The notes under the pieces: model-generated
Databases searched by the model: none
Told to the model about the DNA's origin: nothing
The model's input: only the letters and a program-made list of their open reading frames with translations
DNA from: an archaeon
GTDB taxonomy: Archaea > Iainarchaeota > Iainarchaeia > Iainarchaeales > 1-14-0-10-31-34
NCBI GenBank assembly: GCA_024277355.1
Contig: JAJRVL010000005.1
Span: 24,428-88,427, forward strand
Reading direction: 5' to 3'
Length of the DNA: 64,000 nucleotides
Translations under genes and position numbers: made by a program
Shown: piece after piece, positions 1 through 64,000 of the stretch
Layout: the number at the start of each line of letters is the position of its first letter
Numbering within the stretch: the stretch's first letter is position 1

Positions 1-154
1 TGTGGGAATGATTGAATGGAGTTTATTGAATGAACAGGCGTTTGTTTTCAATGCAATTCCTGTTTTATTGTTTTCTTTTGCAGTATTCCATTTATTCAAA
101 TAAATGCTGAATACAGGGTATATTCTTTTATTTTAGTTAATCCTTTTTTATTTA

Positions 155-748
155 ATGAATTATAGTATTATTTTTTTTCCAGGCATGATTTTTCATGAAT
201 TAAGTCATTTAATTGCGTGCCTGCTTGTTGGCGTAAAAGTAAAAAAAGTGAAATTTTTTGGTTTAAGTGAAGCTTATGTTGTGCATGAAAAAGCTAATGC
301 ACTGAAATCAGTGATTATTACTTTAGCTCCTTTTATTTTAGGAAATGCAATTGCATTTTATTTTTTGTCTTTTTCTTTCAGGCTTTTGTTTTTTTCTGAT
401 ATTTCAGGATTCTTTTTTTTATGGCTTGGATTAAGTTTTTTGTATTATTGTTTTCCTTCAGATCATGATGCTTCAAATACTTTTAATGCATTTAAGGAAT
501 TTTATTCAAATAATTTAGTTAAAGGAAATTTAATAGTCAAATTACTTTTGGTTATTTCAATTCCTTTTGTTTTTTTTCCTTTGTTTATTATTTTAGGATT
601 ATTAATTTTATTTAATTTTTCGCGTTTAATAAGACTTTTTTGGGTTGTTTTTATTTTTGCTTTAGTTTTTAATGAACCAATTGCATTTGAAATCCTTGAT
701 TTTTTTGCTTTTTTGTTTAATGGAATAGGAACATTTTTATTTGGCTAA
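155..748 (+). CDS. Polytopic membrane protein with HExxH motif (HELSH near N-terminus); putative membrane zinc metallopeptidase
   Basis: ORF of 197 aa with several hydrophobic helices; HELSH motif at residues 14-18. No further family assignment is possible from the sequence. Confidence 0.45.
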   Translation: MNYSIIFFPGMIFHELSHLIACLLVGVKVKKVKFFGLSEAYVVHEKANALKSVIITLAPFILGNAIAFYFLSFSFRLLFFSDISGFFFLWLGLSFLYYCFPSDHDASNTFNAFKEFYSNNLVKGNLIVKLLLVISIPFVFFPLFIILGLLILFNFSRLIRLFWVVFIFALVFNEPIAFEILDFFAFLFNGIGTFLFG

Positions 749-765
749 ACCTAATTTTATAATAT

Positions 766-1053
766 ATGATTAAAGAAAAGATTTCAAAAGAAAAAACAGA
801 ATTGATAAATAAAAAAAACAGGCTTAAAGCAGATTTTGCTGAAGCAAAACAAGATACAAGGCTTTTTGCTATTTTATTTATTGAGTTTGCTTTGTCAATG
901 GCAGTAGTATTAAGCATTTATCTTTATCTGGATCCGGAAACAAATCTTGTTCCTTTTCCTTTAAATATTATTTCTTTTGCTTTTCTTATGATTTTGATGT
1001 ATTTTGTTTTTAACAAAACAAAAGAATTCAGAGAAGAAAGAAAATTGCGTTAA
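766..1053 (+). CDS. Small membrane protein, hypothetical
   Basis: 95-aa ORF directly downstream of the preceding gene. It has a charged N-terminus and then two hydrophobic helices. Confidence 0.3.
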   Translation: MIKEKISKEKTELINKKNRLKADFAEAKQDTRLFAILFIEFALSMAVVLSIYLYLDPETNLVPFPLNIISFAFLMILMYFVFNKTKEFREERKLR

Positions 1054-1242
1054 TTAATCTTCTTCCCAGCCCTGTGAGTCTTCATCTGCTTCTTCAAAGG
1101 TTTCAACTACTGTGAATTTTTTGCCTTTTTTTGCAACAAAGACTTCTATTCCGCATGAAGGGCATTCAACTGAATCTCCTTCTTCATTTAATTCTACATC
1201 CAAATCAAAATTGTTTTGGCATTTAGGACATTGTACTTTCAT
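1054..1242 (-). CDS. LysW-like zinc-ribbon protein (amino-group carrier protein family) with acidic W-containing C-terminal tail
   Basis: CPKC...ECPSCGIEVFV zinc ribbon followed by acidic tail ...EEADEDSQGWEED. The pattern is collinear with Thermus LysW (CPECGAEL..ELGELVVCEDCGAELEVV...EDWGE). Confidence 0.45.
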   Translation of the reverse strand: MKVQCPKCQNNFDLDVELNEEGDSVECPSCGIEVFVAKKGKKFTVVETFEEADEDSQGWEED

Positions 1243-1365
1243 TTTTTCACCTTAAAAAACTAAAATAATTCTAAAAAAATATTATTTTAAATATTTGTTT
1301 TTTGGTTATTTAGATAAAAATAGAAGAAAAAGGGAAACCCCTTTTTCTTTTCAAATTTGTTTATT

Positions 1366-1521
1366 TTATTTTGATGAAAGTTTGTTTTTCTTAATATATA
1401 CCCAAATTGCTTTGGTCATTTCACTTGGAGTGATTTTTCCTGAGCCAAATACTTTCTCCACTGTGTCTGTTCTTCCTTTAAAAGAAATTGTGTATCCACC
1501 AAAAGGTTTTTTTGCTACCAT
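1366..1521 (-). CDS. Small protein (51 aa) with SWIB/MDM2-like motif (...ITPSEMTKAIWVYIKKNKL)
   Basis: Strong SD (GGAGGA, 8 nt before the ATG). The motif resembles the core of the SWIB domain, but the protein is too short for a full domain. Confidence 0.3.
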   Translation of the reverse strand: MVAKKPFGGYTISFKGRTDTVEKVFGSGKITPSEMTKAIWVYIKKNKLSSK

Positions 1522-1925
1522 ATTTTTTTCCTCCTAAAAATTAAAATTATAAAAGTAATTAAAATTAAGTCAATTCTGTATTTAAACCCATACACTTCTT
1601 TAGAGGGGGAAAAGAAAAGATTGTTAGAAAAGGAAAAACATTTTTTCTTTAGTTTTTTTTGCTTTCAAAAAGAAAAAGCCTTTAATCTATTTATTTATTA
1701 TTTTTTTATGAAAAAGAAAAGAAAAATCAGTTTAATTATTTCAATATTATTCTTTTTTGTTTCATGGTTTGTTATTGCTGATTATATTACTTGTACAGAT
1801 GTTTCAAAACAAGTTTGTTTTTATTCTTCTTTTTTTAATCCTTTATTAATTCTTTTTGTGTTTGTTGATTCATTTCTTTTTTTTATTGGAGTTGATCGCT
1901 GGGTTATAAATTCAGGTTATTTTGA

Positions 1926-2906
1926 TTAAATCCAGTTAACTTTTATTTGATCAGTTCTTTGTTTTGGAAGAATCATGCTTTCATTTAGGTTTGTTTTTTT
2001 TCCTGCTTTAAATTCAATTAATCCCTGCCAGCCAATCATTGCTCCGTTATCAACACAAACACTTCTTTCAGGAACAAAAAATTTTGCTTTTCGCTGTTTA
2101 CACATTTTTTTCATTATTTCTCTTAAAGCATTGCTTGAAGCAACTCCTCCTGTCAAAAGCAGTTCTTTTTTTCCTGTATGGGCTAAGGTTCTTTCAGTTA
2201 CTTCTGTCAGCATTGCAAAAGCATTATGCATTAAACTACAAACTAAATCTTCTTTTCTTTCTTTTTTAATTTTTTGTTTGCCTGCTGTAAGTAAACCAGA
2301 AAAAGCTAAATCCATTCCTTTAACCGTATAAGGCAGTTCAATGAAATTTTTTCCTTTAAAATATATTTTATCCATTACTGGCCCTGCAGGAAAACCTAAA
2401 TCTATTTCCCTTCCAAACACATCAAGAAAATTTCCTATTCCAATGTCTAATGTTTCGCCATAAATTCTGTATCTTTTTTTTTCTAAACCAATAATTTGTG
2501 TATTAGCTCCGGAAGCATAACAAGTTACAGGGTCTTTTGCTTTAGTTAATTTTTTTCCGATTTCTATATGGGAGATGCAATGGTTTACTCCAACCAAAGA
2601 TTTATTATGTAGCAAACTTAAAGTTCTTGCAACTGTTGCCCCTACTTTTAAGCAGTTTCCTAATCCTGGTCCCTGAGAAAAAGAAATTAAATCAACTTCT
2701 TTTATTGAAAGATTTGCTTTTTCTAATGCATTTTCTATTATTTCTTTTGCGTTTTTGTAATGAAAGTCTGCTGCTTCTCTTGGGTGGATTCCTACTGATT
2801 CTTTTTTCACATAAGCTTTTTTTTCGTTTGCAAGAATTCTGCATTTTTCATTTACTATTCCTATTCCAAATGTGTGTGCTGTTGATTCAATTCCTAATGA
2901 AATCAT
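1926..2906 (-). CDS. kae1: tRNA N6-adenosine threonylcarbamoyltransferase Kae1 (TsaD family)
   Basis: The 326-aa protein has the GIESTAHTFGIGIV, SQGPGLGNCLKVG and VNHCISHIEI motifs typical of Kae1/TsaD. An AGAGGA SD lies upstream. Confidence 0.9.
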   Translation of the reverse strand: MISLGIESTAHTFGIGIVNEKCRILANEKKAYVKKESVGIHPREAADFHYKNAKEIIENALEKANLSIKEVDLISFSQGPGLGNCLKVGATVARTLSLLHNKSLVGVNHCISHIEIGKKLTKAKDPVTCYASGANTQIIGLEKKRYRIYGETLDIGIGNFLDVFGREIDLGFPAGPVMDKIYFKGKNFIELPYTVKGMDLAFSGLLTAGKQKIKKERKEDLVCSLMHNAFAMLTEVTERTLAHTGKKELLLTGGVASSNALREIMKKMCKQRKAKFFVPERSVCVDNGAMIGWQGLIEFKAGKKTNLNESMILPKQRTDQIKVNWI

Positions 2907-2975
2907 TTTTTTTCCTCTTTTTTTAAGATTTTCTTATGGCTAATTCTTTTATTCTCATTGCTTTAATTTTGTTGT

Positions 2976-3437
2976 ATGAATAAGGCTCCTTTAATTAAAT
3001 TAAGTTCTGCAAAAAAACAGAGAATAAGAGATGCAGGAAAAGCCATTGATTTAATGAATAAATCAAAATCAAAGTTTGTTGTGGTTCCCCGTAATGTAAG
3101 GGAATTAATAAGGGACAAAAGAAAATGGTTTTTTATCAGAAATGAAATGGGAGAAAAAATAGGAACCGTCTCACTTGACTTAAAAAAAGGAGAAATAGGC
3201 GGTTTTTCTGTTCTTCCTAAATATCGTGGATTAAAAAATTCTCTTCCTGCATTAAAAAAAGCAGAAGGAATTATGAAAAAAGCAGGTCATAAAAAGGCAA
3301 TATTACACATTAATATTAATTCTGAAAGAACAATAAAACTTCTTGAAATTTTAGGTTATGCTAAAGGAAAGAAACTTTTTGGAGAAAAATATGGAGTTAA
3401 ATTTAACCTTATTGAACTAGAAAAAAAACTGGATTAG
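2976..3437 (+). CDS. GNAT-family N-acetyltransferase (putative)
   Basis: 153 aa; GEIGGFSVLPKYRG resembles GNAT motif A (acetyl-CoA binding). Confidence 0.45.
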   Translation: MNKAPLIKLSSAKKQRIRDAGKAIDLMNKSKSKFVVVPRNVRELIRDKRKWFFIRNEMGEKIGTVSLDLKKGEIGGFSVLPKYRGLKNSLPALKKAEGIMKKAGHKKAILHININSERTIKLLEILGYAKGKKLFGEKYGVKFNLIELEKKLD

Positions 3438-4012
3438 TTTTTTAAAACTTTTTCAATTTCTTTTAAAGTTATTTTTCCCTGCCTTATAATCTTTTTTTCT
3501 TTTACGTAATAAATTGTGCTTGGCTTGTTTTCTTCAAGTATTCCGTCATCAATTATAAAATCAACTTTTTTGCTTAAAACTTTTACTGCTTTATCAAAAG
3601 AATAAATTGGTTTTTTTCCGGACAAATTTGCACTGGTTGAAATTATTGGTTCATTTAATTCTTTTACTATTCCTAAAGCAGTTTCATTTGAACTAATTCT
3701 TAAAGCAATTTTTTCTTTGCTTACTTCTTCAGGAATTTTATTTTTTTTTGGAACAATTAAAGTTAAATGCCCTTTAAATGCGTTAAGTAATTTTTCTGCT
3801 TCAGAATTTATTTCTGCATAATTTTCTGCCATTTTTTTGTCTGCAACAATTATCAAAAAAGGTTTTATTCTATCTTGCTTTATTTCTCTGATTCTTTTAA
3901 TTGAATTAATGTCTGTTAATTTACATCCAATTCCATAACTTGTTTCTGTTGGATAAATTATTACTCCGTTTTTCTTAAGCACAAATAAAGCCATTTTGAT
4001 TTTTTTGTTCAT
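3434..4012 (-). CDS. sua5: L-threonylcarbamoyladenylate synthase, Sua5/YrdC/TsaC family
   Basis: YPTETSYGIGC motif and overall YrdC-like fold signature. Adjacent to kae1, so the two form a t6A module. Confidence 0.85.
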   Translation of the reverse strand: MNKKIKMALFVLKKNGVIIYPTETSYGIGCKLTDINSIKRIREIKQDRIKPFLIIVADKKMAENYAEINSEAEKLLNAFKGHLTLIVPKKNKIPEEVSKEKIALRISSNETALGIVKELNEPIISTSANLSGKKPIYSFDKAVKVLSKKVDFIIDDGILEENKPSTIYYVKEKKIIRQGKITLKEIEKVLKN

Positions 4013-4572
4013 GACATCATCACTAAAATTACTGCATTATACGCCATATGTCCTATAATATTTGGAATTAAATTATTATTTTTTTTGAAATAATATGCTA
4101 AAAATAATCCTGCAATAAACGCTCCAATTATTTCTGTTGTTGAACCATAAGCAAAATGAGCTAAAGCAAAAATTACTGAAGAAAAAAAGATACCCATTTT
4201 TTTCACTAAAAATCCCCTGAAAAAAATTTCTTCTGAAATTACTCTTATAGTAAGAAAATAAAAAAGAAGTAAAGGGGTTTTAATGCTTATTTTTTTTACT
4301 GTTTCAGCTACTTTTGTTAAGTCATTTATTCCAAACAAAGAACTTGAAACTGAAACTAAAAGAGAAATTGCAATTAAACCTGCAATAATTAAAACTGATT
4401 TTTTTATTAGTTCTTTTCTGTTAATTTTTTTTATTCCTATTTCTGCAAGTGATTTTTTTACTGATTTGTTGTTATAGCAATAGTAAATTAAAGGGAGAAT
4501 AAAAATTAAATCCAATAAAATAATCTGAATTATTTTTGTTCCCCTTTTTGTTTCCATTAAGTGTAAGAACAT
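4009..4572 (-). CDS. CPBP-family intramembrane metalloprotease (CAAX protease / Abi)
   Basis: The three CPBP motifs are present: SEEIFFRG (EExxxR), FALAHF (FxxxH) and GHMAYN (HxxxN). The protein is multi-TM. Confidence 0.7.
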
Positions 4573-4779
4573 TTTCCACAGGAATGCCTGTCTTTGTGTT
4601 CAGCCATAAATACTCCTGAACCGCACTTAGGACAAAATCTGTTTTTCTTTTTTATTTCGTTTCCTGTTATTTCATATTTTTCTGATTTTTTTATATTTGG
4701 ATGTTTTTTTCTTGTTTTTTTTGCCATTAACTCACCTGTTTTCTTTCTAATTAATTTTTTTAATTGTTTTTGTTGTTTC

Positions 4780-5142
4780 TTATTTTTTCTTTTTCTTACT
4801 TTCTAATTTCTTTTTTTCTTTTGCTGTTTTTTTTGCTTCTTTTGCTTTTTTCATTTTTTCTTTTTCTTCTGAAAAATTTCTTCCTAAAACATAATCTAAT
4901 TCTGTTTCTTTCATTTTACTTTTTTCTTTGTATGCTCTTGCTTTTCCAGTGCAAAATCGTGTTCCAAATGACTGCTTTATTTCTGTTATTACTGTTGAAT
5001 CTGAATCTGATTCAGTTAATGCTGCAACTTTTTCTCTTAAATCTTGTGTTTTTGGTGTTGCATTTATTTCTGTTACTTTGAATTCTATTTCTTTTCTTGA
5101 AAGCAATGGATTTGTTTTTTTGCTTGTTATCTCTATCTTCAT
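4780..5142 (-). CDS. rps24e: Ribosomal protein S24e with K-rich C-terminal tail
   Basis: N-terminal region [14 protein letters not shown] matches S24e. A C-terminal [15 protein letters not shown] extension follows. Confidence 0.85.
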
Positions 5143-5174
5143 AAGACTACCTCTTTTATTTTTTTTTAATTTGA

Positions 5175-5369
5175 TTAACGACTTAATCTTAATGCATGTT
5201 TTCCTGTTGTGGTTATGCCCATTTTTTTTGCTATTTCTGATTTTTCTGGATTAGTTATTACTACATATCCTCTCCAGAAGGTTGTAAAGCTTGTACTTCC
5301 GCAGTTAGGGCATTTGTCGCCTTCTTCTATTACTTTTCTGCATTCTCGACATGCTTTTCCTTTACTCAT
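5175..5369 (-). CDS. spt4: Transcription elongation factor Spt4 / RNAP subunit E''
   Basis: 64 aa; Zn ribbon CRECR...CPNCGS and the W.GYVVI..PEKSEIA pattern. Positioned next to rpoE'. Confidence 0.8.
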   Translation of the reverse strand: MSKGKACRECRKVIEEGDKCPNCGSTSFTTFWRGYVVITNPEKSEIAKKMGITTTGKHALRLSR

Positions 5370-5381
5370 TCAACTACCTCT

Positions 5382-5990
5382 TTATTTTTTTTTCTTTTCA
5401 GTTTTTTCTTCTTTTTTTGCTGGTTTTGCTTTTTTGTTTTTGTCTTTTTTCTTTTGGTCTATTGCAAGCCAGTCTGTTTTTCCTAATCCTGGTTGTCTCA
5501 TTGTTAATCCTAATTTTGAGTTTGGAATATTTCCTTTTAGACTGCAGGTTGCTATTCTGGCTATTACCTGATCTTCTAATCCTAATTTTTTATTTGATTC
5601 TTTTCCTATAAATCCTGGTCCTTTTGCATCATAATTAATATAGTCGTTCATTATCTGGCTTACGTGGATTAATCCTTCTATTGGGCCTGTTCTTACAAAT
5701 GCACCAAATTCAGTTATTTCTGTTATGGTTCCTTCAACTATTTCTTTCATTTCTGGTTTATAGACTATTGCTTTGTATTGAGTACTATAATAGGCTGCTC
5801 CGTCTCCAGGAATTACTTTTCCTTCTCCAACGTTTTCAACTTCCATTACTGCAACAATAACTCCAATACTTTCATCTACTATTCCTTCGTATTCATCTTT
5901 TAGTATTTTTAGTATTGCGTCATTTAATTTTCCTCCAAATTCTTTTGGCGGAACTCTTACTGTGTCTTTCATTGAAATTATTGCATACAT
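5382..5990 (-). CDS. rpoE: DNA-directed RNA polymerase subunit E' (Rpo7) with K/E tail
   Basis: S1/OB-domain protein with the GxIxEItEFGAFV pattern. It sits in the conserved rpoE'-spt4 arrangement. Confidence 0.85.
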   Translation of the reverse strand: MYAIISMKDTVRVPPKEFGGKLNDAILKILKDEYEGIVDESIGVIVAVMEVENVGEGKVIPGDGAAYYSTQYKAIVYKPEMKEIVEGTITEITEFGAFVRTGPIEGLIHVSQIMNDYINYDAKGPGFIGKESNKKLGLEDQVIARIATCSLKGNIPNSKLGLTMRQPGLGKTDWLAIDQKKKDKNKKAKPAKKEEKTEKKKK

Positions 5991-6006
5991 TTTTTTTCCT
6001 CCTTAT

Positions 6007-6390
6007 TTATTCAATAACAATAACCTTTTTTTGTCTTACGAATGCTGTTTTAAATCCTTTTTTTCTGATTTTTGTTCTTAATTCTTTGTCGTTTGTTGCT
6101 ATAATATAATTTTCTTGTGCTAATTCTTCCATTCTTTTATCGGCATTTTCTGTTTTTGCTTTTATAATCATGCAATTTTTTTTAATTAATTTTTCTGCTA
6201 TTTCTGCATTTATTTTTTTTGTTTTGTTTTTTTCTTTTAATTTTTTTAATTCTTTTAAAACTTCTTCTGGAACAAAAAATTCTGTTTTTCCGTAATTTTT
6301 TAGTTCTTCAAAAACATCTATTTTTAGTTCTCCTATTGCCATTAACATATTTGTATCTAAAACTATTTTATTCAGTTGTTCCATAAGCAA
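6007..6390 (-). CDS. PIN-domain protein
   Basis: N-terminal VLDTNMLM has the PIN acidic residue. The position between spt4/rpoE' and eIF2-gamma is conserved in archaea. Confidence 0.6.
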   Translation of the reverse strand: MLMEQLNKIVLDTNMLMAIGELKIDVFEELKNYGKTEFFVPEEVLKELKKLKEKNKTKKINAEIAEKLIKKNCMIIKAKTENADKRMEELAQENYIIATNDKELRTKIRKKGFKTAFVRQKKVIVIE

Positions 6391-7573
6391 TTAATCTCCA
6401 TCTTGCACCTTCTTTTTTGCTTATTGCTATTTTTTGGTTTGGTTCTATTGTTATTGGTACTTTAAGCATTACTTCAATTAAATCTTTTTTTAATGCAATT
6501 ATGTTTCCTATTGTTGTTGCTGTTCCTGCACTTAAAACTATTATTTCTCCTTGTTTTAAGTCTGTTTTAATTCCTGTTACTTCTCTTTGAAAGTATTTTA
6601 TTTTCATTTTAATGTTTGTTACTGCTTCAGGAAGGCTTCCGATTTTCCCTAAAATATTTCCTTTCATTTGATCATTTTTAGTTAAATTTGAGTCAATTAA
6701 TGTTCTTATTGAAATTAGTCCTCCTGGCACTGCTTCTTTTATTTTTCCTTCACTTGTATTTATTTCAATTATTTTTACTTTGTTTTTTTTATTGTTTATT
6801 CCAGGACTTAATTCAAGTTCGTCTCCTGTTTTTATTTTTCCCTGCATTATTGTTCCGCCTAATGCTCCTCCAATTAATTCTTTGATTTTTATTCCTGGCT
6901 TGTTTATGTCAAAGCTTCTTGCAACATACATTTTCACAGGTTTTTTTTCATCTATTTTTGGTGAAGGAATTTTTTTTTCTATTGTTTCAATTAATAAATC
7001 AATATTTGTTCCGAAATGAGCTGCAGTAGGAATTATTTCTGCTTCAAAATCAAATTCTTTAAGAAATTTTTTTATTTGATGGTAGTTTTCTGTTGCTTGT
7101 TTTTTGTCAACTAAATCTATTTTGTTTTGTGCTACAATAATGTTTTTTATTCCGCTGACTTTTAATGCCATTAAATGTTCTTTTGTTCTTGGCTGAGGAC
7201 AGAATTCATTTGCAGCAATAACTAATATTGCTCCATGCATTAATGCAGCTCCTGAAATCATTGTTGTCATTAATGTTTCATGTCCTGGAGCATCAACAAA
7301 ACTGACTTTTCTTAATCTTTTTGTTTTCTTTTTGCAGTGAGAGCAAGTTTCTTGTGTTGTATATGCTTCTGCGCCTTTACATGCAGGGCATTTATAAAAT
7401 ACTGCATCAGCATAACCTAATCTAATTGAAATTCCTCTTTTTAGTTCTTCTGAATGTGTGTCAGTCCATTTGCCGCTTAATGCATGCGTCAGTGAAGTTT
7501 TTCCATGGTCTACATGGCCTATTAATCCTATGTTAACTTCTGCCTGACTAATTTCTTTTTTCATTTTTTTCAC
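6368..7573 (-). CDS. eif2g: Translation initiation factor 2 gamma subunit (a/eIF2-gamma)
   Basis: P-loop GHVDHGKTSL, Zn ribbon CPACKG...CSHC and an EF-Tu-like domain layout. Confidence 0.9.
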   Translation of the reverse strand: MKKMKKEISQAEVNIGLIGHVDHGKTSLTHALSGKWTDTHSEELKRGISIRLGYADAVFYKCPACKGAEAYTTQETCSHCKKKTKRLRKVSFVDAPGHETLMTTMISGAALMHGAILVIAANEFCPQPRTKEHLMALKVSGIKNIIVAQNKIDLVDKKQATENYHQIKKFLKEFDFEAEIIPTAAHFGTNIDLLIETIEKKIPSPKIDEKKPVKMYVARSFDINKPGIKIKELIGGALGGTIMQGKIKTGDELELSPGINNKKNKVKIIEINTSEGKIKEAVPGGLISIRTLIDSNLTKNDQMKGNILGKIGSLPEAVTNIKMKIKYFQREVTGIKTDLKQGEIIVLSAGTATTIGNIIALKKDLIEVMLKVPITIEPNQKIAISKKEGARWRLIAYGTTE

Positions 7574-7624
7574 TTCTTTTTTTTTGTTTTATATTTTAAT
7601 TCTTTTTTTCTAAAAAAGGTTTTT

Positions 7625-8107
7625 TTATTTTTTTGCAGTTTTTGAGTCTCCTGCTTTTTCTACGTTTCCTACGTTTTCAAGTGATTCTTTTACTAGTTTT
7701 TCTTTTGCACTAATTTTTTCAGCTGGTTTTTCTTCAGTTTTTTCTGTTGCAAAAATTTCTTCTAGTTTTTTTGTTCCTTGTTTTGTTATTATTAAGTTTA
7801 TTTGTTCTGTTTCCTCGCTTATTGTATTTCCTCTTACGCCTACTCTGCTTCTTTCTCCTTTTCTTTTTGCTTTAAATCCTATTCCTTCTCTTATAAATAT
7901 TTTTTTCTTGTTTGCTCCTGGAATGTCTTTTCTCATTGGAAATCCTTGTTTGTCGCTTCCTCCAGTAATTTTTGCTTCATATCCTTCTAATCCAAGAGAA
8001 TCAAGTTTTACTTCTTCTCCAATTTTTTTGTTTAAAAGCAAAGCAGTTGTTTCAACTTTTTTTCCATATGCTTTTCCGGTTTTTGGGTTGCTTATCACTA
8101 TGTTCAT
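7625..8107 (-). CDS. rps6e: Ribosomal protein S6e
   Basis: GGSDKQGFPM motif; strong SD (GGAGGAG) upstream. Confidence 0.9.
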   Translation of the reverse strand: MNIVISNPKTGKAYGKKVETTALLLNKKIGEEVKLDSLGLEGYEAKITGGSDKQGFPMRKDIPGANKKKIFIREGIGFKAKRKGERSRVGVRGNTISEETEQINLIITKQGTKKLEEIFATEKTEEKPAEKISAKEKLVKESLENVGNVEKAGDSKTAKK

Positions 8108-8108
8108 T

Positions 8109-9854
8109 TTAGTCTCCTCCAGACTTTTGAATTTCTTTTATTTTTTTAAGTAAGTCTTTTTCTTCTTCAGTTAAAATATCATTTGATTTTTCAAGTTTTT
8201 CAATATTATTTTCAGGAATAAAACTTATTAATTCATCTTTGTTGTTTAAGTTTCTTCCTATTGTTGCATCGCTTATTGATATTGCAACTTCGCTTCCTTT
8301 TTTTGCTTCTTTAATGTTTTCTCCTTTTTCCTGTATTGCTAAAATTTTTCCAATTATTTTTCCGTTTTTCATTACTTTTATTCCGGTTCTTAATTTTCCT
8401 TCAATTATTTTTGCACCGATTATTACTGGTTTTGAATTTCTAAAAATGTTTTCTGGCATTAATTTTATTTTTACAGGCAATACAATTTCTGCTAAAAAAC
8501 TTTGTTTTGCTTTTTCTTTTTCTTCCGCAATCCATTTTTCGTATTCTTCAATTAAATGATAAATTACTTTTTCATTGAAAATTCTTATTTCTTGTTTTTC
8601 TGCTTCTTTTACTGCTTCAGGATTAATTTTTGTGTTAAATGCAAGTATTACTCCTTTTGTTTTGTCTTTTTCTTTTACCTGCAAGCTTTCCATTACATCT
8701 CTTCTTGTTACTTCTCCTACATCTGCTTTTCTTGCTTTAATTTCTTTGTCTTCTAGTAATTTAATTATTGCTTCTAATGAACCTAAAGTGTCTGTTTTGA
8801 TTATTACTCCTAATTCATCTGAATCAATTTTAATTGAACTTATTTCTTTTTTTATTTCTTCTATTTCTTCCTGACTTGCTTCAACTCTTATTGGAGAACC
8901 TGCTAAAGCTTTATCTAAGTTTGGTGCTGCAATTTTTAGTCCTGACGCAGCATGAACTTCTTTTACTGAATCAAATCTTTCCTGCGGTGCACGGATTTCA
9001 TCTAATGGTTTAGGCAAAAGAAGAGCTCTTATTTTTGTTTCTATTATTCCTTCTTTTCCTCCTAAGGTAATTTTGTTTCCTGTTTTTATTGTTCCGTCAT
9101 ATAATACAACGTCAATTGTTTTCCCTAATCCTTTTTCATCTTTTACTTCTAATACTGTTCCCTTTCCTTTTCCGCTTACTTCAATTGTTAATTTTTTTTC
9201 TAAAAACTTCTGGCTTAATCCTGCTAAAAACAAAAGTATTTCTGAAAATCCTTCTCCTGTTTTATTGCATAAAGGAACAATTGGAATTTCTTTTGTAAAA
9301 TCTTGTATTCTGTCAAATCTTTCTGCAGGAAATCCTTTTTTGAATGTTTCTCCTACAATACAATAAATTTTTTTGTCTAATTCATCCAGCAATTGTTTGC
9401 TTTGATTTTGTTTATTTTCTGTAAAACTTAATTCTTTTGATTCCCATCCGTGAATTTTGTCTATTTTTGTCATTGCAATTACAAATGGAACTTTAAATGC
9501 TTTCAAAATGTCTATTGCTTCTAATGTTTGTGGTTCGCATCCTTTTATTGCATCAATTGTTAATACTGCTAAATCTGCAATACTTCCCCCTCTTTTTCTT
9601 AGGTTAGAGAAAGCTTCATGTCCTGGAGTATCAATAAAAAGTAAGCCGGGAATATTTAATTCAAAACCATATTTTTTTGTTAATTCTCCTGCCATTTTTT
9701 CTACTATTTCAATTGGAACTTCTGTTGCTCCAATGTGTTGTGTTATTGCTCCTGCTTCTTGGGAGACGATTTTTGTGCCTCTAATTCTATCTAAAAAACT
9801 TGTTTTTCCTGAATCAACATGCCCTAAGACAGTAATTATTGGCTTTCTAATCAT
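8109..9854 (-). CDS. infB: Translation initiation factor aIF5B (IF-2)
   Basis: PIITVLGHVDSGKTS and DTPGHEAF GTPase motifs; length 581 aa. Confidence 0.9.
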   Translation of the reverse strand: MIRKPIITVLGHVDSGKTSFLDRIRGTKIVSQEAGAITQHIGATEVPIEIVEKMAGELTKKYGFELNIPGLLFIDTPGHEAFSNLRKRGGSIADLAVLTIDAIKGCEPQTLEAIDILKAFKVPFVIAMTKIDKIHGWESKELSFTENKQNQSKQLLDELDKKIYCIVGETFKKGFPAERFDRIQDFTKEIPIVPLCNKTGEGFSEILLFLAGLSQKFLEKKLTIEVSGKGKGTVLEVKDEKGLGKTIDVVLYDGTIKTGNKITLGGKEGIIETKIRALLLPKPLDEIRAPQERFDSVKEVHAASGLKIAAPNLDKALAGSPIRVEASQEEIEEIKKEISSIKIDSDELGVIIKTDTLGSLEAIIKLLEDKEIKARKADVGEVTRRDVMESLQVKEKDKTKGVILAFNTKINPEAVKEAEKQEIRIFNEKVIYHLIEEYEKWIAEEKEKAKQSFLAEIVLPVKIKLMPENIFRNSKPVIIGAKIIEGKLRTGIKVMKNGKIIGKILAIQEKGENIKEAKKGSEVAISISDATIGRNLNNKDELISFIPENNIEKLEKSNDILTEEEKDLLKKIKEIQKSGGD

Positions 9855-9859
9855 ATAAT

Positions 9860-10285
9860 TTACAACCCTGTTGAACCAAATCCGCCTTCGCCTCTGGAAG
9901 TGTCATCTAATTCTTCTACAAATTCTATTTCAGCTAATTCAATTTTATTGAAAACTAATTGTGCAATTTTTTTTCCTTTTTCTGCTGTAAACTTTTCTTT
10001 GCCGTGGTTTATTACTATTACGCCTATTTCTCCTCTGTATCCTGCATCAATTGTTCCAGGAGTATTTAAGACAGTTATTCCATTTTTTAATGCTAAACCA
10101 GATTTAGGTCTTACTTGTCCTTCAAATCCTTCAGGAATTGCAACTTTAATTCCTGTTTTAATTAATTTAATTTCTCCTGAAAGGATTTCTTCTGTTTCTG
10201 ATGCATATAAGTCTATTCCTGCATCTCCTTTGTGTGCTTGTTCTAATTTTGCTTCTGAATTTAATTTTTTTACCTGTACTTTCAT
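9860..10285 (-). CDS. dut: dUTP diphosphatase (trimeric dUTPase)
   Basis: DAGIDL, GTIDAGYRGE and RGEGGFGSTG motifs. Confidence 0.85.
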   Translation of the reverse strand: MKVQVKKLNSEAKLEQAHKGDAGIDLYASETEEILSGEIKLIKTGIKVAIPEGFEGQVRPKSGLALKNGITVLNTPGTIDAGYRGEIGVIVINHGKEKFTAEKGKKIAQLVFNKIELAEIEFVEELDDTSRGEGGFGSTGL

Positions 10286-10290
10286 TTAAA

Positions 10291-10854
10291 TCACTTATGT
10301 ATTACTTCCCAGTCTTTTTTTGTGTATTTATGTAATTCTTCTTTTGTAAACCATAATGCGATTTCTCTTTCAGCTGATTCTGTGTCTTCTGAACCATGAA
10401 TTAAATTTCTTACTGATCTTTGTTTTTCTTCTGCTACTTCATATGAGTCAACAGAAAAATCTCCTCTGATTGTTCCAACATCTGCGGCTCTTGACTGGGT
10501 GTTTCCAATTAATTTTCTTCCAACTTCAATTGAATGATATCCTTCAAAAACTATTGCAATTATTGGGCCTTCAGTTAAATATTGTGAATTCCATGAATGA
10601 ATTCTTTTTGCAATTTCATCATCTGTTTCTGTTACTTTAATTCCTTTTTTTTCTACTGACTTTCTTGTGTTTTCTCCTAATTTTTTTTTCCATTCAGGAG
10701 TAATTACATAATGATTATCTGCAATATTTTTTGTTGCCTGAATCATTTTCATTCCTGAAATTTTCAGTCCTTTTTGTTCAAATCTTTTTGTTATTTCTCC
10801 AATTAATCCTCTTTGCACTGCGTCATGTTTAATTAAAATTAGAGTTCTTTCCAT
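10291..10854 (-). CDS. ndk: Nucleoside diphosphate kinase (with internal insertion)
   Basis: ERTLILIKHDAVQRGLIGEI N-terminus and NLIHGSE active-site region. 187 aa, so longer than the canonical ~150. Confidence 0.85.
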   Translation of the reverse strand: MERTLILIKHDAVQRGLIGEITKRFEQKGLKISGMKMIQATKNIADNHYVITPEWKKKLGENTRKSVEKKGIKVTETDDEIAKRIHSWNSQYLTEGPIIAIVFEGYHSIEVGRKLIGNTQSRAADVGTIRGDFSVDSYEVAEEKQRSVRNLIHGSEDTESAEREIALWFTKEELHKYTKKDWEVIHK

Positions 10855-10855
10855 T

Positions 10856-11047
10856 TTATTTCACCTTTTTTGCTTTTTTTGTTTTATGGTGTTCTTTTGT
10901 CCATTTAACTTTTCTTGGATTTCTTTTTAATTTAATTAAATTTTTTTCGCATTTAGATGAACAAAAGTTATATATTGTGCCGTCTTTTTTGACATACATT
11001 AATCCTGTTCCTTTTTTTATGTTTTTTCCGCAAAAAATACAATCCAT
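10856..11047 (-). CDS. rpl24e: Ribosomal protein L24e
   Basis: CxFCGK...FCSSKC zinc-binding pattern; GAGGTGA SD upstream. Confidence 0.85.
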
Positions 11048-11152
11048 TTTTTTTCACCTCAAAGCCGGTTTCGTCCGGCTGTCACAATGCACGACATAAA
11101 GTCATGCTGATATTGGTTTATTCAATAAACTATTGCCAGCTGACAGTAGCAG
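11048..11152 (-). other. GC-rich structured spacer between rps28e and rpl24e; candidate small RNA or processing element
   Basis: About 105 nt that is much more GC-rich than the genome. It contains GCCGG-ACGAAA-CCGGC and GUUUA-UUGAA-UAAAC hairpins and the CAGCTG palindrome. No box C/D or tRNA features were found. Confidence 0.2.
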
Positions 11153-11359
11153 CTAAGCTTTGATTTCTTTTGCTTCTCTTTCAGTTGAAAGCAATATTAT
11201 TACGTCTCCTTTTTTCAGGTTTCCTTTTACATTTCTTCTTTTTACTCTGCCTTGTTCTGGTCCTTCAAGAATTTTGCATAAAACCTGAATGATTTCTCCA
11301 TGGACGCCTGTTCTTTGGATTACTTCAACTACTTCTGCAGGAGTTCCTTCACGCATCAT
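11153..11359 (-). CDS. rps28e: Ribosomal protein S28e
   Basis: [19 protein letters not shown]...[10 protein letters not shown] pattern. Confidence 0.85.
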
Positions 11360-11363
11360 TTAA

Positions 11364-11729
11364 TCACTTCTTTAACTCGTTTATTTTTTTTATTATTTCT
11401 TCTAATTCTTTTTTTGCATTTCCTTCTTCAACTAATGCAATTGAAGCTGTTCCAACTGAAATGCCTGTTTTTTCTCCTAATTCTTTTTTTGTTGAAATAT
11501 AAGAAAAAGGAATTTTTTTTTCTTCACATAACAAAGGCAAATGCATTACTAATTCCTGAGGGCTAATGTCTTCTGCAATAAAAATGATTTTTGCTGTTCC
11601 TCTTTCTATTGCTTTAGTTGTTTCGTTTACACCTATTCTGATTTTACCACTGTTTTTTGCTTTTTCAATTAGTGCTAATTGTTTTTCTTTTAGTTCTTTG
11701 CCTACGCTGAACTTAACGTATTCTGCCAT
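11364..11729 (-). CDS. rpl7ae: Ribosomal protein L7Ae (K-turn binding)
   Basis: GVNETTKAIERGTAKIIFIAED motif. GGAGGT SD upstream, with a hairpin in the leader. Confidence 0.9.
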   Translation of the reverse strand: MAEYVKFSVGKELKEKQLALIEKAKNSGKIRIGVNETTKAIERGTAKIIFIAEDISPQELVMHLPLLCEEKKIPFSYISTKKELGEKTGISVGTASIALVEEGNAKKELEEIIKKINELKK

Positions 11730-11841
11730 TTAAAATCAACCTCCTTGCAGCCATTTATGGCTGTTCATCGTCATCGGCAAAATGAGTATAAGAAAACCTG
11801 TCAAAAAAGGTTTTTAAAGGTATTTTAATGCATTTCTGTGT

Positions 11842-12780
11842 ATGTCTAAACCTAAAAGATCTGGCTTAAAAAGAAACAGATTTGTGCATCAAAAATTTCA
11901 TGGAAAACTTAATGTTTCTAGTTCTTCAAATCTTATTCCTTATTATTCTGCTGTTAAAGTTGTAACAATTAATGGCAAAAAATATGTTAAAAAAACTCAT
12001 TCAGGTTTTTTTTTGCAGCCTGATGTAAATCAGTCTAAACATGCATTAAATCCTGAACTTGCAAGAAGTTTAACAGCAGGAGAATCAATTGTTTTAAGAG
12101 GAGTTTCAAGAATTTATAACAGGCTTAAAAGAAAAGGAGTTTTCAGAAAAAAAGAAAAAAAAATTTATTTACTTAATTTTTCCAAACTTTTTAGGGTTAA
12201 TTTAAGCAAAACAAAGCCTTCAAAAAATTTTATTTTATCAGAATATATAAATGCTCCTGATGCAGGGCGTCTTTATTCTTTTGTGAAATTTGGAAAAATA
12301 TTAGGTGCTTCTCCTAAAGAAGAAAAAAAATGCATGCAATTCATAAAAAAACAGAGGTTAATTAAGGTTTTAGAAAATAAAAAATCAAGAGAATCTTTTG
12401 CTTCTAAACTTTATTCGGCTGTTGAGCAGGCTGCAAGGGATTTAGCTGTTGCAGAAAAAGAATTTAAAAAAAATGCAGCAAAAAAAGGTTTAAATGAAAA
12501 TGTTTTGTTTGATGTGTCTGAAAGAAAAGATAATGTTTTGTTTAGAGTTCCTGAAACAGATTTTAATGAAATTAAACGAGACAATTTTGTTGTTAATTCT
12601 TTTGAAAGGGGAGTTTTTAATCTTACTTTAATTGATCTTCTTTATCCTTCAAGTGATAAAAAATTTCATCCTTCAATTACAAGAACAAAAAAACGAAACA
12701 AGCTTAAGCAGTGGGAAAACAAAAATCCTAAAGAATTTTATAGTTCTGAAGGCCATCCAAAAAGAAGAAAGAAAAAATAA
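11842..12780 (+). CDS. Basic hypothetical protein, paralog A of a two-member family (see 43498..44235)
   Basis: 312 aa, K/R-rich, with no recognisable domain. Three collinear blocks are shared with the ORF at 43498..44235. It lies antisense to the surrounding operons. Confidence 0.5.
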   Translation: MSKPKRSGLKRNRFVHQKFHGKLNVSSSSNLIPYYSAVKVVTINGKKYVKKTHSGFFLQPDVNQSKHALNPELARSLTAGESIVLRGVSRIYNRLKRKGVFRKKEKKIYLLNFSKLFRVNLSKTKPSKNFILSEYINAPDAGRLYSFVKFGKILGASPKEEKKCMQFIKKQRLIKVLENKKSRESFASKLYSAVEQAARDLAVAEKEFKKNAAKKGLNENVLFDVSERKDNVLFRVPETDFNEIKRDNFVVNSFERGVFNLTLIDLLYPSSDKKFHPSITRTKKRNKLKQWENKNPKEFYSSEGHPKRRKKK

Positions 12781-12781
12781 T

Positions 12782-13795
12782 TCACTTATGTGTAAACCAT
12801 AAAACAACTTTTTTTTCTTGTATTTCATCTATTCTTGCATAACCAAAATTTTCTAGTTGAACAGTGTTTCCTTCTTTTTCATCTAAGATTTCTTTGTTTA
12901 TTATGCCGTGTTTTTTTGTTCCGTCATCTAAAACTATTTCTGCTGTAATTTCTTTTAGTATCCATTGAATTAAAGGTTTGTTTTCTAGTTTTTGTATTCC
13001 AGTGAATTCTCCAAAAACCTGTGTTTGATTTTTATTGATTACACGAAAATTTAATGCATGTTTTAATCTAACAATTTTTCCTTCATTCATTTTTTCTGAA
13101 TCTTTTTGTGAAATCAAAAAATTTTGGCTTCCTTCTTTTAATTTATAAACTCTTAATTGATCAGGGAAATCCGGATGAAGTGGTTTTTCTATTTCTAATT
13201 CAGGAACAAAATTTACATCTAATCTGATTGGATGTTCAATAAAATAATATCTGTCTGATTTGCTGTCAATAAAATGTTTATTTAAATCAACCATTTTATT
13301 AAAGTCAATTGTTACATCAGAACTTTTTGTTCCAATTTCTTTGATTATTTCTTTTATTGTTTTAGGAGAAAAACCTCTTCTTCTTAAAGCTTTAATAGTT
13401 CCTAATCTTGGGTCATCCCATCCTGAATAAATTCCTTTTTCTATTCCTTCTTTTATTTTTGAAGTGCTTAAAACCATTTCAGCTAATTTAATTCTGCCTG
13501 TATGTAATGTGTGAGGATAATTCCACCCAAAATATTCATATAAAAATTTTTGTTTTTCTGCATTTTGTGCATGTTCTTGTCCTCTTATAATTAAAGTTAC
13601 TTTCATTTCATGATCATCTATTGCTGAAGCAAAATTATATGAAGGCCATACCTTATATTTTTGATTAACTCTTGGGTGTTCTGGTTCATCAACTATTTTT
13701 GCAGCCCACCAGTCTCTTAAAGAAGGATCTTTTGCATTTAAATCAGTTTTAATTCTTAATACAGCCTGTCCTTCTTTTAATTCATTTGAAAGCAT
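12782..13795 (-). CDS. gltX: Glutamyl-tRNA synthetase, C-terminal segment (same frame as the N-terminal segment, separated by TAA plus 12 sense codons)
   Basis: EGQAVLRIKTDL...RDWWAAKIV...YNFASAIDDH matches the GluRS/GlnRS core. The segment continues through to the anticodon-binding domain. Confidence 0.85.
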   Translation of the reverse strand: MLSNELKEGQAVLRIKTDLNAKDPSLRDWWAAKIVDEPEHPRVNQKYKVWPSYNFASAIDDHEMKVTLIIRGQEHAQNAEKQKFLYEYFGWNYPHTLHTGRIKLAEMVLSTSKIKEGIEKGIYSGWDDPRLGTIKALRRRGFSPKTIKEIIKEIGTKSSDVTIDFNKMVDLNKHFIDSKSDRYYFIEHPIRLDVNFVPELEIEKPLHPDFPDQLRVYKLKEGSQNFLISQKDSEKMNEGKIVRLKHALNFRVINKNQTQVFGEFTGIQKLENKPLIQWILKEITAEIVLDDGTKKHGIINKEILDEKEGNTVQLENFGYARIDEIQEKKVVLWFTHK

Positions 13796-13831
13796 TTTTT
13801 CAAATTCTTTTAATTGTTCGTCAGGTTTTTT

Positions 13832-14473
13832 TTATCTGCATTCGCATCCTTTGTTTTCATCAATTAATTGTTTCCATTTTTCTTTTTCGCATGAACAGAC
13901 ATACGCTTTTCCTATTGAAATAACTTTTTTCATAAAAGAATAATATATTTCCATTCTGTCTGAAGCAAAAAAAGTTTCATCTGCTTTTACTCCAAGCCAG
14001 TTCATGTCTTCTTTAAATATTTGTTCTGCATTTTTAATTGGTTTTTTTGTTTTAGGATCAGTATCATCAAATCTTAAAATAAATTTTCCATTATATTTTT
14101 TTGCGTATTCAAATGAATTAAGCAAAGCCCTTGCATTGCCTAAATGAAAAGGTCCATTAGGATTTGGGGCATAACGCGTTACTACTTGTTCTTTTTCTGC
14201 CCAGTCTAACTGCATTTCTTCTTTTTGTTTTCTTTCAGGCAGTTCATTAAAATCCATTGAATTAAATTTTTCTTCTAATTCTTTTTTATCCATTGAATTA
14301 ACTGATTCAACTGTTTTGGTTATTTCTTTTATTTCTTTGCTTAAGTTTTTTGCCAGTTCTTTGTCTATTGCCATTAGTTTTGAAATTACTGCTTTTAATT
14401 CTGCTTTTCCTGAATGTTCAACTGCATTTTTTACAGCATATTTAAAAGTTAATTCATTTAATTTTTGTTTCAT
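13832..14473 (-). CDS. gltX: Glutamyl-tRNA synthetase, N-terminal catalytic segment (ends at in-frame TAA)
   Basis: RYAPNPNGPFHLGNAR carries the class I HIGH motif, and AYVCSC...C.CR is the Zn-binding pattern of archaeal GluRS. Confidence 0.85.
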   Translation of the reverse strand: MKQKLNELTFKYAVKNAVEHSGKAELKAVISKLMAIDKELAKNLSKEIKEITKTVESVNSMDKKELEEKFNSMDFNELPERKQKEEMQLDWAEKEQVVTRYAPNPNGPFHLGNARALLNSFEYAKKYNGKFILRFDDTDPKTKKPIKNAEQIFKEDMNWLGVKADETFFASDRMEIYYSFMKKVISIGKAYVCSCEKEKWKQLIDENKGCECR

Positions 14474-14517
14474 AAGTTATCTTTCCTAATGAAATTTCAA
14501 TGAAAATTAGTTTAATT

Positions 14518-15189
14518 TTATTGTTTTGTATTAAAATGGTTTAATACTGCTTTTGCAAGGCTTTTGTTCTGTAATATAGCAAAATGATAAAATGGTCGTT
14601 GTTTTTGGAAGTTGTCTAAAACTAAAATTACTTTTTTTTCATCTATTACAAAAGTATTGTCTATTTCTTTTTTTTCTGAATAATTAACTTTAATTTTTTT
14701 TTCTATTGCTTTATTTAATGCTTCTTTTAAAAAACTTCTTTTGCTTGTTTCAGTAAAAACATTAATTGATTTTTTTGCTTTAAGTATTTCCTGTCCTAAA
14801 ACTCTGTCAAAATCATTTAATTCTCTGACTTTAAAGACATTTTCTTTTTCTTCTTGTTCTTCAGAAAAAAGGTTTTCTTTTAATTTCAATGCATTTTCTT
14901 CTATTTTAGTTAATTCTTTTCTTTTTTCTTTAATTAATTTTTCTATTATTTTACTTGATTCAATTGCCTGAAATTTTTTTGGTCTTCCATGTAATGCAAT
15001 AACTAATTGTTTTTCTTCTAATTTTTCTAATACATCATAAACTCTTGTTTTTGGAATTCCTGTGTTTCTGCTGATTTCAGGAGCCTGCAATAAACCTTTT
15101 TTTATTAAAGAAAAAATTGCTTTTGATTCGTATTCAGTTAAGCCAAAAGAAGTAAAATGATTAATTGTTTCTTCGTCCATTTTTCTCAA
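14518..15189 (-). CDS. TrmB-family HTH transcriptional regulator
   Basis: N-terminal FGLTEYESKAIFSLIKKG...PKTRVYDVLEKLEEKQLV is a winged HTH of the TrmB type. Confidence 0.7.
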   Translation of the reverse strand: MRKMDEETINHFTSFGLTEYESKAIFSLIKKGLLQAPEISRNTGIPKTRVYDVLEKLEEKQLVIALHGRPKKFQAIESSKIIEKLIKEKRKELTKIEENALKLKENLFSEEQEEKENVFKVRELNDFDRVLGQEILKAKKSINVFTETSKRSFLKEALNKAIEKKIKVNYSEKKEIDNTFVIDEKKVILVLDNFQKQRPFYHFAILQNKSLAKAVLNHFNTKQ

Positions 15190-15239
15190 CTAAAGCGTAT
15201 ACAAATCATTATATAAATTTACTCTTTATAGTGAAGTAA

Positions 15240-16277
15240 TTAGGTAGTAGTTTGTTTTGTCCATTCAAGAAGATTGTTCTGCAAAACAAATTTTGTTTTC
15301 TTTAATTCTTTGATGTTTTTTGCTCCTGATAAAAACATTGAAATTCTTAATTCCTGTTTTAAACTTTCAATTAATTCTTCTAGTTTTTTTTCTCCTTTTT
15401 TTGCTTTAATTAATGCAGGAACTGCTATTCCGGTTAATTCTGCTCCTAAAGCAATGCTTTTTGCTATTTCTAATCCATTTCTTATTCCGCCTGAAGCAAT
15501 AATTTTTTTACTGGAAACTTTTCCTGCAATCAATAATGCGGCTGCAGTTGGAATTCCCCATTCGCCAAAAACTGAATTAAGTTTTTTCCTGTTATAAATA
15601 ATTGAATCAACTTTAACAAAAGAAGTTCCTCCTGCTCCTGCAACATCAATTGCTTTAATTTTTGTTTTTTCCAGTTTTTTTGCTGTTTTATCTGAAATGC
15701 CGTTTCCTACTTCTTTTATTATTACAGGAAAATCACTTTCTTCAGCAAAATTCTTTATGCTATTAAACTGTTTTGAAAAGCCCTTTGTTTTTATATTTTG
15801 CATTAATTCTTGTGCGGGATTTAAGTGAATTGAAATAGCATCAGCCTGAATTTCAGTTAAAAAATCATTAATTCTTTTAACAGAATATTTTTCTAACTGC
15901 AATGCGCCAATATTTGCTTCCAAAAAAACATTAGGACAGAATTTCCTGAATTTAAAATACTTTAAGTTTTCTTTTTTTTCTAATCCTGCTCTCATTGAAC
16001 CCAAAGAAAAACCAATTCCTTTTTTTTCGCAAGCTAAAGCAATGTTTTTGTTTAATTTAAATGATTCTAATGTTCCTCCAGTTATAGGTCTAATACTTAA
16101 AGGAAAAGAAAAATTCTTGCCTAAAAAATCAGTGGAAAGTGAAATGTCATTTAATTCAAAATCAACCAAAGGATTATGTATAAGTTCAACTTCTTCCAGT
16201 AAATTTGTTTTTTTAAACTGGCTTTGTTTTTTCATTGCAGTTTTAATATGCCTGTTTTTTCTTTTTGCTGTTTTCAT
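15240..16277 (-). CDS. fni: Isopentenyl-diphosphate delta-isomerase, type 2 (FMN-dependent)
   Basis: IHLNPAQE, PVIIKEVGNGIS, AGAGGTSF, WGIPTAAA and SGGIRNGLEIAKSIALGA all match IDI-2 signature blocks. Confidence 0.85.
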   Translation of the reverse strand: MKTAKRKNRHIKTAMKKQSQFKKTNLLEEVELIHNPLVDFELNDISLSTDFLGKNFSFPLSIRPITGGTLESFKLNKNIALACEKKGIGFSLGSMRAGLEKKENLKYFKFRKFCPNVFLEANIGALQLEKYSVKRINDFLTEIQADAISIHLNPAQELMQNIKTKGFSKQFNSIKNFAEESDFPVIIKEVGNGISDKTAKKLEKTKIKAIDVAGAGGTSFVKVDSIIYNRKKLNSVFGEWGIPTAAALLIAGKVSSKKIIASGGIRNGLEIAKSIALGAELTGIAVPALIKAKKGEKKLEELIESLKQELRISMFLSGAKNIKELKKTKFVLQNNLLEWTKQTTT

Positions 16278-16283
16278 TTTTTA

Positions 16284-17090
16284 TCACTTAAAAAATCCTA
16301 TTGAGGCATAAGCCACAACATTGTTTTTGTCTCCTGTAACATCTCCTGAAGTAGAATAATTAATTAACTCTGTTTTATTTATGTCTTTCTTTTTGCAGTA
16401 TTGCATTAAAACTTCTATTGAAGAATGACCGCAAATACTTAAATTTTTTTTTTCTATTAATTCATGAAAATCTTTTATTCTCATTTTTTTAATTAATTCT
16501 ATTGCCTTAAAATCTTTTTCTTTTGCAGTTTTTTCATTTAAAAAATGAGTAAAATCACTTGAAGCAATAACAGTAAATTTTTTTCCTGTTTTTTTTTCTG
16601 TTTGAATTAAAGCTTTAGCTAATTCTTCTAATTCTTTTGAATCAGAAACCATTAAAGTAATTGGAACAATCTTAAATTCCTTAAACAAATACTGTAAAAA
16701 AATTAACTGTACTTCAATTGAATGTTCCTGTAAATGTGCGATTTCATCTTTTTTTGCTTTAGTAAAAATTGAAGTTAAAACATCAACGGCTTGTTTATCA
16801 ATTTCTGTTTCTCCTAATGGAGTTTCCCAGATTCCTTCAGGATAAACTGAAATTTCTTCTCCATAACCTGTATGATTTGGAGATAAAATTACAATTGTTT
16901 CAGGTTTATTTAATAAAGAATAAGAATATGCTGCTGTTTGTCCTGAATAAACTGTTCCTGCATGAGGTGAAATTATATAATTTGTTTTTGTTGTTGTTTT
17001 TGTTTTAGAAAAAAATTTTTTTAATTGAATTTGTATTTTTTCTTTTGTTTTAGGATAAAAACTGCCTTGAAGAATTGATTGTCTTTTCAT
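16284..17090 (-). CDS. MEMO1-family protein (AmmeMemoRadiSam system protein B)
   Basis: SPHAGTVYSG motif and a C-terminal ICGHSSIEVL block. Confidence 0.8.
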   Translation of the reverse strand: MKRQSILQGSFYPKTKEKIQIQLKKFFSKTKTTTKTNYIISPHAGTVYSGQTAAYSYSLLNKPETIVILSPNHTGYGEEISVYPEGIWETPLGETEIDKQAVDVLTSIFTKAKKDEIAHLQEHSIEVQLIFLQYLFKEFKIVPITLMVSDSKELEELAKALIQTEKKTGKKFTVIASSDFTHFLNEKTAKEKDFKAIELIKKMRIKDFHELIEKKNLSICGHSSIEVLMQYCKKKDINKTELINYSTSGDVTGDKNNVVAYASIGFFK

Positions 17091-17117
17091 GTTAATAAAT
17101 AAAGGAAAAAGTTGTTT

Positions 17118-17807
17118 TTATCTTTTTGGTCTGCCTCTTCCTTTTTTCATTGGTCTTCTTTTTCTTTCCATGTTTCTTTTTTCTTTCATTAATTCTTCTT
17201 TGCCTTCTTTTAGTTTGTATTCAAAGTCTTCTGCTGTTTTTGTGAATTCTTTTTCGTTTTTTATTTCTTTTCTTTCAATTAAAATATTTCTTGCAACCAT
17301 CCAGAAAACTAAAGCAAGACTTTTTCTTCCTTTGTTGTTTACAGGAATAATTAAGTCAATGTCTTTTGTTGAATTATTTGTTGAACTTAATGAAATAATT
17401 GGAATCCTTAAACTTTTTGCTTCTTTTATTGCCTGAAAGTCTGCATCAGGTTCTGTTACCATTAATAAACTTAATTCAGTGAACTCTTTTCCTTCTGGAT
17501 TAGTAAAAGTTCCTGGAATAAATCTTGAAGGAATTGCTTTTGCTCCTACTGCTTCTGCAAATTGTTTTATTGGAGTTTTGCCGTATAGTTTTCTTGAAAC
17601 AACAACTACTTTGTCTTTTTCATAGTTTGAAATCAATTTTGCAGCAAGGTTTATTCTTTCATCTAATGTTTTAATATCCATTACTTTTAATCCGTCATCT
17701 CTTCTTTTGTAAATGTATTTTTTCATGCCCCATGTCTTGTATTTTGTTCCTATATGTGCTCCTGTTTTCAGATATCTTTCTGTTTCAGTATTTGTTGTTG
17801 TTTCCAT
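17118..17807 (-). CDS. rps2: Ribosomal protein S2 (uS2) with basic C-terminal tail
   Basis: LKTGAHIGTK...VVVVSRK...IPIISLSSTN pattern. Confidence 0.9.
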   Translation of the reverse strand: METTTNTETERYLKTGAHIGTKYKTWGMKKYIYKRRDDGLKVMDIKTLDERINLAAKLISNYEKDKVVVVSRKLYGKTPIKQFAEAVGAKAIPSRFIPGTFTNPEGKEFTELSLLMVTEPDADFQAIKEAKSLRIPIISLSSTNNSTKDIDLIIPVNNKGRKSLALVFWMVARNILIERKEIKNEKEFTKTAEDFEYKLKEGKEELMKEKRNMERKRRPMKKGRGRPKR

Positions 17808-17818
17808 TTTTTATCTCC

Positions 17819-18013
17819 TCAGCGACTGTATTTTATTATGTCATCCATTAATTCAACATGGCTTAAAAGCATTCTTCTGCAGCAGTATCTTGCTATTCCT
17901 AATTCATTCATTACTTTTTCTGCTGATTCTCCTTTGGCTACTCTTGTTTGGAATTCTTCGTAGTATTCTCCTACTACTTTTCCGCATGAAAAACATCTTA
18001 TTGGAATCATCAT
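17819..18013 (-). CDS. rpoN: DNA-directed RNA polymerase subunit N (Rpo10)
   Basis: [12 protein letters not shown]...YCCRRM zinc-bundle signature; 64 aa. Confidence 0.85.
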
Positions 18014-18020
18014 TTTTGCT

Positions 18021-18611
18021 TCACCTCTTAGAGCTCTGTTTCTTTTTTCTTGCTTTTGTGCCTAATGGTTTCTTTGGTTCAACTCTTCTGTGATCGTCAA
18101 CCATTAAAAGCCTGTCATATTTAATAAACATTTCTTTTAATTTTTTGTCATTAGTGTATTCAACTATTGCTTTGGCTATTACGCTTCTTGCAGTAACTGC
18201 CTGCCCCATAAAGCCTCCGCCCCTGACATTTATTTTTATGTCTGTTTCTTTCAATAAATCTCCTGCTAATTTTATTGGCTCAAAAATCATGTCTTTTACA
18301 TATTTTGGTTCAATAAATTCAAGTTTTCTTTTGTTTAATGTAATTCTTCCTTTTCCTGTTTTTATTACTGCTCTTGCAACTGCTGCTTTCTTTTTTGATT
18401 TAACCATCATTCCATATTTTTTGCTTCTTTTAGCTTTCTTTTTTTTCTTTTTCTTTGATTCTGTTTCAGCTTTTTCTTCTTCTGTTGACTCTTTTTTTTC
18501 TGTTTTAGTTTCTTTTGCTGATTCAACTGGTTTTTCTTTTGCGTCTTCTTTAGTTTCTTCTGTTTTTTTTTCAGTTTTTATTTCTTTTTTTTCCTGTTTT
18601 TCTTCTGCCAT
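18021..18611 (-). CDS. rps9: Ribosomal protein S9 (uS9) with ~65-aa K/E-rich N-terminal extension
   Basis: The C-terminal core [19 protein letters not shown]...RRVE.KK matches S9. The N-terminal tail is [17 protein letters not shown]... Confidence 0.9.
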
Positions 18612-18615
18612 TAAA

Positions 18616-19035
18616 TCACCATTTTGCTCCGAGCAGTTTGCTTATTTCACTTAATTTTACTGTATTTCTGTTTGTTTTGTTTTCTGCTTCTTTTATGTTT
18701 TTAAATTTTGTTTCTTTGAATTCTTCTGGAATTCCAATATAAATTTTAAGTCTTTTTTCTGCTTCTTTTCCTCTTTTTGTTTTTCTTGGAAGCATTCCAA
18801 TTACTGCTTTTTTCAGTAATGCATCTGGTTTTCTTGGATATTTTGGTCCATATAATGGATTTGATTTAACTGATGCACTTCTTTTTTTTGCATATCTTTC
18901 TAAAACATATTTTTTTGTTCCTGTAATTAATATTTCTTCTGCATTAACTATTATTACTTCGTTTCCGTTAAGTAATTTTTCGCTTACTTTTGATGCAAGC
19001 CTTCCCATTATAAGTCCTTGTGCATTTATTTTCAT
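18616..19035 (-). CDS. rpl13: Ribosomal protein L13 (uL13)
   Basis: INAQGLIMGRLAS...IIVNAEEI pattern. Confidence 0.9.
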   Translation of the reverse strand: MKINAQGLIMGRLASKVSEKLLNGNEVIIVNAEEILITGTKKYVLERYAKKRSASVKSNPLYGPKYPRKPDALLKKAVIGMLPRKTKRGKEAEKRLKIYIGIPEEFKETKFKNIKEAENKTNRNTVKLSEISKLLGAKW

Positions 19036-19048
19036 TTTTTTTTCACCA

Positions 19049-19405
19049 TTATTTTACAATCATTAAATCTTTTGTATTAATTTTCAATGCTTCTTCTAAT
19101 TCAATTATTTTTCCTTTTTTTTCTGAAACTTTTTCTTTTGCTTTTTCAGAGAATTCTAATGCAGCAATGTTTAATGTTTTAGTTAATTCTCCTTTGCCTA
19201 AAACTTTTCCTGCAACTACTAATGTTTTATTCTGGAATTTTTCTGAAATTTTTTCTAGTTTCCATAAATTAATACTAACTCTATTTCTTCTTGGAGTAGC
19301 TATTGCTTTAGCTATTTCTTTCCACATTTTTTTGTTTTTTCCTTCTTTTTTAAGCAAGGAAATTAATTTTTTTGTTTTTTCTTTTGTTGGTCCAGTTCTT
19401 TTCAT
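19049..19405 (-). CDS. rpl18e: Ribosomal protein L18e
   Basis: Conserved position between rpoD and L13 in the archaeal operon. The N-terminal region GPTKEKTKKLISLL fits L18e. Confidence 0.8.
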   Translation of the reverse strand: MKRTGPTKEKTKKLISLLKKEGKNKKMWKEIAKAIATPRRNRVSINLWKLEKISEKFQNKTLVVAGKVLGKGELTKTLNIAALEFSEKAKEKVSEKKGKIIELEEALKINTKDLMIVK

Positions 19406-19452
19406 ATTATCACTTTTCTATTTTTTGATAAACCTTTTTTTTAAAAAGATTT

Positions 19453-19500
19453 GAGGGATTTATCCCTCGTTTTTGTTCAACCTTTTTTTTAAAAAGGTTG
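19453..19500 (-). terminator. Two AT-rich hairpins followed by T-runs, 3' of tRNA-Leu (candidate terminator or processing signals)
   Basis: GAGGGAT-TT-ATCCCTC at 19453-19468 and CAACCTTTTTTTTAAAAAGGTTG at 19478-19500, each followed by oligo-T on the minus strand. Confidence 0.3.
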
Positions 19501-19501
19501 A

Positions 19502-19665
19502 TGCAGGAGGAGAGATTCGAACTCTCGAAGGCACTAAGCCACAGGATATCTTCGAACATTTTTTTCTTTTTTGGCAAATCTTTTTTTAGAAAGGTTTTTT
19601 GATAAAACTTTTTTTTAAAAAAGTTTTCTTAAGTCCTGCCCCGTTGACCGCTTGGGTACCCCTGC
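19502..19665 (-). tRNA. tRNA-Leu(UAA) with an ~80-nt intron at canonical position 37/38
   Basis: Hand-folded: acceptor GCAGGGG/CUCCUGC, A73 discriminator, D-arm, anticodon stem CAGGA/UCCUG, loop CUUAAGA (anticodon UAA), long variable arm, T-arm GAGAG-UUCGAAU-CUCUC. Mature length ~84 nt; CCA is not encoded. Confidence 0.8.
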
Positions 19666-19666
19666 A

Positions 19667-20239
19667 TTACATTTTATTTACTGCTTTTTTCAGCTCCTCT
19701 GCTTTTGCTTTTATTTCTTCTACTGCTTGTTCTATTATTTCTTTTGGCTGCATTCCACCAAATGATTCAACATTTACTGTAAATACATCTTTATTGTAAC
19801 TGTAACTCATTATTCCAGGAAGCCATTTTGTGTGTGTTCTTCCTGAATCAACTGTTGCTTCCATTTCTATTTTTATTTTTTGTTCTTTTCCTAGTTTTAA
19901 TATTGGAATTTTTTTATCTATTACTTCTATTTTTGGGTCAGTGCTTCTTATGTCTTTTGAATAAACAGTACAAGGTCCTTCTTTTTCAACCATTAATGTT
20001 ACTGTGTCTTTTTTCTTATATGTTTTTGTGTCTGTTTGGATTGGAAGCATACCTAATCTGTGTGCCAGCATTTCATTAAACATTACTGAAGTGTTTTCAT
20101 AAATATTTACGTTGTCTACTGCAAAACTTTTTACATTTACCTGAATGGCTCTTCTTATTGCATTGACTAAAGCAGGAGTTGCTCCTTTAACTGAAAATTT
20201 TATTGTTCTGTCATTTTTTTCTATTTTTTTTATTTCCAT
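19667..20239 (-). CDS. rpoD: DNA-directed RNA polymerase subunit D (Rpo3), short form
   Basis: Conserved operon position between S11 and L18e; 190 aa, so it appears to lack the Fe-S/domain-3 insertion. Confidence 0.8.
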   Translation of the reverse strand: MEIKKIEKNDRTIKFSVKGATPALVNAIRRAIQVNVKSFAVDNVNIYENTSVMFNEMLAHRLGMLPIQTDTKTYKKKDTVTLMVEKEGPCTVYSKDIRSTDPKIEVIDKKIPILKLGKEQKIKIEMEATVDSGRTHTKWLPGIMSYSYNKDVFTVNVESFGGMQPKEIIEQAVEEIKAKAEELKKAVNKM

Positions 20240-20248
20240 TTATTCCAC

Positions 20249-20632
20249 CTACTTTTTCTTTCCTCTAAATCTCTTTTTTTTCCTGCATCCGTCATGAGGA
20301 ACTGGTGTTACATTTTCTATGCTTCTAATTCTTAATCCTGCTCTTGTAAGGCTTCTTATTGCTGCTTCTGCACCTTGCCCTGGGTTTTTTGATCTTATTC
20401 CGCCTTGTCCTCTTACTTTAACTATTATTTCAGTTAAACCTTTTTCTTTTGCTTTTCCGGCAATTGTTTCTGCGACTTTCATTGCTGCATAAGGGGATCC
20501 TTCTTTATGCTGTGCTTTTACTACAACTCCGCCTGAACATTTTGCTATTGTTTCTTGACCGGTTATATCTGTAAGTAAAATTATTGTATTGTTGTGTGAT
20601 GCATAAATATGAATTATTCCTTTTTTATTCAT
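20249..20632 (-). CDS. rps11: Ribosomal protein S11 (uS11)
   Basis: GIIHIYASHNNTII and the C-terminal RKKKRF motif. Confidence 0.9.
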   Translation of the reverse strand: MNKKGIIHIYASHNNTIILLTDITGQETIAKCSGGVVVKAQHKEGSPYAAMKVAETIAGKAKEKGLTEIIVKVRGQGGIRSKNPGQGAEAAIRSLTRAGLRIRSIENVTPVPHDGCRKKKRFRGKKK

Positions 20633-21350
20633 TTTCTACACCTTTATCCTTTTTATCTTTGGTTTCTGTTTCAGTTTTTTTTTCTTTTTTAGAATCTTTC
20701 TTTTCTTTAGGTAATTCTTCTTTTACTGCTTTTGCTTTTTTATCTTCTTTTTTTTCTGTGGTTTCTTTTGTTTTTTCTTTGACTTCTTTTTTAGTTTCTT
20801 TTGTTTCTTCGCTTGTTTCTGCTTTTACTTTTTCAAACTCTTTTTTTAAGTCTTTTTTTTCTTGTTTTAGTTTTAATTCTTTTTTATAGTAAGTTATTTT
20901 GTTTTCTTCGTCTTCTTTTACCATATATGATGGTGTTGAAACTTTTTTTCCGTTTATTGCTATATGCCCATGAACTATAAATTGTCTTGCTTGTTTTGTT
21001 GTGTTAGCTAAACCTTTTCTCCATATTATTGTTTCTAATCTTCTTTCTAAGAATTCTTCAATTCTTAATCCTAATACATCATCTAGTGTTGCGTTTCCTT
21101 TTACTAACCCGATTTTTCTTATACTGTCAAGTAATTCTTTTTCTCTTTTTAGTCTTTTGTCTAATTCTAATGCAAGTAATTTTCTTGCATTTTGTCTTTT
21201 ATTTTTTAGTGTTTGTTCTATTCCCCATAACTCTTTTTTGTTTTTTAATCCATAGGTTTCTTTTAGTTTTTTTTCTTCATCTAATCTTTTCTTATCCCAT
21301 GGTTTTCTTGGTCTAAGGTATTTTTTCTTTGTTTTTTTTGGGTCGCCCAC
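20625..21350 (-). CDS. rps4: Ribosomal protein S4 (uS4) with K/E-rich C-terminal tail
   Basis: PRKPWDK...GLVKGNATLDDVLGL...RQFIVHGHIAINGKKV (S4 domain). Confidence 0.9.
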   Translation of the reverse strand: MGDPKKTKKKYLRPRKPWDKKRLDEEKKLKETYGLKNKKELWGIEQTLKNKRQNARKLLALELDKRLKREKELLDSIRKIGLVKGNATLDDVLGLRIEEFLERRLETIIWRKGLANTTKQARQFIVHGHIAINGKKVSTPSYMVKEDEENKITYYKKELKLKQEKKDLKKEFEKVKAETSEETKETKKEVKEKTKETTEKKEDKKAKAVKEELPKEKKDSKKEKKTETETKDKKDKGVENE

Positions 21351-21359
21351 TTAATTCAC

Positions 21360-21827
21360 CTACTTTTTAGCATCCTTTTTTTGTACTCCGACTGCTGGTC
21401 CTTTTCCTCTGTGAGTGGATTTTGTTTTTTGTCCTCTTACAGTTAAGCCCCAGCCTAATCTTAGTCCTCTGTAACTTTTTATTTTACTTAATCTCTGCAA
21501 GTTTTTTCTTAATTCAAACTGCAGATCTCCCATTATTAAATGTTTATCTTTTCCTGTTTCATATTCTTTCTGTTTGTTTAAAGTCCATAAAGGAACTGAA
21601 AATTTTTCAGGATTTAATACAATTTCTTCCATTTTTTCATCCATGTTTTCTGGAAGGTCTCCCATTTTTGAATCCCATTTTATTCCTGTTTCTTTTTCAA
21701 ATGTTTTTGCCATTATTTTTGATATTCTATGGCTTATTCCTTTTAATTCCATTAATGCTTTTGGAATTCTTTTTCTTCCATCTAAATCTTTGTTTGCTAT
21801 TCTTACAATTAATCTTAGTTCTGCCAT
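21360..21827 (-). CDS. rps13: Ribosomal protein S13 (uS13)
   Basis: LRLIVRIANKDLDG...SYRGLRLGWGLTVRGQKTKS pattern. Confidence 0.9.
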   Translation of the reverse strand: MAELRLIVRIANKDLDGRKRIPKALMELKGISHRISKIMAKTFEKETGIKWDSKMGDLPENMDEKMEEIVLNPEKFSVPLWTLNKQKEYETGKDKHLIMGDLQFELRKNLQRLSKIKSYRGLRLGWGLTVRGQKTKSTHRGKGPAVGVQKKDAKK

Positions 21828-21831
21828 TTAT

Positions 21832-22008
21832 TTACACCTTTTTTTTCTCGCTTGTTGGATACAAATGTGTTATATTGCATCTTCTTTTTTTTATGCCTTT
21901 TCCTTCTATAAAAGCATAATCTCCTTTAACGGATGTTACAACTACTTTTTTTCCTGCTTCTCTTCCTTTTCTTTTAATACATATTCTTCCTGGTTCAATT
22001 AAAGCCAT
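21832..22008 (-). CDS. rpl14e: Ribosomal protein L14e (short, 58 aa; not in the supplied ORF track)
   Basis: Hand translation gives MALIEPGRICIKRKGREAGKKVVVTSVKGDYAFIEGKGIKKRRCNITHLYPTSEKKKV. This is a KOW-like L14e pattern at the expected position downstream of cmk. Confidence 0.6.
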   Translation of the reverse strand: MALIEPGRICIKRKGREAGKKVVVTSVKGDYAFIEGKGIKKRRCNITHLYPTSEKKKV

Positions 22009-22014
22009 TTTTTA

Positions 22015-22526
22015 TCACTCTTTATGCATTTTTTCCAAGTATTTTTTTATTAATCCTATTATGCTGTCTTGGTCTAATTTGTCTGTGTTTATAACTAAAT
22101 CATATACTTGTAAATCATAAATATTTATTCCATAATTATTCAAGAAACTTTTTTCTTGTTCTATTTCTTTCATTTCAATTTTTTCTAATGCTTCTCCTAC
22201 TGGAATTTTTTCTTTTTCTGACATTTTTTTTGCTCTTAATTTTTTGTATGTTTTTAAAAAAACTTTTAAGTCTGCGTTGTTTATTGTCCATGCTGCTAAT
22301 GCATGATCTATTATTATATCATTTTTTTTGCTTCTTGTTCTATTATTTGTTTTATTTTTTCTGTGAATTCTTCTTCTTTTATTTTTTCTATTGGTAAATT
22401 TGTTTCAACTGCAATTCTTTTTTTTATTTCTGCATCTGAAAAATACCTTAAGCCTGCTTGCAATGCTAATAGCTTGCTTAACTCTTTTGTTGTTGTTCCT
22501 GGATAGCTTGTTATTGTTATAATCAT
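22015..22526 (-). CDS. cmk: Cytidylate kinase (archaeal type), needs a -1 frameshift at an A8 run; degenerate P-loop
   Basis: The N-terminal piece 22314..22526 (MIITITSYPGTTTKEL...) and the C-terminal piece 22015..22224 (...YGINIYDLQVYDLVINT...) are joined by an open -1 frame. That frame reads KKNDIIIDHALAAWTINNADLKVFLK, matching the kinase core GNVVLEGRLAGW..DADLKIWLK. Confidence 0.7.
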
Positions 22527-22873
22527 TTTATCCTCTTGACCATTTGCATTACATAATTTTTTGGTTTCATTTCTAATTCATTTTCTTTTTTTTCTTTTGA
22601 AATTATTTTTACTGCTTCATCTATTACTTTTGTTCTGCATTTAGTGCATAAAACTCCTCCAAAAGGAACTGAAGGTCTTTTTTGTGTTTTGCTTAGTTTT
22701 GTTATTTTTCCTGGTCCTTTTGAATGCGGTACTCCTAATAAAGTATTTTTGCATAAACCGCATTTATGTTTTGCTTTTTTTGCTTTGTCATAAAATGCTT
22801 TGCTTTTTCCTTTTACGCTTCTTCTGAATTTTTTCTTTTTTGTTTTATCACTTGGTTTTGTCATAAAAATCAC
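22523..22873 (-). CDS. rpl34e: Ribosomal protein L34e
   Basis: C4 zinc pattern CGLC...CTKC and a basic N-terminus. Confidence 0.85.
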   Translation of the reverse strand: MIFMTKPSDKTKKKKFRRSVKGKSKAFYDKAKKAKHKCGLCKNTLLGVPHSKGPGKITKLSKTQKRPSVPFGGVLCTKCRTKVIDEAVKIISKEKKENELEMKPKNYVMQMVKRIK

Positions 22874-23334
22874 TTCTCAATTATTTTCATTACTGCATTA
22901 AAAATCAAACTAAATATAATGCTTGAAATCATATACCATACAATATATGGAGCAAAGAAAAATTCCGGAACCTGCCATCCAAATACAATAAATGTTTCTT
23001 TTGCATAACTGCTTACTCCTAAATAAAATATTGGTAAAATTACAACAAAGGATGCTATCATAAATTTTTGCATTCCTTTGAACATGTCTTTCATGTCCTG
23101 CATTAATTCTATGTTTAATTGTTCTGCTTCTTTTCTTGATTTTTCATCCTGATTTTTCATTAATTCTTTTAGTTTTTTTTGTTTTTCTTTCATTTTGTCT
23201 TGTTTGGCTTTTTGTTCTTTTTTGTTCATTAATTTTCTTTGCAGTACCTGAGAAATTATTCCCACTAATATTGCAAATAAACTTACATCAATTACTGCAC
23301 TAAATACAACCATTATACTCACCGGAAAAAACAC
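22870..23334 (-). CDS. DUF106-family membrane protein (archaeal Oxa1/YidC-superfamily insertase homolog)
   Basis: TM helices flank a charged coiled segment. It is encoded next to secY, as is typical for archaeal DUF106. Confidence 0.65.
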   Translation of the reverse strand: MFFPVSIMVVFSAVIDVSLFAILVGIISQVLQRKLMNKKEQKAKQDKMKEKQKKLKELMKNQDEKSRKEAEQLNIELMQDMKDMFKGMQKFMIASFVVILPIFYLGVSSYAKETFIVFGWQVPEFFFAPYIVWYMISSIIFSLIFNAVMKIIEK

Positions 23335-23390
23335 TAAAAAAAGGTTTAATACTTTATTATTTGTTTAACATCATTGTTTTAAACCTTGTT

Positions 23391-24767
23391 TTATCCTCCG
23401 AATAATTTCTTCATTAATGGGTTTGTTTCCATTAATTGTTGTTTTGCTAATTCTTCATATAACTTATAAACTATTCCTACTGTCAATAAAATTCCTGTTC
23501 CTGAACCTAATGCTCCTGTTAAATCTGCTAGTCCTGCTAAAAGTCCTACAAAAGCTGAACCTAAAATTGTTATTGGAGGAATATATCTGTCTAAAATACT
23601 TCTAATTATTCTTGGGTCTCTTCTAAATCCTGGAATATACATTCCTGAATTGCTTAATTGTTTGCTTACTGCTTCAGGTCCTTGGCCTCCCATATCAACC
23701 CAGAATTTTCCAAAGACAATGCATGCTCCGACTAAAATTACTAAATAAACTATTGCATGGAATATATCAAACCATACTGCCTGCAGTCCTTCAATTACTC
23801 CAAATGTTCCAACATTTATTGCTAATTTATCAATTAAATCAAATGGTGCACTAACATAAAATGAAACAGTGTTCATTATTGGCCCTAAAAAACCGCCAAT
23901 AAATGGAATATCCGGCGCAATCATTGCCCATAACTGAATATTTGCAAATAAGGCCACTGCTAGAATTACAGGAATATTTGAAACATATAATAATTTTACT
24001 GGAAACCTTCCGCCTGTTCCTTTTCTTCCCATTGTTATTGGAATATTTACATGCATTCCTTCAGCATAAACTACAACAAAAAATACAATTAAAGTTGAAA
24101 CTAAAGGCAGTAAAAGAAGGAAGTCTATTCCTGATGCAAATGATGTAATAAAATTCCATAAAATTCCAGGTGCAATTGGATTGCCTGGTGTTGCAATACC
24201 AAACAGTCTCCAAAAAATTGATTCTGATACTCCGCCTGCAATAAATAATCCTATTCCTGAACCTATTCCATATTTTGATACTACTTCATCTAAATAAAGT
24301 AAAATAATTGAACCAAAAGCAACTTGTAATATTACTGGAACTAACATTCCTGCTGAAGGCTGAAGCATTCCTGAAACAGAATAAACTCCTGCTTCAAAAA
24401 AACATAAAACTATTGCAAATAATTTTTGTAAACCAGAAAATCTTGCTTTGTCTTTTGGATTGCTTAAATCAATGTCAATTATTTTTCCGCCTACAAGCAA
24501 CTGTAAAATAATTGAGGCTAATACGACTGGGCCAATTCCTGCTGTAATTAATGAACCAATTTTTGATGCTAAAATTACCTGTAAATTAGCTAAAGCTCCT
24601 TCAGATGAAGCACTTAAGCCAATTACACTGATGTTTCCCAATACAAAAAACAAAATTAAAGCTAATGCACTCCACATTAATTTTTTCTTTAATGGAGGTG
24701 CAATTTCTGGTGCTTTTACTTCAGGCAGCATTTTATATACTGGTTCTAAAACGTCAAGTAAACTCAT
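23391..24767 (-). CDS. secY: Protein translocase subunit SecY
   Basis: 458 aa with 10 TM helices. The GIGPVVLASIILQLL and GGRFPVKLLYVSNIPVIL blocks match SecY/Sec61-alpha. Confidence 0.95.
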   Translation of the reverse strand: MSLLDVLEPVYKMLPEVKAPEIAPPLKKKLMWSALALILFFVLGNISVIGLSASSEGALANLQVILASKIGSLITAGIGPVVLASIILQLLVGGKIIDIDLSNPKDKARFSGLQKLFAIVLCFFEAGVYSVSGMLQPSAGMLVPVILQVAFGSIILLYLDEVVSKYGIGSGIGLFIAGGVSESIFWRLFGIATPGNPIAPGILWNFITSFASGIDFLLLLPLVSTLIVFFVVVYAEGMHVNIPITMGRKGTGGRFPVKLLYVSNIPVILAVALFANIQLWAMIAPDIPFIGGFLGPIMNTVSFYVSAPFDLIDKLAINVGTFGVIEGLQAVWFDIFHAIVYLVILVGACIVFGKFWVDMGGQGPEAVSKQLSNSGMYIPGFRRDPRIIRSILDRYIPPITILGSAFVGLLAGLADLTGALGSGTGILLTVGIVYKLYEELAKQQLMETNPLMKKLFGG

Positions 24768-25177
24768 TGAATTTTTCCTCCAATGGCTTCTATTTTTTCT
24801 TTTGCATTTTGTGTTACTTTAATGTTTTTTGTTTCAACTTTTATATTGATGTCGCCTCTTCCTAAGATTTTGCCTAAACTGCATTTTTTTCCGTCAACAA
24901 CAAAAATTTCATTGTTTTTTTCAATTAATTTTTTTTCTAATTTAGTGTTTAAGTATTTTTCTAATTCACTTAAATTTATGCTGTCGCCTTTATTTTTTGG
25001 CTTTAATCTGATTTTAGTTCCAAAGTCAACGTAATATTTACTGAATTTATGTTTAGTGCTTCCTGCTCTTCCAACTCCGCCTCTGACTCCGGCTCCTCTT
25101 CTGTTTTTTGTGTTTCCTTTTCCGTGATATCTTTGTCCTCTTAATTTATTTGTTTTTTTACTTCTTCTTACAACCAT
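24764..25177 (-). CDS. rpl15: Ribosomal protein L15 (uL15)
   Basis: G-rich N-terminus RRGAGVRGGVGRAGS and the expected operon position. Confidence 0.9.
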   Translation of the reverse strand: MVVRRSKKTNKLRGQRYHGKGNTKNRRGAGVRGGVGRAGSTKHKFSKYYVDFGTKIRLKPKNKGDSINLSELEKYLNTKLEKKLIEKNNEIFVVDGKKCSLGKILGRGDINIKVETKNIKVTQNAKEKIEAIGGKIQ

Positions 25178-25188
25178 TAAAACACACC

Positions 25189-25650
25189 TTAAATCATTTT
25201 GCTTATTAACTTGTTTATTTCTGTAGCCCTGTAACCTAATACTCCGCCTGCAGAAAAAGCTTTTTTTATTCCTGCTCTTTCAAATCCTTTTTTTGGAGGG
25301 CTTAACCTAAAAACAGGTTTTATTTCTAATTCTTTCAATGAAACTTCTTTTGCAGTTAATTTTTCTGCTAATTCTTTGAATGAATTAATTTTTTTTTCTT
25401 TCAGGAAATCTACTGAAACTTTTTTATTTCCTTTAATTACTGCTCTTTTAATTAAAACTTTTTCTAATGTTTCTGAAGTTATTTCTCCAAAAGTAACATA
25501 ATCCTGTACTTTTTCAACCATTTTTCTTGATTGTTTTTCTTCATTAACTAAAACTAAATGGTTTACTCTGAAAAGCCTTAACATTTTCATTGTATTGTTT
25601 AAGTCTTTTTTTACGCCAATGCTTCCTCTTATTCTTATTACTGCTAACAT
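25189..25650 (-). CDS. rpl30: Ribosomal protein L30 (uL30)
   Basis: LAVIRIRGSIGV...TMKMLRL pattern. Confidence 0.9.
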   Translation of the reverse strand: MLAVIRIRGSIGVKKDLNNTMKMLRLFRVNHLVLVNEEKQSRKMVEKVQDYVTFGEITSETLEKVLIKRAVIKGNKKVSVDFLKEKKINSFKELAEKLTAKEVSLKELEIKPVFRLSPPKKGFERAGIKKAFSAGGVLGYRATEINKLISKMI

Positions 25651-25654
25651 GTTA

Positions 25655-26341
25655 TCACTTTGCTACCTTTTTTTTTATTTCATCTGATACTTTAAGTGAA
25701 GTTGTTTTTGATAAAGCATTAATTGTTGCTCTAATGAAATTTAATTTTGTTTCTGTTGAACCGCTTGTTTTGCTCCATACATCTCTTATTCCTACAAAAT
25801 CAAATACATCTTTAATGTTGTTTCCTACAACTAATCCTGTTCCTTTTGGAGCAGGCATTAATTCTATTTTAACTGATGAGGCTTTTCCTTTTACTTTGAA
25901 TGGAATTGAATGTCCTGTTCCACAAGTGCATTCCCATGAACCGCATCCTTTTCTTATTCTAGTTAAATTTAATTTTGCTCTTCTTGTTGCTTTTCTTACT
26001 GCAGGCCATTTTTCTTTGTGTTTTCCTGTTCCAATTCCTAAAAATTCTTTTTTGTCTCCAATTAATACTGTTGCTCTGAAAGAAAACTGTCTTCCTGCTC
26101 TTCTTACTTTAGTTGTTTTTGTAAAGTCAACCATTTTTTCTTCTAAGTCTGGAAATATATAATCAAGTATTTGCGGTTCAATTAATGGAAGTTTTGATTC
26201 AATTACTTCATTCATTGAAGAAATTTCTCCGCCTTTAACTTTTTTTCCTAAAATTGTTTTTGGAATCCATTCATCTTTTTCCTTTTGTTTTTCTCTTTCT
26301 CTTCTTTCTTCTCTTCCTTCTCTTCTTCTTTCAGTTTTCAT
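25655..26341 (-). CDS. rps5: Ribosomal protein S5 (uS5)
   Basis: GRQFSFRATVLIGDKKEFLGIGTGKHKE and PAPKGTGLVVGNNIKDV blocks. Confidence 0.9.
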   Translation of the reverse strand: MKTERRREGREERREREKQKEKDEWIPKTILGKKVKGGEISSMNEVIESKLPLIEPQILDYIFPDLEEKMVDFTKTTKVRRAGRQFSFRATVLIGDKKEFLGIGTGKHKEKWPAVRKATRRAKLNLTRIRKGCGSWECTCGTGHSIPFKVKGKASSVKIELMPAPKGTGLVVGNNIKDVFDFVGIRDVWSKTSGSTETKLNFIRATINALSKTTSLKVSDEIKKKVAK

Positions 26342-26916
26342 TCTTTTTCACCGTATTTTTTCTTTATTTCATTAAGAGTGTTTTCAAAGTATTCATTTAT
26401 TTTGTTTTTTTCTATTCCTTTTTTTGCGTATTCTGCAAATTCTTTTTTGAATTTTTCTTCATCTAATGAAGTTAAGTATTTTTCAATTGATTTTCCGTTA
26501 ATTTTTTCTTGTTTTGGAAAAGCACTTTCATTAAAAGGAATTTTTAGTTTTGCATCAACTGCTCCTTTTAATGCTGCAAAAACAATTGAACCATGAATTG
26601 GAGTGTTTCTTCCAATATCTAATACTGCTTCTTTTGTATCTTTTGCTTTTAATATACAAATCATTCCAGTTAAATAAGCTGAAGGAATATTTTTTGTATT
26701 AAGTTTCCATCCCAGTTTTTTTAATTCATTTGAATTTGCATGAGATAAAACTTTGTCTCCGTCTTTTTTGTATTCAATTAATTGTACAGTTATTATTTTG
26801 TTGCTTTTTCTTACAACTAATCTTGGCTTATTTCCTTTAAGCAAAGCAAGCCTTTTTTTGTAATCTGTATTATGTCTTCTTCTTCTGAATTTTACTTCAT
26901 AAGTTGAGTGGCTCAC
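26338..26916 (-). CDS. rpl18: Ribosomal protein L18 (uL18)
   Basis: RLVVRKSNKIITVQLIEY...IHGSIVFAALKGAVDAKL pattern. Confidence 0.9.
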   Translation of the reverse strand: MSHSTYEVKFRRRRHNTDYKKRLALLKGNKPRLVVRKSNKIITVQLIEYKKDGDKVLSHANSNELKKLGWKLNTKNIPSAYLTGMICILKAKDTKEAVLDIGRNTPIHGSIVFAALKGAVDAKLKIPFNESAFPKQEKINGKSIEKYLTSLDEEKFKKEFAEYAKKGIEKNKINEYFENTLNEIKKKYGEKE

Positions 26917-27353
26917 TTTTTATCACCTTTAACCATTGCTTCAACATATTTCTTTCCTTTGAAATAATTTCCTTTAATCATTTTGTAAATTTTTCCATAC
27001 TGTCCTTTTTCCATTTTAACTTCTTTTTTAAGTTCTTTTAGTTTTTTTCTTTGAGCTCTGACTTTTTTTATCCATTTTTCTTTTTTGTTTGTTCTTGCTT
27101 TTATTGTTCCTTTTCTTTTTCCTTTTCCTCTTTTTCTTCCTTTTGTTTTCTTTTCTTTTAATTTTCTTGCTCTTGCCCTGCTTTGATAATTGTCTTTTCT
27201 TTTTCTGACTATTCTTTCTTTTATTAATTGTCTTACATCTTCTTTTGTCATACTTTCTTTTATTCTTTCAGTATCTTTGTCTGAAAAAACTATTTTGGTT
27301 TTTCCAACTTTTAGTATTTCTGCTGCCATTCTTCTTATTTTATTTAACTGCAT
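26913..27353 (-). CDS. rpl19e: Ribosomal protein L19e
   Basis: MQLNKIRRMAAEILKVGKTKI N-terminus and a basic repeat body. Confidence 0.9.
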   Translation of the reverse strand: MQLNKIRRMAAEILKVGKTKIVFSDKDTERIKESMTKEDVRQLIKERIVRKRKDNYQSRARARKLKEKKTKGRKRGKGKRKGTIKARTNKKEKWIKKVRAQRKKLKELKKEVKMEKGQYGKIYKMIKGNYFKGKKYVEAMVKGDKK

Positions 27354-27364
27354 TTTTCATCACT

Positions 27365-28081
27365 TCAGTTTAAAATCCTTAAATTCATTTCTTTTGCTGT
27401 TTTAAGTATTTCTTTTCTTGCTTTTTTTCCTAGTGTTCCTTTTAGTCTTACAACAACTTTTCCTTTTACATCTTTTAATTCATTTAAATTTCTTATATAA
27501 ACTTCTTCTAATCCTGACGGATGTAAATTTCTGATTTCTTTTGGTGTTCTGAATCCAGTTAATGGCTTTGCTCCGTTTTCTTTTTTAAGGAAAAAGTCTA
27601 TTCCTCTTGGTTTTCTCCATTTCTGCCATTTTTTTATTGCTTTTCTTCTTAACCATGCTTTTCCAAAGTTTCCTCTTATTGTTGGAACATGTTTCTGTTT
27701 TATTTTTTCCTGTAATTTTTTTTGTTCTTCTGTCTTTTTAATTTTATTTACTGCTTTTGGCTTCTTTTTTTCTTTTGGTTTCTGAATAACAGGTTTTTTG
27801 TCTTTGGTTTCTTTTTTTTCTGTTTTAGTTTCTTTTGCTGATTCAACTGGTTTTTCTTTTGTTTCTTTGTTTTGTTCTTCTGTTTTCTTTTCAGTTTTTA
27901 TTTCTTTTTTTTCAGTAATAATTTCTTTTTTAGCATCTTTGTTTTCTTTAAGTGGTTTTTCAGTAACTTCTTTTTTCATTGATTCTTCTTTAATTAATTC
28001 TTTCTTTTCTGTAATTTCTTTTTTTGGTGTTGTTTCGGCTTTTTCTTTTAATTCTGCTTGTTTAATTATTTCTTCTGCCAT
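27365..28081 (-). CDS. rpl32e: Ribosomal protein L32e with ~110-aa K/E-rich N-terminal extension
   Basis: C-terminal core GKAWLRRKAIKKWQKWRKPRG...YIRN...GKKARKEI. The N-terminal tail shares the [17 protein letters not shown] segment with S9. Confidence 0.85.
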   Translation of the reverse strand: MAEEIIKQAELKEKAETTPKKEITEKKELIKEESMKKEVTEKPLKENKDAKKEIITEKKEIKTEKKTEEQNKETKEKPVESAKETKTEKKETKDKKPVIQKPKEKKKPKAVNKIKKTEEQKKLQEKIKQKHVPTIRGNFGKAWLRRKAIKKWQKWRKPRGIDFFLKKENGAKPLTGFRTPKEIRNLHPSGLEEVYIRNLNELKDVKGKVVVRLKGTLGKKARKEILKTAKEMNLRILN

Positions 28082-28617
28082 TATTCATTCACCTTTTTTT
28101 CTGTTAAATATATTCCATCCTGAAAAACTCTTGTGTCTCTGTTTTTAATTTTTGTTGCTGTTTCAAGATTTGCTGCTGTCTGTCCTATTTCTTCTTTATT
28201 GATTCCTTTTAATGTAAGTTCTTTTCCTTTTATTTCAACTTTTGTTTGTCCGGATATTTCTGCAGTTCTTGGTTTTTTTTCTCCGGTAAAATTGTTTATT
28301 TCAATTGTGTTTCCTTTTACTGCGGCATTTATTGGAAAATGTGAAAATACTATTTTCATTTTGTAAGTATATCCTTTGTTTGTTCCTTCAATCATGTTTT
28401 TTATATGTGCGTTGACTGTGTTAATCATTGCTTTGGTTCTTTTTGTGTCTTTTCCTGCTGTAATGCTTATTTTGTTTTCTTTAATTTCTATTTTTATTTT
28501 ATTGTGTGTAAAATCTCTTTCAATAAACCCTAATTTTCCAGTTATTTTTAGTTTGTTTCTGTTTAATTCTGTTTTGGTTCCTTCAGGAATTTCAATTATT
28601 TTTTCTTGTGTTTTCAT
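28081..28617 (-). CDS. rpl6: Ribosomal protein L6 (uL6)
   Basis: Two-domain L6 pattern with ITGKLG, KIVFSHFPINAAVKGNTIEI and YKMKIV blocks. Confidence 0.9.
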   Translation of the reverse strand: MKTQEKIIEIPEGTKTELNRNKLKITGKLGFIERDFTHNKIKIEIKENKISITAGKDTKRTKAMINTVNAHIKNMIEGTNKGYTYKMKIVFSHFPINAAVKGNTIEINNFTGEKKPRTAEISGQTKVEIKGKELTLKGINKEEIGQTAANLETATKIKNRDTRVFQDGIYLTEKKVNE

Positions 28618-28645
28618 TTTATCACATTTTATTTAATCTAAAAGT

Positions 28646-29038
28646 TTAATATATAAAAGCAACAAGCCTTCCGCCTATTTCTTTCTTTTTTGCTTCTGCG
28701 TGTGTCATTACTCCTTGTGAAGTTGAAACAATTATTGTTCCTATATCTTTTGAAGGTAAAAATCTTTTTTCGTATTTTTCGTATTCGTTTTTCTTTACTG
28801 CATATCTTGGTTTAATTGTTTTGCATTGATTTATTTTTCCCATTAATTGTACTTTGAACATTCCGTCTCTTCCATCGTCAATTAACTCGTATTTTCCTAT
28901 AAATCCTTTTTTGAGTAATATTTTGAGTATTTCTCCAATTAATTTTGATGCAGGTTTAAATGTGCATTCTTTTTTTGATGCATTTTCATGGTTTTTTAAG
29001 TTTATTAATGCATCTGATACTGGATCTGTTAAGCTCAT
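28646..29038 (-). CDS. rps8: Ribosomal protein S8 (uS8)
   Basis: SLTDPVSDALINLKN...GIIVSTSQGVMTH. The ATG at 29036-29038 sits 5 nt after an AAGGTGA SD. The ORF track begins 9 nt upstream at a GTG (29047). Confidence 0.9.
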   Translation of the reverse strand: MSLTDPVSDALINLKNHENASKKECTFKPASKLIGEILKILLKKGFIGKYELIDDGRDGMFKVQLMGKINQCKTIKPRYAVKKNEYEKYEKRFLPSKDIGTIIVSTSQGVMTHAEAKKKEIGGRLVAFIY

Positions 29039-29049
29039 AATTTTCACCT

Positions 29050-29184
29050 TTAATTATATTTTTTAAACCCCATTTTTGGTGCTCTTTCTTTAAAGCATCT
29101 CCTGCAAATCTGCATTCCATACTTTCTGATTACTCCTCTTCTGCTTTTACATACTGTGCAATTTACTTCTTTTTTGTTAATCAT
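29050..29184 (-). CDS. rps14: Ribosomal protein S14 (uS14, zinc-type; 44 aa; not in the ORF track)
   Basis: Hand translation gives [44 protein letters not shown]. Its ATG overlaps the L5 TGA stop (ATGA). Confidence 0.8.
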
Positions 29185-29690
29185 TCAAATTCCACTCCGA
29201 ATTTTTCTTTTATGAAATTGATTGCTTCATTTTTAGTTATTCTGTGTTTTATTGGTATTTTTCTTGAATTCATTTTTCTTTTTTTAATTCTAAATCCTTT
29301 TTTTCCCAAGCTAACTAAAACATTAAATCCTTTTATTCCTAGTTTTGGATCATATTTTGTTCCTGGTAAATCAATATATTCTTTTATTCCAAACCCAAAA
29401 TTTCCCTGTAAATCAAAATTACTTTTTTTTAGTGTGTTGTCTTTTGCTTTTAATGCTGTTTTAAGAAATTCTTCTGCTTTGATTTTTCTTAATGTTACTT
29501 TTATGCCTATTGGTAATCCTGGTCTTATTCCCCATAAAGGCTGTTTAATTTTACATTTTGTCTGGATTGTTTTGCATCCAGTAATTTTTTCTATTATCTG
29601 CTGTCCTTTCTTTAATTCTTCTCCTGATTCGCCTACACCCATGTTTACTACAACTTTTTCTATTCTGATTTCTTTCATTGGGTTTTCCAT
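29181..29690 (-). CDS. rpl5: Ribosomal protein L5 (uL5)
   Basis: [14 protein letters not shown]...[15 protein letters not shown] pattern. Confidence 0.9.
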
Positions 29691-29695
29691 TTAAG

Positions 29696-30409
29696 TCACC
29701 TTAATTCTATTTCTGCTTTTTTTTCTCCTATAATAAACACGTTTGAAGCTGTTGTTCTGAAATTTTTTTCTTTTGTTTTTAGCTTTATTGTTTTATCTCT
29801 GTTGATTGAACCTTTAATTATTTCTTCTATTTCTGCTGTTTCGCCTGAATGGCTTCCGCCTGTAACATAAACAAGACTTCCTTTTTTTTCTGCTAATTTT
29901 TCAATAATTTTTTGTTCTGGAAGAGAAATTTTTATGGTATCTCCTACTTTTAATTCTGTTTTATTTTCAATAAATGTTCTTCCGTCATTTGTGTTTAATT
30001 GTATTTTTTTTCCTTTCATTTTTTTTCCTGTTATTTTGCATAATTTTGTTGCTTTGCTTTCTTCTGTTTTTATTGGTTTAAGTCTTCCTTTTGAATCCAA
30101 AACCATTCTAAAATTTTCTTTTGAATCTTCAATTGAAATTAAGTCAAATAAGCCTACTGGGAATTTAATGTCTTTTCTTATTTTTTGGTCAATTTTTATT
30201 TTTTCGTGGTTTAGAATTATTTTTGTTTCTTTGTTGTTTGTTGAGATTTCAAGTAAATCTCTTACTAAAAATCCTAAAGGAATTGATTGTGATGCATTAT
30301 GAGGGCCTGCTTTTAATTTGATTGTAAACTTGTTTTCTTTTCTTTTAATGTTTCTGCTTTTATGGACTGAAAGTCTTTTTTCTTTTCTTGGAGCTCCTTT
30401 TTTTGCCAT
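29696..30409 (-). CDS. rps4e: Ribosomal protein S4e
   Basis: LKAGPHN...IPLGFLVRDLL N-terminus and a KOW-containing body. Confidence 0.9.
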   Translation of the reverse strand: MAKKGAPRKEKRLSVHKSRNIKRKENKFTIKLKAGPHNASQSIPLGFLVRDLLEISTNNKETKIILNHEKIKIDQKIRKDIKFPVGLFDLISIEDSKENFRMVLDSKGRLKPIKTEESKATKLCKITGKKMKGKKIQLNTNDGRTFIENKTELKVGDTIKISLPEQKIIEKLAEKKGSLVYVTGGSHSGETAEIEEIIKGSINRDKTIKLKTKEKNFRTTASNVFIIGEKKAEIELR

Positions 30410-30865
30410 TTATTTTCCCTCCTTTGCTTCTGTTTTTTCTTTAACTTCTTTTTTAATTTCTTCTGTCTTTTTTATTTCTTTTTTTGGTTCAGTTTTTGTT
30501 TCTTCTTTTTTTGCTTTTATTCCTGTTCTTTTGAATCTTTTTTCGTCTTTTCTTTCAATTTCTGTTATTAATAAATTACTTGCTTTAATTGGAATTAATT
30601 TTTCTGTTCCGTCTGCTTTTTTTCTTGTAATTTTGTCTATGAATACTTTTGCTTTTTTGTGGTCTACTTTGACTATTTTTCCTTCTTTTTTCTTGTGTGT
30701 TCCTCTCATGATTTTTATTTTATCTCCTGTTCTGATAATCATGCTTCTTTTTCCTGTTTCTTTTCTTAATTCTTTGCTTAAGTGAGAGGTTAATACATTT
30801 TTTCTTTCATGCATTTTTCCTTTATATAATCTTTTTCTTTGTTTTGAAGGTTTTTTTGTTTTCAT
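30410..30865 (-). CDS. rpl24: Ribosomal protein L24 (uL24) with K/E tail
   Basis: KOW motif IRTGDKIKIMRGTHKKKEGKIVKVD. Confidence 0.9.
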   Translation of the reverse strand: MKTKKPSKQRKRLYKGKMHERKNVLTSHLSKELRKETGKRSMIIRTGDKIKIMRGTHKKKEGKIVKVDHKKAKVFIDKITRKKADGTEKLIPIKASNLLITEIERKDEKRFKRTGIKAKKEETKTEPKKEIKKTEEIKKEVKEKTEAKEGK

Positions 30866-30876
30866 TTTTAATCACT

Positions 30877-31275
30877 TTAAACTATTCCTTGGGCTATTCC
30901 TGCTACTTTAGGCCATCTTTCTCCTACTTCTTTTGCTACTACTCCTTTAATATCTGAAGCTTTAGGCAAACCTTTATCATCAACTAATACTACTGCATTA
31001 TCTTCAAACTTTATTCTTGTTCCGTTTTTTCTTCTGTATTCTTTTTTTACTCTGATTACTACTGCTCTTTCAACTTTTTTTCTTATTTCTGGTTTTCCTT
31101 TTTTTACTACTACATTAACCATGTCTGCAATTCCTGCTTTTTGTGACATTCTTTTTCTTGATTTAAAGTTAAATGCTGTGATAATTTCTACTATTTTTGC
31201 TCCGCTGTTGTCTGCACAAACACATTTTGTTTTTTGTGTTAATCCTTTTGTTGGAGTTGCATTAATTGCTTTCAT
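30877..31275 (-). CDS. rpl14: Ribosomal protein L14 (uL14)
   Basis: CADNSGAKIVEII...VVKKGKPEIRKK...AVVIRVKKE pattern. Confidence 0.9.
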   Translation of the reverse strand: MKAINATPTKGLTQKTKCVCADNSGAKIVEIITAFNFKSRKRMSQKAGIADMVNVVVKKGKPEIRKKVERAVVIRVKKEYRRKNGTRIKFEDNAVVLVDDKGLPKASDIKGVVAKEVGERWPKVAGIAQGIV

Positions 31276-31561
31276 TTTTTTCTACCTCTAATACCACAAA
31301 ACTTTTTGTTTTGCTTAATTTTCTTGTTTCTCCTATTTTTATTGTGTCTCCTTCTTTTGCATTAATACATTCAGGATTGTGTGCTGCAATTTTTGATTTT
31401 GTTTTTTTGTATCTTTCATATTTTGGTACTTTTTTTGTAATTATTCTTTCAATTATTACTGTTTTATGCGGTTTACTGCTTGTAACTATTCCAGTGAATA
31501 CATTTCCTCTTACTTTAATGCTTCCGTGTTTTGCACATTTTTTGTCATTGCATTTAGTCAT
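31262..31561 (-). CDS. rps17: Ribosomal protein S17 (uS17)
   Basis: GIVTSSKPHKTVIIERI...YKKTKSKIAAHNPECINAKEGD. Confidence 0.9.
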   Translation of the reverse strand: MTKCNDKKCAKHGSIKVRGNVFTGIVTSSKPHKTVIIERIITKKVPKYERYKKTKSKIAAHNPECINAKEGDTIKIGETRKLSKTKSFVVLEVEKNESN

Positions 31562-31853
31562 TTTTTTTCCTCCAGAGCATTTTTATTCTGTCTTCTGGTT
31601 TAAACATGATTTTTTTTCCCTCAATTTTTATTTTTTTTTCTTTTATTTGAAATTCAATTTCAATTTCTTTTTTTGGTATTTTTTTTTCTCCTTTTTTTGT
31701 TTCTAAAACAAATAAATTTTTTGTTTCTTTTATTATTTTTCCTGTAATTTTTTTTGTTTTGTCAGTGCTTTTTATTATTTTTACTTTTAGTCCGTTTAAT
31801 TCATGCATTTTAATATTTTCTTTTGTTATTGAATATTTTTTTTCAAACATCAA
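31554..31853 (-). CDS. rnp1: RNase P protein component 1 (Rpp29/Pop4-like)
   Basis: Conserved operon slot between SUI1/L29 and S17. The Sm-like GLKVKII...GKIIKETKNLFVLETKKG pattern fits Rpp29. Confidence 0.65.
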   Translation of the reverse strand: MMFEKKYSITKENIKMHELNGLKVKIIKSTDKTKKITGKIIKETKNLFVLETKKGEKKIPKKEIEIEFQIKEKKIKIEGKKIMFKPEDRIKMLWRKKND

Positions 31854-32145
31854 TTAATTCCTCTTTAAATCCCTGTTCTAATAAAACTTTTTTGATGTTT
31901 TTTTTATGATTTCCCTGCAGTTCTATTTTATTGCCTTTTACGGTTCCTCCGCAGGCAAATTTCTTTTTAAGAACTTTTTCCAAATTTTTTGCAGTTTCAT
32001 GATCTTCTAAACCCTGAATTATTGTAATCCATTTTCTGAATTTTACTTTTTTTAGAATTACATTGATTCGCTGGCTTTCCTTTGATATTTCTTCGCATGC
32101 GCATAAGTTTTTAGGCAGTCCGCATGTCTGGCATACTTCATTCAT
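31843..32145 (-). CDS. sui1: Translation initiation factor SUI1 (aIF1)
   Basis: C..C...C.C N-terminus and the KFACGGTVKGNKIELQGNHKKNIKKVL SUI1 core. Confidence 0.85.
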   Translation of the reverse strand: MNEVCQTCGLPKNLCACEEISKESQRINVILKKVKFRKWITIIQGLEDHETAKNLEKVLKKKFACGGTVKGNKIELQGNHKKNIKKVLLEQGFKEELIDV

Positions 32146-32393
32146 TTTTCTTTTTTACCTCCTTTTTTTGTTTCTTTATTTTTTTCTGTTTTTTTTATTT
32201 TTTTTTCAGTTATTACTGTAAATGTTCTTGCGATTTCCCTTCTGATTTTTTTTATTTTTCCTGGGTTTTCTGCTTTTGTTCCTGAACTTATTTGAGCTTT
32301 TTCTTTTGATAAATCATTTTTCATTGAAACAATTTTTTCTTCTAATTCTTCTATTGGAAGTTCCCGTAATTCTTTTGCTTTTATTGCAGTCAT
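32142..32393 (-). CDS. rpl29: Ribosomal protein L29 (uL29) with K-rich tail
   Basis: KELRELPIEELEEKI...LSKEKAQ pattern; operon position. Confidence 0.8.
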   Translation of the reverse strand: MTAIKAKELRELPIEELEEKIVSMKNDLSKEKAQISSGTKAENPGKIKKIRREIARTFTVITEKKIKKTEKNKETKKGGKKEK

Positions 32394-33244
32394 TTCTTCA
32401 CTTCCTTATCTTCGCTTTTTTGTTTCTTTTCTTCATTAACTTCTTCCTTTTTGTTTTCTTTTTCTTCTATTTTTTCAGTTTTTTTGTTTTTCTTTTCTTT
32501 TTCCTTTTTAGGTTCTTTTTCTTCCTTTTTTTTATCTTCAGTTTTTTCTTTTTTTTCTGTTTTAGTTTCTTCTTTTTTACTTTCTTTTGTTTCTTCTGTT
32601 TTTTCTTCTTTATCTTCTTCTTTTGTTTCTTTTTTCTTTCTGTTTTCAAGTATTTCTATTATATTAATTTTATCTGGGAATACGGTTTCTGGTTTAACTA
32701 TTCTTACTTTTACTCCTATTGTTCCAAATTTTGCTTTTGCTGGTGCAACTCCATAATCAACTAATTTTGCTTGTTCTCCGATTTTTTTCATATATCCTTC
32801 GGCTATTCTTTGTTTTCTTTTTCTTACTCCTTTTCCGCCTAACGCGCCTGATAATACTATTTCTACTCCTTGTGCGCCTGCTGTTCTAATATCTTTTAAT
32901 GTTCTGTAAACAATGCTTCTCCAGCTGAAACCTCTTCCAATTAAACTTGAAATTTTATCTGCCATTGCCTGTGCGTCTAATTCCGGAACTGTTATTTCTT
33001 TTATTTCAATTTGAGGATTTTCTATTTTAAATTTTTCTTCTAAAATTTTAGTTAATTTTTTTATGTTTGTTCCTCCTTTTCCTATTGCTAATCCTGGGTG
33101 AGTTACATTTAACACTATTCTTGTTACTAAAGGAGTCTTTACAGTTTCTAATTTTGTAAAACCTGCTTTAACTAATTCTTTTCTTAAATAATTTTCTATT
33201 TCTATTTTTTTTATTCCTTGTTTGATAAATGTTCTTTCAATCAT
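32390..33244 (-). CDS. rps3: Ribosomal protein S3 (uS3) with ~85-aa K/E-rich C-terminal tail
   Basis: KH domain GLAIGKGGTNIKKL and the S3 C-domain RTAGAQGVEIVLSGALGGKG. Confidence 0.9.
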   Translation of the reverse strand: MIERTFIKQGIKKIEIENYLRKELVKAGFTKLETVKTPLVTRIVLNVTHPGLAIGKGGTNIKKLTKILEEKFKIENPQIEIKEITVPELDAQAMADKISSLIGRGFSWRSIVYRTLKDIRTAGAQGVEIVLSGALGGKGVRKRKQRIAEGYMKKIGEQAKLVDYGVAPAKAKFGTIGVKVRIVKPETVFPDKINIIEILENRKKKETKEEDKEEKTEETKESKKEETKTEKKEKTEDKKKEEKEPKKEKEKKNKKTEKIEEKENKKEEVNEEKKQKSEDKEVKK

Positions 33245-33718
33245 TTATTTTCCCTCTTGTAATACTATTTCAATATGAGCTGATTTTTTGTTTCTTGGTT
33301 TTCCGCCAATTTTTCCTTTTGGCTGGTGGCCTACTTTTGAGTAACCCATTGAAGCAAAACCGTGTTTTATAAATAATTTTTCTATGTCTAATCCTTTGTA
33401 GTCTGCGTTTGCTTTTGCACTTTCAATTAATTCAAAGAAAGCTTTTGCAACTTTTTCAGGATATCTGCCTGTCTTTGTTCCTGATTTTGAATCTCCTTTT
33501 CTATGTGCTATTTTTTTTACGTATTTTTTTAAAGGCAAAAATTCTTTTTTATCTAAAATATTTTGCAGGAATTCTTGTGCTCTTTTTACTTTCATTCCTT
33601 TAATTTCTCTTATTAATTCTGTTGCATACTTAAGTGAAATATTGGCGTTTTTTTTGATTGCTTTTGCACTTATTTTGGCTTTTATTTTTTCCTGAATGTT
33701 GTATGTTTTTTTTACCAT
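33245..33718 (-). CDS. rpl22: Ribosomal protein L22 (uL22)
   Basis: SLKYATELIREIKGMKVKRAQEFL pattern. Confidence 0.9.
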   Translation of the reverse strand: MVKKTYNIQEKIKAKISAKAIKKNANISLKYATELIREIKGMKVKRAQEFLQNILDKKEFLPLKKYVKKIAHRKGDSKSGTKTGRYPEKVAKAFFELIESAKANADYKGLDIEKLFIKHGFASMGYSKVGHQPKGKIGGKPRNKKSAHIEIVLQEGK

Positions 33719-33722
33719 TTTA

Positions 33723-34124
33723 TCACTTTCTTGCTGTTATTGCAGTGCTTGATTTTGTTGCTCCAATTCCTGCTTTTCCATGCATTAATCTTTTTCTTGT
33801 AAGTACTAATTCTCCTAAATAATGACTTATCATTTCTGGAATTATTTCTTTTACTTCAAATTCTTTTCCGTTATATATTGCAAATTTTAATCCAATCATT
33901 TTTGGAATTATTATTGTGTCTCTGAAATGAGTTCTTATTGGTTTTGGTTCTCTTCCTGTTTCTTTTACTTTCATTGCTTTTTCTATTTTTTTATCTAATT
34001 TTTTGTTTTGGTTTCTTTTCAGGCTTCTTTTGGCTCTTGAGTCAACTATTTGTGCAAATTCTTCTGTGCTTAATTTTTGCAGTTCTTCTATTGTTTTTCC
34101 TTTAAATAAAAATTCTTTTGCCAT
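33723..34124 (-). CDS. rps19: Ribosomal protein S19 (uS19)
   Basis: IIIPKMIGLKFAIYNGKEF..VKEIIPEMISHYLGE pattern. Confidence 0.9.
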   Translation of the reverse strand: MAKEFLFKGKTIEELQKLSTEEFAQIVDSRAKRSLKRNQNKKLDKKIEKAMKVKETGREPKPIRTHFRDTIIIPKMIGLKFAIYNGKEFEVKEIIPEMISHYLGELVLTRKRLMHGKAGIGATKSSTAITARK

Positions 34125-34129
34125 TTAAT

Positions 34130-34852
34130 TCACCTTTTTTTCCTTCCTGTTCTTGATGATGCAATTGCTCCGACTTTTCTTCCTGGAGGTGCATTTCTTG
34201 AAGTACTTTTACTTTTTCCAGGATGGTGCTGGCTTCCTCCAAATGGATGTGCATTTGGATTCATTGCAACTCCTCTTACTGTTGGATATTGTTTCTTTTT
34301 TGATTTCATTAAATGATAAGCATTTCCTGCTTTTACAAAAGGTTTTTCTTTTCTTCCTCCGCCTGCAACACAACCAATTGTTGCTCTGCATTCAGGTAAA
34401 AATGAAGTTTTTTTTCCTGATGGAAGTTTTAAGTAAATGTTTTTTTCGTCTTTTGATAATATTATTGCATAACTTCCTGCTGTTCTGATTAATTTTCCGC
34501 CGTCTCCTGGAGTTAATTCAATATTAAATATAGGGCACCCTTCTGGTAATTTTTTTAATGGAAGAACATTTCCTAATCCTATTTCTGCGTTTTTTCCATA
34601 TTCTATTTTTTGTCCTGTAATTATTCCTTCTGCTGCATAAACAATTATGTTTGAATTGTCTTCAAAACTTATTTCAGCTAAAATTCCTGTTTTTCCTCTG
34701 TCTCTTAATATGCCTGTTATTTCTCCTGTTAATTTCCCTGTTTTTTGTTTGTCGTCATAAGAAATATATTTTATTTTATGTTTTGCTCTGTGTGTTGCTC
34801 TGTGTTTTGGAGAACCTTTTCCTGCTCTTTGAGTTTTAATTCTGTTAGGCAT
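34130..34852 (-). CDS. rpl2: Ribosomal protein L2 (uL2)
   Basis: RGVAMNPNAHPFGGSQHHPGKSKS signature. Confidence 0.95.
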   Translation of the reverse strand: MPNRIKTQRAGKGSPKHRATHRAKHKIKYISYDDKQKTGKLTGEITGILRDRGKTGILAEISFEDNSNIIVYAAEGIITGQKIEYGKNAEIGLGNVLPLKKLPEGCPIFNIELTPGDGGKLIRTAGSYAIILSKDEKNIYLKLPSGKKTSFLPECRATIGCVAGGGRKEKPFVKAGNAYHLMKSKKKQYPTVRGVAMNPNAHPFGGSQHHPGKSKSTSRNAPPGRKVGAIASSRTGRKKR

Positions 34853-34857
34853 TTAAA

Positions 34858-35127
34858 TCATAATACTCCTAATTTTATTGCAATGTCGCCTGCTTTAAAT
34901 TCTTTTGCAAGTTTAACTATTGCTTTTTTTCTTCCTTTTCTGTCTCTTATAATTCTTACTTTTTCTGTTTTTACTTTGTATACTCTTTCAATTGTTTTTT
35001 TTATATCCTGCTTGTTTGCTTTGTCATTTACAATAAAACAGATTTTGTTTTCTGCTTCAATTAAATTTACTGCTTTCTCTGAAATTAATGGATGAATAAT
35101 TATTTCATAATCTTTTAATTCTGTCAT
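34858..35127 (-). CDS. rpl23: Ribosomal protein L23 (uL23)
   Basis: [24 protein letters not shown]. The likely start MTELKD at 35127 overlaps the L4 TGA (ATGA). The ORF track begins 42 nt further upstream. Confidence 0.85.
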
Positions 35128-35924
35128 TTTACCCTTTCCTTTAATTCTTGTATTGCATTTTCTGTCCATAAAGTAAGTCTTCCGGCTTTTGTTCCTGGAG
35201 CAAGTAATTTTGTATTTAATTTTTTTGCGTTGATTATATCTATTCCTTCAATGTTTCTTGCTGCAATCAAACTTTTGTTTCCTGTTACAATCAAAACACT
35301 TTTTGCTCTTTTGTATCTTCTTCCTCTTTTTTTTCCTTTTCCTGCTCTTGTTGTTTTTCTTTTTTTTGCTCTTAAAATATCATTCCATAATTTTAAATTT
35401 TTTAATACTTCGCTTACTTCTTTGGTTTTGTTTATTTTTTCAAATGAATTTTCAATTACTATTGGGAATTCAACTTCTTCTACTTTGTGTCCTCTTTTTG
35501 TTACTAATTCTTTTGAGGCTGTTGCAGCTATTGCGGATTCAAATGCCTTTCTTTTTTCTTTTTTGTTTATCTTTTCTTTTATTTTTTTTTCTACCATTGG
35601 AGGAAAAGCTTTTGGTCCTGTTACTGCTCCTGAAATTCCTGCTACTCTTCCTGATAATAAATGTCTTTTTTCTTTTGTTCTTGGTCTTCTTGCTCTTCCT
35701 GTGTTAATGCTTCTTCCTGAAGCAGGATAAGCTCTTGCACCAATATATACCGCAGTTGTTTTTCTTCCTGCTCTTATATCTGAACCTTTTTTCTGGAATG
35801 AATTTGATTCAATTGATAAAACATCTCTTTTAATTAAGTCAGGATTGTATTCTGAATCAAATACTTTTGGAAGTTCTATTTCCTTGACTTTTTTTCCTTC
35901 AACTGAAACAACGTTTGCTTTCAT
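35124..35924 (-). CDS. rpl4: Ribosomal protein L4 (uL4)
   Basis: [13 protein letters not shown]...[13 protein letters not shown] pattern. Confidence 0.9.
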
Positions 35925-35928
35925 TTAA

Positions 35929-36891
35929 TCACTTTATTATATTTACATCCACTACTTTCATTGTTTTTGCTTTTGTTTTTCTTATATTATGTCTTAATGC
36001 AATGCATCTTTTTGGTGTTCCTGGAATGCTTCCTGCAAGTAAAATATAATCATTTTTTATTTTTCCGTAATTTTTTAATTCATTTAAGTCTTTTCCTTCG
36101 CCGACTAAAAGAATTTTTTTGTTATATTCTGTTCTTGTATGGTAACCCATTTGTCCTGGTCTTGCTACAGTATACATTACTGTTGCTGGAGTCCAAGGAG
36201 AAATTGAACCAACAGCTCTTCTCTTTTTTGCTTTTGGTCTTTCCATTTTTACGCCAAATCTTTTAATGACTCCTTGCATTCCTTTCCCTGTTGTTACTGC
36301 TTTAACATCAATAAATTGGTTTTCTTTTAATACGTCTTTTATTTTTAATTCTTTTCCTAATTTTTCTTTTGCAAACTCAAACTGCTTTTCTTTTTCACCT
36401 GATAATCTTACTTCACTTACATCAGGTTTTTTCTTTCCCATTCCTGTTTCATAAGGAGATGAATGAACTAATAAAGAAACATAAACTGCTTCACTTAATT
36501 TTTTTTCTAAATCTTCAACTGAATGTTTTTTCTTTTTTCTTGTAATACTTTTAATTTTTCTTTCTAAATGCTTGTTTGTTTTTTCAATTAAAACTTCTCC
36601 TAAAACTTTTTTTCCTGAAGTTGTTTTTTTGTATAATCTGATTCCAAAAACATTTAACACAGGGCATTCAATTATTGTGGCTGAATAAACTCCTTCCTGT
36701 CCAAATCCAACTGATTTTTTTTGGTCATTTTTTGCTGTAACTGAAATCATTCCTGCTTTATAACCTAAAAAATTTAATGGCTGGGTTTCTTTTAATTCAG
36801 GAAAAGTCTGGAAAGTAGGTGTTTCTTTTTTGGCTTTTTTTCTTGGATAATAAGCCATTGAACCTGAGTGCGGTTTATGTTTTTTTCCCAT
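35929..36891 (-). CDS. rpl3: Ribosomal protein L3 (uL3)
   Basis: LGYKAGMISV...VTTGKGMQGVIKRFGV...SPWTPATV pattern. First gene of the main r-protein operon. Confidence 0.9.
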   Translation of the reverse strand: MGKKHKPHSGSMAYYPRKKAKKETPTFQTFPELKETQPLNFLGYKAGMISVTAKNDQKKSVGFGQEGVYSATIIECPVLNVFGIRLYKKTTSGKKVLGEVLIEKTNKHLERKIKSITRKKKKHSVEDLEKKLSEAVYVSLLVHSSPYETGMGKKKPDVSEVRLSGEKEKQFEFAKEKLGKELKIKDVLKENQFIDVKAVTTGKGMQGVIKRFGVKMERPKAKKRRAVGSISPWTPATVMYTVARPGQMGYHTRTEYNKKILLVGEGKDLNELKNYGKIKNDYILLAGSIPGTPKRCIALRHNIRKTKAKTMKVVDVNIIK

Positions 36892-37056
36892 TAAATCACG
36901 TTTTTTTCCTTCAACATAAAGAATGCTGAAGTTTATACAGTGAAATCTGCTTTAAAAAAAACTAAGTTTCTTTTCTAGCATTTATGCTCCTTAGAGCACA
37001 GTCTACTATAATAAGTAGTAATACTATTTTCTGCTGTAAAACTTATTTAAAGCTTT
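36892..37056 (-). promoter_or_regulatory. Leader/promoter region of the L3 operon: TATA-like TTTAAATA, 6-bp hairpin, and an SD-preceded 23-codon uORF
   Basis: On the minus strand: ...aagCTTTAAATAag..., GTGCTC-TAAG-GAGCAC, then AGGAGCATAAATG opening a 23-codon ORF ending 25 nt before the L3 ATG. Confidence 0.25.
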
Positions 37057-39624
37057 CTATTGCTTTTTCACAAGCATTACTACTATTATAATTATTATTG
37101 CAAGCAATCCAATTGTTACTGCTGCATTTTGTCCTAATGAAATTAACGCTGTTGCTGCTCCTATTTCTTTTGTTTCTGATTTAGTGTTAATTTCTTTGCC
37201 ATTATCAAGAACAAATGAAACAGGAATTTCTTTTTCTGTTCCATTTGTTTTTAATTTAAAGAATACTTCTTTTGTTTCTCCTGCTTTAACTTCCACTTTA
37301 GTGTTTCCTTCTAGTGTCCATTCTTCTGGAATTTCAACAATCAAATTTCCATTGATTCCTTCTGCTGTTTCATTTTCAATTGTTATTTTTAATTCTGTTT
37401 CATTAAATACTTTTTTTGTTGTTTCAGCGGAAATTTTTATTTCTTTTTCTTCAACAATTAATTCTATTGCTTTTTCAATTCTTTTTCCTGCTGATTCAAC
37501 TACAAGAACTGCATTATATTTTCCTGAATTTTCTGCTTTAATTTCAATGCTTATTGTTCTATTTGAATTAGCCGGAATTACTATGCTTTTTTCATTTGCT
37601 TTTAATAAACCTAAATCTTCCATAAAAACTCTGAATTCTTTTGATGAAGAAGAATTATTAATTAAAGTAAAAGAAATGCTGTCATCTAAAGAAACTATTT
37701 TTTTTGAAGGGAAATCAGTTACTTCAAAAGCCTGTTCTGAAGAAATTATTTTTGTGGTCTTTGACTGAACATTACATTCTGTTAATGAAACATCATAAAC
37801 CAGATAATTTTCTTTCCCTTCTAATAATTCAACTTCAATTGTTTTTGTAAAAGAATAATTTTTTGGAATGTTAATTGAATAAGGGCTTACACTTAAATTT
37901 GTTCCGTTAATTTTTATTGTTCCTGTTTTGCTTAAAGGATTGTTTATTTTTAATGTAATTTTTTCTTTTCCTAAAACACTTTTAATGCTAGGGACTTCCA
38001 AAGAAAAATCTGAACAATTGTCTGTTGTTTCCTGTTCTTCTTCATCTTCATTTCCTGTGTTATTGTTATAGTAATCTGAATTATTTACTTTTAAGTTAAA
38101 ACTTTTTCTTGTATCTGAAAAAGAACAAGTTTCTCCATTTTCAAATTTTCCTTTTACTTTAAAATAAGCAGTTGAAGTTTTATCTGAACTTACATTATCT
38201 GTTTTTACACTAAAAGAAACATTTTTTTCAGAGTTGTTATTTATATAAGAAGGAAAATCAATGTTTCTGAATTCTGCAAAAGAAGTAAATTCATCAAAGT
38301 CTATTCCTTCAATGTAAAATCTTTCATTTGAATTGTTTTCGACTGAAAAAGAAGCTGAAAAATAATCGTTTTCATTTAAATTTAAATTTTTTGTATTTAA
38401 GTAAATGTCATTGCATTCTCCTTCATTAAAATAAGAATTTTCTACTGTAATGTTTACTGTTTCTTCTCTTATTTCTGAATAAGAACAGTAATTTCCGCCG
38501 GAATAATGCCCTGAAATTCTAATGTAAATTTTTCCTGTTTCATTAAATGAAACTGAATTACTGTTTATTTTGTAGTCAAATTCTCTTGAAGAGTTTTTTG
38601 GAATTAAGCTTGGATTATAACTTTCTGTTGCATTAAAATAAGAACTATTATCTAATACATCAAAATCATCAATATAAAAAGCTGAATCAGAATAATTTCT
38701 CACAGTAAAAGAAAAAGTTTCTGAGTCATTTTCCTGTATTCTTTCATTTGAAGCACTAATACTTATGTTTCCGCATGAATTATCAAATGAGTTATCTGAA
38801 ACTCTTACAATAAAATCTTTTTTTATGTCTGAATAAGAACAGGTTTTTCCTGAAGCAAATTCTCCTTTAATTTTTAAAGTTGCAGTTCCGGTTCTATCTG
38901 AATTAACTTCAGAACTATTAACTTTCAGTCTTACTTGTCCTAAACCATCTGAAGCAATAGATGAATCATTTGAATTAGTAAAAACTCCAAAAAATGATTC
39001 ATATTCAACTGGTGAAACTCCTTTAATGTAAAATCTTTCATTTGAATTATTTTTTATATTAAAAGTAACAAATTCTGTTTCATTTTCATTCATTGCAACT
39101 GAATTAGAAAAAATTTCTATATCGTCGCAATAAGAATCAAAACCTGAATTAACTAAATCTACAAAAGCAATATTAGAGCCTGAATTATAATAATCAGTTG
39201 AATTTTCTGCATAAACAATTACTTTATATTTTGAATAATAATCATCAATAAAAAATGCGTCATACCAGTAAACTGTCTTGTAATTAAGATAATTTAATGA
39301 AATATTTCTTGTATTAGTTGTCTTTAAATAAACCCAGCCGTTATTGTAGCCGTAAATTTCAGCATAAGCTTGAATCCAGTCGTTGTAATAATAGTCGCCG
39401 TAATAATTATAATAATCCAAAAAAAGTTCTGCTCTTATGTCAACTGCATCGTTGTCGTTTACATTAATTGAATTACTCCAATAAGAATCATAATCGCTTC
39501 TTAATTCAACTGAAGAAACTTCAACAAAAAAAGGATGCGAAGTATCAGTAAACACAGCTGAATTCACATTAGATAAAATAAAAATTAAAAGCATTATTAT
39601 AGACAAAAACTTTCTCATAAACAA
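37057..39624 (-). CDS. Large secreted/cell-surface protein with N-terminal signal peptide, >=3 tandem ~110-aa repeats, many N-x-S/T sequons and a C-terminal TM anchor (S-layer/adhesin candidate)
   Basis: N-terminal MFMRKFLSIIMLLIFILSNVNSA. Repeats are marked by F..NNSNERFYI.G and GK.CS(Y/F)S(D/E)I motifs. The protein is rich in N, S, Y and D. The C-terminus is a hydrophobic helix followed by KKQ. Confidence 0.7.
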   Translation of the reverse strand: MFMRKFLSIIMLLIFILSNVNSAVFTDTSHPFFVEVSSVELRSDYDSYWSNSINVNDNDAVDIRAELFLDYYNYYGDYYYNDWIQAYAEIYGYNNGWVYLKTTNTRNISLNYLNYKTVYWYDAFFIDDYYSKYKVIVYAENSTDYYNSGSNIAFVDLVNSGFDSYCDDIEIFSNSVAMNENETEFVTFNIKNNSNERFYIKGVSPVEYESFFGVFTNSNDSSIASDGLGQVRLKVNSSEVNSDRTGTATLKIKGEFASGKTCSYSDIKKDFIVRVSDNSFDNSCGNISISASNERIQENDSETFSFTVRNYSDSAFYIDDFDVLDNSSYFNATESYNPSLIPKNSSREFDYKINSNSVSFNETGKIYIRISGHYSGGNYCSYSEIREETVNITVENSYFNEGECNDIYLNTKNLNLNENDYFSASFSVENNSNERFYIEGIDFDEFTSFAEFRNIDFPSYINNNSEKNVSFSVKTDNVSSDKTSTAYFKVKGKFENGETCSFSDTRKSFNLKVNNSDYYNNNTGNEDEEEQETTDNCSDFSLEVPSIKSVLGKEKITLKINNPLSKTGTIKINGTNLSVSPYSINIPKNYSFTKTIEVELLEGKENYLVYDVSLTECNVQSKTTKIISSEQAFEVTDFPSKKIVSLDDSISFTLINNSSSSKEFRVFMEDLGLLKANEKSIVIPANSNRTISIEIKAENSGKYNAVLVVESAGKRIEKAIELIVEEKEIKISAETTKKVFNETELKITIENETAEGINGNLIVEIPEEWTLEGNTKVEVKAGETKEVFFKLKTNGTEKEIPVSFVLDNGKEINTKSETKEIGAATALISLGQNAAVTIGLLAIIIIIVVMLVKKQ

Positions 39625-39716
39625 CCACCATTAACCACTCAAAAGTGGTAAAATTATATATAAGTCTGTAATTTAATGTATTTAAACATAATGTTTGAGT
39701 TTTTTACTTCTTTTTT

Positions 39717-41147
39717 TTAACCTTTTACAACTCCAATTGGAGTTAATCTTGCAACTTTTTTTGCTATTCCGCTTACTTCTAATGAATTAATTACTTCATC
39801 TATATCTTTGTATGCTTCAGGCATTTCTTCAGATAAAGTTTTTGGAGATCTGGACTTAACAAATCTTCCGTTTTCTTCCATTTCTTTTTTTACTTGTTCC
39901 CCGTTTTTTGTTTTAATTGCTTTTGTTCTGGACATTACTCTTCCTGCTCCGTGGGCAACAGAACCAAAAGTTTCCTGTAATCCTTTTTCTGTTCCTATTA
40001 CAATCCATGATGAAGTTCCCATTGAGCCAGGAATAATTGCCGGATGTCCTGAATCCAGATAACTTTTTGGGTTTTCTTTTTTTCCTGCAGGAAAAGCTCT
40101 TGTTGCTCCTTTTCTATGAACTAATAATTTTTCTTTTTTTCCGTTTAATTCATGTTCTTCAAATTTAGCAATATTATGTGCTACATCATAAACTAACTTC
40201 ATTTCCATTTCTTCTGCTTTTTTTCCTAAAACTTTTTCAAAACTTTTTCTTGTCCAGTGAGTAATTAACTGCCTGTTTGCAAAAGCATAATTTACTGCAC
40301 AAGCCATAGCTTCTAAATAATCTTTTCCTTCTTTTGAATTAATTGGAGTGCAGGCTAATTGTTTATCTGAAACGTTAATTGAATATTTTTTCATTGCATT
40401 TTCCATTGTCTCTAAATAATCTGATGCAATCTGATGTCCAAAACCTCTGCTTCCGCAATGAATCATTATAGTTAAATTTCCTTTTTTTAAACCGAATTTT
40501 TCTGCTGTTTTTTCATCAAAAATTTTTTCTACTTTTTGTATTTCTAAAAAATGATTTCCTGACCCTAATGAACCTAATTGTTTTACTCCTCTTTGAACTG
40601 CTTTTTCTGAAACTTTTTTTGGATTAGCATTTTCTAATTTTCCGTTTTCTTCTGTGTTTTCAATATCTTGTTTCCATCCAAAACCGTTTTCTACTGCCCA
40701 TTTACTTCCTTTTTTCATTACTTCAATTAACTGCCTTTTATCTATTTTTAGTTGTCCTTTTGAACCTATTCCTGCAGGAACTTGCTTAAACAATTCTTCT
40801 AGTAATTCCTGTTCTTTTCCTTTAATGTCTTTTTCAGTTAAATTTGTTTTAATTAATCTTACTCCGCAGTTAATGTCAAACCCTATTCCTCCTGGAGAAA
40901 CAACACCGTTTTCTGAATTAAATGCTGCTATGCCTCCAATTGGAAAACCATAACCCCAATGACAGTCAGGCATTGCAATTGAATATTTTTGTATTCCTGG
41001 AAGTTCAGCTACATTAACTAATTGTTGTATTGCATTTTCTTCTATTTGTTCAAGTAATTTTTTTGTTGCATAAATTCTTGCAGGCACTAACATTTTTCCT
41101 TGCTTTTCTATTTCATAAATTCCTTTTTTTATTTCTTTTAAATTCAT
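39717..41147 (-). CDS. rtcB: RNA-splicing ligase RtcB
   Basis: DCHWGYGFPIGG, GSGNHF and HGAGR motifs; 476 aa. Confidence 0.95.
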   Translation of the reverse strand: MNLKEIKKGIYEIEKQGKMLVPARIYATKKLLEQIEENAIQQLVNVAELPGIQKYSIAMPDCHWGYGFPIGGIAAFNSENGVVSPGGIGFDINCGVRLIKTNLTEKDIKGKEQELLEELFKQVPAGIGSKGQLKIDKRQLIEVMKKGSKWAVENGFGWKQDIENTEENGKLENANPKKVSEKAVQRGVKQLGSLGSGNHFLEIQKVEKIFDEKTAEKFGLKKGNLTIMIHCGSRGFGHQIASDYLETMENAMKKYSINVSDKQLACTPINSKEGKDYLEAMACAVNYAFANRQLITHWTRKSFEKVLGKKAEEMEMKLVYDVAHNIAKFEEHELNGKKEKLLVHRKGATRAFPAGKKENPKSYLDSGHPAIIPGSMGTSSWIVIGTEKGLQETFGSVAHGAGRVMSRTKAIKTKNGEQVKKEMEENGRFVKSRSPKTLSEEMPEAYKDIDEVINSLEVSGIAKKVARLTPIGVVKG

Positions 41148-41159
41148 TTTGTCTTCACT

Positions 41160-41594
41160 TTAAACATCAACTAATACTTCTGCTGTCCATTCTTCTTTTT
41201 TTTCTACTTTGAATTCATGTTTTGTTATTGCTTTGATTTCTGTTTTGATTTCGTGTTTGTCTAAATTAATTTTTTCTCCTAAACAGAAAACTATTAATTT
41301 AAATTCAGTTTTTTCATTGATTTTTTTTTCTGTTAATTTTTTTATTTGAAATTCAGAAAAAATTAATTCGTTTGCATCAATTTCAAATAATAATTCCTGC
41401 AAAAATTTAAATAAAAGTTGTTCAAATGATTCTGCTTTAATTTCAATTATTCCTTTTCCTTTTTTTTCTATTTCTTTTAAGTCAATAATTGAATTGCATA
41501 AAGCTTTACCTGAATTAATAATTAGTTCTTCTTTTGTTTTGCCGTAAGCCTTAAATTTAATGTCTGCTGTATGCTCTAAATATTCATATTGCAT
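41160..41594 (-). CDS. Archease (RtcB activator)
   Basis: MQYEYLEHTADIKFKAYGKT archease N-terminal signature. Adjacent to rtcB. Confidence 0.85.
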   Translation of the reverse strand: MQYEYLEHTADIKFKAYGKTKEELIINSGKALCNSIIDLKEIEKKGKGIIEIKAESFEQLLFKFLQELLFEIDANELIFSEFQIKKLTEKKINEKTEFKLIVFCLGEKINLDKHEIKTEIKAITKHEFKVEKKEEWTAEVLVDV

Positions 41595-41643
41595 AATAAA
41601 AGAAAGGAAACCAGCTTTTATTAAAGGTTTTTAAAATTAGAAA

Positions 41644-41961
41644 TTATTCCTTTAATTCAATTTCAACGTGAACTTGTTCTGGGATTTCTACTCTCATTAT
41701 TCTTCTTAAAGTTCTTTCGTCTGCTTCAATGTCTAATAATCTTTTATGAATTCTCATTTCCCATTTATCAATTGAACTTGTTCCGCCGCCAGGCATTCCT
41801 TTTCTTGTAGGAACAGTTAATTTTCTTGTAGGTAAAGGAATACTTCCTGAATGCTTTACTCCTGTTCTGTTTGCGACTTCTTTAATTTTTTCACAGATAT
41901 CTTCAAGTAATTTGAAGTCAGGGCTTGTTAATTTAATTCTTGCTTTTCTCATATATATCAA
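41644..41961 (-). CDS. rps10: Ribosomal protein S10 (uS10)
   Basis: KARIKLTSPDFKLLEDICEKI... pattern. The true start may be the Met at 41952. Confidence 0.9.
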   Translation of the reverse strand: MIYMRKARIKLTSPDFKLLEDICEKIKEVANRTGVKHSGSIPLPTRKLTVPTRKGMPGGGTSSIDKWEMRIHKRLLDIEADERTLRRIMRVEIPEQVHVEIELKE

Positions 41962-42028
41962 TATTCCTTTGATTTAATCTTTTCTAAAATAGCTTAAAAA
42001 AGATAAAAGAAATGAAAGCTTAAAGCCT

Positions 42029-43294
<1,266 letters not shown>

Positions 43295-43497
43295 TTGAAA
43301 TACACCTCCAAAGGTAAAATTCACTTTAATGTTTGAACATTTAATTTTGTAAAAAAACACTTTAATTAAAGAAAATAGTGCTTTCTCCAATTATTATTCT
43401 TTAAAACAAAAACTATTTAAATGCTTTTATAAAGGATTCTGGATTCTTTTAACTTAAAAAACATATTTTTAAATTAAAGTTTGAAGTTAATTATTTT

Positions 43498-44235
43498 ATG
43501 CCAAAAGGAAAAAACAGGCTGCCTAAAAGCAGGTTAGTGGAAGTTCTTTCAGAGAAAAAAAAAGTGTTGGAAATAAAAAGACCTAAATCAATGGAAAAAA
43601 GCAGGATTATTTCTCCTAAACTGGCTTTAAAGACTGCAGTAACTTTTTTAAATGATGCGACAAAAAGAAATTCTAATAATTCAACTAAATTTTTTCATAA
43701 ATTAAAATCTTCAAAAAGTACAAGTTCTTTTGCTATTTTTGGTTTTGGTGGAAGAAATATTAACAGAGGAGCTTTTGTTCAAAGAATTGAATCCATATTA
43801 AAAGGAGATGATTTAACTGAAGTTAAAAGACAGTTTGAAAGACAGTTTAGTAAATTAACAAGATATTCTTTGGCTGATTTAGTTGAATTAAGCGGAAGTC
43901 CTTTGTTAGGTTCAAGAGGAACCGCTAAAGTTGAAGTTACAAAAAAAAATGGCGTTAATAATGTTGTTTTGCTTGGTGCGGCTGTTCCAAGTTTTAAAAG
44001 AAATTCTACAGTAGTTGAAAGAAATAAGCGTTTTCTTTATGAAAATTTAATTAATAATGTTAGAAGGGTTTATGGAAAAAAAACTAATTTTACAATTAGA
44101 ATTCCAAAAGAAGATTCAAGAATTGCAAGTTATTTAGAAAGCAAATTTGTTATTGAAAAAACTGAATCAATGCCTAATATTATAAGTTTAACAATAGACT
44201 TAAGTAAAACATATAAAAGAAAAAAAGGAAAATAA
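43498..44235 (+). CDS. Basic hypothetical protein, paralog B of the two-member family (see 11842..12780)
   Basis: 245 aa with no recognisable domain. It is inserted antisense between aEF1A and aEF2. Blocks MPKGKNRLPKSRLV, TRYSLADLVELSGSP and FTIRIPKED...FVIEKTESMPNIISLTIDL match paralog A. Confidence 0.5.
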   Translation: MPKGKNRLPKSRLVEVLSEKKKVLEIKRPKSMEKSRIISPKLALKTAVTFLNDATKRNSNNSTKFFHKLKSSKSTSSFAIFGFGGRNINRGAFVQRIESILKGDDLTEVKRQFERQFSKLTRYSLADLVELSGSPLLGSRGTAKVEVTKKNGVNNVVLLGAAVPSFKRNSTVVERNKRFLYENLINNVRRVYGKKTNFTIRIPKEDSRIASYLESKFVIEKTESMPNIISLTIDLSKTYKRKKGK

Positions 44236-44242
44236 TTTTTTT

Positions 44243-46438
44243 TTAATCAAAAAAGAATTCTGCTTTTTTTGGTTCTGGATCCATTCCTTTTCTTTTTCTG
44301 ATGTCAACAATAGTGTTGTGCTGTAATTCTCTTGGAAGCATTTCATATCCTGCATATTCTGCTGTCCAGATTGCTCTTCCTTGTGTTGCGCCTCTTATTG
44401 CTGCACTAAACCCAATTAATTCTTTTACTGGAGCTTTTCCAATTATTATTGTTTGATCTCCTTCGTGTCTCATGTCAGTTATTTGTGTTCTTCTTGCGCC
44501 TAATTCTTTGCTTACTGATCCCATGAAATCTTCTGGAACAATAATTGATAAAGTTTGTTTTGGTTCAAGCAATACTGCATCTGACTGCAGCATGCATGCA
44601 TAAATTCCTCTGGTAATTGCAGGCAATACTTGTGCTGGTCCTCTGTGAATTGCGTCTTCGTGCAATTTTGCGTCAGTTAAAACTACTTTTACTCCCTGAC
44701 ATTTTTCTTTTGATAATGGTCCTTGATTTGTTGCATCATTAAATGCCTGCATAACTAATTCTCTTACTTCAAATAATGCTTCAATTCCTTTTGTTGCATT
44801 AACAATATAACAGTTGTTGTTTACTGTCCAAATTCTTTTTGCTTCATCTCTGTCTATTCCCATGTCAATAAATTGCTGAACTAAATGCTTGTCTTTATCT
44901 CTTATTTTTCCTTGAATTTTTGATTCATTTAATTGTTTTAATATTTCTGCAGGAATTGGCTCTACATGCATATAAAATTTATTGTGTTTGTTTGGTGTTT
45001 TTGCTTCATGTTTTTTAGGAGATTCTTTTGTTATTGTTTCTCTATATACAACTATTGGAGCACTTACTGTGACTGGAATTTTATGGTCTACTTCAATTCT
45101 ATGCTGTGTTACTTCTAAGTGTAGTTCTCCCATTCCTGAAAGCAAATGTTCGCCTGTATCCTGATTTATTGTTGCTTTAATATTTGGGTCTTCTTTTGTT
45201 ATTTGTCTTATTGTTTCAATTAATTTAGGTAAATTTTTTGCTTCTTTTGCTTCAACTGAAACAGTCATTACTGGTTCAGCATTAGACATAAATGATTCAA
45301 ATTCTTTCATTTTTAAAGTTGAAATTGTTTCGCCTGCATAAACTTCTTTTAATCCTACTAATGCTGCAATATTTCCTGCTGGAATTTCGCTTACCTGGAC
45401 TCTTTCTGGTCCCATAAATAATGCAACTTGTTGTACTCCGATTTCTTTTTGTGATCCAATTAATTTTACAGTTGTTCCTTTTCTTACTGTTCCTGAATAA
45501 ATTCTTCCTGTTGCTACATCTCCTGCATGAGGGTCAACACTTATATCTACAACCATCATTGCTAATGGTCCGTTTGGATCGCATGCAAGCATTGCTTTTC
45601 CTTCTTCGCTTTCTATTTCTCCTGTCCAAATTTTTGGTATTCTGTATCTTTGTGCAATTAAAGGATTAGGTAAATGTTGTATTACTAATTCAACTATTGC
45701 TTCATATAAAGAACTTTTTTCTGCAAGAGTTTTTTGGTCTTTGTTTTTACAGTAATTGTATACATCTTTAAATGAAATTCCGGTTTTTTTCATGTGCAAA
45801 GCTGATATAGCCCAGTTATAATAAGCTGAACCAAATACTACTGAACCGTTTTCTACTTTTACTTTCCATTTTTCTTTAAATTGTTCTGGAGCATTTTTAT
45901 CTATTAATCTGTTAACTTGAGTTATTGTTTTGATAAATCTTTCCTGCATTTGTTCTGGAGTTAACTGTAATTCGTTGACTAATCTGTCAACTTTATTGAT
46001 AAATAAACATGGTTTTACATTTTCTTTTAATGCCTGTCTTACAACTGTTTCTGTTTGAGGCATTACTCCTTCAACTGAATCCACAACTAATATTACGCCG
46101 TCTACTGCTCTCATTGCTCTTATTACTTCTCCTCCAAAATCAATGTGTCCTGGAGTGTCAATTATATTAATTAAGTGGTCTTTGTCTTGATATTTTTGAA
46201 CTATTGAAACATTAGCTGAATTAATTGTTATTCCTCTTTCTTGTTCTAATTCATAGTAATCCATGAATTGTTGTTTGCCTGCTAATTCAGTTGAAATTAT
46301 GCCGGATGCAGCAATTAAATTGTCGGTCATTGTGGTTTTTCCATGGTCAATATGGGCAACAACACCAATGTTTCTGATGTGTTCTCTTGAATTCATGAAT
46401 TTTTCTGCATTTCTTGCTACGTCTTCTCTTTTACTCAT
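44243..46438 (-). CDS. fusA: Elongation factor 2 (aEF2)
   Basis: IRNIGVVAHIDHGKTT and DTPGHIDF motifs. 731 aa, including the diphthamide-region domain IV. Confidence 0.95.
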   Translation of the reverse strand: MSKREDVARNAEKFMNSREHIRNIGVVAHIDHGKTTMTDNLIAASGIISTELAGKQQFMDYYELEQERGITINSANVSIVQKYQDKDHLINIIDTPGHIDFGGEVIRAMRAVDGVILVVDSVEGVMPQTETVVRQALKENVKPCLFINKVDRLVNELQLTPEQMQERFIKTITQVNRLIDKNAPEQFKEKWKVKVENGSVVFGSAYYNWAISALHMKKTGISFKDVYNYCKNKDQKTLAEKSSLYEAIVELVIQHLPNPLIAQRYRIPKIWTGEIESEEGKAMLACDPNGPLAMMVVDISVDPHAGDVATGRIYSGTVRKGTTVKLIGSQKEIGVQQVALFMGPERVQVSEIPAGNIAALVGLKEVYAGETISTLKMKEFESFMSNAEPVMTVSVEAKEAKNLPKLIETIRQITKEDPNIKATINQDTGEHLLSGMGELHLEVTQHRIEVDHKIPVTVSAPIVVYRETITKESPKKHEAKTPNKHNKFYMHVEPIPAEILKQLNESKIQGKIRDKDKHLVQQFIDMGIDRDEAKRIWTVNNNCYIVNATKGIEALFEVRELVMQAFNDATNQGPLSKEKCQGVKVVLTDAKLHEDAIHRGPAQVLPAITRGIYACMLQSDAVLLEPKQTLSIIVPEDFMGSVSKELGARRTQITDMRHEGDQTIIIGKAPVKELIGFSAAIRGATQGRAIWTAEYAGYEMLPRELQHNTIVDIRKRKGMDPEPKKAEFFFD

Positions 46439-46453
46439 TAGTATCCCTCTTAA

Positions 46454-47059
46454 TTATCTTGAGCTGATTGCAATTCTTTCTACTTCGTTTTTTCTTTTAA
46501 CTGAAAAAGAATTTGTATCGTTTTTTGAAGCTAAAATTAGTTCTTTTGCTAAAGTCTGGGCTGCATCAACTTTTTTGTTAAATGAAGATGCAAACGCAGC
46601 TAAAGCTAAATTCTTTAATGCTTCATCTATTCTTTTTAATGGAGATAAATCCACTGAAATTGTATAAGCTATTCCGCCTTTTTTTATTCTTGTAATGTCT
46701 TCTCTTGGAGCAGAATTTTCTATTGCTTTAACTAATACCTGCAAAGGATTTTGTTTTGTTTCGTTTTCTATAATTAAAAATGCGTCTTCAATTATGTTCA
46801 TTGCCTGTAATTTTTTTCCACAACTTTTTCTTCCTCTAATATATTTTCCTGATAATTTTCTTTTTCCTTGTCCTGAACGCATTACTTTGTTTATTAGTCT
46901 TTCAACTATGTTCAGGCTTCCTTTTGCAAATCTTTTTCTTGTTTTTTTTCCAAAAGTGTGTGGAATGATTTTATCTTCAAAGTTAATGTATTTAACTAAG
47001 CTGATGTCATCTATTTTTACTGGTTCTGAATCCCATTTATCAAATAATAGTGTTTTCAT
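46454..47059 (-). CDS. rps7: Ribosomal protein S7 (uS7)
   Basis: Operon position plus a KAIENSAPREDITRIKKGGIAY pattern. Confidence 0.9.
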   Translation of the reverse strand: MKTLLFDKWDSEPVKIDDISLVKYINFEDKIIPHTFGKKTRKRFAKGSLNIVERLINKVMRSGQGKRKLSGKYIRGRKSCGKKLQAMNIIEDAFLIIENETKQNPLQVLVKAIENSAPREDITRIKKGGIAYTISVDLSPLKRIDEALKNLALAAFASSFNKKVDAAQTLAKELILASKNDTNSFSVKRKNEVERIAISSR

Positions 47060-47064
47060 TTTAA

Positions 47065-47496
47065 TTACCTTTTAACTTTTTCTTTTCTTCCTGATCTTAG
47101 CATTTCTAATGATTGATTGTTTACTTTTATTACTTTAAATTTTACTCCCCAAAGGTCTCCTTTTGCTCCTTTTTTTCTTCCTCCGCCGCCTTCAATTAAG
47201 ACTTCGTCGTGTTCATCAATAAATTTAATTGCCCCGTCAAATGGAGCTAAAGCAGTTAATTGTTTTCCATTTTTAATTAACTGTACTCTTACACATTTTC
47301 TTATTCCTGAGTTTGGCTGTCTTGCTGTTACTCCTCTTTTTTCTAATACAATTCCTCTGGCTTGTGGAGAACCTTCCATTATGTCTTTTAGTTTTTTCTT
47401 TTTTCTTCTTGCCCTTATTTTTTCTTTTGGGTTTTTCTTTTTCCATTTTTTTCTTTTTTTTTCAAGACTTTTTGCACTGAATTCTCCTCTTGCCAT
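47065..47496 (-). CDS. rps12: Ribosomal protein S12 (uS12) with basic N-terminal extension
   Basis: [34 protein letters not shown]...IEGGGG pattern. Confidence 0.9.
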
Positions 47497-47500
47497 TGTT

Positions 47501-47914
47501 TCACCTTATTTTAATGTTTTCAATATTATAATTTCTTTTTAGTATTTCTTTTATTTTTCTTATTTTGTTTCCTTGGCTTAAAATTTTTCTTTTATTTTCT
47601 GCGTCAACAGACAATAAAAGAATTTTTTTTCCTTCTTCTTTGTTTTCTTTTATTTCTTTTATTTTTATTTCTTTTAGTGAATTTTTCACTAAATTTTCTG
47701 GGTTTTGTGTATAACCATAAATTTCAATGTTTTTGTTTAATTTTTTTCTTAATTTATTTATTGTTTCTCCTTTTTTTCCTATTGCAGTTCCGACATATTT
47801 TTCGTTTACAACAAAAATTATATTTTTGTTGCTTATTATACAGTCTCTTGCGGTAACGCCTGAGAAATTCTGTAATGCATTAATTAATAAAATTTCTTTG
47901 TTTGAAATTTTCAT
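47501..47914 (-). CDS. nusA: Transcription termination/antitermination factor NusA (archaeal KH-only form)
   Basis: KH motif [14 protein letters not shown]; conserved position between L30e and S12. Confidence 0.8.
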
Positions 47915-48264
47915 TTCTTTTTCACTGTCTTTTTTGGTTTTCTGGTTTTTTTTGCTGTTTTTTCTTCTGGTTTGTTTATTTCAAGTATTTTTGATTTTCC
48001 TTTGTTTAATACTGTTAAAACTGAAACCGGAAAAGGTTTTCCGCAAACAGAACCCAATTCAACTGAAGTTCCTTTGAATTCATAAAAAGGAATTTCGCTT
48101 AATTTTGAATAATGTTCCAGTTTTTCTTTAACAAGTTTTTTTGTATTGGAACTAATAATAATTAATTCTCCGTTTCCCTTTAAAATGTTTTTCTCTGTCT
48201 GATTTTCGCCAAAATCGACTTTTCCTGTGTCAACTGTCCTTCTGATTTCAATGTTTATATTCAT
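47911..48264 (-). CDS. rpl30e: Ribosomal protein L30e with K-rich tail
   Basis: L7Ae-fold pattern GKVDFG...GNGELIIISSN plus the operon position. Confidence 0.8.
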   Translation of the reverse strand: MNINIEIRRTVDTGKVDFGENQTEKNILKGNGELIIISSNTKKLVKEKLEHYSKLSEIPFYEFKGTSVELGSVCGKPFPVSVLTVLNKGKSKILEINKPEEKTAKKTRKPKKTVKKK

Positions 48265-48269
48265 TGTTA

Positions 48270-52129
<3,860 letters not shown>

Positions 52130-52133
52130 TTAT

Positions 52134-53948
52134 TTACACCTTGTCCTTAATCATTATTTTTGGCATTATTCCTAAAGATTTTAATTCATCTAATAATAAT
52201 TTGAATCCATAACTCATTTCAACTGGATAAACTGCACTTGAATTGCATATTGGACAGTATTTTCTGTTTCTAATTTGATCGTTAATTGCAACTATTCCGC
52301 ATTTTTCGCAGATAATTTCAATTAATTTATCTGAGTCTTCAATTAATTTTTCCTGTAATAACATTGCAGCTCCGTGTCCTACTAATGTTTCTCCTTCCAT
52401 TTCTCCAAATCTTAATCCTCCTTCTTTTTCTTTTCCTTCTGTTGGCTGTCTTGTTAAGATTTGGACTGGTCCTCTGCTTCTTGACTGCATTTTATGTGCA
52501 ACCATGTGGAATAATCTTCTGTAAGCAACAATTCCATTAAATATTTGGCCTTCTAATTTTTTTCCGCTTAAACCATCATAAAATGTTTCTTTTCCATCAG
52601 CTCTAAAGCCTGCTTCTTCAAGCATTTTTCCTATTTCTTGTCTTGAAACTGAACTAAAAGGAGTTCCATCAATTTCTTTTCCTTTTAGTGATGCTGCTTT
52701 TCCGCCTAACATTTCAATTAAATGTCCTATGGTCATTCTTGAAGGAATTGAATGGGGATTTAAAATTAAATCTGGTTTTATTCCTTCTTCTGTAAAAGGC
52801 ATGTCTTCTTCTGGAATAATTGAACCAATAACTCCTTTTTGTCCGTGTTTTGATGAAAACTTGTCTCCTACTTCAGGAATCATTAAGCTTCTGATTTTTA
52901 TTTTAACTAATTTGTTTCCTTCTAAATCTTCTGCAATAAAAACTTTATCTACAAAACCTGGTTTTCCTTTTCTTACGGTCATTGAACTTTCTCTTCTTTT
53001 TTCTTGTACTACTCCAAATTCTGATACTTCTTCTAAAAATCTTGGAGGAGAAGTTCTTCCAACTATTACATCTTTTTCTGACACAAATTCTTCTAATTCA
53101 ACTAATCCGTCTTCGCCTAATTTTTTATAGAATTCTTCTCCTAAAAATCCAATTGTTTCTTCTTTTGGGATTTCAAATTTGTCTATTTGACCGCCTGGAT
53201 ATCTTGTTTCTGCAGTTTCATAAGTTCTAAAATAAGCACTTCTTCCAATTCCTCTGTCTACTGCTCCCTGATTTAATATTACGGCATCTAAAGTATTAAA
53301 TCCATAATAAGGCATTATTGCTACAACGAGATTTTGTAATTGAGGTCTTTTATCTAATTCCATTAAATCGCTGGTTTTTGTTTTAACTATTGCTTTTTGA
53401 GGATAATGTAATAAGTGGCCTTCAGTATCAGTTCTTAAATTATAATTTATTCCTGGAATTCCTAATGCTTGTTTAAACATTTTTGCTCCATGCAATGATT
53501 TTCCAGCCATGTTGTGTTCTAAATAAGGAATTAATGAACTTACAACAGATAAAATTCCTGCTGAATCAATTTCCATATGAGTGTGTTTTTTTGTTATTTC
53601 TTCTTCGCTTGTTGCAATTAAAGTGTTTTCTTCTTCTTCTGCATCTAAGTATTCAATTATTCCTTCTTTTAGTAATACATTCCAATTAGTTTTTCCTTCT
53701 TTTAATGCTTTAATATGTTCTTCTTTTATTTTTAGTTTTCCGTTTTCTATTATTAACACAGGTCTTTGAACTCTTCCTGCATCTGAATTAATATAAACTT
53801 CTCTTGTGTCTTCGTGGAATGCAATATTAACCTGAGGATGGATTTTTCCTTTTCTTCTTTGCTGAATTAATTCTTTAGTTAATTGTTCTGGTTCTTTATG
53901 AAAACCAATCAATCTTCCGTTAATATATACTTTTACTGCTGAAACCAT
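52134..53948 (-). CDS. rpoB1: DNA-directed RNA polymerase subunit B' (C-terminal part of split Rpo2)
   Basis: GEMEGETLVGHGAAMLLQEKL and a C-terminal Zn ribbon CEKCG...CPICN. Confidence 0.95.
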   Translation of the reverse strand: MVSAVKVYINGRLIGFHKEPEQLTKELIQQRRKGKIHPQVNIAFHEDTREVYINSDAGRVQRPVLIIENGKLKIKEEHIKALKEGKTNWNVLLKEGIIEYLDAEEEENTLIATSEEEITKKHTHMEIDSAGILSVVSSLIPYLEHNMAGKSLHGAKMFKQALGIPGINYNLRTDTEGHLLHYPQKAIVKTKTSDLMELDKRPQLQNLVVAIMPYYGFNTLDAVILNQGAVDRGIGRSAYFRTYETAETRYPGGQIDKFEIPKEETIGFLGEEFYKKLGEDGLVELEEFVSEKDVIVGRTSPPRFLEEVSEFGVVQEKRRESSMTVRKGKPGFVDKVFIAEDLEGNKLVKIKIRSLMIPEVGDKFSSKHGQKGVIGSIIPEEDMPFTEEGIKPDLILNPHSIPSRMTIGHLIEMLGGKAASLKGKEIDGTPFSSVSRQEIGKMLEEAGFRADGKETFYDGLSGKKLEGQIFNGIVAYRRLFHMVAHKMQSRSRGPVQILTRQPTEGKEKEGGLRFGEMEGETLVGHGAAMLLQEKLIEDSDKLIEIICEKCGIVAINDQIRNRKYCPICNSSAVYPVEMSYGFKLLLDELKSLGIMPKIMIKDKV

Positions 53949-53952
53949 TTTA

Positions 53953-55419
53953 TCACAATTTTTTCAGTTTTACGCCCATTTCATCCAGCATTTTTTCTAC
54001 TGGTTCTTCAGGGGTGTCAACTGTAACCTCTGCTAATATACTTAAATTTTTAACTAAACCGCATTGAGGTCCGTCTGGAGTTTCAATTGGGTCTAATCTT
54101 CCCCAATGAGTTCCATGAACATCTCTTGCTTCATATAATTCTCTGTTTTTATCTAATGGGCTTTTGACTTTTCTTAAGTCAGTTAATGGAGCTAAATAAT
54201 TAACTCTTTCCATGAATTTTGAAACACCTGTTGCTCTGCCAATCCAGTTTCCTGTTGACATTGCAAACCTGATTCTTTCGCTTATTGCTCCAGGTCTTAC
54301 AACAGTTGAAATATTTAATTTTCTTCTTCTTGTTACTGTTCTGTCAATCTGGAATTTTAAGTCTTTAATAAAATATTTAAATGAATATCTAAACAAGTGT
54401 TCCATTAATTTTCCGCTTAATTCTAATCTTTTGTTTTTGTAATGGTCTTTGTCGTCTTCTTTTCTTATCCCATAACTTAATTCAATTGATTTTGTTGCCA
54501 TCATAGCTAAATAATATGCTTTAGCTAATCTGTCTTCTGCTCTTTGACCAATATGCGGAAGCAAAAAAGCATCAATTACTTCTTTTGCTCTTCTTAATCT
54601 GTATTCGATTACTTGTCCTGGTGCTACATATTTTCCTATTTTATCTAATGCATCATTTTCTTTTTTGATGTCATCTAATTCTAAATTTAATAAAATGTCA
54701 TTTGTTATTTCTTTTTCATTAGGGAAAGCGCCAATAATATCTTTGTCGTTTACTAATCCAAGTGCTTTAAGTAATACAAATAATCTTAATTTTCTTGGAG
54801 AAGAAGGAAAAGTTACATATAATACTCCATCAATACTTCTTGTAATTCTTACTCTTCCTTTAAATGCGCCTTTGGTTGAAATTACTTCTGCAATCCATTT
54901 ATCTAATTGAGTTGAAACTAAAACTCTGTCTGAAGACAATACTTCTTGTGTCATTAATGCTTTTTCTGAACCATTGATAATAAAGTAAGCTCCAAAGTCC
55001 ATTGGGTCTTCTCCTGATTCAGTTAATTCTTCTTCATTTAATCCTTCAAGCCAGCATCTGTTTGATTTAAGCATTACTGGAAGTTCTCCAATATACGCTC
55101 TTTTTTCGTCTTGTTCTACATCTCTTCTAAGTAATTTCATTGTTAAAAATAAGGGTCCTGAATAAGTTCTGTTTCTTGTTCTTGCTTCCATTGGAAAAAA
55201 ATTAGCTCTAGGACTTCCATCTGCTTCAATTATTTTTGGTTTTAATACTTCAATGTTTTCTAATTCAATTTTTACTTCTTCAATTTTAGGAACAATAGTT
55301 TTGTTTTCTTCTACTATTTCGTCTAATTTAACATCAACAAACTGATTAAATGAATCAATTTCCTGTTGGGCAATGTTTTTTGTATTAAAATAAGATTTAA
55401 TTAAAGGCCAGCCATTCAT
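53953..55419 (-). CDS. rpoB2: DNA-directed RNA polymerase subunit B'' (N-terminal part of split Rpo2)
   Basis: Rpb2 N-terminal lobe/protrusion patterns. It follows rpoH, as in archaea with a split B subunit. Confidence 0.95.
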   Translation of the reverse strand: MNGWPLIKSYFNTKNIAQQEIDSFNQFVDVKLDEIVEENKTIVPKIEEVKIELENIEVLKPKIIEADGSPRANFFPMEARTRNRTYSGPLFLTMKLLRRDVEQDEKRAYIGELPVMLKSNRCWLEGLNEEELTESGEDPMDFGAYFIINGSEKALMTQEVLSSDRVLVSTQLDKWIAEVISTKGAFKGRVRITRSIDGVLYVTFPSSPRKLRLFVLLKALGLVNDKDIIGAFPNEKEITNDILLNLELDDIKKENDALDKIGKYVAPGQVIEYRLRRAKEVIDAFLLPHIGQRAEDRLAKAYYLAMMATKSIELSYGIRKEDDKDHYKNKRLELSGKLMEHLFRYSFKYFIKDLKFQIDRTVTRRRKLNISTVVRPGAISERIRFAMSTGNWIGRATGVSKFMERVNYLAPLTDLRKVKSPLDKNRELYEARDVHGTHWGRLDPIETPDGPQCGLVKNLSILAEVTVDTPEEPVEKMLDEMGVKLKKL

Positions 55420-55658
55420 TTAACCACCATTCTGTAATAAATAGTTTTTCCTGCAGTAGGAGTCTCTCTTGTAATTCTGATTAAGTTTCCTTTTTCTGCA
55501 CCTAATTCTTCAATTACAGGATCAGACAAAAGAATTTGAGGAAATTTTTCTTTTTTTCCACCGAATTTTTTTATTATTTCTTCTGTTTCTTCTTCTTGAA
55601 CAATTTCATGAATTGGAACAATTAAATGATTCATTATAGAACTTAACTTTTTTATCAA
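55416..55658 (-). CDS. rpoH: DNA-directed RNA polymerase subunit H (Rpo5)
   Basis: 80 aa, HEIV...EE.......LP.I...DPV....GA..G.LI.I.R.S...G...YYR.VV pattern. First gene of the RNAP operon. Confidence 0.85.
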   Translation of the reverse strand: MIKKLSSIMNHLIVPIHEIVQEEETEEIIKKFGGKKEKFPQILLSDPVIEELGAEKGNLIRITRETPTAGKTIYYRMVVK

Positions 55659-55878
55659 GAGACCATCTCCGAGAGAAAAATTTTTTTTTGAGAGAATATA
55701 AAATAAATTTAAATCATGAATTGAATACTTAATGATTTAAATCAAAAGCCATGAAAATGACTAAGTAATGTAAGTCTAACAAATTAGCTTCAGAAAAGAA
55801 TTTAAAGCATTATGTTTACTTTGTTTTTTTGCTATTTAAGCTATTATTTTTTTAATCTGATTTTCCTTTTATTCTATT

Positions 55879-56535
55879 ATGAATACTTTTCCTGAAAAAG
55901 ATTTTTATCTTTTGCTTATTATTGCAAAAAAATCGGAATTAAATAATTCAATTAAAGCTTCAACTTCAGAACTTGCATTAGACTTGAATATTTCTCAACA
56001 GTCTGTTTCAAGAAAACTTTCTTTTTTGGCTGAAAAAGAATTAATTGAAAGAAAAGTTTTAGCTTCAGGAAATATTATTTCTTTAACTGAAAAAGGAAAA
56101 AATTTTTTACTTAAAAGAAAGAATGAATTAGACAAAATTTTTTCTTCAAAAAAAAACAATAAGCTTTCAGGCAAAGTAAAATCAGGATTAGGAGAAGGAA
56201 AATATTACATTAATCTTCCAGGATATCAAAATCAATTCAAAAAAAAATTAGGAAACAGGGTTTTTCCCGGAACATTAAATATTAAAATAAATGAATTTGA
56301 ATTAAATGATTTTCTTTCAGAGAAAAAAAAGATTTCAATTAAAGGTTTTTCTGATAAACAAAGAAGTTTTGGTCCGGCTTTTGTTTTCAAAGTAAAATTA
56401 AACGGCAGAATTGATGCTGCTGTAATAATTCCTGAAAGAACTAATCATCCTGAAAATATTCTTGAATTAATTTCTTCTTTTAATTTAAGGAAAAAATTAA
56501 AATTAAAAGACAATGCTTTAGTTTTTGTTTCTTAG
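55879..56535 (+). CDS. ribK: HTH domain fused to archaeal CTP-dependent riboflavin kinase
   Basis: N-terminal winged-HTH (LALDLNISQQSVSRKLSFL). C-terminal GLGEGKYYINLPGYQNQF...FPGTLNIKI matches MJ0056-type riboflavin kinase motifs. Confidence 0.75.
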   Translation: MNTFPEKDFYLLLIIAKKSELNNSIKASTSELALDLNISQQSVSRKLSFLAEKELIERKVLASGNIISLTEKGKNFLLKRKNELDKIFSSKKNNKLSGKVKSGLGEGKYYINLPGYQNQFKKKLGNRVFPGTLNIKINEFELNDFLSEKKKISIKGFSDKQRSFGPAFVFKVKLNGRIDAAVIIPERTNHPENILELISSFNLRKKLKLKDNALVFVS

Positions 56536-57026
56536 TTTTTTTTGAATGACTTTTTCATTTTGTTCAAAAAAGATTCTTTTTTCTTTTTTTCATTTTTTCT
56601 TCCTGTAAACTGAATTCTTCCTAATTCTTTTTCTGTTTCTTCAACTAATTTATTTACTTTTTCTGTTAATTTATCTTTTTTTAGTTCTGCATCTTCATCT
56701 GTTTTAAGCAATCCAATCATTTTTTCAATTGCTTTTTCTTGTTTTGTTTTGAATTCGTTTTTTTCTTGTTTTTGATCAAACTTTTTTGAAAAAGTTTGTT
56801 GGCCAATTGCTTTTTCTTGTTTTGTTTTGAATTCGTTTTTTTCTTGTTTTATTTCAGGTTCTTTATTTTCTGTTTTTTGCTCCTGTATTTCTTTGTCTTG
56901 TTTAACTTTTAATTTGTTTTCTTGTTCTGTTTTTTCTGTTTTTGTTTCTTCTTTTTGAGTTTTCTTTCCTTTAATTAAATCTATCATTTCATTTATTTCT
57001 TCTTCTTGTTTTTTTTCTTCACTCAT
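56532..57026 (-). CDS. K/E/Q-rich low-complexity protein with internal tandem repeat (QEKNEFKTKQEKAI x2)
   Basis: 164 aa, predicted coiled/disordered, with a ~45-nt direct DNA repeat inside the ORF. Confidence 0.4.
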   Translation of the reverse strand: MSEEKKQEEEINEMIDLIKGKKTQKEETKTEKTEQENKLKVKQDKEIQEQKTENKEPEIKQEKNEFKTKQEKAIGQQTFSKKFDQKQEKNEFKTKQEKAIEKMIGLLKTDEDAELKKDKLTEKVNKLVEETEKELGRIQFTGRKNEKKKKESFLNKMKKSFKKN

Positions 57027-57037
57027 TTTTTTCCCTT

Positions 57038-57967
57038 TTATTCAATTTTTAAGTAATTTTTTAATTCCATTTTTTTATTGAAAACAACATGGTATTTTCT
57101 TATTTTAATCATTACTTCTGCTTCATATCCTAACGGAGTTTTTTCAAAATTAAGTATTTGGATTTCTGTTGTTGCTAAACCATTAGTTAACTCTTTTTTC
57201 ATTCTTTGTTTTATATCTTTTTCCAAACGTGGAAATAATTCTTCAGGATTTCTTTTTCTCCAGACAACAAATATGACTCCTGTTGCAACAAGCAGAATAA
57301 ATCCTGCTGCAACAAGCAGGAAAGGAAAATCTGCTGGTTTTTCTTTTCTGAATTCTATTCGAATATAATTTGCATCAATGTTTTTTGTATCATAAAACAG
57401 TATAAACCCGTCTTTAATTGAATATCTTTCAGGATTAATTTCAACAATTTCTCCTCTGACTTTAATCCTTAAATTTTCTTTGCTTATTTCAGGAGAAAAA
57501 TAATCTTTTATTTCCGGTTCAATTATCAAAATAAACTGCTCTTTGTTTACGTCAATTAATGCAAACCCGTCTTTTATTTTGCTTAATTCTTTTATTATTT
57601 CTCTTGAATTGTCAAAACTTAATTTTAGTTTTCCATAATATTCATCTTTTTCCATTGTGCATTGAAATGAATTTTTTACTTCTTTTAAAAAAATTAATTC
57701 TGCTTTTGCAGTGTCTCTTGTGTCTTTGTCTAAGCTGTTAATGTTTGCTTCTAATGATGCTTCAGTTGAAGGAAAAAGTTTCTTTAATTCTTTTTTGCAG
57801 TCTTTAATTTCTTTTCCTTTTTCTGTTAGTTTTCCTTCATAAGTTAATTCAGTTGAAATTATTTCTTCTTTTATTTCAATAGTAGTCGTTTTTTCTGCTG
57901 ACTCAAAATAACTAATGCATCCGCTGAATAAAAGCAGTAAAATTAATACAGGGATTATTTTTTTCAT
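57038..57967 (-). CDS. Lipoprotein-like membrane protein (signal peptide with ...LLFSGC lipobox-like motif, extracellular domain, one TM, cytoplasmic tail)
   Basis: N-terminal MKKIIPVLILLLLFSGC and a TM at LLVAAGFILLVATGVIFVVW. No recognisable domain. Confidence 0.5.
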   Translation of the reverse strand: MKKIIPVLILLLLFSGCISYFESAEKTTTIEIKEEIISTELTYEGKLTEKGKEIKDCKKELKKLFPSTEASLEANINSLDKDTRDTAKAELIFLKEVKNSFQCTMEKDEYYGKLKLSFDNSREIIKELSKIKDGFALIDVNKEQFILIIEPEIKDYFSPEISKENLRIKVRGEIVEINPERYSIKDGFILFYDTKNIDANYIRIEFRKEKPADFPFLLVAAGFILLVATGVIFVVWRKRNPEELFPRLEKDIKQRMKKELTNGLATTEIQILNFEKTPLGYEAEVMIKIRKYHVVFNKKMELKNYLKIE

Positions 57968-58003
57968 TTAATAGAATTAGTTCTGTCAAATTAATAAACT
58001 TTA

Positions 58004-58180
58004 TTATAAGCGCATAAACGCAATTACGCCAAAACTGATGAAAATATAAGATAAAACCATTCCCTGTGTGCTGAAAATTAATTCATTAAAAAAAGAAATT
58101 TCAAGCAGGTTTAATGCTATTAAAACCATATAAAATAAAATCCAGAAAAAAAGCCCCTGAACCATTGAATTTTTTATCAT
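58004..58180 (-). CDS. Small 2-TM membrane protein (58 aa), module copy 1, gene b (not in ORF track)
   Basis: Hand translation gives MIKNSMVQGLFFWILFYMVLIALNLLEISFFNELIFSTQGMVLSYIFISFGVIAFMRL. Paralog of the 58543..58713 product. Confidence 0.4.
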   Translation of the reverse strand: MIKNSMVQGLFFWILFYMVLIALNLLEISFFNELIFSTQGMVLSYIFISFGVIAFMRL

Positions 58181-58540
58181 TTAAAACACGCCCATGCTGT
58201 ATAAAAATATCATTAAGAAAAAATAAATTGTTAAAACAAAAGGAATTTTTCCCTGTAATTGAGGAATGTTTTCAGTAAAAGTCAATAAAATTACTTCAAT
58301 TATATAATACACAAACAAAAATCCGCCAACTAAAATAACTATTCCTGCTGTTTCAAAAAATTCTACTGTGGAAAAAATCATAATTAATATAATTAAAAAG
58401 AACCTTAATGAAAATTTTTTGTTGTAAACAAAAGTAATCATCAATATTGCAAACACCCAGAAAATGTTATTCATAGCTAACTCTACAAACCACTGCAAGT
58501 CTAAACTTGCTAATTTTGGAATCCATTCAACTGACAGCAT
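58181..58540 (-). CDS. 4-TM membrane protein (119 aa), module copy 1, gene a
   Basis: Shares the SLDLQWFVELAMNNIFW motif and overall collinearity with 58718..59083. Confidence 0.5.
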   Translation of the reverse strand: MLSVEWIPKLASLDLQWFVELAMNNIFWVFAILMITFVYNKKFSLRFFLIILIMIFSTVEFFETAGIVILVGGFLFVYYIIEVILLTFTENIPQLQGKIPFVLTIYFFLMIFLYSMGVF

Positions 58541-58542
58541 AA

Positions 58543-58713
58543 TTACAACCTTGCAAACATTACATTAATTATAAAAAATAAAACGCCTAACCCCATCATT
58601 TCTGCTGAATAAAGTGAATCTGCAAAAATCCTTATTTCTAAAAGATTAAGGATAAACAAGACACTGAAAAAAACAAACATTATTTTTATTCCGTCTAATA
58701 CTGATTTAATCAT
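58543..58713 (-). CDS. Small 2-TM membrane protein (56 aa), module copy 2, gene b (not in ORF track)
   Basis: Hand translation gives MIKSVLDGIKIMFVFFSVLFILNLLEIRIFADSLYSAEMMGLGVLFFIINVMFARL. Confidence 0.4.
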   Translation of the reverse strand: MIKSVLDGIKIMFVFFSVLFILNLLEIRIFADSLYSAEMMGLGVLFFIINVMFARL

Positions 58714-58717
58714 TTTT

Positions 58718-59083
58718 TTACACCAAAAACAAATTATATAAAATTAATATTGTAAAAAACTGAATCAGCATGACTATTGGAAGCCTGTTTTTAAGTGAAG
58801 GGATTGCTTCAGCAAAAGTCAACACAATAAGTCTTGCTGTATAATTAATGAAAAGCAGTCCTCCAACAAGATAAACTAATCCAAGATTTCCAATAAAAGG
58901 AATACTAATCCAAAACCAAAAAATAACTACAAAAAAAGTTTTCCAGTTCCATTTTAATTCGTGATAAACAAAAGTAATCAAAATAAACAAAAATAACCAG
59001 AAAATATTGTTCATAGCTAACTCTACAAACCACTGTAAATCCAGTGAAAGCAGTCTGACAAAAAATTCAATTGCTAAAGACAT
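58718..59083 (-). CDS. 4-TM membrane protein (121 aa), module copy 2, gene a
   Basis: Paralog of 58181..58540. The two share an identical ~45-nt tract encoding SLDLQWFVELAMNNIFW. Confidence 0.5.
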   Translation of the reverse strand: MSLAIEFFVRLLSLDLQWFVELAMNNIFWLFLFILITFVYHELKWNWKTFFVVIFWFWISIPFIGNLGLVYLVGGLLFINYTARLIVLTFAEAIPSLKNRLPIVMLIQFFTILILYNLFLV

Positions 59084-59168
59084 TTAACTAACCCAAAACC
59101 CTCTATTTATGTATAAATTGGGCAAAGAAAAGCTTAAATACTCTTTTTTTAACTGGACTAAGTGAATT

Positions 59169-59918
59169 TCAAATAAATGCGATTATCAAATAAAATATTC
59201 CTAATCCAAAACAAAAATAACTAAAATTAATTTTTTTTGCTATTTCAAGCAGATATTTTATGCTTAAATAACCACTTACAAAAGCCACTAATACAGCAAT
59301 CAATAAATTCCATTCAAATGCAATTCCCTCTTTTAAGCCAAACAACACTTCAGCTAAAAAAACTGAAGGAACTGAAAGCAAAAAACTTAACTTAAATGCT
59401 TTTTGCGGAGTAAAACCTTTAAATAACAAAACTGAAGTTGTTATTCCGCTTCTGCTTATTCCTGGAAGAACAGAAAACCCTTGTCCCAATCCAAGCAAAA
59501 ATGCATTTTGTTTGGTTTCTTCTGTTTTTTTTTCTTTTTTGTTTTTCCATTGCAGTATTCCTGTTCCAATTAACATTAATCCAATTAAAACTGAAAGATA
59601 AAATGAACTAACTGAAATTTCTTTCAAAAACAAATACATTGGAATTCCGGTTATTGCAGTTGATAATACTGCAATTAAAATAAACTGCATTAAATTCCTG
59701 TTTTTTAATTCAATTATTTCTCTGAAATCTTTTCTGAAATAAATTAAAGCAGAAAGCATTGTTCCTGCATGAAGTAAAACTGAATAACTAAAAGCTGTTT
59801 CTGAGTCAATTCCAAAAACTTTTATTGCAGTAATTATTGTTTGTCCCTGCGAACTGATTGGAAGCCATTCAGTTATTCCCTGCATTAAACCTAAAACTAT
59901 TGCCTGAATTAAATCCAT
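59169..59918 (-). CDS. uppP: Undecaprenyl-diphosphate phosphatase (UppP/BacA)
   Basis: GITEWLPISSQGQ and PGISRSGITT motifs; 8 TM. Confidence 0.9.
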   Translation of the reverse strand: MDLIQAIVLGLMQGITEWLPISSQGQTIITAIKVFGIDSETAFSYSVLLHAGTMLSALIYFRKDFREIIELKNRNLMQFILIAVLSTAITGIPMYLFLKEISVSSFYLSVLIGLMLIGTGILQWKNKKEKKTEETKQNAFLLGLGQGFSVLPGISRSGITTSVLLFKGFTPQKAFKLSFLLSVPSVFLAEVLFGLKEGIAFEWNLLIAVLVAFVSGYLSIKYLLEIAKKINFSYFCFGLGIFYLIIAFI

Positions 59919-59923
59919 TTACT

Positions 59924-60187
59924 TCACTGCTTTTTGTACCATTTTTCATATTGCTTATGATTTCCTGCAAACATTATTATTCTTGTTTTTTCTTTTTCTT
60001 CAAAGCATATTCTGTATTGCCCTGATTCTAAAACAAAAAAAGGTAAACCATGTTTTAAGTGCCTTGCTTTTTCAATTGTCTTTAACTGTATTATTTTTTT
60101 CCATAGTCTTTCTTTTTCCTGTTTGTCAATTTTTCTAAAAAACTTATCCCATTCTTCAGCAAAACTTATTTCAAACAAGAAAATCAA
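59924..60187 (-). CDS. RelE/ParE-family type II toxin
   Basis: 87 aa. The C-terminal YRICFEEKEKTRIIMFAGNHKQYEKWY matches the RelE/ParE YRIIY..D...I.IL.IGHRKDVY pattern. It overlaps the upstream antitoxin by 4 nt. Confidence 0.6.
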   Translation of the reverse strand: MIFLFEISFAEEWDKFFRKIDKQEKERLWKKIIQLKTIEKARHLKHGLPFFVLESGQYRICFEEKEKTRIIMFAGNHKQYEKWYKKQ

Positions 60188-60462
60188 AACCCGTATTTTT
60201 TCTTTATTTGTTTTTCAGTTAAAACTTTTCTTTTTCCTTTTTTTATTTCTTCACTGATTTTCTTCATTTTTCTTAAAGCTAATTGGTCTTCAATTTCTTT
60301 AACATTTTTGAAAACACCATAATCTTTTCCTAATTCAAGTATTCCTGCTCTTATTACTTCGCTTTTGGTTTTGAATATTCCTGTTTCAACTAATTTATCA
60401 AGAATTATTTCTTGTGCGCCTTCAAACCTAACTAAAGTTTCTCCCATAAAATCACCTATCAA
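60184..60462 (-). CDS. Putative antitoxin (RHH/CopG-like) of the RelE/ParE pair
   Basis: 92 aa, with SEVIRAGILEL resembling an RHH helix. The small-gene-upstream, overlapping-toxin layout fits a type II pair. Confidence 0.5.
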   Translation of the reverse strand: MIGDFMGETLVRFEGAQEIILDKLVETGIFKTKSEVIRAGILELGKDYGVFKNVKEIEDQLALRKMKKISEEIKKGKRKVLTEKQIKKKYGF

Positions 60463-60486
60463 TTTGTTATCAAAAAGATATATAAA

Positions 60487-61914
60487 TTAATTGCTTTGTT
60501 TTAATTCTTTTGGAATCCATAAATCTGTTTTGTAAATTATTATTGTTATTACTGCACCAATTACGGCAGAAAAAAGTAATGAATACCATATTCCTTTTAG
60601 TCCATAAATTTCTTTTAAGAAAAAAGATAAAATAACAATTAAAATCCAGTATCCTGCTGTCATTAACATTGAAAGAAAAGTATTTCCTGCTCCTTGAAAA
60701 CCTGAAGAAATAGTCATTAAAATTCATCTGAAAGGATAAGAAAAAGCAGCAATTGACAAATATACTAATCCAATTGAAATCACTTCTTTATCTGCAGAAA
60801 ATAATTTAAAAAACGGTTCAGGAAACAAAACAAATATTACTGCAACAATTCCCATTAAAAAAGCTGAAATTGCAGTGGAATAAAAAATTGTTTTTTTTGC
60901 TCTTTCAAGTTTTTTTGCGCCAATATTCTGTCCAACCATTGCAATTGTAGCACTAATTAATCCAATTACCGGCAGAATTGCAATTGAATCCAATCTTGTT
61001 CCAATTCCATAAGCTGCAATTGATAATACTCCAAAAACTCCTACAAAACTCATTATAACAGTTAAACCCAAAGAAATAGTTAAATGCCCAATAGAAGCAG
61101 GAGCCCCCAAAAAAATTATTTTTTTCATTATTCTTAAATCAAAAGAGAAATCTTTTGGATTAATTTTAATTAAACCTCTTCCTTTTAAAATATAAAAAAT
61201 ATTTAGTCCTGCACCAACACTTCTGGATAAAACAGTTGCTAATGCAGCCCCAAAAATCCCTAAAGCAGGAAAACCAAACAATCCAAAAATCAGTATTGGA
61301 TCTAAAATAATATTTAACATAACACTTATTGCCATATTAATCATTGGGGTTTTTGAATCTCCTTCAGCCTGCATTATTCCTTGTGAAATAAATCCAATAA
61401 ACAAAAAAATAAATCCAATAAAAATTGTGTTAGAATAAAGCAAAGTTAATTCAAGTATTTCAGGAGTTGCCCCCATAAAAACAAAAATTGGTTTTCCAAA
61501 AATAATTCCTAAAACAGCAATAATTATTCCAATAACTCCAGACAGCATTAAAGAATGCTCTGCAATATTATTAGCTTTAGAATAATTTTTTGCCCCAACT
61601 GCCTGCGCAACTAAAGTAGTTGAACCAACACTTAAACCTGAAGCAAAAGCAATGAAAATAAATACAACAGGAAAAGTTATTGCAACAGCAGCTAAAGCTT
61701 CAGTTCCAAGCATCCCGATAAAAATTGTGTCAATTACATTAAAGGCTGTCTGCAAAAGCATGCCAAGCATTATTGGCAAAGCTAAAAAAATTAATGTTTT
61801 AAAAATGCTTCCTTCAGTTAAATTATTTTTTTTCTTAATAAAAATCAACTCTAAAATAAAAAGTGAAAATATTATGTATAATTTAGGCTTGCCTAAGTAC
61901 TTGCTGAAGAACAA
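60487..61914 (-). CDS. MATE-family efflux transporter interrupted by an in-frame TGA (60724-60726)
   Basis: The 396-aa N-terminal part has 10+ TM helices. The in-frame continuation ILMTISSGFQGAGNTF...WIP supplies the missing last helices and the conserved G.LRGAGDT-like motif. Confidence 0.75.
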
Positions 61915-61955
61915 ATGCTACAATTCATTTTTATTTCTTTTCTTCTTTTCCTTTA

Positions 61956-63680
61956 ATGATTTTAATGAAAGATTTTGTTAACTGGAAAATCGGCGGAGAA
62001 GCAGGATATGGAATTCTTTCTGTTGGCGTAATGTTTGGCAAGTTCTGTACAAGAAACGGATTATTTGCTTTTAATTCAAGTGAATTTCCTTCTTTAGTTA
62101 GAGGCGGGCATAACACAGTCCAGTTAATTGTAAAAAAAACTCCTGCTCTTTCTCAGTATTTTGAAGTTAATCTTTTAGTTGCATTAAATGCTGAAACAAT
62201 TGAAAAGCATTTAAATGAATTAAGCTCTGATGCAGCAATAATTTTTGACGGAAAAGAAATTGACATAAAAAAATATAAGACAAAAAAATCTCATGTATTA
62301 ATTGATATTCCTTTAACTGAAATTGCAGTAAGGCATGGAAAAAAAATTATGAGGAATACGGTTTCTTTAGGGGCGTCAATTGCATTGCTTGGATTGGAAT
62401 TTGATAAACTAGAACAATTAATCAAAGAAGCTTTTGCAGGAAAAAAAGATGCATTAATTCCAATTAATATTGCTGCAGCAAAAGAAGGATTTAATTTTAT
62501 TAAAAACAGGAATATTAAATTTAATTATCAATTAAAAGAACAAAAACAAAAAAACCATATTTTCATTAATGCAAATGATGCTTTTTCTTTAGGTGCAGTT
62601 AAATCAGGATTAAAGTTTGTTGCAGAATATCCTATGACTCCTTCTTCTTCAATTCTTTCTTTTATGGCTGCGCATGAATTGCAGTATGATATTGTTGTAA
62701 AACAGACTGAAGATGAAATTGCGGCAATGAATATGATTATTGGAGGAGGTTTTGCTGGAGCAAGAAGTTTAACTGCAACTTCTGGCGGAGGATTTTCTTT
62801 AATGGTTGAAGCTTTAGGTTTAGCCGGAATGACTGAAACTCCTGCTGTTGTAGTTGAATCTCAAAGACCCGGTCCTTCAACAGGACTTCCAACAATGACT
62901 GAACAAGGAGACTTAATGTTTGCATTAAATGCTTCTCAAGGCGAATTTCCTAGAATGATTATTGCTCCAGGAGATGTAACTGAAGCATTTGAAGCAGGAT
63001 TAAATTCATTTAATTTTGCAGAAAAATATCAATTATTAGTATTAGTTTTACTGGATAAATATATTTCTGAAGGAAATACAACTGTAAAAGAATTTGATTA
63101 CAGTAAATTCAAGATTAACAGAGGAAAACTTTTAACTAAAGCCCCAAAAAATTACTTAAGATATGCTTTTACTTCAGATGGAATTTCTCCAAGAGTTTTA
63201 CCCGGAACTTTAGGAACAGTTTACAAAGCAAACGGAGATGAACACAATGAAAAAGGAGTTTCAGATGAAAGCGAAGAAAACAGAATTAAAATGATGAATA
63301 AAAGAATGAAAAAATTAGATGTATTAAAAAAAGAACTGCCTGAACCAAAATTATACGGAGACAAAAACGCAAAAATTTCTTTGATTGCATGGGGTTCAAC
63401 TAAAGGAATAATTCTTGAAGCAATAAATGAACTGCAAAAACAAAAAATAAAAGTTAATTTTTTGCATTATAATTATGTTTTTCCATTAAAAGAAAAAAAA
63501 TTACTTGAATTAATAAAGAAATCAAAAAAAGTTTTATTAGTTGAAAATAATATGACTTCCCAGTTTGGAAAATTAATTGCACAAGAAACAGGAATTTTAT
63601 TTAAAAACAAATTATTGAAATATACAGGAAGACAGTTTTATCCGCATGAAATTGTTAATGCAGTGAGGAAATTAAAATGA
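61956..63680 (+). CDS. korA: 2-oxoacid:ferredoxin oxidoreductase, fused gamma-alpha subunit (KorA/PorA-type)
   Basis: N-terminal gamma-like domain (KIGGEAGYGILSVGV...GGHNTVQ) followed by an alpha domain (EYPMTPSSSIL, ATSGGGFSLM). Confidence 0.85.
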   Translation: MILMKDFVNWKIGGEAGYGILSVGVMFGKFCTRNGLFAFNSSEFPSLVRGGHNTVQLIVKKTPALSQYFEVNLLVALNAETIEKHLNELSSDAAIIFDGKEIDIKKYKTKKSHVLIDIPLTEIAVRHGKKIMRNTVSLGASIALLGLEFDKLEQLIKEAFAGKKDALIPINIAAAKEGFNFIKNRNIKFNYQLKEQKQKNHIFINANDAFSLGAVKSGLKFVAEYPMTPSSSILSFMAAHELQYDIVVKQTEDEIAAMNMIIGGGFAGARSLTATSGGGFSLMVEALGLAGMTETPAVVVESQRPGPSTGLPTMTEQGDLMFALNASQGEFPRMIIAPGDVTEAFEAGLNSFNFAEKYQLLVLVLLDKYISEGNTTVKEFDYSKFKINRGKLLTKAPKNYLRYAFTSDGISPRVLPGTLGTVYKANGDEHNEKGVSDESEENRIKMMNKRMKKLDVLKKELPEPKLYGDKNAKISLIAWGSTKGIILEAINELQKQKIKVNFLHYNYVFPLKEKKLLELIKKSKKVLLVENNMTSQFGKLIAQETGILFKNKLLKYTGRQFYPHEIVNAVRKLK

Positions 63681-64000
63681 CTGAATTAAAAGACTTAAAT
63701 ACAAAAGAAATTCCAACCTGGTGTCCTGGTTGCGGAGACTTTATGATTTTAGCTTCAATTAAAAAAGCTGTTGCAGACATGAACTTAAATCCAAGTGAAG
63801 TAGTAGTAGTTTCAGGAATTGGCTGTTCAGCAGGACTGCCGCACTGGATTGAAACTTATGGTTTTCATTCAATTCACGGAAGAGCTATTCCTGTTGCAAC
63901 AGGAATAAAATTAGCTAACCATGGATTAACTGTTATTGTTGTTTCAGGAGACGGAGACGGATATGGGATTGGATTAAATCATTTAATTCATGCAATGAGA
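63677..64000 (+). CDS. korB: 2-oxoacid:ferredoxin oxidoreductase beta subunit (TPP-binding), 5' partial at the window end
   Basis: WCPGCGDFMIL...GIGCS...VIVVSGDGDGYGIG TPP-binding motifs. The ATG overlaps the korA TGA (ATGA). Confidence 0.85.
   Translation, partial: MTELKDLNTKEIPTWCPGCGDFMILASIKKAVADMNLNPSEVVVVSGIGCSAGLPHWIETYGFHSIHGRAIPVATGIKLANHGLTVIVVSGDGDGYGIGLNHLIHAMR

Follow-up and report, generated by a model that had tools for sequence, protein, structure and literature searches.

What kind of protein is encoded antisense between L7Ae and GluRS in this archaeal genome, and how far does its position among translation genes tell us what it does? In the window (the whole stretch of DNA analysed, 64 kb), ORF A occupies positions 11842..12780 of the plus strand and encodes 312 aa plus a stop codon from an ATG start. 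A preliminary description of the window gave this position, length and N-terminus correctly, as it did the position (43498..44235, plus strand) and 245-aa length of a second frame, ORF B. The ORF A protein (~36 kDa) has a pI of 10.4 with 23% K+R, and ORF B has a pI of 10.6 with 22% K+R, so the basic character claimed for both is confirmed. L7Ae (11364..11729, minus strand) is divergent from ORF A, and GluRS (from 12782, minus strand) is convergent with it, again as described; the stop codons of ORF A and GluRS, however, are separated by 1 nt (12781) rather than by the 2 nt first reported. Few genes of the window lie on the plus strand, as was stated, and the purine skew (both GC and AT skew) changes sign exactly over 11800-12800, which is expected for plus-strand coding within a minus-strand operon array. 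The frame is full-length in at least five lineages at ~37% identity, with conserved motifs and with indel lengths divisible by three. ORF A is a genuine gene. No signal peptide was found in its product, which is probably cytoplasmic.

Searched exhaustively with an HMM, 1.84 billion cluster representatives yielded 7-8 true members of family A. Of 185,579 species-representative genomes, that of a Candidatus Iainarchaeum MAG (DPANN; GCA_017609625.1) is the only one with a member, and orthologs lie at the same position on five further independent contigs (L001, L003, L004, L005 and L006). The order L7Ae, A, GluRS is found in every member with readable context (the window and these five contigs). 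The lineage-specificity proposed for ORF A therefore stands: the gene is confined to a narrow DPANN (Iainarchaeota-like) group, and its orthologs occupy the same GluRS/L7Ae slot in close relatives. Profile searches of ORF A against Pfam, NCBIfam, PHROGs, PADLOC and PDB sequences recognised no family, and scans of Pfam, NCBIfam, PHROGs and PADLOC with all members of families A and B gave nothing meaningful. In particular, hmmscan of all A members against Pfam and NCBIfam, together with PDB profile searches, returned no kinase match up to an E-value of 10, and no viral relatives of either family were found in IMG/VR. Neither the literature on DPANN KEOPS nor that on kinases of Iainarchaeota offered anything on family A. 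A protein of 1442 aa (P0009, E=1.8e-17) was rejected as a false positive; it is a tandem-repeat protein whose score is the sum of 16 copies of 'GDSVVLRWTI'.

The history of the slot was followed through its neighbour: a metagenome scan queried with L7Ae instead of A recovered 20 L7Ae loci. In the more distant L014 and L027, GluRS is directly adjacent to L7Ae, and this is the ancestral state. A neighbour-joining tree built on 670 shared columns of the flanking proteins gave the topology (L003,((L009,window) 80%,(L010,L001) 100%)); because L009 groups with the window and L010 with L001, with L003 basal, A was ancestral in the clade and was later lost. Since that ancestor, the gene has been deleted in L009, the sister of the window (no A gene, with a GluRS-L7Ae gap of about 120 bp); replaced in L010 by an unrelated 270-aa secreted protein with a signal peptide and beta-helix repeats on the other strand; duplicated in L001 (two tandem copies with a mutual identity of 42-46%); and frameshifted in L004 and in L005/L006, the latter frameshift being seen in two separate sequencing runs. 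The flanks of L009 are 86% (L7Ae) and 80% (GluRS) identical to those of the window, as close as those of L001 and L003. Between these genomes, the flanking proteins share 74-98% identity and the A proteins 34-39%, and by this comparison A evolves roughly 8 times faster than its neighbours. ORF A is a dispensable accessory gene of a genus-level Iainarchaeota-like clade. Since it is dispensable and changes so much faster than the genes around it, a core translation or ribosome factor is unlikely. Ribosomal proteins are recognised by conserved presence and by co-inheritance with the ribosomal operons, whereas A is present in some close relatives and absent from others. The earlier argument from the translation clusters in which the gene is embedded fails, because the slot itself is variable (empty, refilled, duplicated or frameshifted). 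Association with RNA or the ribosome through the basic arms of the protein is possible.

The junctions of the inserted segment are well defined. Between the GluRS stop and the L7Ae TATA box lies the monocistronic A cassette, made up of the ORF and some 14 further nt. At the GluRS side (12781..12784), the GluRS stop TGA (minus strand, 12782-12784) and the ORF A stop are joined through 1 nt, and the window, L003 and L005 share this TGA-A-TTA junction exactly. The identity of the junction in three lineages points to a single ancestral insertion of A, and the adjacency of A and GluRS is explained by the inheritance of that insertion. An alignment of the junctions showed no hallmarks of a mobile element, that is, no terminal (inverted) repeats and no target-site duplication. 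At the L7Ae side, a TATA-like box (TTTTTAAA / TTTAAAAA, 11811..11818) lies 23 nt upstream of the ORF A ATG. Read on the other strand, the same box is the conserved promoter box of the L7Ae operon, which is present even where the A gene is not, and TAAAATACCTTTAAAAAGC is kept in filled and empty sites alike. Judging from this conservation, the box probably functions as a promoter, and its distance from the ATG suggests a leaderless ORF A mRNA, which fits archaeal leaderless transcription. The 5' leader of L7Ae (11730..11800, minus strand; GCCGAUGAC-R-AUGAAC, with a hairpin at 11748-11763 and GGAGG) is conserved in six genomes with one compensatory pair; it borders the A cassette and forms no part of it.

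By modelling ORF A with an alignment of 8 sequences, an AlphaFold prediction with a pLDDT of 71.6 (65-72 over the five models) and a pTM of 0.70 was obtained; an AlphaFold (AF2) run with a 2-sequence alignment was unusable (pLDDT 39). Three regions are distinguished in the model. The Lys/Arg-rich N-terminal arm (residues 1-36, 11842..11949, plus strand) is predicted to be disordered (pLDDT below 50) and carries a conserved Q17-x-F19-H-G-K motif, in which Q17 and F19 are invariant in 7 sequences. The predicted core (residues 37-270, 11950..12651, plus strand) comprises a beta-hairpin (38-51), a long helix (71-97), three strands (109-134), helices (141-214) and a second beta-hairpin (249-263), and one of its predicted helices is 35 residues long. 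The basic C-terminal tail (residues 271-312, 12652..12777, plus strand) contains the conserved motifs PS-x-x-RTKKRNK and GH-x-KRRKK; it is absent in the L004/P0011 lineage, and its residues 298-312 have low pLDDT and are predicted to be disordered. A kinase fold had been guessed from the order of the secondary-structure elements ahead of any structure search.

Foldseek searches of the PDB with this model returned only protein-kinase-like (PKL) structures among the top 50 matches (ERK3, Src, Abl, Bud32/PRPK, APH(2''), LicA and NahK), and in the BFVD viral library, an independent collection, Ser/Thr kinases, a RIO-like kinase and APH ranked first. The individual matches are weak (E about 0.01-0.2, TM at most 0.36), and the best TM-scores, 0.33-0.36, are those of Bud32/PRPK (8k20_B/6wqx/7szb). 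An hhalign comparison of family A with an alignment of Bud32 PDB chains is collinear and not significant (P=0.056, probability 1%); it places T-x-G-E81-S on the T-x-x-E-A of alphaC, NFILSE134YI on the LYMEEIEG region (NCLYMEEIE), N248-FVV on SNMLL, and LTLID265 on VLIDFG. None of the curated kinase families (Pkinase, RIO1, Kdo, APH and Bud32) gave a significant sequence or profile match. The statement that ORF A has no recognisable domain thus holds for sequence profiles and fails for the predicted structure, which points to a minimal protein-kinase-like core. Taken together, the model, the Foldseek ranking and the hhalign pairing slightly favour the view that the core is a minimal protein-kinase-like domain cut short after the DFG-equivalent Asp, as in Bud32/RIO.

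One competing match covers the middle of the protein. Over residues ~128-192, A gives a marginal profile match to MED31 (E=0.005) in a P-x-x-x-x-L ... C-x-x-F-I-x-x-N/Q-x-L pattern; in contrast to the four-helix bundle of MED31, the model gives A a beta-strand and the kinase hinge there. MED31, a Mediator subunit, is specific to eukaryotes. The match was judged to be due to chance, since it spans only 65 residues, is helical-only, involves a eukaryote-specific protein and contradicts the model.

Candidates for a full PKL catalytic set can be assigned in the core. K51 (11992-11994, plus strand, as for all residues here) is located at the end of strand 46-51 as the putative beta3 Lys; E81 (12082-12084) lies within helix 71-97 as the putative alphaC Glu; and E134 (12241-12243) is the candidate hinge residue in the motif F-I-L-x-E134-[FY]-[IL]-x-x-P. 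D224 (12511-12513) and N248 (12583-12585) are candidates for the catalytic loop, and D265 (12634-12636), in 'VLID', is the candidate metal-binding Asp. The two Asp residues are invariant, and 6 of 7 sequences keep N248. Among 232 ungapped columns of the 7 full-length members (two of them frameshift-repaired), 20 are invariant, and these include K51, E81, E134, D224 and D265; the candidates were picked with the alignment in view, so their invariance counts as support and not as an independent test. Between D224 and N248 lies a lineage-variable insert of low model confidence (residues 225-247, 12514..12582, plus strand), which holds the sequence VLFRVPETD and which P0002, P0007 and L005 lack or have in a short form. 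A D224-N248 spacing of 5 is confined to P0007 and L005, and in the window the spacing is as long as 24. In the alignment of members, no HxD motif and no Gly-rich loop were found, and 'ID' is followed by P, L or S instead of FG. The missing Gly-rich loop, the missing HxD and the spacing of 5-24 count against an orthodox active kinase.

Based on the results presented above, ORF A is a dispensable, fast-evolving and clade-restricted gene whose product is neither a core translation factor nor a detectable paralog of ORF B, and we put at roughly 50% the reading in which this product is a kinase-fold protein with basic arms. The gene was inserted antisense into the ancestral GluRS-L7Ae spacer beside the L7Ae TATA box, and it would be transcribed without a leader from the box next to the L7Ae operon. 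Its product would consist of a PKL core (~37-270) between the disordered Lys/Arg-rich N-terminal arm and the basic C-terminal tail. This core would keep candidates for the full PKL catalytic set (K51, E81, hinge E134, D224, N248 and D265) and would stop shortly past the DFG-equivalent Asp, without an activation segment and without the substrate-binding C-lobe helices. As the likeliest mechanism, ATP would be bound and then hydrolysed, or its phosphate transferred, and the basic arms would tether the protein to a polyanionic partner such as RNA, the ribosome, tRNA or DNA. The odds that A still binds ATP/Mg and hydrolyses or transfers phosphate, with its arms on a polyanionic partner, lie somewhat below even.

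The alternative that survives best is that A, with its kinase-like fold or some other one, is catalytically dead, either a pseudokinase or a simple basic protein that binds nucleic acids or resembles a chaperone, and that its conserved residues are kept for structural reasons. The lack of a Gly-rich loop and an HxD motif and the variable length of the D224-N248 loop are what such a protein would show, and the very fast divergence, the frequent loss, the high pI and the disordered arms agree with it. On the other hand, an invariant Lys, an invariant Glu and two invariant Asp on a background of 35-40% identity are the expectation for an active nucleotide/metal site, and we give the dead protein something like one chance in a handful.

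A further alternative, the one originally proposed, is that A and B are paralogs of a lineage-specific, r-protein-like factor associated with the ribosome or RNA, placed in translation operons owing to a role in translation. Both proteins are very basic, both genes lie antisense between translation genes, and orthologs of both are found in related genomes. Moreover, hhalign repeatedly picks a short C-terminal motif (NFVVNSF..LTLIDL versus KFVIEKTE..LTIDL). However, the similarity between the two is at chance level by every measure. For the three collinear blocks said to connect them, 98%, 67% and 17% of shuffles do as well or better. A BLASTP comparison gives E=0.84 with an alignment that is not collinear, and hhalign of the family profiles gives a probability of 0.2% (E 0.3-0.35), with the same outcome for family A profiles built from 3 sequences, from 8, and from 8 after realignment. 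In a test with 1000 shuffles of ORF B, z is 0.97 for the Smith-Waterman score and 0.67 for global alignment, and 17-25% of shuffles score equally well, whereas true A homologs reach z=21-49. Part of the C-terminal block quoted for A (VLFRVPETD) falls in the low-confidence insert that is missing from most members. The Asp of 'TIDL' in ORF B is not conserved in B's own paralog P0012, whereas D265 of A is invariant. The sequence similarity of A and B is therefore indistinguishable from chance, although a remote homology at the level of structure could still relate them.

ORF B, which lies in the spacer between EF-2 and EF-1alpha, belongs to an orphan family in its own right, with only three members in 5.8 billion proteins and no detectable kinship to ORF A. 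Its identity is 55% where its flanks have 68-96%, which is a turnover like that of A and less extreme. Its slot is also variable: L002 has the extra gene P0012, which is absent from the window. The TATA-like box upstream of ORF B is placed with the same geometry as that of ORF A, and an hhalign comparison of ORF B with Bud32 gives P=0.48. A by-eye idea that the C-terminal half of ORF B is GNAT-like was dropped; hhalign against the GNAT protein of the window gave a probability of 0.1%, and Pfam gave nothing. The slots of A and B thus both vary among close relatives, with A absent in L009 and frameshifted elsewhere, and this, together with the chance-level similarity, makes a shared translation factor improbable.

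About equally improbable is a conflict or selfish gene, such as a HipA-like toxin kinase acting on GluRS or other parts of the translation machinery, or an effector of the anti-virus or symbiont-host kind. The kinase-fold toxin HipA of E. coli phosphorylates GluRS, and HipA-type toxin kinases have GluRS/TrpRS as their substrates. The divergence, tandem duplication, presence/absence polymorphism and pseudogenisation of A are typical of conflict genes, and A always abuts GluRS, which invites the HipA analogy. Against this, neither PADLOC nor PHROGs gave a match and no relatives were found on viral contigs; no antitoxin-like partner is adjacent, the junctions have neither terminal repeats nor a target-site duplication, and A has no signal peptide. 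Of the same low order is the likelihood of a hitherto unrecognised family of catalytically active, minimal kinase-fold ATPases or kinases, with basic arms like those of r-proteins, that serves as a dispensable, fast-evolving modulator of the translation or tRNA machinery in Iainarchaeota-like DPANN archaea, for example by replacing or regulating Bud32/KEOPS or by phosphorylating GluRS in a HipA-like manner.

Less probable still is that A is a hyper-divergent Bud32 of KEOPS, partnering the standalone Kae1 of the window with a basic tail that acts like the Bud32 tail. The C-terminal tail of Bud32 reaches the Kae1 active site. Kae1 (1926-2906) and Sua5 (3434-4012) are both encoded in the window, with no adjacent or fused Bud32; Bud32/PRPK gives the best TM-scores, and the predicted minimal core of A, which ends after the DFG-equivalent Asp and is followed by a basic tail, would suit a Bud32. 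A search for a canonical Bud32 or RIO in the 64-kb window and in the loci of relatives, which are small parts of the genomes, found none; as only 64 kb of the genome is visible, a canonical Bud32 may lie elsewhere. In contrast to a Bud32, A carries frameshifts in L004 and L005/L006, diverges about 8 times as fast as the genes beside it, and lacks the HGDLTTSN/IDFGL signature save for 'ID', and its profile match to Bud32 (see above) is not significant. Bud32 is nearly universal alongside Kae1, whereas A is missing in the close relatives L009 and L010; the L004/P0011 lineage also has no basic tail. Finally, a spurious or decaying frame without function, for which the frameshifts in two lineages and the deletion in another could be cited, can be set aside, because the orthologs are conserved in related genomes, with full-length frames in at least five lineages, conserved motifs, indels in threes, the coding skew and a fold predicted with confidence.

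If the kinase-fold assignment is right, A represents a sequence-orphan PKL branch in reduced DPANN genomes, and it would show how far a minimal core can diverge and yet keep the Lys/Glu/Asp/Asp set, with 35% identity for A where the housekeeping proteins of the same genomes share about 85%. The locus is a natural case of insertion, duplication, replacement, deletion and frameshift within an otherwise frozen ribosomal super-operon, where the inserted gene apparently uses the TATA box of the neighbouring operon in reverse. It also advises caution, as being embedded in translation clusters is a poor guide to function where the slot varies. The turnover, the apparently shared bidirectional TATA box and the kinase-fold assignment overturn no expectations.

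Compared with known systems, A is most like Bud32/PRPK and RIO. Minimal atypical kinases of the Bud32/RIO type act mainly as ATPases on RNA-protein complexes. The predicted core of A would be small, bilobal and kinase-like and, as theirs does, would stop a short way past the putative metal-binding Asp with no activation segment. Further candidate similarities are a helical insert that separates the beta3 Lys from alphaC (with 'T-x-x-E' ahead of alphaC), a hinge of the form x-E-[FY]-[IL]-x-x-P/G, an 'N-[LF]-[IVL]-[VL] ... [VL]-I-D' arrangement of the catalytic loop and DFG, and a basic C-terminal tail. On the other hand, A lacks a Gly-rich loop (GAEA/GKES), an HGD motif and an FG following ID; of the Bud32 signatures (HGDLTTSN, IDFGL and the GAEA P-loop), only N248 and I-D265 have counterparts. 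A also differs in the variable insert between the putative catalytic Asp and Asn and in the long basic N-terminal arm with Q-x-F-H-G-K, and it is a dispensable, fast-evolving gene of a single clade, unlike the near-universal and conserved Bud32 and RIO. The ePKs and the small-molecule kinases (APH, the choline kinase LicA and NahK) share the fold class with A according to the Foldseek ranking; they are set apart by a TM of 0.2 or less with an rmsd above 10 Å, and A has neither the C-lobe helices alphaF-alphaI nor any sequence signature of these enzymes. HipA-type toxin kinases would share the predicted kinase-like fold class, and A adjoins GluRS and turns over like a conflict gene; yet A is much smaller, has no Pfam or PADLOC match and no antitoxin partner, and owes its adjacency to GluRS to a single insertion. 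A belongs to no named family and constitutes no new kind of system; we class it as a new variant, orphan in sequence, of a fold class that is already known.

The spacer between the GluRS and L7Ae genes, which ORF A fills in the window, is a hotspot of gene turnover, because the same slot of a close relative (locus L010, 4078-4890, plus strand) holds an unrelated 270-aa protein in place of ORF A. This protein combines a signal/lipobox-like N-terminus (MIKMKKIILIGIVLLIFLAAC) with 'ITGN' parallel beta-helix repeats. In locus L001, the family-A gene is duplicated, and the tandem copies P0002 (2885-3805) and P0005 (3845-4759), both on the plus strand, share a mutual identity of only 42-46%. Three further loci carry family-A genes disrupted by frameshifts. 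In L004 (458-1392), the gene is split into parts of 100 and 215 aa; in L005 (158-1036) and L006 (128-1006), which come from two independent sequencing runs, a common T4-to-T3 deletion lies at '...FSFV*', and the segments LIDPL...RTKKR...GSPKRRKN are still encoded in the frame that follows it. The family-A profile also matched P0009, a metagenomic protein of 1442 aa (E=1.8e-17), which was rejected since its score is the sum of a 10-residue chance match over a 16-copy tandem repeat; profile matches made up of multiple stretches therefore need checking.

The slot of ORF B, in the EF-2/EF-1alpha spacer, is also variable. Compared with the window (43498-44235), the corresponding region of L002 (8715-10735) contains approximately 1.1 kb of extra DNA, which carries the 227-aa gene P0012, a remote ORF B paralog (23-26% identity) absent from the window. 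The promoter/leader region of EF-1alpha is 83% conserved between the two. On the minus strand of the window, the mechanically called EF-1alpha ORF (42029-43390) begins at a TTG codon, adding a hydrophobic extension of 32 aa; translation almost certainly begins instead at the ATG that opens 'MADKPHVNL', near 43294, which fits the 421-aa L002 ortholog.

The GluRS gene of the window (12782-14473, minus strand) is broken by a single in-frame TAA at 13832-13834 ('...GCECR*KKPDEQ...'), where the relatives L003 and L010 encode Glu (GAA). This codon adjoins an A-run, and it is either an assembly artefact or a genuine nonsense mutation that would leave GluRS in two pieces or without activity.

Elsewhere in the window, the t6A synthesis genes Kae1/TsaD (1926-2906) and Sua5 (3434-4012) are both standalone on the minus strand, with a small GNAT acetyltransferase (2976-3437, plus strand) between them; no Bud32 is fused to them or beside them, and a search of the 64 kb found none. 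A further 309-aa ORF (57038-57967, minus strand) matches no Pfam family with E up to 0.001.

On the L7Ae side of the ORF A slot, the L7Ae 5' leader (approximately 11730-11800, minus strand) is near-invariant across six genomes, with GCCGAUGAC-R-AUGAAC followed by the hairpin CAGCC-AUAAAU-GGCUG (11748-11763 in the window) and next by GGAGG. In L004, the hairpin shows one compensatory change, from C-G to U-A. The leader resembles an autoregulatory L7Ae element of the K-turn type; Rfam gave no match at its gathering threshold.

Follow-up and report, generated by a model that had tools for sequence, protein, structure and literature searches.

Glutamyl-tRNA synthetase (GluRS), the product of gltX, supplies Glu-tRNA in every cell and, in archaea, also feeds the indirect route to Gln-tRNA. 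Class I synthetases made of two pieces are known in both engineered and natural form. Artificially split versions exist of MetRS and IleRS from E. coli. A natural example is the alpha-beta LeuRS of Aquifex aeolicus (PMC3643597), and split tRNA synthetase genes have been described in Nanoarchaeota and Micrarchaeota, within DPANN genomes that generally retain their informational genes (PMC6349945). In evolved splits—A. aeolicus LeuRS and the split AlaRS of Nanoarchaeum equitans—every piece is equipped with a start and expression signals of its own, without any loss of residues. For GluRS, a search of the literature for a natural split enzyme found nothing relevant.

Two other known arrangements lie close to the locus described here. 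The first is termination-reinitiation coupling in archaea and bacteria (Huber et al. 2019; PMC10666635), in which co-directional frames share one transcript and a stop is followed by an ATG. Such coupling needs the frames to overlap or to be separated by a gap of about 10 nt or less: reinitiation is abolished at a gap of 22-23 nt in H. volcanii and almost abolished at 38 nt in E. coli (PMC10666635). The second is the internal-stop gene of draft genomes and MAGs, in which one substitution interrupts a full-length, collinear, conserved gene and no rescue signals are present; such genes are annotated as pseudogenes and stem from an error in the consensus or from a nonsense mutation of recent date. 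In this report we analyse an archaeal gltX interrupted by a single in-frame stop, which belongs to this last kind, an internal-stop gene in a MAG. We read the stop as a fresh, unselected and unprogrammed point lesion, and not as a gene split, a site of recoding or a change of the code.

Layout of the interrupted gltX

The DNA analysed, hereafter the window, is a gene-dense stretch of 64 kb with 28.9% GC and most genes on the minus strand, and its host, a DPANN archaeon of low GC, is a relative of 'Ca. Diapherotrites'. The features of gltX are as follows:

12782..14473, minus strand: the whole gltX gene, from the ATG at 14473 to the TGA at 12782-12784
13835..14473, minus strand: N-terminal part of gltX, 213 codons, corresponding to PRK04156 positions 2-218 and 80% identical to its counterpart at the related locus L001
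13832..13834, minus strand: in-frame TAA at residue 214, the changed base being the A at 13834 on the plus strand
13796..13831, minus strand: 12 in-frame sense codons (KKPDEQLKEFEK), which encode most of the predicted helix 217-228
12782..13795, minus strand: C-terminal part of gltX from Met227, ending at the genuine TGA at 12782-12784

Around the stop, the minus strand reads GGA TGC GAA TGC AGA TAA AAA AAA CCT GAC and continues with GAA CAA TTA AAA GAA TTT GAA AAA ATG, in one frame throughout. The 12 sense codons that follow the TAA lead in the same frame to the next ATG, at 13795-13793. The sequence thus confirms a preliminary description of this DNA, according to which one TAA at 13832-13834 and 12 sense codons separate two same-frame halves of gltX. 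That description had also held that the stop is a T followed by an A8 run and that an indel in the A-run cannot remove it, which is correct.

Both parts carry the hallmarks of archaeal-type GluRS (PRK04156/TIGR00463; M. thermautotrophicus PDB 3AII), with which the window protein shares the HIGH and LSTSK motifs, the Zn-knuckle cysteines and the anticodon-binding domains, and whose solved structure it matches with E = 1.5e-129. In the N-terminal part, which ends in ...GCECR, a helical extension at the N-terminus is accompanied by the HIGH motif (PFHLGN) and the Zn knuckle (Cys193/195/210/212); the C-terminal part, which opens with the family-invariant Met227, holds the catalytic domain's second half, the LSTSK motif that corresponds to KMSKS, and the domains that bind the anticodon. 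Unlike in archaeal-type GluRS, the frame is broken at residue 214. In the NCBIfam profile PRK04156 for archaeal GluRS, the N-terminal part covers positions 2-218 and the segment straight after the stop covers positions 221-567, and Pfam finds PF00749 (positions 1-110 and 124-310) as well as PF03950. Because the parts are collinear with the archaeal GluRS profile, the stop stands in place of a sense position, and gltX is one collinear gene interrupted at one codon, in agreement with the earlier description. Taken separately, the parts reach 241.6 and 388.7 bits, short of the whole-protein cut-off of 516, which their sum of 630 exceeds; with the TAA at codon 214, no single uninterrupted GluRS frame of gltX passes that cut-off, and on the NCBI contig the two parts are annotated as separate proteins. 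In an AlphaFold model of GluRS (mean pLDDT 89.5), the stop falls in a coil (residues 206-216), past the Zn knuckle and ahead of helix 217-228.

Apart from the stop, gltX looks like an intact gene. Of 97 columns with a conservation of 95% or more, it departs from the consensus in 1 (L157M), compared with 0-3 such departures in intact relatives. Its distance to outgroups, 0.641, lies within the span of 0.603-0.683 seen in relatives, and each half taken by itself is also in range. Lineage-specific nucleotide changes number 39, the fewest of all (44-60 in relatives). Some 22 kb flanking gltX are collinear with L001, free of frameshifts and stops, and every flanking gene gives one uninterrupted match to L001 at 59-93% identity, for which the 80% of gltX is typical. 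The several lesions or relaxed constraint expected of a decaying pseudogene are not seen in gltX, which has one lesion and a normal rate in both halves; if it is a pseudogene, it would be an extremely young one, judging by these comparisons. General sequencing noise finds no support, gltX having fewer singleton changes than any relative. A fresh insertion of the neighbouring gene g018 that upset gltX was likewise considered and ruled out, as homologs of g018 fill the same slot in L013 and L014.

The stop column in relatives

The best full-length GluRS homologs, with 75-80% identity and 562-564 aa, come from DPANN archaea labelled 'Ca. Diapherotrites' or just 'archaeon', and all of them are free of interruption. 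A fragment starting at Met227 occurs just once in the best 120 clusters, as the product of the window contig itself. The gene is complete and unbroken at loci L001, L002, L006-L008 and L014, and at L009 and L013, where it is cut at contig ends, it is unbroken through the stop column. Neither the stop nor a split is present in any of the full-length homologs and loci checked, and a split is thus not conserved.

Alignment to archaeal GluRS, a check that the preliminary description had called for, locates the stop column at residue 214, a variable, hydrophilic position in which Glu is commonest among 115 homologs (E 52, D 26, S 10, N 9, G 8, K 6, A 3, T 1). Ser, which had been given as the usual residue, is indeed found in the solved structure of the M. 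thermautotrophicus enzyme (3AII) but in only 10 of the 115 homologs, against 52 with Glu. In the nine closest full-length homologs the residue is Glu in eight and Thr in one. Read as DNA in four relatives, the codon is GAA in L001, L002 and L013 and ACA in L014, which contradicts the suggested route from TCA to TAA. The three instances of GAA make GAA to TAA the most economical route and, on the strength of these aligned codons, the ancestral codon was most likely GAA (Glu214), converted to TAA by one G-to-T change on the coding strand. A one-change stop in an AT-rich gltX is not improbable by chance: of all possible single substitutions in the gene, 6.9% create a stop, and 275 of its 563 codons are one step away from one.

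A same-species match was sought in GTDB representatives and JGI metagenomes, and none was found, the searches returning only relatives at no more than 80% identity. All ten other window proteins tested for independent copies (10/10) were also NCBI-only, and look-ups of the exact protein sequence of either gltX half yielded no record. In the collections searched, this population is thus represented by no second, independent assembly.

A second interrupted gene and the type of change

The interruption of gltX is not the only one in the window. A second gene, encoding a MATE transporter, is broken in a comparable manner:

60487..61839, minus strand: MATE efflux transporter gene, the joined frame of which is completely spanned by relatives of 450-455 aa
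60724..60726, minus strand: in-frame TGA in the MATE gene, at a column that is Gly in 87/114 homologs, directly after C-AGA

Beyond this TGA, the same frame goes on to encode a hydrophobic C-terminus resembling that of MATE proteins. At the stop column, 12 of 12 close homologs have Gly and the DNA of the closest relative (L015) reads GGG, which makes the lesion a G-to-T change. The start column differs too: the window has ATT (61837-61839) where relatives have ATG, again G to T, and a TTG is found three codons further upstream (61846-61848). Otherwise the MATE protein deviates at 0 of 46 conserved columns. A codon-score screen of the window revealed no in-frame interruption beyond those in gltX and MATE, and profile matches run end to end in the large housekeeping genes RpoA', RpoA'', RpoB', RpoB'', EF-1alpha, EF-2, aIF2gamma, aIF5B, SecY and RtcB. 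The full-length profile matches of these large genes and the single-HSP synteny with L001 argue against frameshifts in the window. The MATE case shifts the question from a peculiarity of gltX to the source of scattered G-to-T lesions in the assembly or the lineage.

All three disabling changes—the gltX stop, the MATE stop and the MATE start—are G to T on the coding strand. This type of change accounts for only 24 of the 658 substitutions (3.6%) that belong to the window lineage itself when it is compared with L001 and L002. That all three should be of this type is at odds with that normal spectrum, with a probability of about 1e-3 by a rough post-hoc estimate, and points to some other process. 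In the window lineage, 262 changes run from GC to AT, as against 163 in L001.

The two stops also share their immediate surroundings, since both follow C-AGA (GCAGATAAAA and TCAGATGAAT), giving the common context C-AGA-T[A/G]A-A. In minus-strand genes, CAGA lies upstream of only 14 of 2478 codons (0.56%) that a G-to-T change can turn into nonsense; at four genuine gene ends, the stop is likewise preceded by AGA. A global, motif-specific miscall of CAGAG as CAGAT, for example at a methylated motif, is ruled out by the counts: CAGAG[AG]A and CAGAT[AG]A stand at 26 to 28 in the window and at 16 to 17 in relatives. Nor does a CAGAG/CAGAT-type context occur around any of the 24 lineage-specific G-to-T changes. 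Over the stretch syntenic with L001, AGAT[AG]AA occurs 27 times in the window and 13 times in L001, roughly a twofold difference, but the numbers compared are small and the window has the lower GC. The C-AGA context of the two stops may be a coincidence.

Origin of the stop

On balance we lean towards the view that the TAA in gltX is a data-side artefact, or an unfixed variant derived from damage, in an otherwise intact gene. A very recent, unselected and unprogrammed G-to-T change would have turned GAA (Glu214) into TAA in a canonical archaeal-type gltX, and the 64-kb window holds at least one more scattered nonsense change of the G-to-T type. Its origin could be an error in the consensus or base call, or a damage-derived (8-oxoG-type) or minority variant that became fixed during library preparation or assembly. 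The working gltX of the organism would then read GAA and yield an ordinary one-piece GluRS. We infer an artefact, rather than real recent mutations, for three reasons. First, one unusual mutation type is scattered over otherwise perfect genes. Second, one lesion falls in an essential single-copy gene, which is expected of random errors and unexpected of mutations that have been through selection. Third, neither gltX nor MATE displays any relaxation of constraint. Several points count against an artefact. In spite of its many A-runs, the assembly is free of frameshifts and otherwise clean, which argues against a consensus that is error-prone in general; split informational genes, those for tRNA synthetases among them, are known to be tolerated in DPANN archaea (PMC6349945), and class I enzymes in two pieces occur naturally (PMC3643597); G:C to T:A is a natural mutation type in a genome drifting towards AT; and random damage does not explain why both stops follow C-AGA.

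The comparison with internal-stop genes in draft genomes and MAGs is close. As in these, one substitution interrupts a full-length, collinear, conserved gene that has no rescue signals, the stop is absent from relatives, and a second example (MATE) lies nearby. Unlike in the usual cases, gltX is an essential single-copy synthetase, and the two stops share both their mutation type and C-AGA. If the stop is an artefact, it serves as a quality flag only, marking a contig with scattered gene-breaking G-to-T changes, and inferences about gene content or a 'missing aaRS' drawn from this MAG need care.

Four options had been put forward in the preliminary description. A nonsense mutation and a base-call error are those that our analysis favours; reinitiation and readthrough fare poorly, as set out below. 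The alternative that survives best is a real, recently fixed nonsense mutation, which would make gltX a young pseudogene under drift, the cell surviving by means of a second gltX or of a host or partner. In its favour, the window lineage is drifting towards AT, the assembly bears no sign of general sequencing noise, and MATE has possibly two lesions (start and nonsense), as expected of a gene that is already dead. We nevertheless regard a pseudogene as unlikely. No second gltX was found within the 64-kb window, every cell depends on GluRS for its Glu-tRNA, and the general retention of informational genes in DPANN genomes noted above speaks against such a loss. Without relaxed constraint in either gltX or MATE, inactivation would also have to be extremely recent in both.

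A newborn split gene, in which the stop is real and the enzyme consists of two non-covalently associated pieces (residues 1-213 and a C piece from Met227), is distinctly doubtful. Precedents exist in the natural and engineered two-piece class I synthetases, and the window gltX, like the split genes of Nanoarchaeota and Micrarchaeota, belongs to a lineage where split genes are known. As regards A. aeolicus LeuRS and N. equitans AlaRS, the class I likeness lies in a break within the insertion region of the catalytic domain, and the predicted placement of the gltX break in the coil between Zn knuckle and helix is favourable. SD-less initiation also occurs at other internal genes of the window, Memo, archease and TrmB among them. 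Set against the evolved splits, however, the two gltX pieces lie side by side in one frame, an SD is missing from the C piece, 13 residues from a region of conserved length would be lost, and the arrangement is unshared, being absent from all relatives.

The details of the junction weigh against a two-piece enzyme made by termination and reinitiation. A match of at least 4 nt to GGAGGTGAT lies upstream of 59 of 87 crude gene calls in the window, and none precedes the ATG at 13795; the earlier statement that this AUG has no SD thus holds. The gap between stop and ATG is 36 nt, with no start codon before Met227, which exceeds the roughly 10 nt that coupling tolerates and the gap that abolishes reinitiation in H. 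volcanii, and comes close to the one that almost abolishes it in E. coli. In the MATE lesion, by comparison, an ATG lies only 6 nt past the stop. A restart at Met227 would drop residues 214-226, that is, 13 residues including most of the predicted helix 217-228; none of the 115 homologs has a gap in these columns, and 102 of them have Phe224. Moreover, the invariance of Met227 across the family means that the ATG at 13795 is not a newly evolved start. A split gene is recognized by initiation signals of its own and by the lack of essential residues between the pieces, and gltX displays neither. The gap, the lost residues and the missing SD thus tell against the termination-reinitiation option, and the earlier verdict that this is not a domain-boundary split gene with its own initiation signals is upheld.

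It is very unlikely that a real stop is bypassed by readthrough, through near-cognate decoding or a suppressor tRNA, with the MATE TGA perhaps treated likewise. The common C-AGA-T[A/G]A-A context, given how rarely CAGA precedes a susceptible codon, and the otherwise perfect conservation of gltX and MATE are what this idea has in its favour. In the window, however, TAA is the main terminator (44 of 87 crude gene calls, with TGA at 38) and TAAA the commonest stop tetranucleotide (26/87), and the five TAA-ended housekeeping genes checked comprise S2, L24, L22, S7 and archease. AGA before the stop is no distinction either, given the four genuine gene ends that share it. The gltX stop has neither a leaky context nor a stimulatory structure: RNA folding around it is not significant (z = -1.66, with 11 of 200 shuffles folding as well), and no tRNA gene and no Rfam element was found in the 64-kb window. 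An in-frame stop common to relatives, the usual sign of readthrough, is missing at both positions, where relatives have Glu, Thr, Lys or Asp (gltX) and Gly (MATE). Programmed readthrough of UAA is not known from archaea. The readthrough option raised earlier is thus opposed by the terminator context, the lack of significant structure and the unshared stop. We give correspondingly little credence to the broader claim that the stops are real and tolerated, be it through a nascent two-piece GluRS (1-213 and 227-563) or through readthrough at C-AGA-TRA-A that rescues both gltX and MATE. If the stop were real after all, it would capture what is rarely seen, either gene splitting at its very first step or an essential synthetase being lost, within a reduced DPANN genome, with a bearing on the origin of split informational genes in Nanoarchaeota-like archaea.

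A genome-wide reassignment of TAA or TGA, for which the MATE TGA on a Gly column is reminiscent of genetic code 25, and a programmed frameshift at the A-run have next to no chance of being correct: TAA and TGA close 44 and 38 of the 87 gene calls, ribosomal-protein genes included, at the ends of homologs or profiles, gltX itself ends in ...FTHK-TGA as in relatives, and the window has only two in-frame interruptions, while one shift cannot rejoin parts already in one frame and the alternative frames at the A8 run close within a few codons (read on from AGA, a TGA closes the -1 frame within 5 codons and a TAA closes the +1 frame within 8). Adjacent ORFs in the same frame occur elsewhere in the window as well, at S2/Memo, L24/S4e, L22/S3, archease/RtcB and S7/EF-2, and all of these other pairs consist of different genes separated by a genuine TAA.

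The two in-frame stops and their shared context

A second gene in the window, encoding a MATE efflux transporter, carries an in-frame stop like that of gltX, the archaeal-type GluRS gene, and the two stops share their immediate surroundings.

60487-61839, minus strand: MATE efflux transporter gene, interrupted by an in-frame TGA at 60724-60726
13829-13838 and 60721-60730, minus strand: local context of the two in-frame stops, C-AGA-T[A/G]A-A at both

The TGA in the MATE gene occupies a Gly column and corresponds to a G to T change. The rest of the gene is fully conserved, with deviations at 0 of 46 conserved columns, and an in-frame ATG lies just 6 nt downstream of the stop; at the start column, the window has ATT (61837-61839) vs the ATG start of relatives. 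A conserved Arg immediately precedes the stop in both gltX and the MATE gene, and CAGA lies upstream of only 14 of the 2478 codons that a G-to-T change could convert to a stop. No global conversion of CAGAG to CAGAT was found that would account for this coincidence.

Between window positions ~1900 and 24400, comparison with L001 and L002, two related loci, counts 262 GC-to-AT changes in the window lineage vs 163 in L001. By this count, the window lineage is drifting towards AT overall when compared with its relatives, in agreement with the lower GC of the window across the syntenic stretch (28.9% vs 30.8%).

Initiation signals and gene content

The majority of window genes have GGAGG, GGTGA, or GTGAT at -8 to -15. 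Several starts have no Shine-Dalgarno (SD)-like match:

14474-14520, 17091-17117, and 41595-41643: starts of gltX itself, Memo, archease, and TrmB

Judging from these starts, initiation on some window genes seems to be SD independent.

The minus strand holds 73 of the 87 crude gene calls, and the window is dense in translation and transcription genes, including a ribosomal-protein cluster, RNAP subunits, EF-1alpha, EF-2, aIF2gamma, aIF5B, and RtcB/archease; no tRNA genes or Rfam families were found across its 64 kb. Three ORFs with housekeeping genes as neighbours gave no match to Pfam at a cut-off of E <= 0.01:

37057-39618, minus strand: 853-aa ORF
57038-57967, minus strand: 309-aa ORF
56532-57026, minus strand: 164-aa ORF

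The 853-aa ORF, the only one of the three scanned against NCBIfam, gave no hit at E <= 1e-10 there either.

It appears that the population represented by the window has been sampled just once. When ten other window proteins were looked up in a 15-billion-protein collection, all ten were NCBI-only and from a single contig, and nine stood alone in their 90%-identity clusters, that of the L24 protein holding one Logan sequence besides.

A variable slot beside gltX

One further ORF is wedged between gltX and the L7Ae gene:

11842-12780, plus strand: 312-aa Lys-rich ORF, convergent

It matches no Pfam family and is absent from L001 and L002. Homologs with 34-37% identity fill the same slot in two other related loci, as one copy in L014 and two tandem copies in L013, vs ~80% identity for the flanking genes. 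The slot is variable, and the gene that fills it here is fast-evolving and lineage-restricted.

Follow-up and report, generated by a model that had tools for sequence, protein, structure and literature searches.

A clade-restricted gene with a predicted GNAT-like fold lies antisense between the EF2 and EF1A genes of an archaeon

In a 64,000-nucleotide stretch of archaeal DNA (hereafter the window, meaning the whole of the sequence analysed), which is placed in Iainarchaeota (Diapherotrites, DPANN) by its EF1A relatives, a plus-strand gene for a protein of 245 amino acids lies antisense between the genes for EF2 (fusA) and EF1A (tuf). Judged by its conservation rather than by its length, this is a genuine protein-coding gene. 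We consider it probable that it represents a fast-evolving, clade-restricted, GNAT-like gene in a permissive spacer, whose position reflects descent and whose function we infer. The features of the locus are collected in Table 1.

Table 1. Features at the EF2–EF1A junction of the window
Feature	Coordinates	Strand	Basis
Protein-coding gene, 245 aa, subfamily B1 of a clade-specific family	43498..44235	+	ORF, conservation
EF2 (fusA), convergent neighbour	44243..46438	-	ORF, relatives
EF1A (tuf), divergent neighbour	42029..43294	-	ORF, alignment with relatives
EF1A Shine-Dalgarno sequence GGAGGTG, 8 nt before the ATG (43294)	43303..43309	-	Read directly
Run of nine T directly 3' of the TAA stop; candidate archaeal oligo-T terminator	44236..44244	+	Read directly
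Candidate archaeal TATA box TTTAAATT	43468..43475	+	Alignment of 8 loci
Near-invariant intergenic block, ~48 nt, with two TATA-like elements, ATTTAAAT and TTTTATAAA	43388..43435	.	Alignment of 8 loci

The gene, its neighbourhood and its relatives

The layout described in the initial annotation, a plus-strand gene of 245 amino acids antisense between fusA and tuf with an AT-rich upstream region of about 200 nt shared divergently with tuf, is borne out. The open reading frame is present, and the spacer towards EF1A (43295..43497) measures 203 nt with a GC content of 19.2%, versus 28.9% for the window. The genes run in the order L30e/L7Ae-like, NusA, S12, S7, EF2, 245-aa gene, EF1A, S10, archease and RtcB, and between approximately 3.4 and 55.4 kb the minus strand carries nearly all genes. 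Within this interval the only plus-strand reading frames of at least 110 amino acids that are free of overlap with a minus-strand gene are the 245-aa gene and one for a 312-aa protein at 11842..12780. For EF1A itself the mechanical reading frame spans 42029..43390, and the true ATG at 43294 was assigned by alignment with relatives; its Shine-Dalgarno sequence is kept in relatives with and without the insertion. The 245-aa gene and EF2 are arranged tail-to-tail with their stop codons 7 nt apart, and on the EF2 strand the codons of the Lys-rich tail of the 245-aa protein form T-rich tracts downstream of the EF2 stop. The run of nine T residues following the gene is weak evidence for a terminator, since such runs occur often at a GC content of 29%. 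Scans with Rfam and for tRNAs matched no RNA gene at the locus, with no tRNA in the 41–47 kb region, and no integrase-like or partner reading frame lies between EF2 and EF1A in the window.

Elsewhere on the minus strand, at 37057..41594, S10 is separated from the L3 operon by archease, RtcB (tRNA ligase) and then an Asn/Ser-rich protein of 855 amino acids that has a signal peptide and, at its C-terminus, a transmembrane segment; the layout of this region is the same in the related locus L001. Over the whole window the plus strand is 45% T and 26% A, since genes lie almost exclusively on the minus strand, and this asymmetry of composition gives rise to many long spurious plus-strand reading frames that overlap real genes.

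A reading frame of at least 245 amino acids arose in one of 200 shuffles of the window, so that length alone is weak evidence for a gene. A search of 5.8 billion proteins returned the 245-aa protein itself and one relative with 55% identity at the same position, and six relatives were found by an exhaustive HMMER search of 1.84 billion representative proteins. The relatives with readable context, all in this place and orientation, are L001, L004 (= P0008), L082, L083, L084, L085 and, in part, L002. Back-translated pattern scans of genome, metagenome and viral collections, based on a two-sequence alignment, gave no match; the databases hold no annotation of the protein beyond 'hypothetical protein', and literature searches on str-operon gene order and Iainarchaeota hypothetical proteins turned up nothing specific to this gene.

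A metagenome scan with the invariant block yielded four further loci (L087–L090), in each of which one or more antisense genes lie between EF1A and EF2. In total, antisense relatives occupy the same EF2–EF1A position in 12 distinct loci (13 were retrieved, of which two are apparently the same gene). Wherever the contig extends far enough to show a flank, it matches that of the window, EF2 being convergent and EF1A divergent with respect to the gene. The comparison with relatives that the initial annotation had suggested thus does find a gene between tuf and fusA in related loci, and the arrangement therefore did not arise by chance in a single genome. In the comparison of the window with L001, dN/dS for the 245-aa gene is 0.23, with dS near saturation, versus 0.07 for EF2 and 0.045 for EF1A. 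The reading frame and its blocks of invariant residues (LGSRGTAKVEV, KRFLYENLI and RIPKEDSRIASYLES) are kept down to approximately 20% identity over the 12 loci. There is consequently hardly any probability left for a spurious reading frame opposite a T-rich spacer, a reading to which the marginal length, the T content of the plus strand and the bare 'hypothetical protein' label would lend themselves: the frame and invariant blocks are conserved, the dN/dS value argues against it, the start codon and promoter align among the loci, and the predicted fold is confident.

The proteins of L087–L090, L002 and L003 constitute a second subfamily, B2. B2 escapes the B1 HMM but is linked to B1 by profile–profile comparison (probability 97%, E 2.6e-11). 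Since they also share the same aligned promoter and start codon, B1 and B2 are best read as diverged orthologs. Identity between B1 and B2 is approximately 20%; among the same relatives it is about 88–98% for EF1A, over the stretch present, and 85–90% for EF2. Relatives with an EF1A identity of 82% or less lack the family, which on this comparison is confined to one Iainarchaeota (DPANN) clade whose EF1A sequences, partial or full, are at least ~88% identical to that of the window.

Some of these loci carry more than one gene. An extra gene of 227 amino acids in L001 matches the family with an E value of 4e-4 over 109 columns and is probably a third, very divergent tandem copy. In L003 and L087 the extra gene, of 309 or 317 amino acids, is unrelated to the family; it is a second antisense gene (L003 4184..5113 and L087 460..1410, both on the minus strand) located between the family gene and EF2. 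Both products are basic and seem, by eye, to be conserved between the two loci. The 309-aa gene of L003 overlaps the EF2 stop by 4 nt, and its product has no detectable relation to the 312-aa family of 11842..12780.

The initial annotation had gone further and called the 245-aa gene a clear paralog of the one at 11842..12780, the two being members of one unknown family, each inserted antisense in a translation superoperon, in an arrangement that is probably functionally meaningful; on this reading they would share a purpose. Outward resemblances are not lacking: each is a lone antisense gene in ~52 kb of co-oriented genes, the two proteins are basic (pI 10.4 and 10.6) and rich in Lys/Arg at their ends, each gene keeps its position in a relative and has tandem duplicates in some relatives, and each has a TATA-like box approximately 23 nt before the ATG. 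The best local alignment, a weak one, is a strand-turn-strand-P-S stretch. However, BLASTP gave an E value of 0.77, and the remote-homology check with hhalign gave probabilities of 0.09%, 0.29%, 0.40% and 0.30% with progressively deeper profiles. The family HMM hits no other reading frame of the window and finds no second match in its six-frame translation. The same tests recover distant relatives, namely B2 (97%), the L001 227-aa gene (E 4e-4) and RimI (E 0.0016), and unlike these the 312-aa protein gains no score as the profiles deepen. It has, moreover, only about 40 residues after the similar stretch, which would not accommodate the second half of a GNAT core. Paralogy was accordingly rejected, BLASTP, the four hhalign runs and the family HMM all failing to support it, and we regard it as highly improbable; in place of a pair from one family there are two clade-specific basic proteins, unrelated to each other and each encoded in a permissive spacer. 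The 312-aa protein (P0003/P0004 family) resembles the 245-aa protein in lying antisense beside translation genes, in being very basic and clade-restricted and in its tandem duplication, and differs from it in having no detectable homology, another length and another predicted secondary structure.

The 312-aa protein has a small family of its own, in which P0004 shares 36% identity and occupies the same spot between L7Ae and GluRS. Its model (pLDDT 39, pTM 0.30) is unusable, and largely helical at low confidence. This family is marked by an invariant ESIVLRG..RIY.RL and a C-terminus H-x-K-R-R-K, and in L086 it is present in tandem (2885..3805 and 3845..4759), again between L7Ae and GluRS. The spacer from L7Ae (11364..11729) to the 312-aa gene, 11730..11841, is 89% identical to its L086 counterpart. 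It holds an inverted repeat, CAGCCAT-TT-ATGGCTG, and, on the L7Ae strand, GATGA repeats shortly before the Shine-Dalgarno sequence of L7Ae, for which the spacer may serve as an autoregulatory 5' UTR of K-turn type. The adjoining glutamyl-tRNA synthetase gene of the window (12782..14473, minus strand) consists of two in-frame reading frames of 213 and 337 amino acids, split by a single TAA at 13832..13834 within AGA-TAA-AAA-AAA. The GluRS of L086 is one reading frame with Glu at the position of this TAA; the split could be an assembly error in the A run, a pseudogene or real.

Promoter elements and insertions at the EF2–EF1A junction

The spacer was aligned over eight loci drawn from both subfamilies, B1 and B2. 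In all eight, TTTAAATT ends exactly 22 nt before the aligned ATG; the invariant core around it, TTAAATT..AGTT, keeps a fixed distance to the ATG, and a purine-rich, BRE-like ATAA(G/A) lies just upstream. In archaea, a TATA box centred approximately 26 nt ahead of the start codon's first base is the mark of a leaderless mRNA. As the centre of TTTAAATT is ~26 nt before the start codon, a leaderless or near-leaderless mRNA is implied, and TTTAAATT appears to drive a promoter of the gene's own.

The intergenic block with the elements ATTTAAAT and TTTTATAAA has a core of ~30 nt that is identical in the eight loci but for one or two positions, despite synonymous sites in the flanking genes that are near saturation (dS ~1). 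It occurs once in the window and has no match in Rfam. In L001, whose locus contains a second gene, the block remains beside EF1A, and the family gene is preceded by the proximal TATA-to-ATG unit together with a degenerate copy of the block. For this reason the block is probably EF1A's, as a promoter or 5'-UTR control region of that gene, although it might also be a transcription-factor site.

The adjacency of EF2 and EF1A within the str-operon order S12-S7-EF2-EF1A-S10, taken in the initial annotation to be otherwise universal, is frequently interrupted in related archaea. Among the 57 Iainarchaeota/Micrarchaeota loci that hold both genes (within L003..L081, with EF1A at 6001 in full-length loci), 27 carry inserts of 471–3955 nt, and in the other 30 the spacer is shorter than 300 nt (72–286 nt, mostly 117–150 nt). 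Seven further loci have no EF2 within 5–6 kb upstream of EF1A. The inserted genes are mutually unrelated and occur in either orientation; they include arginase-family, Band_7/SPFH, EamA transporter, DNA methylase, Bro-N, amidohydrolase and nucleotidyltransferase genes as well as large secreted or surface proteins. In six insert-free loci that were aligned the spacer is ~120–150 nt long, a TATA-like element is present in several of them ~70–95 nt before the EF1A ATG, and a GGAGG-type, Shine-Dalgarno-like sequence precedes EF1A in all six. Since genomes without an insert keep the spacer and, in several of the six aligned, a TATA-like element, EF1A probably has a promoter of its own and the site tolerates insertions. 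The simplest reading would be that EF1A–S10 is promoted separately from EF2 in this phylum, with the 245-aa gene as one tolerated insertion that became fixed in one clade. Insertions recur at the EF2–EF1A junction of Iainarchaeota and Micrarchaeota. For Iainarchaeota this is of practical use: given the recurrent insertion and the probable EF1A promoter, assumptions about str-cluster synteny and operon structure should not be extended to this phylum.

A different kind of insertion was seen within EF2 itself. The EF2 genes of the close relatives L003 (507..4187), L082 (904..4698) and L083 (1126..3897) encode 1226, 1264 and 923 amino acids, versus 731 in the window. An intein is identified by Pfam Intein_splicing in L082 and L083, with LAGLIDADG in addition in L082, and in L003 is deduced from the length and the interrupted alignment. 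These inteins sit just after the GTPase P-loop region. S12 of L082 (5398..6902) also contains an intein; EF2 and S12 of the window have none.

The presence of DNA methylase, Bro-N and nucleotidyltransferase genes at this hotspot, the fast evolution of the 245-aa gene and the two adjacent genes at some loci could conceivably indicate that the gene was left behind or carried in by a mobile element or virus, for instance as the GNAT toxin of a toxin–antitoxin pair; GNAT toxins exist. We attach little probability to such an origin. Relatives are absent from PHROGs, PADLOC, INPHARED phages (searched with tblastn) and IMG/VR, the window locus has neither an integrase nor a tRNA, and its single gene has no antitoxin-like partner. 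Purifying selection is seen, and all loci of the clade agree in position and promoter, which argues for vertical descent rather than mobility.

Predicted fold of the 245-residue protein

The 245-aa protein (pI 10.6, 22% Lys+Arg) is predicted to comprise a disordered, Lys/Arg-rich N-terminus (residues ~1–40), a GNAT-like alpha/beta core (~60–235) and a Lys-rich C-terminal tail. Searches of Pfam, NCBIfam, PHROGs, PADLOC and PDB sequences with this protein returned nothing significant, and for all 12 family members Pfam and NCBIfam gave no match, the Acetyltransf Pfam families included. An AlphaFold2 model from seven sequences reached a pLDDT of 77 and a pTM of 0.71, with residues 130–235 above pLDDT 90. 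The order of its elements fits the GNAT topology beta1-alpha1-alpha2-beta2-beta3-beta4-alpha3-beta5-alpha4-beta6-beta7, with extra strands before alpha1.

All of the top 50 Foldseek matches in the PDB were GNAT acetyltransferases (probability up to 0.99), including FdhC, PatZ, SACOL1063, NatD, NatC, Naa50, Naa10, RimI, ElaA and SpeG. These alignments cover ~100 columns at E values of 1e-3 to 2e-2 and rmsd of 4–5 Å, with low TM-scores of 0.2–0.45. Among the viral models of BFVD the named matches were likewise acetyltransferases, and over both libraries the probability reached 0.99–1.0.

Profiles were also compared by hhalign with an alignment of four RimI sequences, for which the E. coli RimI query is 100% identical to 5isv_A. 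The E value was 0.23 for the B1 profile, 0.024 for the B2 profile and 0.0016 (probability 16%) for the combined B1+B2 profile of 12 sequences; the register was always beta4-alpha3-beta5-alpha4, and the score improved as the family profile deepened. A search of PDB sequences with the 12-sequence profile (hmmsearch) gave a single match, to a putative acetyltransferase, with an E value of 0.96. No sequence method reached significance against any GNAT family, the RimI and PDB scores being insignificant on their own. Taken together with the AlphaFold2 model, however, these scores make a GNAT-derived fold likely, on a call that rests on one AlphaFold2 model from seven sequences.

Whether the fold supports catalysis is less clear. 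The acetyl-CoA motif A, Q/R-x-x-G-x-G/A, which lies in the beta4-alpha3 loop and binds the pyrophosphate, is absent from the window protein, where the sequence reads V-P-S-F-K-R-N-S-T-V-V. The loop is without Gly in six of the seven B1 members, with no Gly at a conserved position in B1, and B2 holds a partial motif, V-P-x-x-x-R-R-x-G-x-R (R-x-x-G). The position of the usual catalytic Tyr varies in the family. Enzymatic activity is doubtful because the acetyl-CoA motif is absent and the catalytic Tyr is not conserved, and, with due uncertainty, a catalytically degenerate binding protein seems at least as likely for B1 as an enzyme. The best-conserved feature is specific to the family: G-Y-S-x-x-D-L...P-x-L-G-S-x-G-T, located just before beta2/beta3. 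In GNAT proteins this region shapes the acceptor site.

Position, possible function and comparison with known systems

In the explanation that we favour, a GNAT gene would have landed once in a spacer that already separated two transcription units, EF2 with its terminator on one side and EF1A with its promoter and Shine-Dalgarno leader on the other. The insertion would have broken nothing because the spacer already parted these two units, and the position would since have been kept by descent rather than from operon need. The gene has been retained antisense in the EF2–EF1A spacer while the protein diverged to ~20% identity. Its product would most likely bind a negatively charged partner, for which RNA or a component of the translation apparatus is a guess, by way of the basic tails and the surface carrying the G-Y-S-x-x-D-L...P-x-L-G-S-x-G-T motif. 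It might acylate this partner or, in B1, where the acetyl-CoA glycines are lost, act as a catalytically degenerate binding protein.

Descent alone may not account for the strict position and the near-invariant shared block, which could reflect a functional coupling with EF1A. Of the remaining readings the most interesting is that the gene is coupled to the elongation factors, through bidirectional control with EF1A or a convergent 3' end that modulates the ends of EF2 transcripts, and that its product is an active RimI-like acetyltransferase of EF1A, EF2, a ribosomal protein or aminoacyl-tRNA. The position kept in all 12 loci, the near invariance of the ~48-nt block with its palindromic TATA elements, and stop codons that are 7 nt from that of EF2 or overlap it are in keeping with such a coupling, as are the RimI and N-terminal acetyltransferases among the fold matches and the R-x-x-G kept in B2. 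We nevertheless think it unlikely, if still deserving of attention: in L001 the block stays with EF1A and the family gene has its own proximal promoter copy, about half the related loci have taken up unrelated genes at the junction, B1 has lost the acetyl-CoA motif, and the 245-aa protein evolves 6–8 times faster than its supposed partners.

It is distinctly unlikely that the gene encodes an unrecognised clade-specific translation accessory factor, GNAT-derived, whose basic tails recruit it to ribosomes, tRNA or the elongation factors and whose expression is controlled jointly with that of EF1A by the shared block; were it so, the rapid divergence would represent an adaptation of translation in host-dependent archaea with reduced genomes. 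To return to the favoured explanation, a clade-restricted GNAT-like gene in a permissive spacer, the finding is modest and holds no pointer to a new mechanism. If the fold call holds, the family would be a very divergent, clade-restricted GNAT branch in which the acetyl-CoA signature has disappeared or is disappearing and basic tails have been acquired, and it would exemplify the lineage-specific proteins of reduced-genome DPANN archaea that are invisible to sequence annotation.

Two groups of known proteins invite comparison. FemX and L/F-transferase, which are aminoacyl-tRNA-dependent, and pseudo-GNAT domains have the GNAT fold without the canonical acetyl-CoA loop. By analogy, the 245-aa protein may resemble them in a GNAT-like core that has no pyrophosphate glycine signature and in a basic surface that would suit RNA, and its gene adjoins that of EF1A, the carrier of aminoacyl-tRNA; there is no sequence or specific structural link, and none of these proteins appears among the top Foldseek matches. 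The second group comprises RimI, the N-alpha-acetyltransferase of bS18 (5isv/2cnm), and the archaeal enzymes of Ard1/Naa10 type (2x7b, 4lx9). The predicted GNAT-like fold is alike, the domain is small, the window family has a 'V-P' that ends beta4 and an 'L-x-x-x-G-F'-like motif B, B2 has R-x-x-G, and the genomic neighbourhood of the 245-aa gene consists of translation genes. In contrast to RimI and the Naa10-type enzymes, the window protein is without the Q/R-x-x-G-x-G/A glycines, a conserved Tyr or a significant Acetyltransf Pfam match; it has instead long Lys/Arg-rich N- and C-terminal tails and the family-specific G-Y-S motif, and it belongs to a fast-evolving family limited to one clade.
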